Positions 1-64,000 of a DNA stretch of 64,000 nucleotides are shown one piece after another. Below the pieces are notes generated by a model. The model had not been told where the DNA came from and made no database searches. It saw nothing but the letters and a program-made list of their open reading frames with translations. This DNA comes from Escherichia coli. Lineage in GTDB: Bacteria > Pseudomonadota > Gammaproteobacteria > Enterobacterales > Enterobacteriaceae. The stretch is taken from the NCBI RefSeq assembly GCF_044324875.1, contig NZ_CP172185.1; one strand, written 5' to 3'. A program made the position numbers and the translations under genes. The number at the start of each line of letters is the position of its first letter. Position 1 is the first letter of the stretch.

Positions 1-2
1 AA

Positions 3-740
3 ATGAAAATGACATTTATGAAAGGACTACCCCTTTTGTTGTTGGTTGCCAGTCTGTGCAGCCACGCTGCACTACAACCCGATCGCACTCGTATTGTGTT
101 TAACGCTAATGATAAAGCTACCAGTCTGCGCGTGGATAATCGTAGCGATAAACTCCCCTACCTCGCTTATTCCTGGCTCGAAAATGAAAAAGGGGAGAAA
201 AGCGACGATCTTCTGGTCGCCCTGCCACCGATACAACGTCTGGAACCGAAAGCAACAACGCAGGTACGGATAGTAAAGCAAGCCTCGACCACAAAATTAC
301 CGGGCGATCGCGAAACGCTATTTTTCTACAATATGCGTGAAATTCCTCCCTCCCCAGAAAAAAACAGCGGCCATGCCGTTCTGCAGGTCGCCATCCAGAG
401 TCGTATCAAGGTGTTCTGGAGACCGTCTGCGTTACGCAAGAAAGCAGGAGAAAAAGTCGAGCTACAGTTACAAGTCAGCCAGCAGGGCAATCAACTTAAC
501 TTAAAAAACCCGACCGGCTATTACCTGACAATCGCCTACCTGGGACGAAATGAGCAAGGTATTCTCCCGGGCTTCAAAACCGTGATGGTTGCGCCTTTTA
601 GTACGGTCAACACAAACACCGGAAGTTATAGCGGCAGGCAGTTTTATCTCGGTTATATGGATGATTACGGCGCGTTACGCATGACGACGCTCAACTGCAG
701 CGGACAATGCCGTTTACAAGCAGTGGAGGCGAAGAAATGA
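3..740 (+). CDS. ybgP: Periplasmic fimbrial chaperone (PapD-like); the usher gene upstream is cut off by the window edge
   Basis: 245-aa ORF with N-terminal signal peptide and chaperone-like sequence; start may be the ATG at 3 or 9; stop overlaps the next gene start. Confidence 0.75.
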
Positions 741-1798
741 GTACTGGCAAAGGATTGTTGCTCGTCATCTGTCTGGTATTTCTGCCATTGAAGTCTGCGC
801 TAGCGCTGAACTGCTATTTTGGTACTTCCGGCGGAACGGTAGAAAAATCGGAAGCAATTCAACCCTTTGCTGTGCCAGGTAATGCCAAACCCGGCGATAA
901 GATCTGGGAATCTGACGATATTAAAATTCCCGTCTATTGTGACAACAATACCAACGGCAACTTTGAAAGCGAACATGTCTACGCATGGGTAAACCCCTAC
1001 CCGGGGGTACAGGATCGTTATTATCAACTCGGCGTGACATACAATGGTGTCGATTACGATGCCAGTCTGGGGAAAAGCCGCATCGACACCAACCAGTGTA
1101 TCGACAGTAAGAACATTAACATTTATACCCCTGAGCAGATTATCGCGATGGGCTGGCAGAACAAAATATGCTCGGGTGACCCCGCTAATATTCACATGTC
1201 GCGAACCTTTCTCGCTCGTATGCGGTTATACGTTAAGATTCGCAAAATGCCGCCGCATGATTATCAAAGTACGCTTAGCGACTATATCGTCGTGCAATTT
1301 GACGGTGCCGGTAGCGTTAACGAAGACCCTACCGCCCAAAACCTGAAATATCATATTACTGGTCTGGAAAACATTCGCGTGCTGGATTGCAGCGTCAATT
1401 TTTCCATTTCACCGGAAACACAGGTGATTGATTTTGGTAAATTTAATTTGCTGGATATTCGTCGCCACACAATGTCGAAAACATTCAGTATTAAGACGAC
1501 AAAATCACAAAATGACCAATGCACCGACGGATTTAAAGTCAGTTCCTCCTTTTATACCGAAGAAACGTTGGTTGAAGAAGATAAAGCACTGCTGATTGGT
1601 AATGGTCTGAAGCTACGTTTGCTGGATGAAAACGCCTCGCCTTATACCTTCAATAAATATGCTGAATACGCCGATTTCACCAGCGATATGCTGATCTACG
1701 AAAAAACCTATACGGCTGAACTTTCGTCCATTCCAGGTACCCCCATCGAGGCTGGCCCCTTCGATACAGTGGTGCTTTTTAAGATTAACTATAACTGA
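737..1798 (+). CDS. ybgO: Fimbrial adhesin-like protein
   Basis: ORF 707..1798; likely start is the ATG at 737 (MSTGKGLLL..., signal peptide), overlapping the ybgP stop as ATGA; sits downstream of the chaperone. Confidence 0.7.
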
Positions 1799-1949
1799 TT
1801 TGCCATGATGCCCTTTGCAGCCGGAAAGGGCATCTCTTTCAGAAAATTGCTGATTTTCCCCTTTTCCTTGATTGCTGTTATTTTTTCCTGGCCCGGCTTT
1901 CTTTATGCTGTATCGATACACCAAAGAAAAAATAATGAGGGAACGAAGG

Positions 1950-2996
1950 ATGCCAGTTTTGCAGTGGGGAATGTTATGTGTGCTCTCACTTCTCCTTTCT
2001 ATTGGTTTCCTCGCGGTTCATCTCCCGGCGGCGCTATTACTTGGGCCGATGATCGCCGGGATCATCTTTAGTATGCGCGGAATTACTCTGCAACTTCCCC
2101 GCTCTGCTTTTCTCGCCGCCCAGGCCATTCTTGGCTGCATGATTGCGCAAAACCTCACTGGTTCGATTCTCACCACGCTGGCCGTCAACTGGCCGATCGT
2201 GCTTACAATTTTACTGGTGACGCTGCTTTCCAGCGCCATTGTTGGGTGGCTACTGGTGCGCTATAGCTCATTACCTGGAAATACCGGTGCCTGGGGTTCT
2301 TCTCCTGGCGGCGCGGCGGCAATGGTCGCTATGGCGCAAGATTACGGCGCAGATATTCGCCTGGTGGCGTTTATGCAATATCTGCGAGTGCTGTTCGTCG
2401 CGGGGGCCGCTGTTCTGGTCACCCGCATGATGCTGGGTGATAACGCTGAAGCGGTTAACCAGCAAATCGTCTGGTTCCCTTCAGTGAGCATTAATCTCCT
2501 GCTTACGATTTTGCTCGCAGTCGTTGCCGGTACAGTGGGATGCTTGCTACGTCTTCCTTCCGGCACGATGCTCATCCCGATGCTGGCGGGCGCAGTGCTC
2601 CAGTCTGGTCAGCTCATCACCATCGAACTACCGGAATGGCTGCTTGCGATGGCGTATATGGCAATTGGTTGGCGGATTGGTCTTGGTTTCGATAAACAAA
2701 TATTACTGCGGGCATTGCGCCCGCTGCCACAAATCCTGCTGTCGATTTTTGCTCTGCTGGCTATTTGTGCGGGTATGGCGTGGGGACTGACCCGATTTAT
2801 GCACATTGATTTTATGACTGCCTACCTCGCCACCAGCCCCGGCGGGCTTGATACCGTGGCGGTCATCGCCGCAGGGAGCAATGCCGATATGGCGCTTATT
2901 ATGGCGATGCAAACCCTGCGCCTGTTCAGTATTTTGCTGACGGGGCCAGCCATTGCGCGGTTTATTTCAACCTATGCGCCGAAACGGTCGGCCTAG
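1950..2996 (+). CDS. abrB: AbrB-family putative membrane transporter/regulator
   Basis: ORF 1872..2996; very hydrophobic multi-pass membrane protein; internal start MPVLQWGML gives about 348 aa. Confidence 0.75.
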
Positions 2997-3784
2997 TGCT
3001 GGCAGCCCGGACACCAGTAAAACGGGCGCGAGGACAGCGTGGTTTTCTCAATGATGCTGCCACAGCGTTCACACGGTTCGCCATCACGATGAAAAACCTT
3101 AAAGCGAAACAACGCCCCATGATGTTTATTCTCATCCACCTGCCCCCGCGTAGCGTAAGAAAGTCGAGGAATATCCAGTAACGCGTCTGCGAGTGCATCC
3201 AGTTGCGCCGCACTGAGATCTTTCGCTTTATGATTGCCGGTTAACCCCACCTGCCAGAGGATCTCCACCCGCAAATAATTACCAAGTCCTGCCAGAAACG
3301 CCTGATCGAGCAGTAATCCAGCAAACTGACGGTTACGAAAGCGCGGCGACAATAATCGTTCCTTTACCACCTCTGGCGTCAGATTCGGATCCAGCACATC
3401 TGGACCAACGCGTTGTAAAAACGGATGCGTGGTCAGTTGTTCCGGGGTCAACATCTCAATATCCGAGGCGCTATAAAGCAGAATGGTTTTGTCAGCCGTT
3501 TGCAGTTTTACCCGCAATACTCGCGTGGTCTGCGGCTCTTCGCCGGTTTCAACCACGCGCCAGACGCCGTAAAGCTGATTATGGCTGTAGAGCGTTAAGT
3601 CGTTGGAAAAATGAGTTAACAACGCCTTACCACGCGTTTCCACATGGGTAACGTGTTGACCGATAAGTCGTGATTGATAAGATTTTAACTGCGGGAAGGC
3701 AAACCAGACATCAGTTAGTGGTTTGCCTTTGATCGCCGCCTCCAGGTTATCCGCTGCACGGCGGATCTCCGGGCCTTCAGGCAT
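2993..3784 (-). CDS. nei: Endonuclease VIII (Fpg/Nei DNA glycosylase)
   Basis: 263-aa ORF starting MPEGPEIRR (catalytic N-terminal Pro) with a C-terminal CxxC...CxxC zinc finger. Confidence 0.9.
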
Positions 3785-3819
3785 GGTGATATCCTTTTTT
3801 CATTCTTTATTAAGCGGGG

Positions 3820-4554
3820 TTATGCTGCGACAACAATCCCCTTTTCGGCAAATGTAGAGCGTAGTCGGCGGGCGAACGCCAGTGCGTGCTCGCCATCGCC
3901 ATGCAGGCAGACCGTTTGCGCCGTGACCGTTGCCCATTCGCCGGTGATGCTTTTGACTCTGCCGTGTTGCACCATCTCCAACGTTTGCGCCAGCGCCTGT
4001 TCTTCGTTTTCAATCAACGCGCCTGGCTGGCTTCGCGGCACCAGCGAACCGTCTGCCTGATAACCGCGATCGGCAAACACTTCCTCGCGCGTTGTCAGGC
4101 CATATTGCTTGCCTGCACGAATCAGCTCGCTTCCTGCCAGCCCGACGAGAATCAATACCGGATCGCAAGCGTATACCGCTCTGGCGATGGCGTCTGCCAG
4201 TTGTGCCTCTTTCGCCGCCTGGTTGTATAACATGCCGTGCGGTTTGACATGACACATTACGCCGCCTTGCGCACGGGTAATCGCTGCCAGCGCGCCAATT
4301 TGATACAGCGTCTGGGCGTAAACGGTTTCTGGCGGCAGCTGCATGGCGCTGCGACCAAAATTTTCCCTGTCGGGAAAACTCGGGTGAGCGCCAATCGCGA
4401 CACCATTTTTTATTGCTTCACGCACGCAAGCCTGCATGGTTTGCGCATTGCCTGCATGAAATCCACAGGCAATATTGGCAGAGGAAACCAGCGTTAATAG
4501 CTCTGCGTCGCTGGCGCAGCCTTCGCCCAGATCGGCGTTCAGATCAATTTTCAT
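3820..4554 (-). CDS. pxpA: 5-oxoprolinase subunit A (LamB/YcsF family)
   Basis: 244-aa ORF, LamB/YcsF-like; first in an overlapping three-gene set with the two genes upstream. Confidence 0.85.
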
Positions 4555-5476
4555 TGTGCAGCCGCCACGCTAATTGTTCGAAATAACGTTGCTGATCTTG
4601 CCGTGCTTTCAGTGCCTCTTCCAGTGAACACTGGACAAAATGAATCGGCTGACCGAGCGGAATTTGCGCCAGATGGTACATATCAGCCTCAATGATACAG
4701 GCAATACGCGGATAACCACCCGTGGTCTGTGCGTCGTTCATTAACACAATGGGCTGCCCGTTATGCGGCACCTGCACCACACCCGGTAACAAACCGTGAG
4801 ATAACAGTTCGCGATCGGTGGTGCGTTTTAAAATTTGCCCCTGTAAGCGATAGCCCATTCGGTTACTTTGCGAGCTAAGCTGCCAGGGCGAACGCCAGAA
4901 TGCATCCTGCGAGGCGCGATCGAACTCATGATATTCCGGCCCCGGCAAGGCGCGAATGCGGTTGCCCCACAGCAACTGTTTAACGCCCTGCGCTTCCATA
5001 AAATCACGCTTCGATTTGCCCATCGGAAGTCGGTCACCATCCTTCAGTAAACGGCCTTCCAGCCCGCCAATCCCCACTTTGAGATCGGTGCTGCATGACC
5101 CCATTACCGGCGGAACATCAATACCACCCGCGACCGCCAGATAACTGCGCATCCCGTGCTGCGGGCGTTTAAGCGTTAAACGCTGGCCTGCTTTCATCGG
5201 CAATCGCCAGCCAGTCCAGACGGCATTATCATCCAGCCGCGCTTCGCAACCTGCCCCCGTCAGGGCAAACCACCCATCAGTTTCGAACTCTACCGTTAAC
5301 TGACCGAGCGTGATCTCCAGCGCGGGGGCATTGGCGTCATTACCCACCAGCAGGTTAGCAATGCGTAACGCAGGCATATCCAGTGCGCCGCAGTGGCTGA
5401 TACCCGACTGGCGAAAACCGTGACGACCGCCATCCTGCACAGTGGTATACATGCCCGCACGAATAATCTTCAGCAT
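4544..5476 (-). CDS. pxpC: 5-oxoprolinase subunit C (allophanate hydrolase subunit 2-like)
   Basis: 310-aa ORF overlapping its neighbours on both sides; conserved operon context. Confidence 0.85.
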
Positions 5477-6126
5477 ACTCCCTCCTTCTGCGGTACAAAG
5501 CGCACGCTGTCTCCCGGACGTAATAAGATGGGTTCGTCACGCGCCGGATCAAACAGGCTGAGTGAGGTATGACCAATCAACTGCCAGCCCCCCGGCGTTG
5601 CCAGCGGATAAACACCAGTCTGCGGCCCGCCGATCCCGACAGAACCTGCCGGAACGAGCAAGCGCGGTTCAGCGCGACGTGGCGTGTGTAGTTGTTCCGG
5701 CAAACTCCCGAGATACGGGAAGCCCGGTTGAAAACCTAAAAACCAGACCACGTATTCCACGGAGGAGTGCAATTCAACAACCTGTTTTTCGCTCAACCCA
5801 CAATGCGCCGCGACCACCGCCAAATCCGGTCCGCCTGCGCCACCGTAAACCACCGGAATTTCAATAAAACGAGACTCCGGCTCCAGCGCCTCACTCTCCT
5901 CCCACCAGCGTTGCAAACGCTCTATGGCATCCAGTGCCAGCGACTCAGGATTACGTAAAATCACCGTGATATTGTTCATGCCGGGAATGGCTTCAACCAC
6001 ATTCGGCATATCCACCAGACGCTGCGCCAGTCGCCAGATCCGTTTCTGGCTAGCCAGCGTCACCGGCGGTTCCAGCTCCAGCACTACCGCCGTTTCACCT
6101 ATCAGATAACAACGCGCTCGTTGCAC
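5470..6126 (-). CDS. pxpB: 5-oxoprolinase subunit B (allophanate hydrolase subunit 1-like)
   Basis: 218-aa ORF overlapping pxpC; conserved operon context. Confidence 0.85.
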
Positions 6127-6148
6127 TTTCGATCCCTCTGATTATTCG

Positions 6149-6892
6149 TTATGCAGGATTAGGAATATCAATAAAGGTCACATCAAGATCGGTATTTTCA
6201 TTCAGCCACTCGCTCAATGCGCGAATACCACCGCGTTCAGTGGCATGGTGACCCGCAGCATAAAAATGCAATCCCTGCTCGCGGGCTGAATGAATGGTCT
6301 GTTCTGAAACTTCGCCAGTAATAAAAGCATCCACGCCAAAACGCGCGGCGCTATCGATAAAACTTTGCCCGCCGCCCGTGCACCAGGCAACGCGCTGGAC
6401 CACCTCAGGTCCGGTATCGCCACACCATAACGGCTTACGTCCCAGACGCGCTTCAATCCAGGAGGCTAGTTCCAGTCCCGGCACAGGCATGGTCAGTTCG
6501 CCCCACGGCACCAACGGCTCAATTTCGCCCATGACCGTGATCCCCAGTAACGCCGCCAGCTGTGCGTTATTGCCCAGCTCAGGATGTGCGTCAAGCGGCA
6601 AATGCCAGCCATACAGGTTGATATCATTTGCCAGCAACGTTTTTAAACGGTTACGCTTCATTCCGCGAATGACCGGAGATTCGCCTTTCCAGAAGTAGCC
6701 ATGATGCACAATGACCGCATCCGCGCCCAGACGCACTGCCTCATCGAGCAAAGCCTGGCTGGCAGTGACACCGGTAACAATTTTTTGCACCGTCTCTTTG
6801 CCTTCCACCTGCAAACCATTCGGCGCGTAATCACTAATCGCCGCGCTGTTCAGTTTTTCGTTAATCAGTTGTTCCAGTTCGGTGTTTTTCAT
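6149..6892 (-). CDS. ybgI: Nif3-family metal-binding protein (GTP cyclohydrolase 1 type 2 homolog)
   Basis: 247-aa ORF; NIF3/YbgI family; first gene of the ybgI-pxpBCA cluster. Confidence 0.85.
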   Translation of the reverse strand: MKNTELEQLINEKLNSAAISDYAPNGLQVEGKETVQKIVTGVTASQALLDEAVRLGADAVIVHHGYFWKGESPVIRGMKRNRLKTLLANDINLYGWHLPLDAHPELGNNAQLAALLGITVMGEIEPLVPWGELTMPVPGLELASWIEARLGRKPLWCGDTGPEVVQRVAWCTGGGQSFIDSAARFGVDAFITGEVSEQTIHSAREQGLHFYAAGHHATERGGIRALSEWLNENTDLDVTFIDIPNPA

Positions 6893-6979
6893 CTTCGCGC
6901 CTTCCGTATTCTGATAGCTACACCGTTAACATAGCGTTACCTCGCCTGTTCGTCGATAGCCAATCTTTTGACATATTAA

Positions 6980-8644
<1,665 letters not shown>

Positions 8645-8658
8645 CAGGCCAGCACCAT

Positions 8659-8691
8659 GCCTGATAAAACGCTCGCTGCGTTTTATCAGGC
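8659..8691. terminator. Bidirectional hairpin between convergent dtpD and phr
   Basis: Palindrome gcctgataaaacgc...gcgttttatcaggc overlapping the phr stop. Confidence 0.5.
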
Positions 8692-10104
8692 TCCTTTCCT
8701 CGCTTCTTCGTACGCTGCCAGCGTTCGCAGCCTTGCCTCTTTATGATCAACTATCGGTTGCGGATAATCCAGCGTCACACCTGATTTATCTGCCCACTTC
8801 CACGGCTCATGCACCACTTTCCCTGGCACATCGCGCAGTTCCGGTAGCCACTGGCGGATAAACTCGCCTTCGCGGTCAAATTTCTCGCCCTGGGTTGTCG
8901 GGTTAAAAATACGAAAATACGGCGCTGCATCGGTTCCGGTTGAAGCGGCCCACTGCCAGCCACCGTTATTAGCTGCCAAATCACCATCAATCAGCTGCGA
9001 CATGAAATATCGCTCGCCTTCGCGCCAGTCGATCAACAAATCTTTCACCAGAAAACTGGCTGTAATCATCCGTAGCCTGTTATGCATCCAGCCAGTGCTG
9101 TTAAGCTGACGCATGGCAGCATCGACAATCGGGTATCCCGTTTTGCCTTCCTGCCAGGCCTGTAAATGTGCGGGATTGCTCTGCCACTGCACACGATCCG
9201 TCCAGGCAATAAACGGACAATGTTTACACAACGAGGGGTAATACGTCATCAGATGACGGTAGAACTCGCGCCAGATCAGCTCACTAAGCCAGACACTACC
9301 GGCCCCACCGTCCAGCGCCTGCGGCTGTTCCGCCAACAAGCGATGCAAACACTGGCGAGGCGATAACCCGCCCGTTGCCAGGCTGGCGGACAAACGACTG
9401 GTGCCTTCCACTGCCGGAAAATCTCGTTGTTGCTCATATTCTCCGGCACCGTTCTGGCAAAACTGGCGTAATTGCGCAATCGCAGCTTTTTCTTCCACCG
9501 GGAAATGCGCAGTATCGAAAGGCTGACGAGGATAATTCAGCGTAATGGATGGCGCGGGAGCTATCGATCCGCTACTACGTACTTTTGGCGCAGCGACGCA
9601 CTCCGGCATCCCTTCTCGCAGCCGTTTCAGCCAGGCGTTTTTAAATGGCGTAAAAACTTTGTACATCTCATGATTGCCAGTCATCACCGCCCCCGGCGGC
9701 AGGATCACGCTGTCATCAAATCCTTCACACACCACGTTACGCAGCGTTCTCTCAACCTGCACATCCCGCGCCCGCTCATTCACCTCATACTGATAGTTAT
9801 AAAAAAGATGAGTAACGCGGTTTTCCGCGCACACCTGATTAACTGTTTCGACACTGGCGGCAAAGTCATCCACTTCACGGAACAATAAAGGAATACCTTT
9901 TTCTGCCAGTGCTGTTTGTAGCCCGTTCAGTTGCGCATTGATAAATTCAGCCTGACGCGGCGACATATTATGCGCTGCCCACTGGCGCGGTGTGGCTATA
10001 TACAGCGCCAGCACGCGTGCAGACGAATTGCGGCAGGCGGCAGCCAGTGCGAGATTATCGTGCAGACGTAAATCCTGGCGAAACCAGACCAGATGGGTAG
10101 TCAT
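8686..10104 (-). CDS. phr: Deoxyribodipyrimidine photolyase
   Basis: ORF 8686..10143; internal start MTTHLVWFRQDLRL gives 472 aa; FAD-binding photolyase C-terminal domain. Confidence 0.9.
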   Translation of the reverse strand: MTTHLVWFRQDLRLHDNLALAAACRNSSARVLALYIATPRQWAAHNMSPRQAEFINAQLNGLQTALAEKGIPLLFREVDDFAASVETVNQVCAENRVTHLFYNYQYEVNERARDVQVERTLRNVVCEGFDDSVILPPGAVMTGNHEMYKVFTPFKNAWLKRLREGMPECVAAPKVRSSGSIAPAPSITLNYPRQPFDTAHFPVEEKAAIAQLRQFCQNGAGEYEQQRDFPAVEGTSRLSASLATGGLSPRQCLHRLLAEQPQALDGGAGSVWLSELIWREFYRHLMTYYPSLCKHCPFIAWTDRVQWQSNPAHLQAWQEGKTGYPIVDAAMRQLNSTGWMHNRLRMITASFLVKDLLIDWREGERYFMSQLIDGDLAANNGGWQWAASTGTDAAPYFRIFNPTTQGEKFDREGEFIRQWLPELRDVPGKVVHEPWKWADKSGVTLDYPQPIVDHKEARLRTLAAYEEARKGA

Positions 10105-10610
10105 AAAACTCCTGCATGGCGCAAGTGAATAATACGCGGCCAAAGTTCGAAATAACGCTGCCCTGAAAGCCAGGCGTCAGGATAAAGCGCCATATAGTGT
10201 TTGATACGCATCAGCGGCGCAAGAAGCGGTTGCTCGCCACGGCGATAACTGTCGATAAGCGCCGCCAGCTGCTGGCGTTCTGTGGAATCAATATGTGGGC
10301 GAAAATATCCCTGAACGTGCATCAAAACGTTAGTATGATCACGCCGGTTGGCAGGGTGAGAAAGCAAAACAATTACGCGTTGGCGGTACTGGTTGTAATA
10401 GTCATCCAGATTTTGCCACCGGTGAATATCTGCCACGAACGGGCCAAGTTTGCGGTACTCGGGCTGGGAATGGGCCAGAAAGACGAGTTTATAGCGGCTG
10501 TGATAATCGTTGAGTGCCCCGCGCGTTAAGCCATGTTCTTTCAGTCGATGTAACTCGTGGAGAGCGAAGATACGGATTAGGGTGCTTTCATCAAATCGTT
10601 GCTGATTCAT
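10101..10610 (-). CDS. ybgA: DUF1722 protein, upstream partner of phr
   Basis: 169-aa ORF; its stop overlaps the phr start. Confidence 0.8.
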   Translation of the reverse strand: MNQQRFDESTLIRIFALHELHRLKEHGLTRGALNDYHSRYKLVFLAHSQPEYRKLGPFVADIHRWQNLDDYYNQYRQRVIVLLSHPANRRDHTNVLMHVQGYFRPHIDSTERQQLAALIDSYRRGEQPLLAPLMRIKHYMALYPDAWLSGQRYFELWPRIIHLRHAGVL

Positions 10611-10694
10611 TACTGCTCCTGAACGGTTTACAGGAGTAAGTGTAGACGGCAGTATTGAAAAAACGAAACGAATAAATGAGATCGGTAAAGAAAT

Positions 10695-11102
10695 TCAATA
10701 ACTCATAATAAATTTCATGGTGGCGATAAATAGTTTCTTTTCTTCATCACTCATGGTAGAAGCGTTTAACATGTTGCCATAAAATTTACTGATGATATTT
10801 TTTAATTGCAGCAAATGCAAAGGAGAAAAATAGTCACTCCCGATGAGATTACTCAATACCAGCAATAATTCTCCATTATATAAATAACCTACCATAAGAT
10901 TAATCTCTATCATCTCAATTGCTTTTTGTACAGCAAGCGCTGGTAAGATATTCTGACGAAGCATTTTGGCAATATCATTTTCATCCAGTTCATCCGGTGT
11001 TTTATCCAATAAAGAGTTATACCAGTTTATTAAACCACTTTTGAAAGCGAATGAATCATATTGCAGGTGATAAATCTGTTTTAGGGTTTCTTTATTTTTC
11101 AT
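10695..11102 (-). CDS. Hypothetical protein (135 aa) in an AT-rich islet
   Basis: ORF in a very AT-rich stretch; 12 bp downstream of the 94-aa ORF on the same strand; no family recognised. Confidence 0.45.
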   Translation of the reverse strand: MKNKETLKQIYHLQYDSFAFKSGLINWYNSLLDKTPDELDENDIAKMLRQNILPALAVQKAIEMIEINLMVGYLYNGELLLVLSNLIGSDYFSPLHLLQLKNIISKFYGNMLNASTMSDEEKKLFIATMKFIMSY

Positions 11103-11114
11103 TTTATAATGTCT

Positions 11115-11399
11115 TTATTTGCTATGATTTTTCTGATTTAATTCTATATCATTTAAAGCATTTTCAAGCCAATCATCCATGTTCTTAATTTTAGCCCGCT
11201 CATACAAATCATGCACAACATCTTCATAACGCCGTCCATCATTGACCATACAATTAGCTGTATGAGGCAGAACATGTATAAAATCAGACAATATAAAACA
11301 AGCCTTTGCATTTCCAGAGTTAGCTGCAGTTCTGATATCAATCAAGCCTCTGGCAATTAATTTAAGAATAACACTAACATCTTGCATTTTAATTTCCAT
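11115..11399 (-). CDS. Hypothetical protein (94 aa) in an AT-rich islet
   Basis: ORF in the AT-rich islet, co-oriented with its neighbours; no family recognised. Confidence 0.4.
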   Translation of the reverse strand: MEIKMQDVSVILKLIARGLIDIRTAANSGNAKACFILSDFIHVLPHTANCMVNDGRRYEDVVHDLYERAKIKNMDDWLENALNDIELNQKNHSK

Positions 11400-11481
11400 A
11401 TCATCCAGTTAAATTTTAGTCGTAAATCGTCTATCTAAAAAAGATGAAATTAACATTTATAAATTTATTACAATATAAAAA

Positions 11482-11835
11482 TCAAAAATATACATCATCA
11501 GCTTCTACTGAAAACTCCATGGCTCCTAAGGCACCTAAATCAATACTAAATATGGTATCACTTTCCTTAGCACTCCCAACATAGATAAAATAGCCTAAAT
11601 CCCCATCCTGACCTATCAAAAAATAGTCAGGCTCCACTCGTTGAATATCATATGTTTCATTTCTTTCAATAAGATCAGAATAGTTATACAGATATAATAT
11701 TTCATGCTTCTTATTAGTTATTTCATAGGCCTCACTATCTTTAATTTCTTCTATTAAGAAACGTTTATACACTGGAGGAAATTTGATTGACATGTCAAAT
11801 TCAATTTTATTTATATATTCTATGATTTTATTCAT
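11482..11835 (-). CDS. SUKH/SMI1-KNR4-like protein (putative orphan immunity protein, 117 aa)
   Basis: Motifs FPPVYKRFL and DYFLIGQDGDLGYFIYVGS resemble the SMI1/KNR4 (SUKH) immunity family; AT-rich; no toxin gene upstream. Confidence 0.5.
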   Translation of the reverse strand: MNKIIEYINKIEFDMSIKFPPVYKRFLIEEIKDSEAYEITNKKHEILYLYNYSDLIERNETYDIQRVEPDYFLIGQDGDLGYFIYVGSAKESDTIFSIDLGALGAMEFSVEADDVYF

Positions 11836-12069
11836 GTTAAGAATACCTGAGCGGTTAATTATCGGTTATTGTGATGAATATATATTCGCTTTTAATTTTC
11901 AATAACTCATCACGGAAATACATATTGCTTTGTAGGCAAGCGCTAATAATACTTTATGAACCTGACTTCCGCCAGATATTCAACCTAAATATTCATGACG
12001 CAGTAATGTTTTAGAAAGCCACTAACTGCCCAGATAGTGCATCATCTACTACATTGGCGATTATACTCT

Positions 12070-12258
12070 AAATAATTCAAGTTGCAGGAAGGCGACAAGC
12101 GAGTGACAAATTCGTCAGGAACGAATTTGCCCAGTCGCAGGCTGACCTTCGGTGAGAGACATGGATGTCTCTCATTAATCCCCAGGAGCTTACATAAGTA
12201 AGTGACTGGGGTGAACGAACGCAGTCGCAGCACATGCAACTTGAAGTATGACGAGTAT
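12070..12258. repeat. ERIC (enterobacterial repetitive intergenic consensus) element
   Basis: Contains the ERIC core cccaggagcttacataagtaagtgactggggtga and the flanking gcatgcaacttgaagtatgacgagtat. Confidence 0.55.
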
Positions 12259-12302
12259 ATAAAAAACCCCTGATTCCAGTTCCTTGTGCTGCGATCCTAA
12301 CC

Positions 12303-12337
12303 AAAAAAAAACCGCCAGCGTTTCCGCTGGCGGTTTT
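12303..12337 (-). terminator. Rho-independent terminator downstream of ybfA
   Basis: Stem ccgccagcg/cgctggcgg with a 4-nt loop; 9-nt T-run on the minus strand. Confidence 0.7.
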
Positions 12338-12359
12338 CAATGTATTCAGAACTCAGCAA

Positions 12360-12566
12360 TCAGTAAAAATCACCGGTTGCCTTTTCGGCCTGATCCATCC
12401 AAACCGGTTTATCGCTGGTTTTCGACCAGACGCGATGCAGATAGCTGTAAAAGCGGGCGCGGTCTTTCCAGAAAAGCATGAAAGGCAGCGCCAGAACGCC
12501 CACTGCAACCGCATAAGTACGGCGTAAAAAGATAAGCCATGCAGGATATTCTCTGTAGAGTTCCAT
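12360..12566 (-). CDS. ybfA: Small DUF2517 membrane protein
   Basis: 68-aa [17 protein letters not shown]..., divergent from kdpF. Confidence 0.75.
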
Positions 12567-12775
12567 ACTTTTCTCCCCCTTTTGTATCTACCCGGTGAAT
12601 GGCACCGGAAAAATGAATTCGTTTATCTGATGAAAATAGTACCGCCTTTTGTGTAATTTTACTACTCATCCGACCACTTATTTTTGCTTATTGATGGTTT
12701 ATTTACATTCACCGTGTAATTAAGTTACACAAAGGTTAAATTAATACTAAACATTAGTTAAATCATGGCTTTTGC

Positions 12776-12805
12776 CATTTTTATACTTTTTTTACACCCC
12801 GCCCG
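12776..12805 (+). promoter_or_regulatory. KdpE-binding region and promoter of kdpFABC
   Basis: Sequence catttttatactttttttacaccccgcccg upstream of kdpF matches the KdpE operator region as I remember it. Confidence 0.55.
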
Positions 12806-12878
12806 CAGATTTTTGCGAAATCTTTGCAGCCAGAATTCTACCCTTCCGGTATCACTTTTAGGCCACTGGAGGTGCACT

Positions 12879-12968
12879 GTGAGTGCAGGCGTGATAGCCG
12901 GCGTGTTGCTGGTGTTTTTATTACTGGGTTATCTGGTTTATGCCCTGATCAATGCGGAGGCGTTCTGA
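12879..12968 (+). CDS. kdpF: K+-transporting ATPase small subunit F (29 aa)
   Basis: GTG start; peptide [29 protein letters not shown]; stop overlaps the kdpA start (TGATG). Confidence 0.8.
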
Positions 12969-14641
12969 TGGCTGCGCAAGGGTTCTTACTGATCGCCACG
13001 TTTTTACTGGTGTTAATGGTGCTGGCACGTCCTTTAGGCAGCGGGCTGGCGCGGCTGATTAATGACATACCTCTTCCCGGTACAGCGGGCGTTGAACGTA
13101 TACTCTTTCGTTTACCTGGCGTCTCTGACCATGAGATGAACTGGAAGCAGTATCTCTGTGCCATTCTCGGCCTGAACATGCTGGGGCTGGCGGTGCTGTT
13201 TTTTATGTTGCTCGGTCAGCACTATCTGCCGCTTAATCCACAGCAGTTGCCGGGGCTGTCGTGGGATCTGGCGCTGAATACTGCCGTCAGCTTTGTCACC
13301 AATACCAACTGGCAATCTTACAGCGGTGAAACTACGTTGAGCTATTTCAGCCAGATGGCTGGCTTAACGGTGCAAAACTTTCTTTCTGCCGCCAGCGGGA
13401 TTGCGGTGATTTTTGCCCTCATCCGTGCGTTTACCCGCCAGAGCATGAGCACACTCGGGAATGCCTGGGTCGATCTGCTACGCATCACGTTATGGGTGCT
13501 AGTCCCTGTGGCGTTGTTGATCGCACTGTTTTTTATTCAACAAGGTGCGCTGCAAAACTTTCTGCCCTATCAGGCGGTGAATACCGTTGAAGGAGCGAAA
13601 CAGCTGTTACCAATGGGTCCGGTGGCTTCTCAGGAAGCGATCAAGATGCTCGGCACTAACGGCGGTGGCTTCTTTAATGCCAACTCGTCGCATCCGTTTG
13701 AAAACCCAACCGCACTGACCAACTTCGTGCAAATGCTGGCGATCTTCTTGATCCCAACAGCGCTGTGCTTTGCCTTTGGTGAAGTGGCGGGCGATCGTCG
13801 TCAGGGGCGCATGTTGCTGTGGGCGATGTCAGTGATTTTTGTCATCTGCGCAGGCGTGGTGATGTGGGCAGAAGTTCAGGGTAATCCTCATCTGCTGGCG
13901 CTGGGCGCGGACAGCAGCATCAATATGGAAGGTAAAGAGAGCCGTTTCGGCGTGCTGGTCAGTAGCCTGTTTGCGGTCGTGACTACGGCGGCTTCCTGCG
14001 GCGCGGTGATTGCGATGCATGATTCGTTTACCGCCCCCGGTGGCATGGTGCCGATGTGGCTGATGCAAATTGGTGAAGTGGTATTCGGCGGTGTCGGTTC
14101 TGGTCTTTACGGCATGATGCTGTTTGTCCTGCTGGCGGTGTTTATTGCCGGGCTGATGATTGGTCGTACACCGGAATATCTGGGTAAAAAAATCGACGTA
14201 CGCGAGATGAAACTGACCGCACTGGCGATTCTGGTCACCCCGACGCTGGTGCTGATGGGCGCGGCGCTGGCGATGATGACCGACGCCGGACGTAGCGCCA
14301 TGCTCAACCCGGGCCCGCATGGTTTTAGCGAAGTGCTGTACGCCGTGTCATCCGCCGCTAACAACAACGGCAGCGCCTTTGCCGGATTAAGCGCCAACTC
14401 CCCATTCTGGAACTGTTTGCTGGCGTTCTGCATGTTTGTTGGTCGCTTCGGGGTGATTATTCCGGTGATGGCAATTGCTGGTTCGCTGGTGAGTAAAAAG
14501 AGCCAACCCGCCAGCTCCGGCACACTGCCTACGCACGGCCCGCTGTTTGTTGGCCTGTTAATCGGCACCGTGTTGCTGGTTGGCGCACTGACCTTTATCC
14601 CTGCCCTGGCGCTTGGTCCGGTGGCGGAATATCTCTCCTGA
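12968..14641 (+). CDS. kdpA: K+-transporting ATPase subunit A
   Basis: 557 aa from [12 protein letters not shown]...; multi-pass membrane protein. Confidence 0.95.
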
Positions 14642-14663
14642 TGATATTGAGTGAGCACTGAAT

Positions 14664-16712
14664 ATGAGTCGTAAACAACTGGCGCTATTCGAACCAACAC
14701 TTGTCGTTCAGGCGCTGAAAGAAGCGGTGAAAAAATTAAACCCGCAGGCGCAATGGCGCAATCCGGTGATGTTTATCGTCTGGATCGGCAGTCTGCTGAC
14801 CACCTTTATTAGCATCGCAATGGCAAGCGGTGCGATGCCTGGCAATGTGCTGTTTAGCGCGGCAATCAGCGGCTGGCTGTGGGTCACCGTACTGTTCGCT
14901 AATTTCGCCGAGGCGCTGGCAGAAGGCCGCAGTAAAGCGCAGGCCAACAGTCTGAAAGGGGTGAAAAAAACTGCCTTTGCCCGCAAGCTGCGTGAGCCGA
15001 AATATGGCGCTGCGGCGGACAAAGTTCCCGCCGATCAACTGCGTAAAGGCGATATCGTACTGGTAGAAGCTGGCGATATTATCCCCTGCGATGGTGAAGT
15101 CATTGAAGGGGGTGCATCGGTCGATGAAAGCGCCATCACCGGGGAATCGGCACCGGTGATCCGTGAATCCGGCGGCGATTTTGCCTCCGTCACTGGCGGC
15201 ACGCGTATTCTTTCTGACTGGCTGGTGATTGAGTGCAGCGTTAACCCCGGCGAGACATTTCTGGATCGGATGATCGCGATGGTGGAAGGTGCGCAGCGAC
15301 GTAAAACGCCGAACGAGATTGCCCTGACCATCCTGCTGATTGCCCTGACTATCGTCTTTTTACTGGCAACCGCCACGCTGTGGCCGTTTTCCGCGTGGGG
15401 CGGTAATGCAGTCAGTGTAACGGTACTGGTGGCGCTGCTGGTCTGTCTGATCCCAACCACTATTGGCGGCCTGTTGTCAGCGATCGGCGTCGCCGGGATG
15501 AGTCGGATGCTGGGCGCGAATGTGATTGCCACCAGCGGACGTGCAGTTGAAGCGGCAGGTGACGTTGACGTTCTGCTACTGGATAAAACCGGCACCATCA
15601 CACTCGGTAACCGTCAGGCGTCGGAGTTTATCCCCGCGCAGGGCGTGGATGAAAAAATGCTGGCTGACGCCGCACAACTGGCTTCGCTGGCTGATGAAAC
15701 GCCGGAAGGCCGCAGTATTGTGATCCTCGCCAAGCAGCGTTTTAACCTGCGCGAGCGCGATGTGCAGTCGCTCCATGCCACCTTTGTACCGTTTACTGCG
15801 CAAAGCCGGATGAGCGGGATCAACATCGACAACCGCATGATCCGTAAAGGTTCTGTCGATGCCATTCGCCGCCATGTTGAGGCTAATGGTGGTCACTTCC
15901 CAGCCGATGTTGATCAAAAAGTCGATCAGGTTGCGCGTCAGGGAGCCACGCCGCTTGTAGTAGTAGAAGGCTCCCATGTGCTTGGCGTTATTGCGCTGAA
16001 AGATATCGTCAAAGGCGGTATTAAAGAGCGCTTCGCGCAGTTGCGTAAAATGGGCATTAAAACGGTGATGATTACCGGTGATAACCGTCTGACTGCCGCC
16101 GCGATAGCTGCGGAAGCGGGTGTCGATGATTTTCTCGCCGAAGCGACACCGGAGGCCAAGCTGGCATTGATTCGTCAGTATCAGGCGGAAGGCCGTTTGG
16201 TGGCGATGACCGGCGATGGCACCAACGATGCTCCGGCGCTGGCGCAGGCAGATGTCGCGGTGGCGATGAACTCTGGTACTCAGGCGGCGAAAGAAGCGGG
16301 CAATATGGTGGATCTCGACTCTAACCCGACCAAGTTGATCGAGGTGGTGCATATTGGCAAACAGATGCTGATGACCCGTGGCTCGCTGACCACCTTCAGC
16401 ATTGCCAACGATGTGGCGAAATACTTCGCCATTATTCCGGCGGCGTTCGCGGCAACGTATCCGCAGTTAAATGCGCTGAACATCATGCGCCTGCATTCGC
16501 CCGACTCCGCCATTCTCAGTGCGGTCATTTTCAACGCCTTGATTATCGTCTTTTTGATTCCCCTGGCGTTAAAAGGCGTGAGTTATAAACCGTTTACCGC
16601 TTCTGCCATGTTGCGCCGTAACTTATGGATTTACGGTCTGGGTGGGCTGCTGGTGCCGTTTATTGGTATCAAAGTCATTGATTTACTGCTGACCGTTTGC
16701 GGTCTGGTGTGA
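14664..16712 (+). CDS. kdpB: K+-transporting P-type ATPase subunit B
   Basis: 682 aa; P-type ATPase motifs DKTGT and GDGTND present. Confidence 0.95.
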
Positions 16713-16720
16713 GGTTTACC

Positions 16721-17293
16721 ATGAGTGGATTACGTCCGGCATTATCAACATTTATCTTTCTGTTATTGATTACTGGCGGCGTTTACCCGCTGCTGACCAC
16801 CGCGCTGGGGCAATGGTGGTTTCCCTGGCAGGCCAACGGTTCGTTGATTCGTGAAGGTGATACGGTGCGCGGTTCAGCATTAATCGGGCAGAATTTTACC
16901 GGCAACGGCTATTTTCATGGTCGCCCGTCGGCAACGGCAGAAATACCCTATAATCCACAGGCTTCTGGCGGGAGCAATCTGGCGGTCAGTAACCCTGAGC
17001 TGGATAAACTAATAGCCGCACGCGTTGCTGCATTACGGGCCGCTAACCCGGATGTCAGCGCGAACGTTCCGGTTGAACTGGTGACGGCATCGGCAAGCGG
17101 ACTGGACAATAACATCACCCCGCAAGCGGCAGCCTGGCAGATCCCACGCGTGGCGAAAGCGCGTAATCTCAGCGTTGAACAGCTCACGCAACTGATCGCA
17201 AAATACAGCCAACAACCGCTGGTGAAATATATCGGCCAGCCGGTCGTCAACATTGTCGAACTCAATCTGGCGCTGGATAAACTTGATGAATAA
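16721..17293 (+). CDS. kdpC: K+-transporting ATPase subunit C
   Basis: ORF 16697..17293; start [11 protein letters not shown] gives 190 aa. Confidence 0.9.
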
Positions 17294-19970
17294 CGAACCC
17301 TTACGTCCCGACCCCGATCGTCTGCTGGAACAAACTGCCGCGCCGCATCGGGGGAAGCTGAAAGTTTTCTTCGGTGCCTGTGCGGGCGTCGGAAAGACCT
17401 GGGCGATGCTGGCAGAAGCCCAGCGACTGCGGGCGCAAGGGCTGGATATTGTGGTTGGCGTGGTTGAAACCCACGGGCGGAAAGATACCGCCGCAATGCT
17501 GGAAGGGCTGGCTGTTCTGCCGCCCAAACGCCAGGCGTACCGTGGGCGGCATATCAGCGAGTTTGATCTCGATGCCGCCCTCGCCCGCCGTCCGGCGCTG
17601 ATCTTAATGGACGAACTGGCGCACAGTAATGCGCCAGGTTCTCGTCATCCTAAACGCTGGCAGGACATCGAAGAGCTGCTGGAAGCTGGCATTGATGTTT
17701 TCACAACCGTCAACGTTCAGCATCTGGAAAGTCTGAATGATGTGGTCAGCGGCGTCACCGGAATTCAGGTACGGGAAACCGTGCCCGATCCTTTTTTCGA
17801 TGCCGCCGACGACGTGGTGCTGGTGGACTTGCCCCCGGACGATCTGCGTCAACGGCTGAAAGAAGGTAAAGTCTATATTGCCGGGCAGGCGGAACGCGCC
17901 ATTGAACATTTTTTTCGTAAAGGTAATCTGATCGCCCTGCGCGAACTGGCACTGCGCCGTACTGCCGATCGCGTTGATGAGCAAATGCGCGCCTGGCGGG
18001 GGCATCCTGGCGAAGAGAAAGTCTGGCACACGCGCGACGCGATCCTTTTATGCATCGGGCATAACACCGGCAGCGAAAAACTGGTCCGCGCGGCGGCGCG
18101 GCTGGCGTCACGGCTGGGTAGCGTCTGGCACGCTGTGTATGTTGAAACCCCTACCCTGCACCGCTTACCGGAGAAAAAACGTCGGGCAATTCTCAGCGCC
18201 TTACGTCTGGCACAGGAGCTGGGCGCAGAGACGGCAACACTTTCTGATCCAGCGGAAGAGAAAGCGGTAGTGCGTTATGCCCGTGAACATAATCTCGGCA
18301 AGATTATTCTCGGTCGCCCGGCCTCGCGCCGCTGGTGGCGTCGGGAAACGTTTGCTGACCGACTGGCGCGAATCGCCCCCGATCTCGATCAGGTGCTGGT
18401 CGCGCTTGATGAACCACCCGCCCGCACGATAAACAACGCGCCGGATAGCCGCTCTTTTAAAGACAAGTGGCGGGTACAGATTCAGGGATGCGTGGTTGCC
18501 GCCGCGTTATGCGCCGTTATCACCTTAATTGCCATGCAGTGGCTGATGGCGTTTGATGCCGCCAACCTGGTGATGCTGTATCTGCTTGGCGTGGTGGTGG
18601 TGGCACTATTTTATGGACGCTGGCCTTCGGTGGTTGCCACCGTTATTAATGTGGTGAGTTTCGATCTCTTTTTTATCGCCCCACGCGGCACGCTCGCCGT
18701 CTCTGATGTGCAATATCTGTTGACCTTCACGGTGATGTTAACCGTCGGGCTGGTGATCGGGAACCTTACTGCTGGCGTGCGTTATCAGGCGCGGGTAGCC
18801 CGTTACCGCGAACAACGTACACGGCACTTATATGAAATGTCGAAAGCTCTGGCGGTGGGCCGCAGTCTGCAGGACATCGCCGCCACCAGCGAACAATTTA
18901 TTGCCTCCACGTTTCATGCCCGCAGTCAGGTGCTGTTACCCGATGACAACGGTAAATTGCAGCCGTTAACACATCCGCAAGGAATGACGCCGTGGGACGA
19001 TGCCATCGCGCAGTGGAGTTTTGATAAAGGCCTGCCTGCGGGCGCGGGCACCGACACGTTACCCGGTGTACCGTACCAGATTTTGCCGCTAAAAAGCGGC
19101 GAGAAAACCTACGGGCTGGTGGTGGTGGAACCGGGGAATCTGCGCCAGTTGATGATCCCGGAACAGCAACGCCTGCTGGAGACGTTTACGCTGTTAGTCG
19201 CCAATGCCCTTGAGCGGCTGACACTGACCGCCAGCGAAGAACAGGCGCGGATGGCAAGCGAACGAGAACAGATCCGCAACGCCCTGCTGGCGGCGCTTTC
19301 GCATGATTTACGCACTCCGCTTACGGTGCTGTTCGGTCAGGCAGAAATCTTAACGCTCGATCTGGCAAGCGAAGGATCGCCTCACGCCCGCCAGGCCAGC
19401 GAGATTCGCCAGCATGTGCTGAACACGACCCGACTGGTGAATAATCTACTGGATATGGCGCGAATTCAGTCCGGCGGCTTTAATTTGAAGAAAGAGTGGT
19501 TAACGCTGGAAGAAGTGGTCGGCAGCGCGCTGCAAATGCTGGAACCGGGTTTATCGTCGCCCATCAATCTTTCTCTGCCAGAACCGCTGACCTTAATCCA
19601 CGTTGACGGGCCGCTCTTTGAACGGGTGCTGATTAATCTGCTGGAGAACGCGGTGAAATACGCGGGGGCGCAGGCCGAAATTGGTATCGATGCCCACGTT
19701 GAGGGCGAGAAGCTACAACTGGATGTCTGGGATAACGGCCCCGGTCTTCCGCCAGGCCAGGAGCAGACGATATTTGATAAGTTTGCTCGCGGGAATAAAG
19801 AGTCGGCGGTACCGGGTGTCGGGCTTGGGCTGGCAATTTGTCGGGCGATTGTGGATGTACACGGCGGCACCATTACCGCGTTCAACCGACCGGAAGGTGG
19901 TGCCTGTTTTCGTGTTACACTTCCCCAGCAAACTGCCCCTGAACTTGAAGAATTTCATGAGGATATGTGA
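17286..19970 (+). CDS. kdpD: Sensor histidine kinase KdpD
   Basis: ORF 17253..19970; start [10 protein letters not shown] gives about 894 aa; Usp-like domain, membrane segments and a HisKA/HATPase C-terminus (SHDLRTPL). Confidence 0.9.
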
Positions 19971-20644
19971 CAAACGTTCTGATTGTTGAAGATGAACAGG
20001 CTATTCGTCGCTTTCTGCGCACGGCGCTGGAGGGCGACGGTATGCGCGTCTTTGAGGCCGAAACGCTGCAACGCGGCTTGCTGGAAGCGGCAACCCGTAA
20101 GCCAGATTTGATTATTCTCGATCTCGGCCTGCCCGATGGTGATGGGATTGAGTTTATCCGCGACCTGCGCCAGTGGAGCGCGGTGCCGGTGATTGTGCTT
20201 TCCGCACGTAGCGAAGAGAGCGATAAAATCGCCGCGCTGGATGCCGGAGCGGATGATTACCTGAGTAAGCCATTTGGTATTGGCGAATTGCAGGCCCGTC
20301 TGCGCGTCGCTTTACGCCGCCACTCCGCCACCACCGCGCCCGATCCGCTGGTGAAATTTTCCGATGTTACCGTCGATTTAGCGGCTCGTGTGATCCATCG
20401 CGGTGACGAAGAGGTGCATCTCACCCCGATTGAGTTCCGCCTGCTGGCGGTGCTACTTAACAATGCCGGAAAAGTACTCACCCAGCGCCAGTTACTCAAT
20501 CAGGTGTGGGGACCAAACGCGGTCGAACACAGCCACTATTTGCGTATTTATATGGGGCATCTGCGACAAAAACTGGAACAGGATCCCGCCCGCCCACGCC
20601 ATTTCATTACTGAAACCGGTATTGGGTATCGGTTTATGCTTTAG
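19967..20644 (+). CDS. kdpE: Response regulator KdpE (OmpR family)
   Basis: 225 aa; receiver domain plus winged-helix; start overlaps the kdpD stop. Confidence 0.95.
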   Translation: MTNVLIVEDEQAIRRFLRTALEGDGMRVFEAETLQRGLLEAATRKPDLIILDLGLPDGDGIEFIRDLRQWSAVPVIVLSARSEESDKIAALDAGADDYLSKPFGIGELQARLRVALRRHSATTAPDPLVKFSDVTVDLAARVIHRGDEEVHLTPIEFRLLAVLLNNAGKVLTQRQLLNQVWGPNAVEHSHYLRIYMGHLRQKLEQDPARPRHFITETGIGYRFML

Positions 20645-20654
20645 GGTCTGAATT

Positions 20655-20736
<82 letters not shown>

Positions 20737-20755
20737 GGCACTCATCGCGATATGT

Positions 20756-21250
20756 TTAATGCGTATTTATCTGTTTCAACTCTTGCTGGCATTTTTCTGA
20801 CTGGCAGCGTCGCAACTCGATAATCCCGACATGCATCATCGAGCCAAAAAATCCGCTTTCGCTGACATAATCCTCATTAACAATCGGTCGAGTGCCAGGC
20901 TTGCCCTGGCAAACCCGCATAAAAAATGAGGTGTAGCACTGCCAGCCACGATTTAAACTGCTCTTTTCTTGTGGTGACATATCGTGAAGATAAGTAAGTT
21001 CTTTTTCGTTCCCGCCTGACAACTGCCAGCGGCGGGTATTATCAGGTAAGTTATCGCCACGGCAATTTGTCTTACACCGGGAAGGCGCAATATTTACCGC
21101 AATGCTACCCGTTAATCCTCTGGTTTTATCTTTAGGGGTCAGTAACCAGTCACCAGCTAATGATGATTGTTCAGGTTGGGCGCATGCTGTCAGCAGTAGT
21201 GTGGCGGTAATTAATGCCACTCTGACGACCAGACTCCTTTTGGTCTTCAT
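20756..21250 (-). CDS. ybfP: Predicted lipoprotein
   Basis: ORF 20756..21301; start MKTKRSLVV gives 164 aa; lipobox LTAC. Confidence 0.7.
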   Translation of the reverse strand: MKTKRSLVVRVALITATLLLTACAQPEQSSLAGDWLLTPKDKTRGLTGSIAVNIAPSRCKTNCRGDNLPDNTRRWQLSGGNEKELTYLHDMSPQEKSSLNRGWQCYTSFFMRVCQGKPGTRPIVNEDYVSESGFFGSMMHVGIIELRRCQSEKCQQELKQINTH

Positions 21251-21301
21251 TTTGAATTCCCTTGAGCTATTCAGTTTGTTGGCAAAGTGCTCGTTGTTCA
21301 T

Positions 21302-21400
21302 GCCGGATGCAGCGTGAACGCCTTATCCGGCCTACAAAATAGCGCAAATTCAATATATTGCACCATCTTCCCAGGCCTGATAAGCGTAGCGCATCAGGCA
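21302..21400. repeat. REP/BIME element
   Basis: gccggatgcagcgtgaacgccttatccggcctac ... aggcctgataagcgtagcgcatcaggca. Confidence 0.8.
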
Positions 21401-21410
21401 GTCATAAGTA

Positions 21411-21441
21411 AAAAAGGGCGATCTTCCGACCGCCCTTTTTC
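21411..21441 (-). terminator. Hairpin terminator downstream of pgm
   Basis: agggcg...cgccct stem flanked by A-run and T-run, just 3-prime of the pgm stop. Confidence 0.55.
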
Positions 21442-21454
21442 TTATTTAATGTGT

Positions 21455-23095
21455 TTACGCGTTTTTCAGAACTTCGCTAACAATCTCAACCGCTTCTTTC
21501 TCGATCTGCTTGCGATGCTCTTCACCGAGGAAGCTTTCGCAATAAATCTTGTACGCGTCTTCCGTGCCTGACGGACGCGCGGCGAACCAGCCGTTGTCAG
21601 TCATCACTTTCAGACCGCCGATAGAAGCACCGTTGCCCGGTGCCGCCGTCAGGCGCGCGGTGATCGGGTCGCCTGCCAGGGTGCTGGCGCTCACCATTTC
21701 CGGAGACAGCTTAGACAACGCCGCTTTTTGTGCGGAAGTCGCAGCTGCCTGCAAACGGTTGTAGCTCGGCGCACCAAAGCGTTTTGCCAGTTCGTTGTAG
21801 TGTTCCTGCGGGTTCTTACCGGTGACAGCGGTGATTTCCGCCGCCAGCAGACACATGATGATGCCGTCTTTGTCGGTGGACCACGGCGTGCCGTCGAAAC
21901 GCAGGAAGGAAGCCCCTGCGCTCTCTTCGCCGCCAAAGCCGAAGCTGCCGTCGAACAGACCATCAACAAACCATTTGAAACCTACCGGGACTTCTACCAG
22001 CTTACGGCCCAAGTCATTGACCACACGGTCGATCATCGCAGATGAAACCAGCGTTTTACCGACAGCAACATCTTTGCCCCACTGCGGACGATGCTGGAAC
22101 AGGTAGTTGATCGCCACCGCCAGGTAGTGGTTCGGATTCATCAAACCTGCCGGAGTGACGATACCGTGACGGTCATAATCCGGGTCGTTAGCAAACGCCA
22201 GATCGAACTTATCACGCAGTGCCAGCAGGCCCGCCATCGCACACTCGGAGGAGCAGTCCATACGGATCGCACCGTCTTTATCGAGGTGCATAAAGCGGAA
22301 GGTTTGATCGACCTGATCGTTAACGATGGTCAGGTTGAGGTTGTAATACTCGCCAATGCGCTTCCAGTATTCGATACCGGAACCGCCCAACGGATCAACG
22401 CCCAGCGTCAGGCCCGCTTTCTGAATCGCCGCCATATCAACGATATCGGCCAGCCCTTCCACGAACGGCTGCACCAGATCCTGCTCTTTCACATGACCGG
22501 ATGCCATCGCTTCGTCGAGGGAGATACGCTTCACGCCTTTCAGGCCATCGGCCATCAGTGCGTTGGCCCTGTCTTCCACCACTTTGGTGACGTTGGTATC
22601 AGCCGGGCCACCATTTGGCGGATTGTACTTGATACCACCATCTTCCGGCGGGTTATGGGACGGTGTAATCACGATACCGTCTGCCAGCGGGCCACCTTTT
22701 TTATTGTGAACCAGGATGGCATTGGAAACGGCAGGCGTCGGAGTGAAGCCATTGTTTTCCTGCACAATAACATCTACGCCGTTCGCTGCCAGCACTTCCA
22801 GTACGGAAATGAACGCAGGCTCGGACAGAGCGTGAGTATCTTTACCCACATAGCAAGGGCCAGTGATGCCGTTTTTCGCACGTTCTTCAGCAATTGCCTG
22901 AGCGATCGCCAGAATGTGCGGCTCGTTAAAGCTGTGGCGCGCTGCACTGCCACGGTGACCGGAAGTACCGAATTTCACCGCGTGCTCCGCATTCCCTGCT
23001 TCTGGTTTCAGTACATAATATTGCGCCGTCAGTTGGGCGACGTTAATCAAATCACTCTGTTGTGCAGGTTGGCCTGCACGATTGTGGATTGCCAT
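21455..23095 (-). CDS. pgm: Phosphoglucomutase
   Basis: ORF 21455..23146; start [16 protein letters not shown] gives 546 aa; phosphohexomutase motif TPSHNP. Confidence 0.9.
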
Positions 23096-23120
23096 TGCTT
23101 TGTCCTTTGTCTGCAACGTT

Positions 23121-23666
23121 TTAGATAGTTCCGCAAACCTTCTCAATCAATTCCGCCGGGAATTGCATCGACTGCATGATGTGTTCGATCATGCTGCATT
23201 TACGGCCGGTGTTGGTGTTGGTGATCACCCAATACGGCGTGCCTGGCACATGTTTCGGCTTGGTCTGATTACCATTTTTCAGCAGCGTTTGTTCATCTGC
23301 CGCAAAGTAAACGCGTGTACGACCGTGCAACGATTCCGTTGCTTCGGCAAACGCCTGGGCGTCAAGAGAATATAGTGTAGACAACAGCAGCATAAAGCGA
23401 TTGACCGCTCGCTTTTGCTCTGCGTATTCATCCGAAAGCAGAAGTTCACGCATTGCGCGAACCTTGTCTTTAATCGTTTTGACCGGCTTCGCTTCGACGA
23501 TAGCAGGTGACGCAACGCGAACCTCTTTCGTCACCGGAGCAGCAGGCTGTGATGCGGCGGAAAATTTCAACATACGCCGTAAAATGTCGGATGCGCTCTC
23601 GCCGATATGCTTAGTGTGGCTGGCAATATAGCTGTAGAGTTCATCATCAACTTCAATCGTTTTCAT
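23121..23666 (-). CDS. seqA: Negative modulator of replication initiation SeqA
   Basis: ORF 23121..23801; start [18 protein letters not shown] gives 181 aa; immediately upstream of pgm. Confidence 0.9.
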
Positions 23667-23850
23667 CTTAATCCAGTGCAGTGTCTTAGCTGAATACAAG
23701 TCGCCAGGAGTATATGAATAAATCCCGGCAGCGGATAGCGTCAAGCCTGGCTTGCAGAAAAACTCGGAATAAACCTTATTTGTTGCAGCCCTGTGGCACA
23801 ATGGTCAACATAATACCCTAACCCGACAACGCGAAAAAAAGAACTTTGCC

Positions 23851-24615
23851 ATGAAATTGAATATCCGCGCGCAAACTGCACAAAACCAGCACAATAATTC
23901 TCCCATCGTTCTTGTCCATGGTCTGTTTGGTAGCCTAGACAACCTTGGCGTACTGGCTCGCGATCTGGTAAACGATCACAATATCATCCAGGTTGATATG
24001 CGTAACCACGGTCTTTCACCGAGAGATCCGGTAATGAATTACCCGGCGATGGCCCAGGATCTTGTTGATACCCTGGATGCACTGCAGATCGACAAAGCAA
24101 CATTTATCGGTCACTCCATGGGCGGTAAAGCGGTAATGGCACTTACTGCACTGGCCCCCGATCGGATTGACAAGCTGGTGGCAATTGATATTGCTCCGGT
24201 CGATTATCACGTTCGCCGGCATGATGAGATTTTCGCGGCCATCAACGCAGTCAGTGAATCGGACGCACAAACTCGCCAGCAAGCAGCGGCAATAATGCGC
24301 CAGCATCTTAATGAAGAAGGGGTGATTCAGTTTCTGCTGAAATCTTTTGTTGACGGGGAGTGGCGCTTTAACGTGCCGGTATTGTGGGAACAGTATCCGC
24401 ATATTGTGGGTTGGGAGAAAATCCCGGCATGGGATCACCCTGCCCTTTTTATCCCAGGCGGCAATTCTCCGTATGTTAGCGAGCAGTATCGTGATGATTT
24501 ACTGGCGCAATTTCCACAGGCGCGGGCACATGTGATTGCAGGCGCGGGTCACTGGGTCCATGCTGAAAAACCGGATGCGGTATTACGCGCTATCCGTCGC
24601 TATCTCAATGATTAA
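23851..24615 (+). CDS. ybfF: Alpha/beta-hydrolase esterase
   Basis: 254 aa; GHSMGG nucleophile-elbow motif. Confidence 0.9.
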   Translation: MKLNIRAQTAQNQHNNSPIVLVHGLFGSLDNLGVLARDLVNDHNIIQVDMRNHGLSPRDPVMNYPAMAQDLVDTLDALQIDKATFIGHSMGGKAVMALTALAPDRIDKLVAIDIAPVDYHVRRHDEIFAAINAVSESDAQTRQQAAAIMRQHLNEEGVIQFLLKSFVDGEWRFNVPVLWEQYPHIVGWEKIPAWDHPALFIPGGNSPYVSEQYRDDLLAQFPQARAHVIAGAGHWVHAEKPDAVLRAIRRYLND

Positions 24616-24754
24616 CGCAACTGATTAAAAACCCAGCGTCCGCGTCGCTTTCCGCGCGCGGGCGTTGGCGTGACTCATCGCGCTGATGTATTATGGCGCG
24701 CTATCCATCCGGGCAGAGGCCTGGCTGATTGTTTCCCCCGAAGTCACCAAGATC

Positions 24755-25048
24755 ATGGCCAAAGAACAAACGGACCGTACGACATTAGATCTGTTCGCGC
24801 ACGAGCGTCGACCGGGACGACCGAAAACTAATCCGCTTTCGCGCGATGAACAGCTGCGTATTAATAAACGCAACCAGCTAAAACGCGACAAAGTACGTGG
24901 CCTTAAGCGTGTCGAACTGAAGCTGAACGCGGAAGCTGTCGAGGCGCTGAACGAGCTGGCGGAGTCGCGCAATATGAGCCGTAGCGAACTGATCGAAGAG
25001 ATGTTAATGCAGCAACTGGCGGCGCTGCGTAGTCAGGGCATCGTTTAA
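24755..25048 (+). CDS. ybfE: Small conserved protein YbfE
   Basis: ORF 24686..25048; start [11 protein letters not shown] gives 97 aa. Confidence 0.65.
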
Positions 25049-25187
25049 ATTTCCACTTTCATTTAGCACAGTGTGCAGTCCTGCTCGTTTGCTGATTCCG
25101 CAAGACTGCCTGTTCTGCTATGATTGCCTTTATCCGTGGGCAATTTTCCACCCCCATTTCAATAAGTTTCAAGAGGTTATTTCACTC

Positions 25188-25718
25188 ATGGCTATCACTG
25201 GCATCTTTTTCGGCAGCGACACCGGTAATACCGAAAATATCGCAAAAATGATTCAAAAACAGCTTGGTAAAGACGTTGCCGATGTCCATGACATTGCAAA
25301 AAGCAGCAAAGAAGATCTGGAAGCATATGACATTCTGCTGCTGGGCATCCCAACCTGGTATTACGGCGAAGCGCAGTGTGACTGGGATGACTTCTTCCCG
25401 ACTCTCGAAGAGATTGATTTCAATGGCAAACTGGTTGCGCTGTTTGGTTGTGGTGACCAGGAAGATTACGCTGAATACTTCTGTGACGCATTGGGCACCA
25501 TCCGCGACATCATTGAACCGCGCGGTGCAACCATCGTTGGTCACTGGCCAACCGCGGGCTACCACTTCGAAGCGTCAAAAGGTCTGGCTGATGATGACCA
25601 CTTTGTCGGTCTGGCTATCGACGAAGACCGTCAGCCGGAACTGACCGCTGAACGTGTAGAAAAATGGGTTAAACAGATTTCTGAAGAGTTGCATCTCGAC
25701 GAAATTCTCAATGCCTGA
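25188..25718 (+). CDS. fldA: Flavodoxin 1
   Basis: ORF 25071..25718; start [16 protein letters not shown] (FMN-binding motif) gives 176 aa. Confidence 0.9.
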
Positions 25719-25728
25719 TGTGATGCGG

Positions 25729-25760
25729 CGTAGACTCATGTCTACGCCGTATTAATAGAT
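25729..25760 (+). terminator. Hairpin downstream of fldA
   Basis: gcggcgtagactcatgtctacgccg palindrome followed by a T/A-rich stretch. Confidence 0.45.
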
Positions 25761-25923
25761 AATGCCAATCAAAATAATTGCTACAAATTTGTAACTTTTG
25801 CTGTTGTACCTGTACAATGTCCCAGTGTTCAAGTGGCCTTGCCGTTGTAAATGTAAGCAGTGCCACGTTTTTATTAACAATATTTGCCAGGGACTTGTGG
25901 TTTTCATTTAGGCGTGGCAATTC

Positions 25924-25942
25924 TATAATGATACGCATTATC
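25924..25942 (+). promoter_or_regulatory. Fur box-like sequence at the uof/fur promoter
   Basis: tataatgatacgcattatc resembles the Fur consensus GATAATGATAATCATTATC; overlaps the uof start. Confidence 0.5.
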
Positions 25943-26014
25943 TCAAGAGCAAATTCTGTCACTTCTCCTAATGAAGTGAACCGCTTAGTAACAGGACAGA
26001 TTCCGCATGACTGA
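25928..26014 (+). CDS. uof: Upstream ORF of fur (28-aa leader peptide)
   Basis: MIRIISRANSVTSPNEVNRLVTGQIPHD; stop overlaps the fur start by 8 nt. Confidence 0.6.
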   Translation: MIRIISRANSVTSPNEVNRLVTGQIPHD

Positions 26015-26453
26015 TAACAATACCGCCCTAAAGAAAGCTGGCCTGAAAGTAACACTTCCTCGCTTGAAAATCCTGGAAGTTCTTCAGGAGCCGGACAACC
26101 ATCACGTCAGTGCGGAAGATTTATACAAACGTCTGATCGATATGGGTGAAGAAATTGGTCTGGCTACGGTATATCGCGTACTGAACCAGTTTGACGACGC
26201 TGGTATCGTCACCCGCCACAATTTTGAAGGCGGTAAATCCGTATTTGAACTTACACAGCAACATCACCACGATCACCTGATCTGCCTCGACTGCGGCAAG
26301 GTAATCGAATTTAGTGATGATTCCATCGAAGCGCGTCAGCGTGAAATTGCCGCAAAACATGGCATTCGCCTGACTAACCACAGTCTCTATCTTTACGGTC
26401 ACTGTGCCGAAGGCGATTGCCGCGAAGATGAGCACGCGCACGAAGGCAAATAA
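26007..26453 (+). CDS. fur: Ferric uptake regulator
   Basis: 148 aa; Fur-family winged helix plus metal-binding HHHDH/CxxC region. Confidence 0.95.
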   Translation: MTDNNTALKKAGLKVTLPRLKILEVLQEPDNHHVSAEDLYKRLIDMGEEIGLATVYRVLNQFDDAGIVTRHNFEGGKSVFELTQQHHHDHLICLDCGKVIEFSDDSIEARQREIAAKHGIRLTNHSLYLYGHCAEGDCREDEHAHEGK

Positions 26454-26467
26454 GCCAGCCGGAACGA

Positions 26468-26497
26468 GAAAAGCCAACCTGCGGGTTGGCTTTTTTA
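26468..26497. terminator. Bidirectional rho-independent terminator between fur and chiQ
   Basis: aagccaacc-tgcg-ggttggctt stem followed by tttttt. Confidence 0.7.
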
Positions 26498-26536
26498 TAC
26501 ACGGGAAATAAGAAAAGCGAGAGTTACAGCTCTCAC

Positions 26537-26863
26537 TTATTTGTTATTACTGCGAATTTCCTGCCAGACCTTATCACAGTCGGCTTTTACCGCCTGATCA
26601 TTTCCGGTTTGCGTTGCGCGCAGACACTGCTGATAATCCAGTACGCGTACACTTTCCTGGTCGGCAAACTGCTGATGTTGTTTCTCTTTCTTCAGCACGT
26701 TTAACACGCTCTGGCAGGCTTCAATTTTTTCTGGCGAACCTTGTGCGGTGTTGATACAGGCGCTGTATGCCTCTTTCAGACGGCTGTCTTCCTGTGGCGC
26801 GGTTGATTGCGCACAAGCCACCAGCCCCGATGCCATCATGGCGATGAGAATCAGTTTTTTCAT
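26537..26863 (-). CDS. chiQ: Lipoprotein ChiQ
   Basis: 108 aa; lipobox LVAC; directly downstream of chiP. Confidence 0.8.
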   Translation of the reverse strand: MKKLILIAMMASGLVACAQSTAPQEDSRLKEAYSACINTAQGSPEKIEACQSVLNVLKKEKQHQQFADQESVRVLDYQQCLRATQTGNDQAVKADCDKVWQEIRSNNK

Positions 26864-26912
26864 AGCAAATTCCTCAAACGTGCGGCAGGCACAAAACCTG
26901 CCGCGTCGGGCA

Positions 26913-28319
26913 TCAGAAGATGGTGAATGGTGCGATTACCATAAATTTCACGTCACGCTCATCCTGGAAGATGTTGCCGTAACCACCGCCCCAGCTTGGG
27001 ATGTCGGAGTGGTTGTCGTATTCGGTGAAGTGCAGTTTGAACATCGTGCCTTTGGCGCGACCGTCCTGAATGGTGTAGACCGCATCCAGGCTGTAGGCAG
27101 ACTCTTCAATAGTCCGGTTTTTGTCGTAGTACGCATCCGGATTGCTCTGCCAGGTAGCGGGTTTAGCATCCCATGCGTAAACGTAGGAAGCGCCGATGGC
27201 GAAGCCTGGAAGATTCCAGTTTTTCAAGTCATACATCGCACCGAAGAAGACCGCTTTTTCGCCGTTGGCGTTGAAGTCGGAACGGTTATCCCACCAGATA
27301 TCCAGGCGACCGTTCGAGGAAGCGTAGGTTGGAGTCATACGTTGCAGGAAGTATCCCTGCTGACCGTCAGCCTTAACCCAGGTGCCTTCGAGGCGCAAAT
27401 CCACTACGTCAGCCGCCCGGTAACCAAAGGTCAACGCTTGCAGCCAGGCGGTGCCGTCATAAAGATCGTTGACGCTGCGATCGTCAACTTTATCGCGCGT
27501 ACCGTAGAACTGGTAGCTGGTGGTTAACGGGCTACCGGCGATATCAAATTTGTAGCTGGCTTTGGCAAAATATTGATCGATATACCCTTCCGCCTGACCA
27601 AATGCCGCTTCCAGTACGAAGTTATTTTTGAAGTCGTATTTCGCACCGATGGAGTGCAGATAATCAACTTTGGTGGTTTTATCGTTCTGATAAAACTCAT
27701 CCATTTCCAGATGCCACGGTGCTTTGTATTCGTTGGTCCACATGTAGGAGAAACTCAACGCACCAGCATCGCCGTAATCAAAATTCGCCCCGGCTTCCGC
27801 CCCCTGATAAGTACCCGGCATAAAGCTCCAGTGCGGCGCTAACAGCGTTTGACCAGTTGGCTGAATGTAACCTGCCCTCGCCCAAACCGGACCGTATTTA
27901 AATTTGGCCGCTGCTTTATACAGGCTTATACCGCTTTTGTCGCCGGACCAGTCTTCGTCATAGGCTTTATTGCTTTTTGAAAACGCGATTTCGTTCGGGT
28001 GAGAGCTGTCACCGTTTTCCGCCATTTCAATCGCCGTAAACGCAGCAATATCAAGGCCGAACATATCAGCAGCATAACCAGACTGAAAATCGAGGTTGGC
28101 GTTCCAGGTGGAGTGAGAAAGGTTGGTTTTGTATTTGTCGCCGTCGGTAACATCTTTACGGTCGCGTTCACGCTGCCAGTAATAGATACCGCCGGTTAAG
28201 GTTGAATCGTCGATAAATCCTTCGGCGCGAGCCTCCGGCATTGCCATAAAGCCCGACATTGCTGTAACACCGGCGATAGCCAGCGCCAGCGTACTACGTT
28301 TGCCACTAAACGTACGCAT
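26913..28319 (-). CDS. chiP: Chitoporin (outer-membrane porin, OprD family)
   Basis: 468 aa; signal peptide; beta-barrel with C-terminal aromatic residue (...PFTIF). Confidence 0.9.
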
Positions 28320-28674
28320 GGGTTAATCCTCTTTGACGTATAAATTGCTGCACCAAAGGTGAACAGCGAAAAAAATAAAAATTAAAAAAGTAGCGTTGAG
28401 AAAAGTCTCGCTGACTACAGGAACAGACTATTTTTCGCGACGCGAATTATCAATCTCTTTCTGTAACCAGAATGTAAGAACATGAGCAACCGCACATATT
28501 TTGATGATTTTTGTTACAGGGCTTAAGTTTGCGGTTGAAAGGCTTGCAGAAGAATAAAAGCGTGAATTTCCAGCAAGATGAAAGCGGTTACATTTTATTT
28601 AATTATGTTTTGTTATTTTAAATTTATTTTATGGATAAATTGCGAAGCGGAATTAATTCGCGAAGAAAAGCAGA

Positions 28675-28702
28675 AAAAACGCCGCTGAACGCGGCGTTTT
28701 GG
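28675..28702 (-). terminator. Hairpin terminator downstream of glnS
   Basis: aaacgccgc...gcggcgttt stem with T-run on the minus strand. Confidence 0.5.
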
Positions 28703-28720
28703 ATTGTTTGCATATTTCTT

Positions 28721-28887
28721 GCCGGATGCGGCGTGAACGCCTTATCCGGCCTACAAAAGCACGCAAACTCAATATATTGCAGAGATCATGTAGGCCTGAT
28801 AAGCGTAGCGCATCAGGCAATTTAGCGTTTGAAACTGTTTGTCTGTTCCTTGCCGGATGCAACGTAAACGCCCCATCCGGCATAGCG
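28721..28887. repeat. BIME cluster (three REP units)
   Basis: Three gccggatgc...-type REP palindromes in alternating orientation. Confidence 0.8.
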
Positions 28888-28897
28888 AAACTTAAAA

Positions 28898-30562
28898 TTA
28901 CTCGCCTACTTTCGCCCAGGTATCACGCAGCCCAACGGTGCGGTTAAATACCGGTTTTTCCGCCGTAGAATGGCGGCTATCGAGGCAGAAATAACCTTCA
29001 CGCTCAAACTGGAATGCTTTACCCGCTACCGCGTCTTTCAGAGACGGTTCAGCAAAGCCCTGTTTGATCACCAGCGATTCCGGGTTAATCACCGACAGGA
29101 AATCATCCGCAGCACCAGGGTTCGGCACGCTGAAAAGACGGTCGTACAGGCGGATTTCAACCGGCAGCGCATGTGCCGCGCTCACCCAGTGAATAACGCC
29201 TTTCACTTTACGACCATCTGCCGGATCCTTGCTTAAGGTGTCGGCGTCATAAGTACAGAAGATGGTGGTGATATTGCCTTCGGCATCTTTCTCCACGCGT
29301 TCAGCCTTAATGACGTAAGCATTACGCAGACGCACTTCTTTACCCAGCACCAGACGTTTGTACTGCTTGTTAGCTTCTTCGCGGAAATCGGCGCGGTCGA
29401 TCCAAATCTCACCGCTAAACGGCACCTGACGGCTACCCATTTCCGGTTTGTTCGGATGGTTCGGCATGGTGACCATTTCGCCTTCGCCCTGATAGTTTTC
29501 GATAACCAGTTTCACCGGATCGATAACCGCCATTGCGCGCGGCGCATTTTCGTTGAGATCTTCACGGATGCAGGATTCCAGCGACGCCATCTCAATGGTG
29601 TTGTCCTGCTTGGTCACGCCGATGCGTTTGCAGAACTCACGAATAGAAGCCGCAGTGTAACCACGACGACGCAGACCGGAAATGGTCGGCATACGCGGGT
29701 CATCCCAGCCTTCAACGTGCTTGTCGGTCACCAGCAGGTTCAGCTTACGCTTGGACATCACGGTGTATTCCAGATTCAGGCGCGAGAATTCGTACTGGCG
29801 CGGGTGAACAGGAATGGTGATGTTGTCCAGTACCCAGTCGTACAGACGACGGTTGTCCTGGAACTCAAGCGTACACAGAGAGTGCGTAATACCTTCCAGC
29901 GCATCGCTGATGCAATGGGTGAAGTCGTACATCGGGTAGATGCACCACTTGTTGCCAGTCTGGTGGTGTTCAGCAAATTTAATGCGGTACAGCACCGGAT
30001 CGCGCATTACGATAAATGGCGACGCCATGTCGATTTTCGCACGCAGGCAGGCTTTACCTTCTTCAAAACCACCGGTACGCATTTTTTCGAACAGCGCCAG
30101 GTTCTCTTCAACGCTGCGGTCGCGGTACGGGCTGTTTTTACCCGGCTGCGTCAGGGTGCCGCGGTATTCGCGGATCTGTTCCGGTGTCAGTTCATCAACG
30201 TACGCCAGGCCTTTATTGATCAGTTCGATCGCATAGGCGTGGAGCTGATCAAAATAATCGGAGGAGTAACGGACGTTACCAGACCAGTGAAAACCTAACC
30301 ACTCAACGTCGTTTTTGATCGACTCAACATACTCGATATCTTCTTTTACCGGGTTAGTGTCGTCGAAACGCAGGTTGCACTGGCCTTTATAGTCCTGGGC
30401 GATCCCGAAGTTCAGGCAGATAGATTTCGCATGGCCAATATGCAGATAGCCATTCGGCTCCGGCGGGAAACGGGTGTGTACTGTGGTGTGCTTACCACTG
30501 GCCAGATCTTCATCGATGATCTGACGAATAAAGTTAGTCGGGCGGGCTTCTGCCTCACTCAT
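28898..30562 (-). CDS. glnS: Glutaminyl-tRNA synthetase
   Basis: 554 aa; class I aaRS HIGH motif (HIGH) and KMSKS-like motif (VMSKR). Confidence 0.95.
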
Positions 30563-30689
30563 CGTGGATTCCTCAAAGCGTAAACAACGTATAACGGCGT
30601 ATGATCTTATAAGCGGGACAGGCTGACAACTGTTAGTTAGTGAAAATCGAAAATCTCACTGAGATTATGGGGATGATTGATGAAAAAAA

Positions 30690-30756
30690 AAGCGGCAGAG
30701 AAGATCTCCACCGCTTGTCATTGTTGGATGCGACGCTCAAGCGTCGCATCAGGCAT
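30690..30756 (-). terminator. REP unit plus hairpin downstream of nagE
   Basis: ggatgcgacgctcaagcgtcgcatcaggcat REP, then agcgg...ccgct hairpin with a 9-nt T-run on the minus strand. Confidence 0.5.
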
Positions 30757-30764
30757 AAAGAAGA

Positions 30765-32711
30765 TTACTTTTTGATTTCATACAGCGGCGTTTGACCCGC
30801 CACGACATGGCCCTGAGCTTTAATGATCAAGCCACTGAAATCGTCGATATTGCTGCAAACCACCGGGCTAATCATCGAGCGGGCGTTAGCGTTCAGGTAA
30901 TCCAGATCCATTTCCAGAATCGGTTGCCCTGCGCTTACCTGCGCGCCCTCTTCCACCAGACGTTTAAAGCCTTTACCTTCCAGCGCTACGGTGTCGATAC
31001 CCATATGGACGACGATCTCCGCGCCTTTTTCGGTTTCCAGGCAGAACGCGTGGTTGGTATTGAAGATTTTCACGATTGTCCCTGCGGCTGGTGATACGAC
31101 GATTTTATCTGTCGGTTTCACCGCCACACCGTCACCCACCGCTTTGCTGGCGAATGCTTCGTCAGGAACCTGATCCAGTGCCACAACATCACCGGTAATC
31201 GGCGATACCAGCTCCGCGATAGACACCGCGTTTGGTACAGCCTGCGGTTTTGCTACAGGAGCGGCAGTTGCCGGAGTTGCTTCAGCTGACGCAGCGGCTA
31301 CCGGACCACGGGCAACAACTTTCTTCATTGCATCGCCAATGGATTCCGCTTTCGCGCCAACAATCACCTGAATAGTCTGTTTGTTCAGTTTCACTACCCC
31401 AGAAGCACCCAGCCGTTTACACATCGCATCGTTGACGCGAGCCGAGTCAACCACGGTCAGGCGCAGACGAGTAATACAGGCGTCAATTGCTTTCAGGTTG
31501 TCAGTACCGCCAACCGCAGCAATATAGTTGGTCGCCAGTTGAGTCAGACCTTCTTCCGTGTTGCTGTTGGCTTCTTCAGTAACGATCTCGTCTTCTTTAT
31601 CTTCACGGCCCGGCGTTTTCAGGTTGAACATACGGATAACCAAACTGAACACCACGAAGTAGATAGCGAAGAAGACAACACCCATCACCAGCAGCATCCA
31701 GACGTTCTGGCTGGCGGCCGGCAGGTTATACATCAACGCGTAGTCGATAGCCCCCGCAGAGAAGGAGAAGCCCGCGTGGATACCCAGCAGCGTTGCCACA
31801 AACAGGCTGATACCGGTCAGCAGTGCGTGCAGGAGGTACAGCAGCGGCGCAAGGAACATGAACAGGAATTCCAGCGGCTCAGTCACACCGGTCAGGAACG
31901 CAGTAACAGCAACAGAAAGCAGCATACCGCCAACCATCGGACGACGCTCTTTCGGTGCTGCAAAGTACATCGCCAGCGCCGCACCCGGCAGACCGAACAT
32001 CATGATCGGGAAGAAGCCGGACATGAACATCCCCGCGGTGCCGTCACCGGCATAGAAGCGGTTAATGTCGCCGTGGAAAACCGTACCCGCCGCGTTGGTG
32101 AATTCACCAATCTGGAACCAGGCGATGGTGTTCAGTACCTGATGCAGACCGGTTGGGATCAGCAGACGGTTGATGAAACCAAAGATACCGGAACCCAGCG
32201 CGCCCGCAGAAACGATCCACTCGCCGCCTGCATGGATAGCGTGCTGTACCGGCGGCCAGACGTAACCAAAAATGGCCGCCAGCACCAGGCAGAAGAAGCC
32301 GGTGGCAATCGGCACAAAGCGTTTGCCGCCGAAGAAGCTCAGGAAGTCAGGCAGTTTAATATCGGACCAACGGTTATAGGCTGCGCCACCAACCAGACCG
32401 GTAATGATACCCGCCAGTACACCCATGTTAATTTCTGGGTTGATGGTCACCATCGCTTTGGTTAACACAAAGTAACCTACCGCACCCGCCAGCGCCGCCG
32501 CACCCGCGCTGTCTTTCGACCAGCTGGATGCCACACCGATGGCGAAGATTAATGCGAGGTTATCAAAAATCGCACCGCCCGCCTGGGCAATAAACGCAAC
32601 GTTAAGTAAATCTGGCTGACCGAATCGCAGCAACAGCGCCGCCACCGGCAGCACCGCGATAGGGAGCTGTAACGCCCTACCGAGTCGCTGGAAAAAACCT
32701 AAAATATTCAT
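30765..32711 (-). CDS. nagE: PTS N-acetylglucosamine transporter EIICBA
   Basis: 648 aa; EIIC membrane domain with EIIB and EIIA domains at the C-terminus. Confidence 0.95.
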   Translation of the reverse strand: MNILGFFQRLGRALQLPIAVLPVAALLLRFGQPDLLNVAFIAQAGGAIFDNLALIFAIGVASSWSKDSAGAAALAGAVGYFVLTKAMVTINPEINMGVLAGIITGLVGGAAYNRWSDIKLPDFLSFFGGKRFVPIATGFFCLVLAAIFGYVWPPVQHAIHAGGEWIVSAGALGSGIFGFINRLLIPTGLHQVLNTIAWFQIGEFTNAAGTVFHGDINRFYAGDGTAGMFMSGFFPIMMFGLPGAALAMYFAAPKERRPMVGGMLLSVAVTAFLTGVTEPLEFLFMFLAPLLYLLHALLTGISLFVATLLGIHAGFSFSAGAIDYALMYNLPAASQNVWMLLVMGVVFFAIYFVVFSLVIRMFNLKTPGREDKEDEIVTEEANSNTEEGLTQLATNYIAAVGGTDNLKAIDACITRLRLTVVDSARVNDAMCKRLGASGVVKLNKQTIQVIVGAKAESIGDAMKKVVARGPVAAASAEATPATAAPVAKPQAVPNAVSIAELVSPITGDVVALDQVPDEAFASKAVGDGVAVKPTDKIVVSPAAGTIVKIFNTNHAFCLETEKGAEIVVHMGIDTVALEGKGFKRLVEEGAQVSAGQPILEMDLDYLNANARSMISPVVCSNIDDFSGLIIKAQGHVVAGQTPLYEIKK

Positions 32712-32832
32712 CTTATTCCCCCTACGAGAACCCTATTTGGCTCGTTTAAAGCCGTATTTTTATTTTGCTGCAAATTGTACTGCCGATGTTCTGTAATCAG
32801 ATTGTTAGATCATCTGCTACAGAGTGTGTGAA

Positions 32833-32950
32833 AATTTAATTCGTATCGCAAATTAAAAGCGTGTCTTTTGTGAGTTTTGTCACCAAATATCGTTATCATC
32901 ACTCCCTTTTACTGGCTAAACCAGAAAACTTATTTTATCATTCAAAAAAT
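32833..32950. promoter_or_regulatory. Divergent nagE / nagBACD control region with two NagC-operator candidates and a CRP site
   Basis: Palindrome tttaattcgtatcgcaaattaaa (32833-32857); CRP-like TGTGA-N6-TCACC (32869-32884); cttattttatcattcaaaaaat (32929-32950) near the nagB start. Confidence 0.55.
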
Positions 32951-33043
32951 CAGGTCGGATTGACGCCTGTCTGCGCAAATCCAGGTTACGCTTAAAGATG
33001 CCTAATCCGCCAACGGCTTACATTTTACTTATTGAGGTGAATA

Positions 33044-35052
<2,009 letters not shown>

Positions 35053-35060
35053 GAGAAAGT

Positions 35061-36281
35061 ATGACACCAGGCGGACAAGCTCAGATAGGTAATGTTGATC
35101 TCGTAAAACAGCTTAACAGCGCGGCGGTTTATCGCCTGATTGACCAGTATGGGCCAATCTCGCGGATTCAGATTGCCGAGCAAAGCCAGCTTGCCCCCGC
35201 CAGCGTAACCAAAATTACGCGTCAGCTTATCGAACGCGGGCTGATCAAAGAAGTTGATCAGCAGGCCTCCACCGGGGGCCGCCGCGCTATCTCTATCGTC
35301 ACCGAAACCCGCAATTTCCACGCAATCGGTGTACGGCTTGGTCGTCACGACGCCACCATTACTCTGTTCGATCTCAGTAGCAAAGTGCTGGCAGAAGAAC
35401 ATTACCCGCTGCCGGAACGTACCCAGCAGACGCTGGAACATGCCCTGCTGAATGCCATTGCTCAGTTTATTGATAGCTACCAGCGCAAGCTGCGCGAGCT
35501 GATTGCTATTTCCGTGATCCTGCCAGGGCTTGTTGACCCGGACAGCGGCAAAATTCATTACATGCCGCATATTCAGGTAGAAAACTGGGGGCTGGTAGAA
35601 GCACTGGAAGAGCGTTTTAAAGTGACCTGTTTTGTCGGCCACGATATCCGTAGTCTGGCGCTGGCAGAGCACTACTTCGGTGCAAGTCAGGATTGCGAAG
35701 ACTCCATTTTAGTGCGTGTCCATCGCGGGACCGGGGCAGGGATTATCTCTAACGGGCGCATTTTTATTGGCCGCAACGGTAACGTCGGTGAAATTGGCCA
35801 TATTCAGGTCGAACCGCTGGGTGAACGCTGCCACTGCGGCAACTTTGGCTGCCTGGAAACTATTGCTGCCAACGCTGCTATTGAACAACGGGTGTTGAAT
35901 CTGTTAAAGCAGGGCTACCAGAGCCGCGTGCCGCTGGACGACTGCACCATAAAAACTATCTGCAAAGCTGCGAACAAAGGCGATAGCCTGGCGTCGGAAG
36001 TGATTGAGTATGTGGGTCGTCATCTGGGCAAAACCATCGCCATTGCGATCAACTTATTTAATCCGCAAAAAATTGTTATTGCCGGTGAAATCACCGAAGC
36101 CGATAAAGTGCTGCTCCCTGCTATTGAAAGCTGCATTAATACCCAGGCGCTGAAGGCGTTTCGTACTAATCTGCCGGTGGTACGTTCTGAGCTGGATCAC
36201 CGCTCGGCAATCGGCGCTTTTGCGCTGGTAAAACGCGCCATGCTCAACGGTATTTTGCTCCAGCATTTGCTGGAAAATTAA
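35061..36281 (+). CDS. nagC: NagC transcriptional regulator (ROK family)
   Basis: 406 aa; N-terminal HTH plus ROK sugar-kinase-like domain with CxCGxxGC motif. Confidence 0.9.
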   Translation: MTPGGQAQIGNVDLVKQLNSAAVYRLIDQYGPISRIQIAEQSQLAPASVTKITRQLIERGLIKEVDQQASTGGRRAISIVTETRNFHAIGVRLGRHDATITLFDLSSKVLAEEHYPLPERTQQTLEHALLNAIAQFIDSYQRKLRELIAISVILPGLVDPDSGKIHYMPHIQVENWGLVEALEERFKVTCFVGHDIRSLALAEHYFGASQDCEDSILVRVHRGTGAGIISNGRIFIGRNGNVGEIGHIQVEPLGERCHCGNFGCLETIAANAAIEQRVLNLLKQGYQSRVPLDDCTIKTICKAANKGDSLASEVIEYVGRHLGKTIAIAINLFNPQKIVIAGEITEADKVLLPAIESCINTQALKAFRTNLPVVRSELDHRSAIGAFALVKRAMLNGILLQHLLEN

Positions 36282-36328
36282 TGTGCTTTTATAGTGGCGC
36301 TTATTGTTGTCAATATTCTGGGTAGTCC

Positions 36329-37082
36329 ATGACCATTAAAAATGTAATTTGCGATATCGACGGCGTGCTGATGCACGATAACGTCGCCGTACCGGGTGCA
36401 GCGGAATTTTTGCACGGGATTATGGATAAAGGCCTGCCGCTGGTGTTGCTGACCAACTATCCTTCGCAGACCGGGCAAGATCTGGCGAACCGCTTTGCCA
36501 CTGCCGGTGTCGATGTACCTGACAGCGTGTTTTATACCTCTGCGATGGCGACCGCCGATTTCCTGCGTCGCCAGGAAGGCAAGAAAGCGTATGTGGTGGG
36601 CGAAGGCGCACTGATTCATGAACTGTACAAAGCCGGTTTCACTATTACCGATGTGAACCCTGATTTTGTGATTGTTGGCGAAACGCGTTCCTACAAACTG
36701 GGACATGATGCATAAAGCAGCCTATTTCGTCGCTAACGGTGCACGTTTTATCGCCACCAACCCGGACACCCACGGGCGCGGTTTTTATCCGGCGTGTGGT
36801 GCGCTGTGTGCGGGGATCGAAAAAATCTCCGGACGTAAACCGTTCTATGTTGGTAAGCCGAGTCCGTGGATCATCCGCGCAGCATTAAACAAAATGCAGG
36901 CGCATTCGGAAGAAACGGTGATTGTCGGCGATAACCTGCGTACCGATATTCTGGCGGGCTTCCAGGCCGGTCTGGAGACGATTCTGGTACTCTCCGGCGT
37001 TTCGTCGCTCGACGATATCGACAGTATGCCATTCCGCCCCAGCTGGATTTACCCATCGGTCGCCGAAATTGACGTTATCTGA
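36329..37082 (+). pseudogene. nagD: HAD-family UMP phosphatase NagD/UmpH, interrupted by a +1 frameshift
   Basis: Two overlapping ORFs (36329..36715 and 36672..37082) cover the N- and C-terminal halves of one HAD protein; the frame changes in an AAA run at about 36695-36697. Confidence 0.7.
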
Positions 37083-37133
37083 ATACCACCCACGTCTGCG
37101 GACGTGGTTGGCTCTGATGACAAGCGCCAAACT

Positions 37134-38442
<1,309 letters not shown>

Positions 38443-38475
38443 GCAGCTCCTGCAATATATTGAATTTTCATGCTT

Positions 38476-38512
38476 TTGTAGGCCGGATAAGGCGTTCACG
38501 CCGCATCCGGCA
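38476..38512. repeat. REP unit (right-flank half of the BIME split by the IS)
   Basis: gtaggccggataaggcgttcacgccgcatccggca preceded by the BIME linker tgcaatatattgaa. Confidence 0.75.
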
Positions 38513-38758
38513 TGAACAAATCGCACTTTGTCAGCAATTTGGCCCCCGTAAAATATAACCATTCAATAAAACCCGCTAAAAATTATCGATTCATCAATAA
38601 ATACATCCTTACACCAGACCTTTTTTCACCAATCGACAATCACCATTACGTTTTTTATTTTTTCACCGCCAAATCGCTTGCGCACAGTGCTGCTTTGCGG
38701 CATTTTTTTAAACAAGCAAACACAACAAGCAACAAATACCAGGTTAACGGAGAAGGTT

Positions 38759-40423
38759 ATGTGTTCAATTTTTGGCGTATTCGATATCAAAACAGACGCA
38801 GTTGAGCTGCGTAAGAAAGCACTCGAGCTGTCACGCCTGATGCGTCATCGTGGCCCGGACTGGTCCGGTATTTATGCCAGCGATAACGCCATTCTCGCCC
38901 ACGAACGTCTGTCCATTGTTGACGTTAACGCGGGGGCGCAACCTCTCTACAACCAACAAAAAACTCATGTGCTGGCAGTAAACGGTGAAATCTACAACCA
39001 CCAGGCATTGCGCGCTGAATATGGCGATCGTTACCAGTTCCAGACCGGGTCTGACTGTGAAGTGATCCTCGCGCTGTATCAGGAAAAAGGGCCGGAATTT
39101 CTCGACGACTTACAGGGCATGTTTGCCTTTGCCCTGTACGACAGCGAAAAAGATGCCTACCTGATTGGTCGCGACCATCTGGGGATCATCCCACTGTATA
39201 TGGGCTATGACGAACATGGTCAGCTGTATGTGGCCTCAGAAATGAAAGCCCTGGTGCCGGTATGCCGCACGATTAAAGAGTTCCCGGCGGGGAGCTATTT
39301 GTGGAGTCAGGACGGCGAAATCCGTTCTTATTATCATCGCGACTGGTTCGACTACGATGCGGTGAAAGATAACGTGACCGACAAAAACGAGCTGCGTCAG
39401 GCACTGGAAGATTCCGTTAAAAGCCATCTGATGTCTGATGTGCCTTACGGTGTGCTGCTATCTGGTGGCCTGGATTCCTCAATCATTTCCGCTATCACCA
39501 AGAAATACGCAGCCCGTCGCGTGGAAGATCAGGAACGCTCTGAAGCCTGGTGGCCGCAGCTGCACTCCTTTGCTGTAGGTCTGCCGGGTTCACCGGATCT
39601 GAAGGCAGCCCAGGAAGTGGCAAACCATCTGGGCACTGTGCATCATGAAATTCACTTCACTGTACAGGAAGGTCTGGACGCCATCCGCGACGTGATTTAC
39701 CACATCGAAACCTATGATGTGACCACTATTCGCGCTTCAACACCGATGTATTTAATGTCGCGTAAGATCAAGGCGATGGGCATTAAAATGGTGCTGTCCG
39801 GTGAAGGATCTGATGAAGTGTTTGGCGGTTATCTTTACTTCCACAAAGCGCCGAATGCCAAAGAACTGCATGAAGAGACGGTGCGTAAACTGCTGGCCCT
39901 GCATATGTATGACTGCGCCCGTGCCAACAAAGCGATGTCAGCCTGGGGCGTGGAAGCACGCGTTCCGTTCCTCGACAAAAAATTCCTCGACGTGGCGATG
40001 CGCATTAACCCACAGGATAAAATGTGCGGTAACGGCAAAATGGAAAAACACATCCTGCGTGAATGTTTTGAAGCGTATCTGCCTGCAAGCGTGGCCTGGC
40101 GGCAGAAAGAGCAGTTCTCCGATGGCGTCGGTTACAGTTGGATCGATACCCTGAAAGAAGTGGCGGCGCAGCAGGTTTCTGATCAACAGCTGGAAACTGC
40201 CCGCTTCCGCTTCCCGTACAACACACCGACCTCAAAAGAAGCGTATCTGTACCGGGAGATCTTTGAAGAACTCTTCCCGCTTCCGAGCGCCGCTGAGTGC
40301 GTGCCGGGCGGCCCGTCCGTCGCGTGTTCTTCCGCTAAAGCGATTGAGTGGGATGAGGCGTTCAAGAAAATGGACGATCCGTCTGGTCGTGCGGTTGGCG
40401 TTCACCAGTCGGCGTATAAGTAA
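38759..40423 (+). CDS. asnB: Asparagine synthetase B (glutamine-hydrolysing)
   Basis: ORF 38678..40423; start MCSIFGV (N-terminal Cys nucleophile) gives 554 aa; SGGLDSS PP-loop motif. Confidence 0.95.
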   Translation: MCSIFGVFDIKTDAVELRKKALELSRLMRHRGPDWSGIYASDNAILAHERLSIVDVNAGAQPLYNQQKTHVLAVNGEIYNHQALRAEYGDRYQFQTGSDCEVILALYQEKGPEFLDDLQGMFAFALYDSEKDAYLIGRDHLGIIPLYMGYDEHGQLYVASEMKALVPVCRTIKEFPAGSYLWSQDGEIRSYYHRDWFDYDAVKDNVTDKNELRQALEDSVKSHLMSDVPYGVLLSGGLDSSIISAITKKYAARRVEDQERSEAWWPQLHSFAVGLPGSPDLKAAQEVANHLGTVHHEIHFTVQEGLDAIRDVIYHIETYDVTTIRASTPMYLMSRKIKAMGIKMVLSGEGSDEVFGGYLYFHKAPNAKELHEETVRKLLALHMYDCARANKAMSAWGVEARVPFLDKKFLDVAMRINPQDKMCGNGKMEKHILRECFEAYLPASVAWRQKEQFSDGVGYSWIDTLKEVAAQQVSDQQLETARFRFPYNTPTSKEAYLYREIFEELFPLPSAAECVPGGPSVACSSAKAIEWDEAFKKMDDPSGRAVGVHQSAYK

Positions 40424-40437
40424 GAAATGCGGTACTG

Positions 40438-40463
40438 CCCCGGAGAAATCCGGGGCTGTTTTA
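40438..40463. terminator. Hairpin between convergent asnB and the 145-aa ORF
   Basis: ccccgg-agaaat-ccgggg followed by ctgtttta. Confidence 0.55.
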
Positions 40464-40464
40464 G

Positions 40465-40902
40465 TTATTGAGCTGCTTGTTGATTCTGATATGCAGTAAG
40501 GAAATGTTCCGGGTTTGCCACATCACTGTTTGACAACTCATCACTGTAGGCCACCGACCAGGTCGCCTGCTCATCCGGAATATGCAGGCTGCCATTCCCC
40601 TCTTTCAGGCGTAATAACTCAAAAGATTTGCCCTTAATTACGGCGGTATAGGATTTTTCACCTTCCTGTAATGCTTTCACTTTACAGCGAAAAATATGGC
40701 CATCGATGTCATTATCAACATGCGATACCTGAATGAGGGCTTCATTAGAGGCTTTCGGCCCTATCCGCATCATCCACACCACAGCGCCTTCCTGCCCACG
40801 ATAGCCAAAAACATATTTACCGATTTCCGGTTTGACCGTATCGGCAAACGCAGATTGCATAAGTAATAACGCACCCATCAGCGCCGTCATAAAACGCAGC
40901 AT
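40465..40902 (-). CDS. Hypothetical exported protein (145 aa, signal peptide)
   Basis: N-terminal MLRFMTALMGALLLMQSAFA-DT signal peptide; no family recognised. Confidence 0.55.
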   Translation of the reverse strand: MLRFMTALMGALLLMQSAFADTVKPEIGKYVFGYRGQEGAVVWMMRIGPKASNEALIQVSHVDNDIDGHIFRCKVKALQEGEKSYTAVIKGKSFELLRLKEGNGSLHIPDEQATWSVAYSDELSNSDVANPEHFLTAYQNQQAAQ

Positions 40903-41165
40903 AGTATTCCCTCAATAAATCGCCTGAAGTGGTAGCAGAGATGCAGGCGTAGCGATCCCTGCCCTGTCCTGTTGCAACGGGCCAGTATTTCATAGATTAA
41001 TTTCCCACCACTATTGTTGAATTCCGAATTTCATCCTGTATGACAAAAGAATGGCTGTAGGGTGGGAAAAAAACACAAAGTAAACAATAATTGACGAATA
41101 TAGCGCCACGCTGTTCGCAACCTAACCAAACAGTCACTTTCGAGCAATTTTCCTTGAAAAAGAGG

Positions 41166-41194
41166 TTGACGCTGCAAGGCTCTATACGCATAAT
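41166..41194 (+). promoter_or_regulatory. Promoter of the tRNA operon (sigma70 -35 TTGACG, 17-bp spacer, -10 CATAAT, GC-rich discriminator)
   Basis: ttgacgctgcaaggctctatacgcataatgcgcccc about 45 bp upstream of the first tRNA. Confidence 0.5.
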
Positions 41195-41235
41195 GCGCCC
41201 CGCAACGCCGATAAGGTATCGCGAAAAAAAAAGAT

Positions 41236-41312
41236 GGCTACGTAGCTCAGTTGGTTAGAGCACATCACTCATAATGATGGGGTCACAGGTTCGAATCCCG
41301 TCGTAGCCACCA
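41236..41312 (+). tRNA. metT: tRNA-Met (elongator, anticodon CAU)
   Basis: 77-nt cloverleaf ggctacgtagctcag...ccacca with anticodon loop ctCATaa. Confidence 0.9.
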
Positions 41313-41321
41313 TCTTTTTTT

Positions 41322-41406
41322 GCGGGAGTGGCGAAATTGGTAGACGCACCAGATTTAGGTTCTGGCACCGCAAGGTGTGCGAGTTCAAGTCTCGCCTCCC
41401 GCACCA
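41322..41406 (+). tRNA. leuW: tRNA-Leu (anticodon UAG)
   Basis: 85-nt class II tRNA gcgggagtggcgaaattggtagac... with long variable arm; anticodon TAG. Confidence 0.9.
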
Positions 41407-41429
41407 TTCACCAGAAAGCGTTGTACGGA

Positions 41430-41504
41430 TGGGGTATCGCCAAGCGGTAAGGCACCGGTTTTTGATACCGGCATTCCCTGGTTCGAATCCAGGTACCCCA
41501 GCCA
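41430..41504 (+). tRNA. glnU: tRNA-Gln (anticodon UUG)
   Basis: 75-nt tggggtatcgccaagcggtaaggcaccggtttTTGata... Confidence 0.9.
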
Positions 41505-41519
41505 TCGAAGAAACAATCT

Positions 41520-41596
41520 GGCTACGTAGCTCAGTTGGTTAGAGCACATCACTCATAATGATGGGGTCACAGGTTCGAATCCCGTCGTAGCCACCA
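41520..41596 (+). tRNA. metU: tRNA-Met (elongator, anticodon CAU), second copy
   Basis: Identical in sequence to the first tRNA-Met. Confidence 0.9.
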
Positions 41597-41644
41597 AATT
41601 CTGAATGTGTCGAATGCGTTCGGCAAATTCACAAACCAATTTGT

Positions 41645-41719
41645 TGGGGTATCGCCAAGCGGTAAGGCACCGGATTCTGATTCCGGCATTCCGAGGTTCG
41701 AATCCTCGTACCCCAGCCA
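41645..41719 (+). tRNA. glnV: tRNA-Gln (anticodon CUG)
   Basis: 75-nt tggggtatcgccaagcggtaaggcaccggattCTGatt... Confidence 0.9.
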
Positions 41720-41724
41720 CATTA

Positions 41725-41750
41725 AAAAAGCTCGCTTCGGCGAGCTTTTT
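41725..41750 (+). terminator. Rho-independent terminator of the tRNA operon
   Basis: agctcgc-ttcg-gcgagct stem followed by ttttt. Confidence 0.8.
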
Positions 41751-41774
41751 GCTTTTCTGCGTATATTCAATGTC

Positions 41775-41865
41775 GAATGCGATGTTGACTCGTCTTATCC
41801 TTCAAAGTCGGATGCGACGCTGACGCGTCTTATCCGACCTACGGTTGGCATGCATCCGGCAATGT
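41775..41865. repeat. REP units between the tRNA operon and ubiF
   Basis: gtcgaatgcgatgttgactcgtcttatcc / gtcggatgcgacgctgacgcgtcttatccgacctac REP palindromes. Confidence 0.7.
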
Positions 41866-41872
41866 TGTAAGG

Positions 41873-43048
41873 CTACAACCCTAACGCATATTTCAGCGCC
41901 TGACGTTTCAACATGCCAGCACGCTCCGCCGCCATCAAACCAAGATTACGCACAAAACGCAGTGGTGGCAGATTATTGCTGAATCCGGCATAAAACAGAT
42001 CCATACCGCTCTGCATAATGAAGTTATCCGCCATGCGCCGCATCTGGTAACGCTTGAGGATCGGATAACTGGCCCACGCTTCGCCATGGCTGCGAGCGTT
42101 GACCAGAACGTCAATCAGGGCATCGACATCACGATAACCAAGATTCACCCCCTGCCCCGCCAGCGGATGGATGGTATGCGCGGCATCGCCCACCAGTGCC
42201 AGTCCCGGCTGCACATACTGCAACGCATGGCGGCGCGTCAGCGGAAAAGCGCCAGCGGCAAGCGGTGTTACATACCCAAGACGTGACGGGAAATGCTTCG
42301 CGATTTCCGCCTGTAGCTGCGCCATATTCATATTCTGCAACTGGCGAATGCGTGCCGGAGAGTCATACCACACCAGCGATGCCCAGTTATCAAACAACGG
42401 CAGAAACGCACGAGGTCCATCCGGGGTAAATTGCTGCCAGGTGCTGTCGCCGGGATCGTTCTCACACTGTACGCTAATCAACATACACGACTGTGCATAC
42501 TGCCAGGCATGAACGCCAATTCCCGCCATCTGCCGCACCTGCGAATTTGCGCCGTCGGCACCAATCACCAGCTTCGCGCGGATCGTTTCACCGCCCTTCA
42601 GTTCCAGCTCCTGAAGATCATTATGGCGATGCAGCGCAATCAGCGAGCCTGGCACACGTAACGTTACTTTCGGATGCGCTTCCAGCGCCTGCCACAGCGC
42701 CTGTTGCAGGACAGTGTTTTCCACCATGTAGCCAAGCAGCGGTAGCTTAAGTTCAGCGGCGTCAAACACCACATGCGCCGTTTCCCACTCCCACGTTTCC
42801 AGTCTGCGGTAAGGATGGCAACGCATAGCCTGTACCGCGTCCCAGACGCCTAAACCTTTAAGCAATGATACCGAAGCCGCACTGATCGCCGAGATCCGCA
42901 CGTCCGGCTGGCTGTCAGCGACAAACGGTGCAGGTTGGGCATGTTCGATAACCATTACCGAAAATCCGTGCTGAGCCAGTCCCAGCGCCAGTGCGCCGCC
43001 GACCATTCCTCCGCCGACAATGGCAATTTCCGTTGGTTGATTTGTCAT
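41873..43048 (-). CDS. ubiF: Ubiquinone biosynthesis flavin-dependent hydroxylase
   Basis: ORF 41873..43054; FAD-binding motif IVGGGMVGGALAL at the N-terminus. Confidence 0.9.
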   Translation of the reverse strand: MTNQPTEIAIVGGGMVGGALALGLAQHGFSVMVIEHAQPAPFVADSQPDVRISAISAASVSLLKGLGVWDAVQAMRCHPYRRLETWEWETAHVVFDAAELKLPLLGYMVENTVLQQALWQALEAHPKVTLRVPGSLIALHRHNDLQELELKGGETIRAKLVIGADGANSQVRQMAGIGVHAWQYAQSCMLISVQCENDPGDSTWQQFTPDGPRAFLPLFDNWASLVWYDSPARIRQLQNMNMAQLQAEIAKHFPSRLGYVTPLAAGAFPLTRRHALQYVQPGLALVGDAAHTIHPLAGQGVNLGYRDVDALIDVLVNARSHGEAWASYPILKRYQMRRMADNFIMQSGMDLFYAGFSNNLPPLRFVRNLGLMAAERAGMLKRQALKYALGL

Positions 43049-43193
43049 GGTCAATCATCCTGTTAGCAATATGCTTTAAGTTTACAGGATTTTTACCCCC
43101 AAGGGCTGATAACGCTCATACTGGTCACAACGGCAGCAAAGCATTACACTATGCGCCCTGCATTCCTGGCTACTATTTCGCAAGAGCAAGTCG

Positions 43194-44618
43194 ATGACCA
43201 AAAAACTCCATATTAAAACCTGGGGCTGTCAGATGAACGAGTACGATTCATCGAAGATGGCCGATCTGCTGGATGCCACCCACGGCTATCAACTGACCGA
43301 CGTGGCGGAAGAAGCGGATGTGCTGCTGCTGAACACCTGCTCAATCCGCGAGAAGGCTCAGGAAAAAGTCTTCCATCAGTTGGGTCGCTGGAAACTGTTA
43401 AAAGAGAAGAATCCAGACCTGATTATCGGCGTCGGCGGCTGCGTGGCATCGCAAGAAGGCGAGCACATTCGCCAGCGCGCCCACTATGTCGATATTATTT
43501 TTGGGCCGCAAACGCTGCACCGCCTGCCGGAGATGATCAACTCCGTGCGCGGCGACCGCAGCCCGGTTGTAGATATCAGCTTCCCGGAAATCGAGAAGTT
43601 TGACCGTCTGCCGGAACCGCGTGCCGAAGGGCCGACCGCGTTTGTCTCCATCATGGAAGGCTGCAATAAATATTGCACCTACTGCGTAGTGCCTTACACC
43701 CGTGGTGAAGAGGTAAGCCGTCCGTCCGACGATATTCTGTTTGAGATTGCCCAACTTGCTGCTCAGGGCGTGCGTGAAGTTAACCTGCTCGGCCAGAACG
43801 TGAACGCCTGGCGCGGTGAGAACTACGACGGCACCACCGGATCGTTTGCCGATCTACTGCGTCTGGTTGCTGCGATCGACGGGATCGATCGTATTCGCTT
43901 TACCACCAGCCATCCGATCGAATTCACCGACGATATCATCGAAGTGTACCGCGACACGCCGGAGCTGGTGAGCTTCCTGCATCTGCCGGTACAGAGCGGT
44001 TCCGATCGCATTCTGAACCTGATGGGACGTACCCATACAGCGCTGGAGTACAAAGCGATCATCCGTAAACTGCGTGCGGCGCGTCCGGATATTCAGATCA
44101 GTTCTGACTTCATCGTTGGCTTCCCTGGTGAAACCACCGAAGACTTCGAGAAAACGATGAAGCTGATTGCCGACGTCAATTTCGACATGAGCTACAGCTT
44201 TATCTTCTCTGCACGTCCGGGTACGCCAGCCGCCGATATGGTTGATGATGTTCCGGAAGAAGAGAAGAAGCAGCGTCTGTATATTCTACAAGAACGTATT
44301 AATCAGCAAGCGATGGCATGGAGCCGCCGGATGCTCGGCACCACCCAGCGTATTCTGGTAGAAGGTACATCGCGTAAGAGCATCATGGAGCTTTCCGGTC
44401 GCACTGAAAATAACCGCGTGGTCAACTTCGAGGGCACACCGGATATGATCGGTAAATTCGTCGATGTAGAAATTACCGACGTCTACCCGAACTCTCTGCG
44501 CGGTAAAGTGGTGCGAACTGAAGATGAAATGGGTCTGCGCGTGGCAGAAACACCGGAATCGGTGATTGCCCGTACCCGCAAAGAAAACGACCTTGGCGTG
44601 GGTTATTATCAGCCGTAA
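43194..44618 (+). CDS. miaB: tRNA (i6A37) methylthiotransferase, radical SAM
   Basis: 474 aa; radical-SAM CxxxCxxC (CNKYCTYC) plus N-terminal MTTase cysteines. Confidence 0.95.
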
Positions 44619-44623
44619 TTCTC

Positions 44624-44655
44624 AGGCCCGCCGTTCCGGTGGGCCTTGTTTTTTC
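44624..44655 (+). terminator. Hairpin plus T-run after miaB (terminator/attenuator)
   Basis: ggcccgccgttccggtgggcc followed by ttgttttttc. Confidence 0.5.
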
Positions 44656-44770
44656 TCTCTTTATCCCCATCTTTATCGCAATGCTTGCGCCTTTTTCCTG
44701 TGGCGTGAATAATTTCCTTATAGGCCGGTGAATGTTCAGCTTCCGGCGGCATACAGATAAGAGGAACGGT

Positions 44771-45811
44771 TTGAACATAGACACTCGCGAAATCACCCTG
44801 GAGCCAGCAGACAACGCGCGTCTGTTGAGCCTGTGCGGCCCGTTTGATGACAACATCAAACAACTCGAACGCCGTCTCGGCATCGAGATCAATCGCCGCG
44901 ATAACCACTTTAAACTGACCGGCCGTCCGATTTGCGTCACCGCTGCGGCAGACATTCTGCGTAGCCTGTATGTCGATACCGCCCCGATGCGCGGTCAGAT
45001 TCAGGATATTGAACCGGAACAGATCCACCTTGCGATTAAAGAAGCGCGGGTACTGGAGCAAAGCGCGGAGAGCGTGCCGGAGTACGGCAAAGCGGTCAAT
45101 ATCAAGACCAAACGCGGCGTAATCAAACCGCGCACGCCAAACCAGGCGCAGTACATTGCCAATATTCTCGACCATGACATCACCTTCGGCGTTGGCCCGG
45201 CGGGTACGGGTAAAACCTACCTGGCAGTGGCTGCGGCAGTTGATGCCCTGGAGCGTCAGGAAATTCGCCGTATTCTGCTGACTCGTCCGGCGGTAGAAGC
45301 CGGTGAGAAACTGGGCTTCCTGCCTGGCGATTTAAGCCAGAAAGTAGACCCGTATTTGCGCCCGCTGTACGACGCGCTGTTTGAAATGCTGGGCTTTGAG
45401 AAAGTCGAGAAACTGATTGAGCGCAACGTTATTGAAGTCGCGCCGCTGGCCTATATGCGTGGCCGTACGCTGAACGACGCGTTTATCATTCTCGATGAGA
45501 GCCAGAACACTACCATCGAACAGATGAAGATGTTCCTGACCCGTATCGGTTTTAACTCAAAAGCGGTTATCACCGGCGACGTCACGCAGATCGACCTGCC
45601 GCGTAATACCAAGTCAGGCTTACGTCATGCCATCGAAGTGCTGGCTGACGTCGAAGAGATCAGCTTTAACTTCTTCCACAGCGAAGACGTGGTTCGTCAC
45701 CCGGTGGTGGCGCGTATCGTTAACGCTTATGAAGCCTGGGAAGAAGCAGAACAAAAACGTAAAGCGGCGCTGGCAGCAGAACGCAAGCGCGAAGAACAGG
45801 AACAAAAATGA
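44771..45811 (+). CDS. ybeZ: PhoH-like ATPase
   Basis: ORF 44732..45811; probable TTG start ([10 protein letters not shown]) gives 346 aa; Walker A GPAGTGKT. Confidence 0.85.
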
Positions 45812-46275
45812 GTCAGGTGATCCTCGATTTACAACTGGCATGTGAAGATAATTCCGGGTTACCGGAAGAGAGCCAGTTTCAGACATGGCTGAATGCGGTG
45901 ATCCCGCAGTTTCAGGAAGAATCGGAAGTGACGATTCGCGTGGTCGATACCGCCGAAAGCCACAGTCTGAATCTGACCTATCGTGGTAAGGATAAGCCGA
46001 CCAACGTGCTCTCCTTCCCGTTTGAAGTACCGCCTGGCATGGAAATGTCGCTACTGGGCGATCTGGTTATCTGCCGTCAGGTGGTTGAGAAGGAAGCACA
46101 GGAGCAAGGCAAACCACTGGAGGCGCACTGGGCGCATATGGTGGTGCACGGCAGTCTGCATTTGTTAGGTTACGATCACATCGAAGATGACGAAGCAGAA
46201 GAAATGGAAGCCCTCGAAACAGAGATTATGCTTGCTCTGGGCTATGAGGATCCGTACATTGCCGAGAAAGAATAA
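45808..46275 (+). CDS. ybeY: Endoribonuclease YbeY (16S rRNA maturation)
   Basis: 155 aa; metalloprotease-like motif [11 protein letters not shown]; start overlaps the ybeZ stop. Confidence 0.95.
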
Positions 46276-46364
46276 TTTGCCAGGCATTTGACTGGCAGAC
46301 GTCCCCGCCGTTGGTGATTAACGACGGCGTTTTGATTAACTAACATGAGAACCCATACGACGCC

Positions 46365-47243
46365 ATGAGCGACGACAATTCACACAGTAGTGACACGATA
46401 AGCAACAAGAAGGGATTTTTCTCCCTGTTACTCAGCCAACTTTTCCACGGTGAACCGAAAAACCGTGACGAACTGCTGGCGCTGATCCGTGATTCCGGGC
46501 AGAACGACCTTATCGACGAAGATACGCGCGATATGCTCGAAGGGGTGATGGACATCGCAGACCAACGCGTCCGCGACATCATGATCCCCCGCTCCCAGAT
46601 GATTACCCTGAAACGCAACCAGACGCTGGACGAATGCCTTGATGTCATCATCGAGTCCGCCCACTCACGTTTCCCGGTGATTAGCGAAGACAAAGATCAC
46701 ATTGAAGGGATTCTGATGGCGAAAGACTTGCTGCCGTTTATGCGCAGCGATGCTGAAGCCTTCAGCATGGACAAAGTGTTACGTCAGGCGGTTGTCGTTC
46801 CTGAAAGTAAGCGCGTAGACCGGATGCTGAAAGAGTTTCGCTCTCAGCGTTACCACATGGCGATCGTCATTGACGAATTCGGTGGGGTTTCCGGTCTGGT
46901 GACCATTGAAGACATCCTGGAACTGATTGTTGGTGAGATTGAAGACGAGTATGACGAAGAAGATGATATCGACTTCCGTCAACTTAGCCGCCACACCTGG
47001 ACCGTGCGCGCACTGGCTTCCATCGAAGATTTCAACGAAGCGTTCGGCACCCACTTTAGCGATGAAGAGGTTGACACTATCGGTGGTCTGGTGATGCAGG
47101 CATTTGGGCATCTTCCGGCGCGTGGCGAAACCATCGACATCGACGGTTACCAGTTCAAAGTGGCGATGGCCGACAGTCGGCGTATTATTCAGGTTCATGT
47201 CAAAATCCCGGATGACTCACCCCAGCCGAAGCTGGATGAATAA
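46365..47243 (+). CDS. corC: Magnesium/cobalt efflux protein CorC (CBS domains plus CorC_HlyC)
   Basis: 292 aa. Confidence 0.9.
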
Positions 47244-47267
47244 AACCGAAACTGGATAGATAACTAC

Positions 47268-48806
47268 ATGGCTTTTGCCTCATTAATTGAACGCCAGCGC
47301 ATTCGCCTGCTGCTGGCGTTATTATTCGGTGCCTGCGGAACGCTGGCCTTCTCTCCTTGCGACGTCTGGCCTGCGGCGATTATTTCGCTGATGGGGCTTC
47401 AGGCGCTGACCTTTAACCGCCGTCCACTCCAGTCTGCCGCTATTGGCTTTTGCTGGGGATTTGGTCTCTTTGGCAGCGGTATTAACTGGGTCTATGTCAG
47501 CATCGCGACTTTTGGCGGAATGCCTGGCCCGGTTAACATCTTCCTGGTGGTGCTGCTGGCGGCGTATTTGTCGCTGTATACCGGACTGTTTGCTGGCGTG
47601 CTGTCGCGTCTGTGGCCGAAAACCACCTGGCTGCGCGTGGCGATTGCCGCCCCTGCTCTCTGGCAAGTGACCGAGTTTCTGCGCGGTTGGGTGCTGACCG
47701 GCTTCCCGTGGTTACAGTTCGGCTATAGCCAGATTGATGGCCCGTTAAAAGGGCTGGCACCGTTAATGGGCGTGGAAGCCATTAACTTCCTGCTGATGAT
47801 GGTTAGTGGCCTGCTGGCACTGGCGTTGGTCAAACGCAACTGGCGTCCGCTGGTGGTGGCCGTCGTGCTGTTCGCTCTTCCCTTCCCGCTGCGTTACATC
47901 CAGTGGTTCACCCCGCAACCGGAGAAAACCATTCAGGTTTCGATGGTTCAGGGCGATATTCCGCAATCACTGAAATGGGACGAAGGCCAGCTTCTTAATA
48001 CGCTGAAGATTTACTACAACGCAACGGCACCGCTGATGGGCAAATCATCGTTGATTATCTGGCCGGAGTCGGCGATAACCGATCTGGAAATTAATCAGCA
48101 ACCGTTCCTCAAAGCACTGGACGGTGAGTTGCGCGATAAAGGTAGCTCGCTGGTCACCGGGATTGTCGACGCGCGTCTCAATAAGCAGAACCGCTACGAT
48201 ACCTACAACACCATCATCACGCTGGGGAAAGGTGCGCCGTACAGCTACGAATCAGCCGATCGCTATAACAAAAACCATCTGGTGCCGTTTGGCGAGTTTG
48301 TCCCGCTGGAGTCGATTCTGCGTCCGTTAGCGCCGTTCTTTGATCTGCCGATGTCGTCGTTCAGCCGTGGGCCATATATCCAGCCACCGCTGTCGGTAAA
48401 CGGTATTGAGCTTACTGCGGCTATTTGCTACGAGATCATTCTCGGCGAGCAAGTGCGTGATAACTTCCGCCCGGATACCGACTACCTGCTGACCATCTCC
48501 AACGATGCGTGGTTTGGTAAATCTATTGGTCCATGGCAACACTTCCAGATGGCGCGAATGCGTGCGCTGGAGCTGGCGCGCCCGCTGTTGCGTAGCACCA
48601 ATAACGGTATTACGGCGGTGATTGGCCCGCAGGGGGAGATTCAGTCGATGATCCCGCAATTCACCCGCGAAGTGTTAACCACTAACGTGACACCGACCAC
48701 CGGACTCACACCATACGCACGTACCGGCAACTGGCCGCTGTGGGTACTGACGGCACTGTTTGGTTTTGCCGCTGTGTTGATGAGTCTGCGAGCACGTAAA
48801 CGTTAA
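47268..48806 (+). CDS. lnt: Apolipoprotein N-acyltransferase
   Basis: 512 aa; N-terminal membrane domain plus nitrilase-like CN-hydrolase domain. Confidence 0.95.
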
Positions 48807-48883
48807 TGTGCCTGATGTATCCGGCATAAACAAAACATACTTTCTCTTTGAGCTGTGGGGCGTGATTATCATGCCCCTTTTTC

Positions 48884-50761
48884 TTACGGTTCAGGGATAC
48901 AAGCCACATCGCCATATTGGGGATGCCGAATAATTGCCTGCGGATCAAGCGAGCGCGTCCTGTCCATTTGGATTAACCCGTTCTTCGCCATAACAAATAT
49001 CTTTCTACCATCCGCTGAAAAACGAAGATGATTAACGTAGCTGGCAGGATAAACGCCAATAATCTGCCCGGCATTAATATTGAGCAGAATGACATAACCT
49101 TGCAGGCCATATGACACCAACGCTAAATACTGACCGTCCGGGCTAATACCCTCAACGGAATAAACGCTCCTGCTACACCATTGCGTCATAATGCTGGCTT
49201 GCTGATCCCCAACTCTTATACGTGAAATCCCCTGGCTGTCGGCAAAAATTACATCCCCGTTTTCAGGTCGAAAACGCATCGCCGATATCGTTCCACGCGC
49301 ATCACTAGCCGGATAGCTTTCTTTTTGATGCGTGATGGTATTGATGCGTACAATGTCACCTCTGACCATACCGGGTATCAACAATGTTTTTTCATCCGGG
49401 GAAAGTGCCATAACCCAGGCGCCTGGTTTACCGCTCGTCCCCGTCCCGTCGTATTTCTCCAGCGGGATATCCGCCACATGCTGATAAGCCACCAGATCAA
49501 TGGCTGACACACTATTACTGGTGCGATTCATCACCCAGGCTTTTGTGCCATCGCGCGAGAGGATAAGGCTGTCAGGATGTGCGCCGGTGGTAATCGACTG
49601 AATAATCTCCCCCGTCGCCACGTTAATGACCGATAACGCATTCGCTTCAAATGAAGTTGCATAAAGCAACGTTTCATCCGGGCTTAACGCCAGCGATCTG
49701 ACGGCCTGATCTTTACAGCCACCACAATGTTTGAGTGACTTTTCTTTCGCTATGGGCGCTGTAAAGGTATGCAGGATTTTCTTTTGTCCGAGGTCGAAAA
49801 CAACAATGCTGTTGGTGTTTTCAATTGCGGCATACAACGTATTACCATCCCGACTGATCGCCATATCATGGATATCGGCAATCTCAGCGAGCAAATCACC
49901 ACTGGCCTGCTCACGACTTACCGGAGCGGATAATGTTTCCCTGAGGGCGTTGCGCTCCTCCACTAACTGCTGCTTTTTTTGTCGTCGCTCTTGTTCAATC
50001 TCCTGCGGATAAAACTCTTCACGCAGGCTGTGCCTGACCAGTAAAACTGATTCATCAATCTGCTGCTGCACAAGCCAGATAGCCCCGGTAAGAAGAAGAC
50101 TGCCCGCAACAATAATCCCGCCTTCCGTAACAAGCCGGTTTTGCCCAGATAAACGCGCACTCAGCCACCCCAACGCACCACCCGCAATCAGGCCGCCAAT
50201 ATGACAAGCATTATCTATTCCTGTTTGCCGGGCACCATACAACAGTGTCAGCGCCACCATACCCAACAGAGAAAATACTCGCCGCTGGTTTTTATGGTAT
50301 GTGCCCGCACCTGAAGCAAGCTGTGTTGCTATCGCAGCGCCAGCAATTCCCATAATTGCCCCGGATGCCCCAACGCTGATGACTATCTGCTCACTTTCGC
50401 GTAACGCATAACAGGCGCTGATTAGCCCACCAAAGACGCCAGAGAATAGCCAGACAATCAGGAGTCGCCATTTCCCCAGTATCCGTTCCGCCACTGCCCC
50501 CACCACCAGGAGTGCAAACATATTCATCAGCAAATGGGGAAAACTACTGTGCAGAAAGACACTGCTCAATAAGCGCCAGGGTTCACCCGACAACGTGAGA
50601 GAAGCAACGTTAGCACCAAGATGGATGAGTGCGGATTGATCGACGTCTTCATAACTCATCCATTGTGCGAGATAACAAAATATCCCAACACAGAGCGCAA
50701 AAAGGATAAGAGTTATTGCGGGTAATTGAACATTTAACGGCTTAACCGAAGATGCAGACAT
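48884..50761 (-). CDS. Rhomboid-family intramembrane serine protease fused to a C-terminal YVTN/WD40-like beta-propeller (625 aa)
   Basis: N-terminal polytopic region with rhomboid motifs GASGAIMG (Ser) and HIGGLIAG (His); linker rich in E/R/Q; C-terminal repeats SRDGNTLY, SPDETLLYA, SRDGTKAWV, SPDEKTLLI, SPDGQYLAL, SADGRKIFV. Confidence 0.75.
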   Translation of the reverse strand: MSASSVKPLNVQLPAITLILFALCVGIFCYLAQWMSYEDVDQSALIHLGANVASLTLSGEPWRLLSSVFLHSSFPHLLMNMFALLVVGAVAERILGKWRLLIVWLFSGVFGGLISACYALRESEQIVISVGASGAIMGIAGAAIATQLASGAGTYHKNQRRVFSLLGMVALTLLYGARQTGIDNACHIGGLIAGGALGWLSARLSGQNRLVTEGGIIVAGSLLLTGAIWLVQQQIDESVLLVRHSLREEFYPQEIEQERRQKKQQLVEERNALRETLSAPVSREQASGDLLAEIADIHDMAISRDGNTLYAAIENTNSIVVFDLGQKKILHTFTAPIAKEKSLKHCGGCKDQAVRSLALSPDETLLYATSFEANALSVINVATGEIIQSITTGAHPDSLILSRDGTKAWVMNRTSNSVSAIDLVAYQHVADIPLEKYDGTGTSGKPGAWVMALSPDEKTLLIPGMVRGDIVRINTITHQKESYPASDARGTISAMRFRPENGDVIFADSQGISRIRVGDQQASIMTQWCSRSVYSVEGISPDGQYLALVSYGLQGYVILLNINAGQIIGVYPASYVNHLRFSADGRKIFVMAKNGLIQMDRTRSLDPQAIIRHPQYGDVACIPEP

Positions 50762-51215
50762 GAGGTAATTCTTCCTTGAAAAGACAGGTAAAAAGCATTT
50801 TTCTCGTGTGCAGTTACCATCCCGGCAAACGTCCCATACCGAAAAGTTAACCCTGTCCGAAATATGACTTTTTCAGCCTGAAATTACAATCGTAATTAAT
50901 TCACCCCTAACTATTTTTTGGCATGTAAGTTGCTTTAATTACTGTGTAAGCAATGAAATCAGCCGCAACGAAACCGGGTTGCACCACCACAAATCAACGG
51001 TAGCGCCAAAAAGGTGCGGTTTAAGAATTTTGCTTCGGAATGGTGCGGCGCATCTCGCAAAAACAAACAATAAAACAGCAATATCTTTACATTTAGCCAA
51101 ACTAAATGTTACCTAACAAGCACAACACTGCACAATAAAGTTGCAGATGATAACAACACAAACACTCACAACGGGTATCCATGCGTTCTTAACGCAGAAG
51201 ATAAAGGAGTTGGAT

Positions 51216-52124
51216 ATGCAATTACGTAAACCTGCCACAGCAATCCTGGCCCTGGCGCTTTCCGCAGGACTGGCACAGGCAGATGACGCCGCCCCGGCAG
51301 CGGGCAGTACGCTGGACAAAATCGCCAAAAACGGTGTGATTGTCGTCGGTCACCGTGAATCTTCAGTACCTTTCTCTTATTACGACAATCAGCAAAAAGT
51401 GGTGGGTTACTCGCAGGATTACTCCAACGCCATTGTTGAAGCAGTGAAAAAGAAACTCAACAAACCGGACTTGCAGGTGAAACTGATTCCGATCACCTCA
51501 CAAAACCGTATTCCTCTGCTGCAAAACGGCACTTTCGATTTTGAATGTGGTTCTACCACCAATAACGTCGAACGCCAGAAACAGGCGGCTTTCTCTGACA
51601 CTATTTTCGTGGTCGGTACGCGCCTGCTGACCAAAAAGGGCGGCGATATCAAAGATTTTGCCGACCTGAAAGGCAAAGCCGTAGTCGTCACTTCCGGCAC
51701 TACCTCTGAAGTTTTGCTCAACAAATTGAATGAAGAGCAAAAAATGAATATGCGCATCATCAGCGCCAAAGATCACGGTGACTCTTTCCGCACCCTGGAA
51801 AGCGGTCGTGCTGTTGCCTTTATGATGGATGACGCTCTGCTGGCAGGTGAACGTGCGAAAGCGAAGAAACCGGACAACTGGGAAATCGTCGGCAAGCCGC
51901 AGTCTCAGGAAGCCTACGGTTGTATGTTGCGTAAAGATGATCCGCAGTTCAAAAAGCTGATGGATGACACCATCGCGCAGGTGCAGACCTCCGGTGAAGC
52001 GGAAAAATGGTTTGATAAGTGGTTCAAAAATCCCATTCCGCCGAAAAACCTGAACATGAATTTCGAGCTGTCAGACGAAATGAAAGCACTGTTCAAAGAA
52101 CCGAATGATAAGGCACTGAACTAA
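51216..52124 (+). CDS. gltI: Glutamate/aspartate ABC transporter periplasmic binding protein
   Basis: ORF 51141..52124; start MQLRKPATAILALALSAGLAQA (signal peptide) gives 302 aa. Confidence 0.9.
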   Translation: MQLRKPATAILALALSAGLAQADDAAPAAGSTLDKIAKNGVIVVGHRESSVPFSYYDNQQKVVGYSQDYSNAIVEAVKKKLNKPDLQVKLIPITSQNRIPLLQNGTFDFECGSTTNNVERQKQAAFSDTIFVVGTRLLTKKGGDIKDFADLKGKAVVVTSGTTSEVLLNKLNEEQKMNMRIISAKDHGDSFRTLESGRAVAFMMDDALLAGERAKAKKPDNWEIVGKPQSQEAYGCMLRKDDPQFKKLMDDTIAQVQTSGEAEKWFDKWFKNPIPPKNLNMNFELSDEMKALFKEPNDKALN

Positions 52125-52281
52125 TTACAAGAACCAGGGGCGGAAATTCCAGCCCTCTCGATTGTTACGTAGCACGGACAGACTATACGCCTGATGGTCG
52201 TTCCCCATCGGGCCTGAAAACCGCAATACGCTGGGTAACAATCTTCGAGGGTAGCAGTTAACGCTGCTACCCTCTTTTTTC
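52125..52281 (+). ncRNA. sroC: Candidate sRNA SroC, processed from the gltI-gltJ intergenic region
   Basis: Intergenic stretch ending in hairpin gagggtagcagttaacgctgctaccctc plus ttttttc (52248-52281); position matches where SroC is described. Confidence 0.45.
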
Positions 52282-52293
52282 TGGAGTAGATTT

Positions 52294-53034
52294 ATGTCTA
52301 TAGACTGGAACTGGGGTATTTTTTTACAACAAGCCCCGTTCGGCAACACCACCTATCTTGGTTGGATCTGGAGTGGTTTTCAGGTGACGATCGCTTTGTC
52401 GATCTGCGCCTGGATTATCGCTTTCCTCGTCGGTTCATTTTTCGGCATTTTACGTACCGTTCCAAACCGTTTTCTCTCCGGTCTGGGTACGTTGTATGTC
52501 GAACTGTTCCGCAACGTGCCGTTGATTGTGCAATTCTTTACCTGGTATCTGGTGATCCCGGAGCTGCTGCCGGAGAAAATCGGCATGTGGTTTAAGGCCG
52601 AGCTGGATCCCAATATTCAGTTTTTCCTTTCATCCATGCTCTGCCTGGGGCTGTTTACCGCCGCCCGTGTTTGCGAACAGGTACGCGCCGCGATCCAGTC
52701 GCTGCCGCGAGGGCAAAAAAATGCCGCGCTGGCGATGGGCCTGACGCTACCGCAGGCTTATCGATACGTACTGTTGCCTAACGCTTATCGCGTTATCGTC
52801 CCGCCGATGACCTCCGAGATGATGAACCTGGTGAAAAACTCTGCCATCGCCTCGACTATTGGTCTGGTGGATATGGCGGCGCAGGCGGGTAAATTGCTTG
52901 ATTACTCAGCCCACGCCTGGGAGTCGTTTACCGCCATCACGCTGGCGTATGTATTGATTAACGCTTTTATCATGCTGGTGATGACGCTGGTTGAACGTAA
53001 AGTTCGCCTGCCTGGCAACATGGGGGGCAAATAA
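52294..53034 (+). CDS. gltJ: Glutamate/aspartate ABC transporter permease
   Basis: 246 aa; membrane protein. Confidence 0.9.
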
Positions 53035-53708
53035 TGTACGAGTTTGACTGGAGTTCCATTGTCCCTTCCCTGCCATATCTGCTCGACGGGCTGGTGATCA
53101 CGCTGAAAATCACCGTCACAGCAGTCGTGATTGGTATTTTGTGGGGCACCATGCTGGCGGTGATGCGCTTGTCCAGCTTTGCGCCCGTAGCGTGGTTTGC
53201 CAAAGCCTACGTTAACGTATTCCGCTCGATTCCTTTAGTTATGGTTTTGCTGTGGTTTTACCTGATCGTGCCGGGTTTTCTGCAAAACGTACTGGGATTA
53301 TCACCAAAAAATGACATCCGTTTAATTTCGGCGATGGTGGCGTTTTCGATGTTTGAAGCAGCCTACTATTCAGAGATTATCCGTGCCGGTATTCAAAGTA
53401 TTTCCCGTGGTCAGTCGAGCGCCGCGCTGGCGTTGGGGATGACTCACTGGCAGTCGATGAAACTGATTATTCTGCCGCAGGCTTTCCGCGCAATGGTGCC
53501 GCTGCTGCTCACTCAGGGCATCGTACTGTTCCAGGATACCTCGCTGGTGTATGTGTTATCTCTGGCCGATTTCTTCCGTACCGCTTCAACCATTGGTGAA
53601 CGTGATGGTACGCAGGTCGAGATGATCCTGTTTGCCGGATTTGTTTATTTCGTTATTAGCCTTAGCGCGTCGTTGTTGGTCAGCTACTTGAAAAGAAGGA
53701 CAGCATAA
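53034..53708 (+). CDS. gltK: Glutamate/aspartate ABC transporter permease
   Basis: 224 aa; membrane protein. Confidence 0.9.
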
Positions 53709-54433
53709 TGATTACCCTGAAAAATGTTTCAAAATGGTATGGTCACTTTCAGGTGCTGACCGACTGCTCAACCGAAGTGAAAAAAGGCGAAGTGGTGGTG
53801 GTTTGCGGCCCGTCTGGTTCCGGCAAATCAACGCTGATTAAAACCGTCAACGGCCTCGAACCGGTGCAGCAAGGTGAAATTACCGTCGATGGCATCGTGG
53901 TTAACGATAAGAAAACCGATCTGGCAAAGCTGCGTTCCCGCGTCGGGATGGTGTTCCAGCATTTCGAGTTGTTCCCCCATTTGTCGATTATTGAAAACCT
54001 GACCCTGGCGCAGGTGAAAGTGCTTAAACGCGATAAAGCACCCGCTCGTGAAAAAGCATTGAAATTGCTGGAGCGCGTCGGGCTTTCCGCTCATGCCAAT
54101 AAGTTTCCGGCGCAGCTTTCCGGCGGTCAGCAGCAGCGTGTGGCGATCGCTCGCGCATTGTGCATGGATCCTATTGCCATGCTGTTCGACGAACCGACAT
54201 CGGCGCTGGATCCGGAGATGATCAACGAAGTGCTGGACGTAATGGTCGAACTGGCGAACGAAGGAATGACCATGATGGTGGTGACCCACGAAATGGGCTT
54301 TGCCCGTAAAGTGGCGAATCGGGTGATCTTTATGGACGAGGGTAAAATTGTCGAAGACTCGCCGAAAGACGCTTTCTTCGATGATCCGAAATCGGACCGC
54401 GCAAAAGACTTCCTCGCGAAAATCCTGCATTAA
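53708..54433 (+). CDS. gltL: Glutamate/aspartate ABC transporter ATP-binding protein
   Basis: 241 aa; Walker [10 protein letters not shown] and ABC signature LSGGQQQR. Confidence 0.95.
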
Positions 54434-54550
54434 TCACTCTGGCGCGCATACCCAAGTGCGCGCCATCTCACGCTTTATCGTTTCGCCCCTCGTATCTGTT
54501 ACATCCTGGCGTTACCCTTGTCGCAAAGAAGCACACAACAAGGAGCAACA

Positions 54551-55486
54551 ATGGCACTGCCAATTCTGTTAGATTGCGACCCAGGTCATGATGACGCTAT
54601 CGCAATAGTTCTCGCCCTCGCCTCACCAGAGCTTGATGTCAAAGCAATTACGTCTTCCGCCGGAAACCAGACACCAGAAAAAACCTTACGCAATGTTCTG
54701 CGTATGCTGACCTTGCTTAATCGCACCGATATTCCGGTGGCAGGCGGCGCGGTAAAACCGTTAATGCGTGAGTTGATTATCGCGGACAATGTGCACGGCG
54801 AAAGCGGTCTCGACGGCCCGGCATTACCGGAACCGACGTTCGCACCGCAAAACTGTACGGCGGTGGAGCTGATGGCGAAAACGCTGCGTGAAAGTGCGAA
54901 ACCTGTCACGATTGTTTCTACCGGGCCGCAAACTAACGTTGCCTTGCTGCTCAATAGCCATCCGGAACTGCATAGCAAAATTGCTCGTATCGTGATTATG
55001 GGCGGCGCAATGGGGCTTGGTAACTGGACGCCTGCGGCTGAATTTAATATTTACGTTGACCCGGAAGCGGCAGAAATTGTTTTCCAGTCAGGGATCCCGG
55101 TGGTGATGGCCGGTCTGGATGTTACTCATAAAGCGCAAATCCACGTTGAAGACACCGAGCGTTTCCGCGCGATTGGCAACCCTGTTTCAACCATTGTTGC
55201 CGAACTGCTGGATTTCTTCCTCGAATATCATAAAGACGAAAAATGGGGCTTTGTCGGCGCACCGCTGCATGACCCATGCACCATCGCCTGGCTGTTAAAA
55301 CCGGAGTTGTTTACCACTGTTGAGCGCTGGGTTGGCGTGGAAACACAAGGGAAATATACCCAGGGTATGACGGTTGTTGATTATTATTATCTGACCGGCA
55401 ATAAACCGAATGCCACTGTAATGGTCGATGTTGATCGTCAGGGCGTTGTTGATTTACTGGCTGATTGTCTGAAATTTTACGCTTAA
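54551..55486 (+). CDS. rihA: Pyrimidine-specific ribonucleoside hydrolase
   Basis: ORF 54518..55486; start [16 protein letters not shown] (IU-nucleoside hydrolase DxDxxxDD motif) gives 311 aa. Confidence 0.9.
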
Positions 55487-55569
55487 CACACGTCATTGAT
55501 TAAGATCACCACGCGTTACCCGGGTGGTCTTAATCTGTTTATCTCTTTTTCTTTCAAGATATAAATGCA

Positions 55570-57240
55570 ATGGATAATGCAGAACTCGCCATTGGTATCG
55601 ATCTCGGTACTACCAATAGTTTAATTGCCGTCTGGAAAGACGGTGCCGCGCAATTAATTCCAAATAAGTTCGGTGAATATTTAACACCATCCATAATTAG
55701 CATGGATGAAAATAATCATATTTTAGTCGGAAAACCCGCTGTATCACGGCGCACTTCGCATCCGGATAAAACGGCAGCGTTATTTAAACGTGCAATGGGC
55801 AGTAATACCAACTGGCGGTTAGGCAGCGACACATTTAACGCGCCAGAACTGTCCTCTTTGGTATTACGCTCATTAAAAGAAGATGCCGAAGAATTTCTGC
55901 AACGTCCGATTAAAGATGTGGTGATCTCCGTTCCGGCTTATTTCAGCGATGAACAACGCAAGCATACCCGTTTAGCAGCGGAGTTAGCCGGGTTAAATGC
56001 GGTACGCTTAATTAATGAACCCACAGCAGCTGCGATGGCATATGGCCTGCATACGCAACAAAATACCCGCTCGCTGGTTTTTGATCTCGGTGGCGGCACG
56101 TTTGACGTCACGGTGCTCGAATACGCCACGCCGGTGATTGAAGTTCACGCCTCCGCTGGCGACAACTTTCTTGGCGGCGAAGATTTTACTCATATGCTGG
56201 TGGATGAAGTTTTAAAACGCGCCGCAGTGGCTAAAAACATGCTCAACGAAAGTGAGCTGGCAGCCCTGTACACCAGCGTGGAAGCGGCAAAATGCGGCAA
56301 TCAATTACCGCTGCAAATTAGCTGGCAGTATCAGGAAGAAACGCGTGAGTGCGAATTTTACGAGAACGAACTGGAAGATTTGTGGTTGCCGCTGCTCAAT
56401 CGCTTGCGAGTGCCGATTGAACAGGCGTTGCGCGATGCACGTCTGAAGCCCAGTCAAATCGACAGTCTGGTGCTGGTTGGCGGCGCATCACAAATGCCGC
56501 TGGTGCAGCGAATCGCCGTACGTCTGTTTGGCAAATTACCATATCAAAGTTACGACCCGAGCACCATTGTCGCGCTGGGCGCAGCAATCCAGGCCGCCTG
56601 CCGCTTACGCAGTGAAGATATTGAAGAGGTGATCCTCACTGATATTTGCCCTTACTCGTTGGGTGTTGAAGTTAACCGCCAGGGCGTTTCCGGCATTTTC
56701 TCGCCGATAATTGAACGAAACACCACTGTACCGGTGTCGCGTGTAGAAACTTACTCGACCATGCACCCGGAACAGGATTCAATTACGGTTAACGTCTATC
56801 AAGGAGAAAATCACAAAGTTAAAAATAACATTCTGGTGGAATCCTTTGATGTGCCGTTGAAGAAAACCGGGGCTTATCAGTCGATTGATATTCGCTTTAG
56901 TTATGATATCAACGGGTTGCTTGAAGTTGACGTGCTTCTGGAAGACGGCAGCGTTAAGTCCAGAGTCATTAATCACAGTCCTGTAACATTGAGCGCACAG
57001 CAGATTGAAGAGAGTCGGACGCGGTTATCCGCATTGAAAATTTATCCGCGCGATATGCTCATCAACCGTACCTTTAAAGCCAAACTGGAAGAGTTGTGGG
57101 CGCGGGCGCTGGGTGACGAGCGAGAAGAGATCGGCCGGGTGATCACCGATTTTGATGCGGCGTTGCAGTCAAACGATATGGCCCGCGTCGATGAAGTTCG
57201 GCGACGGGCGAGCGATTATTTGGCTATTGAGATCCCTTAA
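55570..57240 (+). CDS. hscC: Hsp70-family chaperone HscC
   Basis: 556 aa; Hsp70 signatures IDLGTTNS and DLGGGTFD. Confidence 0.9.
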   Translation: MDNAELAIGIDLGTTNSLIAVWKDGAAQLIPNKFGEYLTPSIISMDENNHILVGKPAVSRRTSHPDKTAALFKRAMGSNTNWRLGSDTFNAPELSSLVLRSLKEDAEEFLQRPIKDVVISVPAYFSDEQRKHTRLAAELAGLNAVRLINEPTAAAMAYGLHTQQNTRSLVFDLGGGTFDVTVLEYATPVIEVHASAGDNFLGGEDFTHMLVDEVLKRAAVAKNMLNESELAALYTSVEAAKCGNQLPLQISWQYQEETRECEFYENELEDLWLPLLNRLRVPIEQALRDARLKPSQIDSLVLVGGASQMPLVQRIAVRLFGKLPYQSYDPSTIVALGAAIQAACRLRSEDIEEVILTDICPYSLGVEVNRQGVSGIFSPIIERNTTVPVSRVETYSTMHPEQDSITVNVYQGENHKVKNNILVESFDVPLKKTGAYQSIDIRFSYDINGLLEVDVLLEDGSVKSRVINHSPVTLSAQQIEESRTRLSALKIYPRDMLINRTFKAKLEELWARALGDEREEIGRVITDFDAALQSNDMARVDEVRRRASDYLAIEIP

Positions 57241-57244
57241 ACAC

Positions 57245-57285
57245 GGCTGCCGGATGCGGCATAAACGCTGCATCCGGCATCGGCG
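57245..57285. repeat. REP-like palindrome between convergent hscC and djlC
   Basis: ctgccggatgcggcataaacgctgcatccggcatcgg. Confidence 0.6.
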
Positions 57286-57299
57286 CAAAAAACACTTCC

Positions 57300-58751
57300 T
57301 CAGCTAAACAACATCGCGATTTTTCCGAGAGCATAACCTATCACCAGCACCGTTAAGCTGATTTTGATAATGCTGGTAATGCTCTGTGGTTTTTCATCCT
57401 CATCATTTTTTTCTTCGTGGTTTTCAGGTGTTGGCTCATCGACATCTTCATCCTCCGGCTCGAGTTTCACTTTCGTCAACAGCATCCGGGTGATAATGGC
57501 CTCTAATGGATGAGCATCTCCACCTTCCAGCCTTGTATTAAGACGGGCCAGCATCTCTTGTTTCGGGAACGCTTCCAGCACAACCTGTTCCGCTACCCGA
57601 TACAAATCCAGTAACGGTGAATCTTGTTCTGTCTCGCTACCGACTCTCGATTTCCACCACGCCCATGCTTTGCGCTTGAAGAATAACGACTCAATAAACG
57701 ATTGACCTAACGGCGATAATTTTCCGCTATGTAAAATTTCCGCCCATAACAGCCGCGTCCGGGCGCTCTCACCAGGAACATATTTCAACGGTTGACCTTG
57801 CGCATCAACCATGCTCTGCGCTTCGATAACCATCACTAACAGCGCGAAATAATCCGGGCAATGACGCTTGCTCCACTGCAACAACAAATTATCGGCTTGT
57901 GTAGATGGGTAACTCTCCCGGTATGCGCAGAGATCGGCAAGCAGGCTTTCCCCCTCGCCACAGTACAACCGTTGCGCACACTGGTAATAACGGGCATCTT
58001 CGCTTTCTGGTTCTTCTGCTTGCCACTGTTGGGCAACAGGAATGAGTTCCGCCATACCTCTTTTCACCGAGCTGTACCAGCGCAACAGTTTGCGATGTAA
58101 CTTGACATCATCAGGAATGAACCACGGACCTTCCATTGCCATAAACGCAGTGACATAGTCGGGATGGTAACGGCAACAGCGTTCCAGCGCGAAGTAATAC
58201 TCAACAGTCTGGTTCTGCAACGCGACGGGATATTCCAGAAGGCTAAGGAAATCGAAACAATCACCAGCCTGAATGGCCTCAAGAAAAGCCTCCCTTTCTT
58301 CCTCATCCATTCCTTCGCTGTCATTAAACGAATGCCAGTTCAAACGCTCTGCCAGCAAAGAAGCACAATTTAATGAAAGATATCGCGCTTCTATAGCGAT
58401 TGCACACAGCGGCCAGCGTAATTGATCGACATCCTCCATGTTCCAGGTATTTAATTGCTGAATAAATTTCTGCCAGGCGGAGGGCTGAAAACGATCACTT
58501 TCTGAATCCAGTAATGTCCTGAATGCACGTAGTATTTCATGTTCAGCGGCGGCATCTTTTTCTTCATCATCTGCTTCCTCGACAGGATTTACCGCCAGTC
58601 GCAGCGCCTCTTCATAGGCCTGGCGTAATGCTTTAAACCCCTGCGGATCGGTTTCGGGATGACACAACGGTAAGCGAGCAAGATAAGCCTGGCGGATAAT
58701 GTCTATTTGCGTCGTGCTTTCAATTTCGAGGATTTGCCAACATGTTTTCAT
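57300..58751 (-). CDS. djlC: J-domain co-chaperone of HscC (membrane-anchored at the C-terminus)
   Basis: 483 aa; N-terminal J-like domain with an HPE tripeptide; C-terminal hydrophobic segment; start overlaps the ybeU stop. Confidence 0.8.
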
Positions 58752-59455
58752 AGGTCGCTCACATCCTTAAGCGTTACCGGGCATTCAGGCTGGGCAGTCA
58801 ATGGCTGCCAGGGAAGCGTGGCATAGAAACGATCGCTTCCCGCTGCCAGCTCTTCGAACATCCGACTCCCGGCGCTATCGTATTTGTACAGGGTTAGCGC
58901 CTCGCGTAACGAAGCGTTGTCTTCGCATTGAGAAGATTGCCAGTAGAGACGCCCTAGTGAATAGGCAGAAAAATAGTGCATCCAGCTGTGATAGTAATGG
59001 TGTGCTCGGACATAGATGCGCGATTGCAGCCATAAACTCTCTTCTTCCGTCAGCCACTTGTTGAGCACACCGACCCGTGACAGAAACCCCATTCGAACAT
59101 AATCCCAGGCTTTGATTCCCCCTTCTCCACAGCACATAGCGGTTTGGGCAACGAATTGGGTATAAATCAACCCTCTCTCCGAGCCACCAGCAATTAATGC
59201 TTTCCACTCTTCAGGGGAAGAGCGATGCCATGTCAGATATAAGCCAGCTAAATCATTGGCATGACCATCATCGGTCATCTGATAAATAGTCTGAATTAAA
59301 TCATCACGATTATTTATTCCCCAGGATGATGAGAGATCGAATTCTTTTATCCCGGTATACATTTTTGGCGAGTCATGCGCGGGCTTGCAACCCTGATTAA
59401 GTATTTCCATGGGCGTAGAAAGCGCAAAAAGAAGATATTGTTCTTCCTTATTCAT
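58748..59455 (-). CDS. ybeU: DUF1266-family protein
   Basis: 235 aa; translationally coupled to djlC; paralogous to the ybeR product. Confidence 0.8.
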
Positions 59456-59556
59456 TTGTTAATAATCCCTTAAGTGCATTAACTGACTACTTTTTTATTA
59501 TTGATGAGTATAAACTTGACGCTTTCAAAATAAAAAGAAAATCGAAGTATTCACAC

Positions 59557-60111
59557 ATGAATAAAAAATTAATGTATATATTCGCAATATTTATAGTTGC
59601 AGCAATAACCTGTATTAGTCAACCCAAGAAAACGACGTTGCGTGATAAAGCCATGGTGAATTATGCCTTTGATTATTTAAGCTCACCGGGCAGTCTTCCA
59701 TTCACCACGGCAGCCACGGAGCTTTCCGCGATTCATGGTCACTCAACGTCGCAATATCGCCTTGGAGAATTTTATCTTCATGGTAGCGACGGTAAACCAC
59801 TGGATTATACACAGGCGAGATACTGGTATGAGCAATCAGCGGAACAGGAAAATCCACGCGCGCAAAGTAAACTGGGGTGGATCTACCTCAAAGGTCTGGG
59901 GGTCAAACCCGATACCCGTAAAGCAATTCTCTGGTATAAGGAAGCAGCTGAACAAGGGTATGCTCATGCTCAATATACTTTAGGTTTGATCTACAGAAAC
60001 GGCTCAGGTATTAATGTTAACCATTATGAATCTCAAAAATGGTTAAAACTGGCCGCCAAACAACATTACAAAAATGCGGAAAGATTACTTGCCGGGCTTC
60101 CCGCACATTAA
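59557..60111 (+). CDS. ybeT: Sel1-repeat (TPR-like) protein with signal peptide
   Basis: 184 aa; Sel1 repeats (AQ..LG..Y..G.GV..D...A..WY..AA.QG). Confidence 0.8.
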
Positions 60112-60120
60112 CGTCGACTG

Positions 60121-61548
60121 TCACCCGAACAGATGGAGTATTTTCCCTATCAAACCAGCAAAGATAAAAATATAGAAAATAATTTTGATGACGCCCAGAC
60201 AGCCCGGCCCACCATCGTCAACGGGCATTGGCTGCGGTTGCGGCTCCGGTTCAACAGTTTGCTTCTCGGTAAAATTCGCCGCCTGAATTAATAATCGACG
60301 AATAATTAATGCTTCCAGTGGACAACGATCTTCTGCATCAAGGCGGCTCACAATCGGCATTAATGATTCTTCTGTCGGTTGGCTGGCCTGCACTAATTGT
60401 TTGGCAACTAGATATAATGGCCATAAGGGATGTTCTGTATCACGCGTGAGTGAGATCCGCGGCTTACGTCCTTTGTGCAAAACCATCTCGACCAGAGAAC
60501 GCCCCAGCGCAGAGAGTTTTTCATCACTGAGTATTTCGTATAAATGAAAACGCGTACGAGCGCTGTCACCAGGGACATAAAGTAGCGGTTTTCCCTGATC
60601 GTTAACCAGATCACGCGCTTCAATCATCATCACCACTAATGGGTAATAATCGACCCGATGCTGACGGCACCATTGCAACATTAAAGCATCCGCCTGGGTG
60701 GAGGGATACTCGCGCCAGTAGTCACAAAGTTCTGCCAGCAGGCTTTCGCCTTCTCCACAATAGACGCGTTGCGCGTATTCATAATAACGCGCATCTTCAT
60801 TATCAGGTTCAGCTTCCCGCCACGACCGGGCGTAATCCAGAAGTTCGGGGATTCCCAGGCGGCTTGCGCTATACCAGCGGAGTAAATTTCTGTGCAGTTT
60901 TGCATCATCGGGGATAATCACTGCGCGATGTTGCGCTAAATACAATGTCAGCCATTCTGGATGCGATGACCAAATCCGAGCGAACATTTGGTAAAAATCG
61001 ATGGTGTCATTTTGCACGGCAACGGGCAGATGCAGAATGGTCTGGAAGTTAAAAACATTCCCCTTCGCAATGGCATATAAAAAGGATTCCAGTTCTTCTT
61101 CGTCTATTTCCCCGGTGTTTTCCTCCTGCAACCACCGCAGTCTTTCTGCTAATAACACCACGCACTCGAAGGATAAATGGGCAGTGTTCATGGCGATTGT
61201 GCACAGCGACCAGCGTAATTCATCAATCTCTTCCATCGAGCAATAATTTAATTGCTGAATGAATCGCTGCCAGGCGGAAGGCAGAAAACGTTCGCTATCA
61301 GAGGCGAGTAACGCACGAAAGGCGAGCAGAATTTCATGTTCTGCAACTTCATGTTCTTCTGGTTGCCAAACAGATTTAGCAGGGGACTGCGCAATCCGTA
61401 GCGCATCCTCATACGCCTGACGAAGTTGTTTAAAACCCTGCGGATCTGTTTCTGGATGAAAGGACGGTAACAAGGCCAGATAAGCGCGACGGATAATATC
61501 GACGTCAGTCGTTTGAGGTATATCGAGGATCTGCCAGCAAGTTTTCAT
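60121..61548 (-). CDS. djlB: J-domain protein, paralog of DjlC
   Basis: 475 aa; same architecture as djlC (N-terminal J-like domain with HPE, C-terminal hydrophobic tail). Confidence 0.8.
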
Positions 61549-62252
61549 AGGTCGCTCATATCCTTAAGCGTTTCCGGGCATGTGGGGTAGTCAACCAGTG
61601 GTTGCCAGGGTAAGGTCGCGTAATATGCATCGTCACTGGCAAATAATTGATAAAACATATCATTGCCGGAATCGTCGTATTCTTTACGCGCTAAGAATTC
61701 ACGTAATAACTGAAGATTATCATCTTCGGGAGACTGCCAATATTGCCGACCAAAGGTATAACCGGCAAAGTATTGCTGCCAGTTACTATAATAACGTAGC
61801 GCCCGTAGATGAATGCGCGACTGGATCCATAGACTTTCTTCTTCGCTTAACCAGTTATTAAGTACGCCCATTCGGCTTAAAAAACCCATCCGGACATAAT
61901 CCCAGGCTTTAATTCCTCCCTCACCACAGCATTCGGCGGTGCTGGCGACAAATTGCGCATAAGCCTGACCTTGCTCATTTAATTCAGCAAGATAGTCACG
62001 CCATTCACATGGCGAATAACGAAACCAGCAGTGATAAAACCCTGCCAACCGCGCGGCATGACCGTTATCAATCATTCGGTGAATTGTGCGCAGCAGGTCA
62101 TCACGGTCATCAATTCCCCAGGAGGAAGAAAGGTCAAAAAAGCGTGTACCTAAATACATTTTGGGAGATGAATGCGAAGGTAAACAGCATTCATTGCGTA
62201 TTTCCATCGGAGTGGAAAGTGCAAACAATATTTTTTGCGACTCCATGTCCAT
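61545..62252 (-). CDS. ybeR: DUF1266-family protein, paralog of YbeU
   Basis: ORF 61545..62279; probable start at the internal [13 protein letters not shown]; translationally coupled to djlB. Confidence 0.75.
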
Positions 62253-62409
62253 ATAATTTATCCTTAAATATTCATTCAATGAATATTAACCACGTTGCGA
62301 GGCTCATTTATTTATACTTTTCTGACGCAACATAATACGCATAAAATAAGGCTTACGCAAAAATGGAACACATAAAAATATAATATGTTTTATATGCAAC
62401 CATAAGGAA

Positions 62410-63393
62410 ATGATAATGATTTTTACGTCAAGTTGCTGCGATAATTTATCAATAGATGAGATTATCGAACGTGCTGAAAAAGGCGATTGCGAGGCTCAAT
62501 ATATTATTGGGTTTTATTATAATCGCGATAGCGCAATTGACTCTCCGGACGACGAAAAAGCCTTCTACTGGCTGAAGCTGGCCGCTGAGCAAGGCCATTG
62601 TGAAGCACAATATTCCTTAGGGCGGAAATACTCCGAGGATAAAAGCCGTCATAAAGATAATGAGCAAGCCATCTTTTGGCTGAAAAAAGCTGCCCTACAA
62701 GGCCATACTTTCGCTTCCAACGCCCTTGGCTGGATACTGGATCGTGGAGAAGACCCCAACTATAAAGAAGCGGTTGCCTGGTATCAGATAGCCGCGGAGA
62801 GCGGAATGTCTTATGCGCAAAATAATCTTGGATGGATGTACAGAAATGGCAACGGAGTCGCTCAAGACTATGCGCTGGCATTTTTCTGGTACAAACAAGC
62901 TGCATTACAAGGCCATAGTTACGCACAAGACAATCTGGCCGATCTTTATGAAGACGGAAAAGGCGTTGCTCAAAACAAGACACTCGCCGCATTCTGGTAT
63001 TTGAAAAGCGCACAGCAGGGTAATCGGCATGCCCAGTTTCAAATTGCATGGGATTATAACGCTGGCGAAGGGGTGGACCAGGACTATAAGCAAGCCATGT
63101 ACTGGTATCTGAAGGCTGCCGCTCAGGAAAGCGTCGGCGCTTACGTCAACATCGGTTATATGTATAAACATGGACAAGGCGTTGAGAAAGATTATCAGGC
63201 CGCCTTTGAATGGTTTATGAAAGCCGCTGAATGCAATGACGCCACTGCCTGGTATAACCTGGCCATTATGTATCACTACGGAGAAGGAAGACCTGTCGAT
63301 CTCCGACAGGCTCTCGACCTGTATCGTAAAGTTCAGGCATCCGGTACCAGGGATGTCAGTCAAGAAATCCGTGAGATTGAAGATTTACTGTAA
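62410..63393 (+). CDS. ybeQ: Sel1-repeat protein
   Basis: 327 aa; multiple Sel1 repeats. Confidence 0.8.
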   Translation: MIMIFTSSCCDNLSIDEIIERAEKGDCEAQYIIGFYYNRDSAIDSPDDEKAFYWLKLAAEQGHCEAQYSLGRKYSEDKSRHKDNEQAIFWLKKAALQGHTFASNALGWILDRGEDPNYKEAVAWYQIAAESGMSYAQNNLGWMYRNGNGVAQDYALAFFWYKQAALQGHSYAQDNLADLYEDGKGVAQNKTLAAFWYLKSAQQGNRHAQFQIAWDYNAGEGVDQDYKQAMYWYLKAAAQESVGAYVNIGYMYKHGQGVEKDYQAAFEWFMKAAECNDATAWYNLAIMYHYGEGRPVDLRQALDLYRKVQASGTRDVSQEIREIEDLL

Positions 63394-63463
63394 GAGATAA
63401 AAACAAGGGCCGGGGAATTTTATTCGGCCCATATTCTCTTTATTGCTGTGCGAAATCAGACCA

Positions 63464-63946
63464 TTAAGGCTCGAACGGGCGTCTCTGGAACTGGTCATGA
63501 CCACATTTCGGGCATAGCGTCAGCACTTCCGGTGTATAGATCGGGAGATGGAAATGACATTTCTCGCAGACCAGATTACCCAGCCCTACCACTTCTCCGC
63601 TGTGATAAACCCCGTGATGATTGAGGTCCTGGAAAACTTCGCGCCATTCAAGCTGCGTTTTATCGGTGATGTCTGCCAGCTCCTGCCACAAGCTTTCTTT
63701 AATCACCCGCATAAAGACGCTGTCAGACTCTTCTTTCAGGCTCTCTTCATAGCTCATGGCGAACTCTTCCAGGTCACGTCTGACAGCTCGCGTCAGCTCA
63801 TCGACCTCGGTTCGCGTTAACTCCCCTGTTTTTATTACGCGCTCGCGCGCCTGCTCCACCAGTGCGTCGATATCACGTTCGCCATTACGCAGGCGTTCGC
63901 TCAGTGACGCGACCAGTTCACGGTAATATTGAGCAACCTTGTTCAT
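63464..63946 (-). CDS. ybeL: DUF1451 zinc-ribbon protein
   Basis: 160 aa; C-terminal CxxC...CPKC zinc-ribbon-like motif. Confidence 0.8.
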   Translation of the reverse strand: MNKVAQYYRELVASLSERLRNGERDIDALVEQARERVIKTGELTRTEVDELTRAVRRDLEEFAMSYEESLKEESDSVFMRVIKESLWQELADITDKTQLEWREVFQDLNHHGVYHSGEVVGLGNLVCEKCHFHLPIYTPEVLTLCPKCGHDQFQRRPFEP

Positions 63947-64000
63947 CGTTTCATCTCCCGGGTCGTTAACTGACTATAATAATAGACGTTCTTTGTTCCT

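What the first reader, a model, noticed from the sequence alone, without database searches (positions are those of the whole stretch)
58650..58751. Non-canonical HPE (not HPD) tripeptide in both DjlC and DjlB J-domains
Canonical J-domains need an His-Pro-Asp motif to stimulate Hsp70 ATPase. Both paralogs here read ...[10 protein letters not shown]... and ...[10 protein letters not shown]... (djlB equivalent at about 61450-61548). The conserved Asp-to-Glu substitution in both copies suggests specialisation for HscC rather than DnaK.
Basis: seen in the sequence. Interest (0 to 1): 0.35.

Follow-up and report, generated by a model that had tools for sequence, protein, structure and literature searches.

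The report
HPE motif in HscC co-chaperones
The two E. coli co-chaperones DjlC and DjlB do carry His-Pro-Glu where nearly all J-domains have His-Pro-Asp, but this is a documented, ancient hallmark of the J-proteins that work with the specialised Hsp70 HscC, so the finding is correct and not new.

Summary
The window is E. coli chromosome. djlC (57300-58751, -) and djlB (60121-61548, -) both read H31-P32-E33, with codons at 58653-58661 and 61450-61458.

Sequence alignment, a family profile search against solved J-domains and an AlphaFold2 model all place HPE on DnaJ's H33-P34-D35, in the helix II-III loop. No canonical J-domain HPD lies elsewhere.

The Glu is not a quirk of these two paralogs. 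It is present in 113 of 113 enterobacterial homologs and in every J-domain recovered among the top 150 remote relatives. The family signature is [H/N/L]-P-E-x-D-P-x-G-F.

Ten of 11 remote relatives that I looked up sit beside an HscC-type Hsp70.

The HPE motif of DjlB and DjlC, and their exclusive pairing with HscC, are already in the literature (Kluck 2002 as cited; PMC10410713; PMC13254874; PMC8215388).

HscC keeps the DnaK residues that contact Asp35 (R167, Q378, L391, P419). The larger interface changes are elsewhere: the D211 loop is deleted, D477 becomes Ser/Thr, and helix II of the J-domain has lost basic residues. HPE J-domains are also reported in eukaryotes, which have no HscC.

Verdict: already known, low interest.

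The parts
57300..58751 (-). djlC (ybeV) CDS, 483 aa: N-terminal J-domain, DjlB/C-type middle domain, C-terminal tail anchor
   Evidence: ORF. Annotated co-chaperone DjlC in 100%-identical E. coli genomes. Close homologs carry the precomputed Pfam family PF27158 DjlB_C_2nd.
58590..58751 (-). DjlC J-domain core (residues 1-54: helix I 4-8, helix II 16-29, loop 30-35, helix III 36-54)
   Evidence: Pfam DnaJ PF00226 matches residues 4-47 with E=0.001 and 19.6 bits, below the 27.8 cut-off. The family profile hits solved J-domains at E=9e-8 to 1e-6. AF2 model has pLDDT above 90 over roughly residues 11-50. Foldseek top hits are almost all J-domains.
58653..58661 (-). DjlC H31-P32-E33 codons (CAT CCC GAA), the HPD-equivalent tripeptide
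   Evidence: Aligns to DnaJ H33-P34-D35. Lies in the predicted helix II-III loop.
57306..57362 (-). DjlC C-terminal hydrophobic tail anchor (residues 464-482, [19 protein letters not shown])
   Evidence: Highest 19-residue Kyte-Doolittle window, 1.99. Membrane insertion of DjlC is reported by Peschke 2018 as cited in PMC8215388.
60121..61548 (-). djlB (ybeS) CDS, 475 aa, paralog of djlC (50% identity overall)
61387..61548 (-). DjlB J-domain core (residues 1-54)
   Evidence: Pfam DnaJ matches residues 4-47 with E=3.6e-4 and 21.0 bits, below the 27.8 cut-off. Alignments.
61450..61458 (-). DjlB H31-P32-E33 codons (CAT CCA GAA)
60124..60201 (-). DjlB C-terminal hydrophobic tail (residues 450-475)
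   Evidence: Highest 19-residue Kyte-Doolittle window, 2.37, starting at residue 450.
55570..57240 (+). hscC, the specialised 556-aa Hsp70 that is the partner of the HPE J-domains
   Evidence: Pfam HSP70 E=2.6e-116. 32% identical to DnaK; lacks DnaK residues 208-211; D477 is replaced by S444. Annotated HscC.
56005..56007 (+). HscC R146 codon, equivalent to DnaK R167, the inferred contact of E33
   Evidence: HscC-DnaK alignment. The D35-R167/Q378 contact comes from the 5NRO structure as described in PMC8215388. The contact in HscC is inferred, not shown.
56590..56592 (+). HscC Q341 codon, equivalent to DnaK Q378, the second inferred contact of E33
   Evidence: inferred as for R146.
58748..59455 (-). 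ybeU, DUF1266 protein; its stop codon overlaps the djlC start (ATGA)
   Evidence: Pfam DUF1266 E=4.4e-45. Coordinates. The same DUF1266-then-J-gene arrangement is seen in remote loci L001, L012 and L017.
61545..62279 (-). ybeR, DUF1266 protein; its stop codon overlaps the djlB start
   Evidence: Pfam DUF1266 E=2.7e-47.
59557..60111 (+). Sel1-repeat protein gene between ybeU and djlB
   Evidence: Pfam Sel1 E=1e-30.
62410..63393 (+). Sel1-repeat protein gene upstream of ybeR
   Evidence: Pfam Sel1 E=1.1e-61.

Best explanation
H31-P32-E33 of DjlC and DjlB is the genuine, functional counterpart of the HPD loop. It belongs to an old, distinct subclass of J-domains (signature [H/N]PE-x-DP-x-GF, with a helix II-III loop about 6 residues shorter than in DnaJ) that is dedicated to HscC-type Hsp70s.

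Proposed mechanism. The tail-anchored DjlC or DjlB docks its helix II/III hairpin onto ATP-bound HscC at the junction of nucleotide-binding domain, linker and SBD-beta. By analogy with DnaJ-DnaK, H31 would bond the linker backbone at L356, P32 would pack on P388, and the E33 carboxylate would engage R146 and Q341. This would trigger ATP hydrolysis and client capture at the inner membrane.

What is shown. The motif is there, it is in the helix II-III loop, it is invariant in the family, and it is linked to HscC-type genes. Published biochemistry shows that DjlC stimulates the HscC ATPase.

What is inferred. The atomic contacts of E33 are inferred. I also infer that insulation from DnaK comes from several co-evolved changes together: the Glu with its shortened loop, a less basic helix II, loss of the acidic D211 loop in HscC, and loss of D477. 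On this view the Asp-to-Glu change alone is not the switch.
For: HPE aligns on DnaJ H33-P34-D35 in MAFFT against a DnaJ sequence verified identical to 5nro_B.

A 45-sequence family profile hits solved J-domains at E=9e-8 to 1e-6, including E. coli DnaJ, with PE aligned on PD.

The AF2 model (pLDDT 82.7) has helices at 16-29 and 36-54 with HPE in the loop between them. Foldseek top hits are nearly all J-domains; 5nro_B aligns at rmsd 2.7 A over 55 columns.

E33, P32, P36 and G38 are invariant in the 45 diverse sequences. 113 of 113 close homologs and 107 of the top 150 remote representatives read HPE, and none has a J-domain HPD.

Ten of 11 remote family members have a 560-566 aa Hsp70 nearby. 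These Hsp70s are 40-60% identical to HscC and 34-37% to DnaK, and all share the 208-211 deletion, D477 to S/T and L392 to T.

All four contact residues are conserved in E. coli HscC (R146, Q341, L356, P388); in the 10 remote HscC-type neighbours R167 and P419 are invariant, Q378 is kept in 8 of 10 and L391 in 7 of 10 (Met otherwise).

Helix II has 2 basic residues against 6 in DnaJ.

Literature: only DjlC stimulates the HscC ATPase (PMC8215388). The DjlC J-domain cannot replace the DnaJ J-domain (PMC1906734). HPE is described as 'the only replacement tolerated' and is attributed to DjlB/DjlC with HscC (PMC13254874).
Against: No structure or mutant of the HscC-DjlC pair was available, so the E33-R146/Q341 contact is by analogy only.

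The Pfam DnaJ scores of the two E. coli proteins are below the gathering threshold (19.6 and 21.0 against 27.8). Foldseek E-values are individually non-significant (0.37 or higher).

One of the 11 remote members had no Hsp70 on its contig, though that contig is only 6.9 kb.

Some relatives read NPE, LPE or SPE. This does not fit a strict transfer of the DnaJ H33 role.

DjlB itself has never been shown to stimulate HscC; this is only assumed (PMC8215388).
Confidence: 0.8

Rival explanations
1. The Asp-to-Glu substitution is itself the specificity switch. The extra methylene makes the J-domain fit HscC and misfit DnaK, so a single-residue swap would re-wire partner choice.
For: E is invariant in the HscC-linked family, whereas D is near-universal elsewhere (PMC10410713). 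The partner specificity is real. HscC replaces D481, which contacts R167/I168 in DnaK, with Asn in most members, which could reshape the Arg pocket.
Against: The direct partners of D35 (R167, Q378) and of H33 and P34 (L391, P419) are unchanged in E. coli HscC and largely so in the remote HscC-type neighbours. Many other interface positions differ at the same time: the D211 loop is deleted, D477 becomes S/T, helix II K26/R27 become L/A, and the loop is 6 residues shorter. J-domain identity to DnaJ is only about 23% (PMC8215388). About 1,200 eukaryotic HPE J-domains exist where there is no HscC.
Confidence: 0.15
2. HPE is a conservative, functionally neutral variant that was fixed once in the family ancestor and has simply been inherited. 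It says nothing about mechanism or specificity.
For: Asp and Glu are chemically similar. The motif is monophyletic within one family. A review calls HPE the one tolerated replacement (PMC13254874).
Against: GAA is one transversion from GAT or GAC, yet none of roughly 220 family members that retain the J-domain N-terminus, which diverge to 25-40% identity, has reverted to Asp. His31 does vary. This pattern indicates purifying selection for Glu specifically.
Confidence: 0.2
3. The N-terminal domain is a degenerate, inactive J-like domain (a 'type IV' J-protein, comparable to Pam16/Tim16 or DNAJB13) that cannot stimulate an Hsp70.
For: The canonical HPD is missing. The Pfam DnaJ score is below the gathering threshold. 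A single-sequence search against the PDB found nothing.
Against: DjlC is reported to stimulate the HscC ATPase (Kluck 2002, as cited in PMC8215388). P32, E33 and the DPxGF loop are under very strong conservation. Linkage to an Hsp70 gene is conserved.
Confidence: 0.03
4. The real J-domain loop lies elsewhere and carries a canonical HPD.
For: DjlC does contain an HPD tripeptide at residues 196-198 ([10 protein letters not shown]).
Against: That site lies in the middle domain and has no DnaJ-profile match. It reads HPE in DjlB and HPxxF in the family consensus. The N-terminal region matches J-domains by profile and by fold, with HPE in the helix II-III loop.
Confidence: 0.01

Closest known systems
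E. coli DjlC (YbeV) / DjlB (YbeS), the class C J-domain co-chaperones of HscC (Kluck et al. 2002 JBC, as cited; reviews PMC8215388 and PMC13254874)
   Same: These are the same genes. The locus is 100% identical to annotated E. coli chromosomes. The HPE motif, the HscC specificity and the tail-anchor topology are all described in these sources.
   Different: Nothing differs. This window carries a standard allele, with DjlC 95-100% identical to database clusters.
Canonical J-domain of DnaJ/Hsp40 (Pfam PF00226; DnaJ-DnaK complex 5NRO)
   Same: Helix I-II-III architecture with a loop tripeptide at the same alignment position. Conserved counterparts of Y25 (Y23), F47 (F39) and the AYE of helix III. 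The Hsp70-side contact residues R167, Q378, L391 and P419 are conserved in HscC.
   Different: Glu replaces Asp. The loop between the tripeptide and the helix III Phe is 6 residues shorter and fixed as x-D-P-x-G. Helix II has lost K26/R27-type basic residues (2 K/R against 6). No QKRAAYD-type helix IV motif is present. The score is below Pfam's gathering cut-off. The partner Hsp70 lacks the D211 loop and D477.
HscB (Hsc20)-HscA, the other dedicated bacterial J-protein/Hsp70 pair
   Same: A specialised Hsp70 with its own exclusive class C J-protein encoded nearby. It is insulated from DnaK/DnaJ and works without GrpE (PMC8215388).
   Different: HscB keeps a canonical HPD (recalled sequence aligned; this sequence was not verified here). 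It is soluble and serves Fe-S cluster transfer. DjlB and DjlC carry HPE and are membrane tail-anchored.
J-like or 'type IV' proteins with a degenerate HPD (for example DNAJB13, discussed in PMC13254874)
   Same: They deviate from the HPD consensus.
   Different: Those proteins are presumed unable to stimulate Hsp70. DjlC is reported to stimulate HscC, and its variant tripeptide is itself strictly conserved.

Membership tests
J-domain (DnaJ domain, PF00226) | Sequence match to the J-domain profile | tested here: inconclusive
   Single sequences score 19.6 bits (DjlC) and 21.0 bits (DjlB), below Pfam's 27.8-bit cut-off, at E=1e-3 and 3.6e-4. A 45-member family profile hits solved J-domains at E=9e-8 to 1e-6, and some relatives pass the Pfam cut-off (P0129 30.1 bits, P0224 29.4 bits). 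Homology is therefore established at the family level.
J-domain (DnaJ domain, PF00226) | Helical fold with an antiparallel helix II / helix III hairpin joined by a loop | tested here: met
   The AF2 model has helices at 4-8, 16-29 and 36-54, with block-averaged pLDDT of about 90-92 over residues 11-50. Foldseek top 50 hits are almost all J-domains (2m6y rmsd 2.0 A over 53 columns; 5nro_B 2.7 A over 55), although E-values are 0.37 or higher.
J-domain (DnaJ domain, PF00226) | Invariant His-Pro-Asp in the helix II-III loop | tested here: not met
   The loop reads His-Pro-Glu in both proteins and throughout the family. It is a variant of the defining motif. The literature still classes these proteins as J-domain proteins.
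J-domain (DnaJ domain, PF00226) | Stimulates the ATPase of a partner Hsp70 | not testable with these tools
   Reported for DjlC with HscC (Kluck 2002, cited in PMC8215388). For DjlB this is only assumed.
DjlC-class J-proteins (HscC co-chaperones) | N-terminal J-domain with the HPE-x-DP-x-GF signature | tested here: met
DjlC-class J-proteins (HscC co-chaperones) | DjlB/C-type domain following the J-domain (Pfam PF27158 DjlB_C_2nd) | tested here: met
   PF27158 is precomputed on the 95%-identical cluster representative P0001 and on most homologs. It is also found on remote relatives. The model is absent from the local Pfam copy used.
DjlC-class J-proteins (HscC co-chaperones) | Encoded next to an HscC-type Hsp70 (about 550-580 aa, with the DnaK 208-211 loop deleted) | tested here: met
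   hscC ends 59 bp from the 3' end of djlC, and djlB lies 2.9 kb away. Ten of 11 remote relatives have an HscC-type Hsp70 adjacent or nearby.
DjlC-class J-proteins (HscC co-chaperones) | C-terminal tail-anchor transmembrane segment | tested here: met
   Hydrophobic C-terminal segments at DjlC 464-482 and from DjlB residue 450. Membrane insertion of DjlC is reported (Peschke 2018, cited in PMC8215388). Many remote relatives carry TPR arrays or DUF805 instead, so this feature defines only the enterobacterial subgroup.
Degenerate 'type IV' / J-like proteins | Broken HPD together with inability to stimulate Hsp70 | not testable with these tools
   Published stimulation of HscC by DjlC argues against membership. 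Strict conservation of P-E and the following loop also argues against decay.

The most novel reading that the evidence does not exclude
The [H/N]PE-x-DPxGF loop may mark a J-domain/Hsp70 docking geometry that differs mechanistically from DnaJ-DnaK. On this reading, Glu33 with the 6-residue-shorter, rigid loop acts as a true orthogonality element. E33D would abolish HscC stimulation, and D35E would not be tolerated by DnaK. The natural NPE, LPE and SPE variants found beside HscC-type Hsp70s would show that in this subclass the 'essential' His is dispensable while Glu is not. That would reverse the usual hierarchy within the HPD motif.
Probability: 0.15. Interest if true: 0.45.

Novelty: already known. 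Interest (0 to 1): 0.15.

Why it matters
HPD is the most conserved element of J-domains, and replacing its His or Asp normally abolishes Hsp70 stimulation. A natural, strictly conserved HPE variant that still works is therefore useful for understanding how J-domain/Hsp70 pairs stay insulated from each other in one cytoplasm.

This point has already been made in the literature for DjlB, DjlC and HscC. The comparative data here add three things. The Glu is more conserved than the His across the family. The linkage to HscC-type genes extends to very remote TPR-fused relatives. The direct Asp35 contacts in the Hsp70 are unchanged, while the electrostatic steering surfaces have changed on both partners. 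These are refinements, not a discovery.

Tried and rejected
1. phmmer of DjlC residues 1-100 against PDB sequences found nothing even at E of 10 or lower. A family profile was needed.

2. NCBIfam has no model matching DjlC or DjlB. HscC scores far below the DnaK and HscA equivalog cut-offs.

3. The primary paper, Kluck et al. 2002 (PMID 12183460), is not held. Its results are cited second-hand from PMC8215388, PMC1906734 and PMC13254874.

4. I considered modelling an HscC-linker-J-domain fusion with AlphaFold2 to measure E33-R146 distances. I dropped this because the tool returns no coordinates and a paired alignment would be shallow.

5. I considered the internal HPD at DjlC 196-198 as an alternative 'true' motif. 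I rejected it for three reasons: it has no J-domain profile match, it reads HPE in DjlB, and it is HPxxF in the family consensus.

6. Foldseek E-values for the small helical domain are not individually significant. I used them only as supporting evidence.

7. I did not run a systematic co-occurrence scan of genome contigs, because of its cost and because 10 of 11 look-ups already agreed.

8. The CbpA, HscB and DjlA sequences were recalled from memory and not verified. Only DnaJ and DnaK were verified against the PDB.

Full report
**What is in the window.** The region 54.5-63.4 kb is the E. coli rihA-hscC-djlC-ybeU-(Sel1 gene)-djlB-ybeR-(Sel1 gene) locus. Window 55500-62400 is 100% identical to several E. 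coli chromosomes annotated 'molecular chaperone HscC', 'co-chaperone DjlC', 'J domain-containing protein' (djlB) and 'DUF1266 domain-containing protein' (ybeU, ybeR). At least 80% of it is present in 3,690 of 5,426 complete genomes.
- djlC is 57300-58751 (-), 483 aa.
- djlB is 60121-61548 (-), 475 aa.
- hscC is 55570-57240 (+), 556 aa.

**Check of the observation.** DjlC begins [39 protein letters not shown] and DjlB begins [39 protein letters not shown]. HPE is residues 31-33 in both. The codons are CAT CCC GAA at 58653-58661 (-) and CAT CCA GAA at 61450-61458 (-).

**Is HPE really the HPD position?** Four lines of evidence say yes.
- Pfam's DnaJ model matches residues 4-47 of both proteins, but below its gathering threshold (19.6 and 21.0 bits against 27.8).
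- MAFFT against the E. coli DnaJ J-domain places H31-P32-E33 exactly on H33-P34-D35. Y23 falls on Y25, F39 on F47, and AYE on AYE of helix III. I verified the DnaJ sequence as identical to 5nro_B.
- A profile of 45 diverse family members hits solved J-domains at E=9e-8 to 1e-6, including DnaJ 1bqz/1xbl/5nro_B and CbpA. In these alignments 'hPEedPeG..Fk' aligns to 'HPDKNP..G..FK'.
- An AlphaFold2 model of DjlC 1-105 (mean pLDDT 82.7, above 90 over about residues 11-50) has helices at 4-8, 16-29 and 36-54, with HPE in the 30-35 loop. Foldseek's top 50 PDB matches are almost all J-domains (2m6y rmsd 2.0 A over 53 columns; 5nro_B 2.7 A over 55 columns). Their E-values are individually weak, at 0.37 or higher.

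DjlC does contain an HPD at 196-198. That site is in the middle domain, has no J-domain match, reads HPE in DjlB, and is HPxxF in the family consensus.

**How conserved is the Glu?**
- Among 120 close homologs (Escherichia, Salmonella, Citrobacter, Enterobacter and others), all 113 that retain the N-terminus read HPE.
- A profile search of 1.84 billion representative proteins gave 6,263 hits at E of 1e-3 or lower and 853 at 1e-10 or lower. In the top 150, 107 read HPE and none has a J-domain HPD. Eight others read NPE, LPE or SPE in the same 'xPE-D-DPEGF' context, and one more (P0188, EHPPETDPEGF) keeps the PE-x-DPxGF signature with the His displaced by one residue.
- In the 45-sequence alignment the invariant positions are L8, Y23, P32, E33, P36, G38 and R43. 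His31 is not invariant.
- GAA is one transversion from an Asp codon, so this pattern implies selection for Glu.
- Compared with DnaJ, the stretch between the tripeptide and the helix III Phe is 6 residues shorter (5 residues against 11). Helix II carries 2 rather than 6 Lys/Arg; K26 and R27 are replaced by L24 and A25.

**Link to HscC.** I looked up the genomic context of 11 remote family members. These are proteins of 656-1263 aa, many with TPR arrays or DUF805 fused C-terminally.
- Ten have a 560-566 aa Hsp70 next to them. Nine are within about 115 bp and one is 2.4 kb away. The eleventh sits on a 6.9 kb contig with no Hsp70.
- All ten Hsp70s are HscC-type. They are 40-60% identical to E. 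coli HscC and 34-37% to DnaK.
- All ten share the 4-residue deletion of DnaK 208-211 (which removes D211), D477 to S/T, and L392 to T. Most also have D481 to N. R167 and P419 are invariant; Q378 is kept in 8 of the 10 neighbours and L391 in 7 (Met otherwise).
- In E. coli HscC the residues that contact H33, P34 and D35 in the DnaK-DnaJ complex are retained as L356, P388, R146 and Q341. The DnaK numbering was verified against PDB chains, and the contacts are as described in PMC8215388.

**What the literature already says.**
- PMC10410713 (PNAS 2023) counted 2,921 HPE J-domains, about 1% of the total, of which roughly 1,700 are prokaryotic and 1,200 eukaryotic. It names DjlB and DjlC as examples.
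- PMC8215388 (2021) reports the following. [quoted passage not shown] DjlB is assumed to act likewise. Both are tail-anchored. HscCs lack the loop containing the J-contact D211. Deleting hscC, or djlB plus djlC, gives Cd2+ sensitivity.
- PMC1906734 relays that the DjlC J-domain cannot replace that of DnaJ.
- A 2026 preprint treats DnaJ, HscB and DjlC as the three J-domain classes matching DnaK, HscA and HscC.

**Mechanism.** The most likely mechanism is the standard J-domain one, transferred to a dedicated pair.
- DjlC and DjlB are membrane-anchored; the hydrophobic C-termini are at residues 464-482 in DjlC and from residue 450 in DjlB.
- They present the helix II/III hairpin to ATP-bound HscC, and the H-P-E loop engages the linker, P388, and R146/Q341 to trigger hydrolysis.
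- Shown here: the loop position, the conservation, the gene linkage, and conservation of the Hsp70-side contact residues.
- Taken from the literature: the ATPase stimulation.
- Inferred: the specific contacts of E33.
- On insulation from DnaK, both partners have lost the electrostatic steering pairs used by DnaJ and DnaK. These pairs are J-domain K26, R27 and K48 against DnaK D211 and D477. I therefore judge specificity to be multi-determinant, with Glu and the shortened DPxGF loop as one co-adapted element and not the sole switch.
- The eukaryotic HPE J-domains, which exist without any HscC, also argue against HPE being an HscC-specific code.

**Verdict.** The association with HscC is supported. 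The claim that the Asp-to-Glu change is what confers the specialisation is untested and, in my estimate, only about 15% likely as a single-residue switch. All the main points are already published, so novelty is 'already known' and interest is low (0.15).

Noticed in passing
Loci L005 2303-5788, L008 8001-11792, L014 5534-7609, L015 1829-4411 (proteins P0216, P0246, P0237, P0258; also P0240, P0245, P0247, P0251, P0264): Some remote family members have Asn, Leu or Ser instead of His in the tripeptide (NPEDDPEGF, LPEDDPEGF, SPEIDP). They are still encoded next to an HscC-type Hsp70. In this subclass Pro-Glu is invariant and His is not, which is the opposite of what DnaJ H33Q results would lead one to expect.
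   Followed up: partly
window 58748-58751 and 61545-61548; L001 2906-2909, L012 1882-1885, L017 4412-4415: The DUF1266 genes (ybeU, ybeR) end in an ATGA overlap with the start codon of the downstream J-protein gene. The same DUF1266-then-J-gene overlap recurs in distant loci. This suggests a translationally coupled three-part module of DUF1266, HPE J-protein and HscC. The role of DUF1266 is unknown.
   Followed up: partly
window 59557-60111 (+) and 62410-63393 (+); proteins P0206, P0208, P0216, P0224, P0246: In E. coli, separate Sel1-repeat (TPR-like) genes sit beside each ybeU/djlC-type pair. In remote relatives, long TPR arrays are fused to the C-terminus of the HPE J-protein itself. Others (P0129, P0133) carry a DUF805 membrane domain instead of the short tail anchor.
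   Followed up: partly
L017 3657-12463 (record AP023055.1): A distant genome repeats the E. coli arrangement of two tandem DUF1266 + DjlB-like gene pairs next to one HscC-type gene. Duplication of the co-chaperone pair is therefore not peculiar to E. coli.
   Followed up: no
window 58160-58168 (-), DjlC residues 196-198; DjlB residues 196-198: DjlC carries a stray HPD tripeptide ([10 protein letters not shown]) in its middle domain, and DjlB reads HPE (SSHPEWLT) at the same place. The family consensus is HPxxF. This is unrelated to the J-domain but could mislead a motif scan.
   Followed up: yes
L014 1461-7609: In one remote locus the HscC-type gene and the NPE J-protein gene are separated by a DNA methylase gene and two small ORFs. 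This looks like an insertion into an otherwise adjacent pair.
   Followed up: no
window 54518-55486 (+): The mechanical ORF for the nucleoside hydrolase gene upstream of hscC starts at a TTG, 11 codons before an in-frame Met ([23 protein letters not shown]). The ATG is the more plausible start.
   Followed up: no
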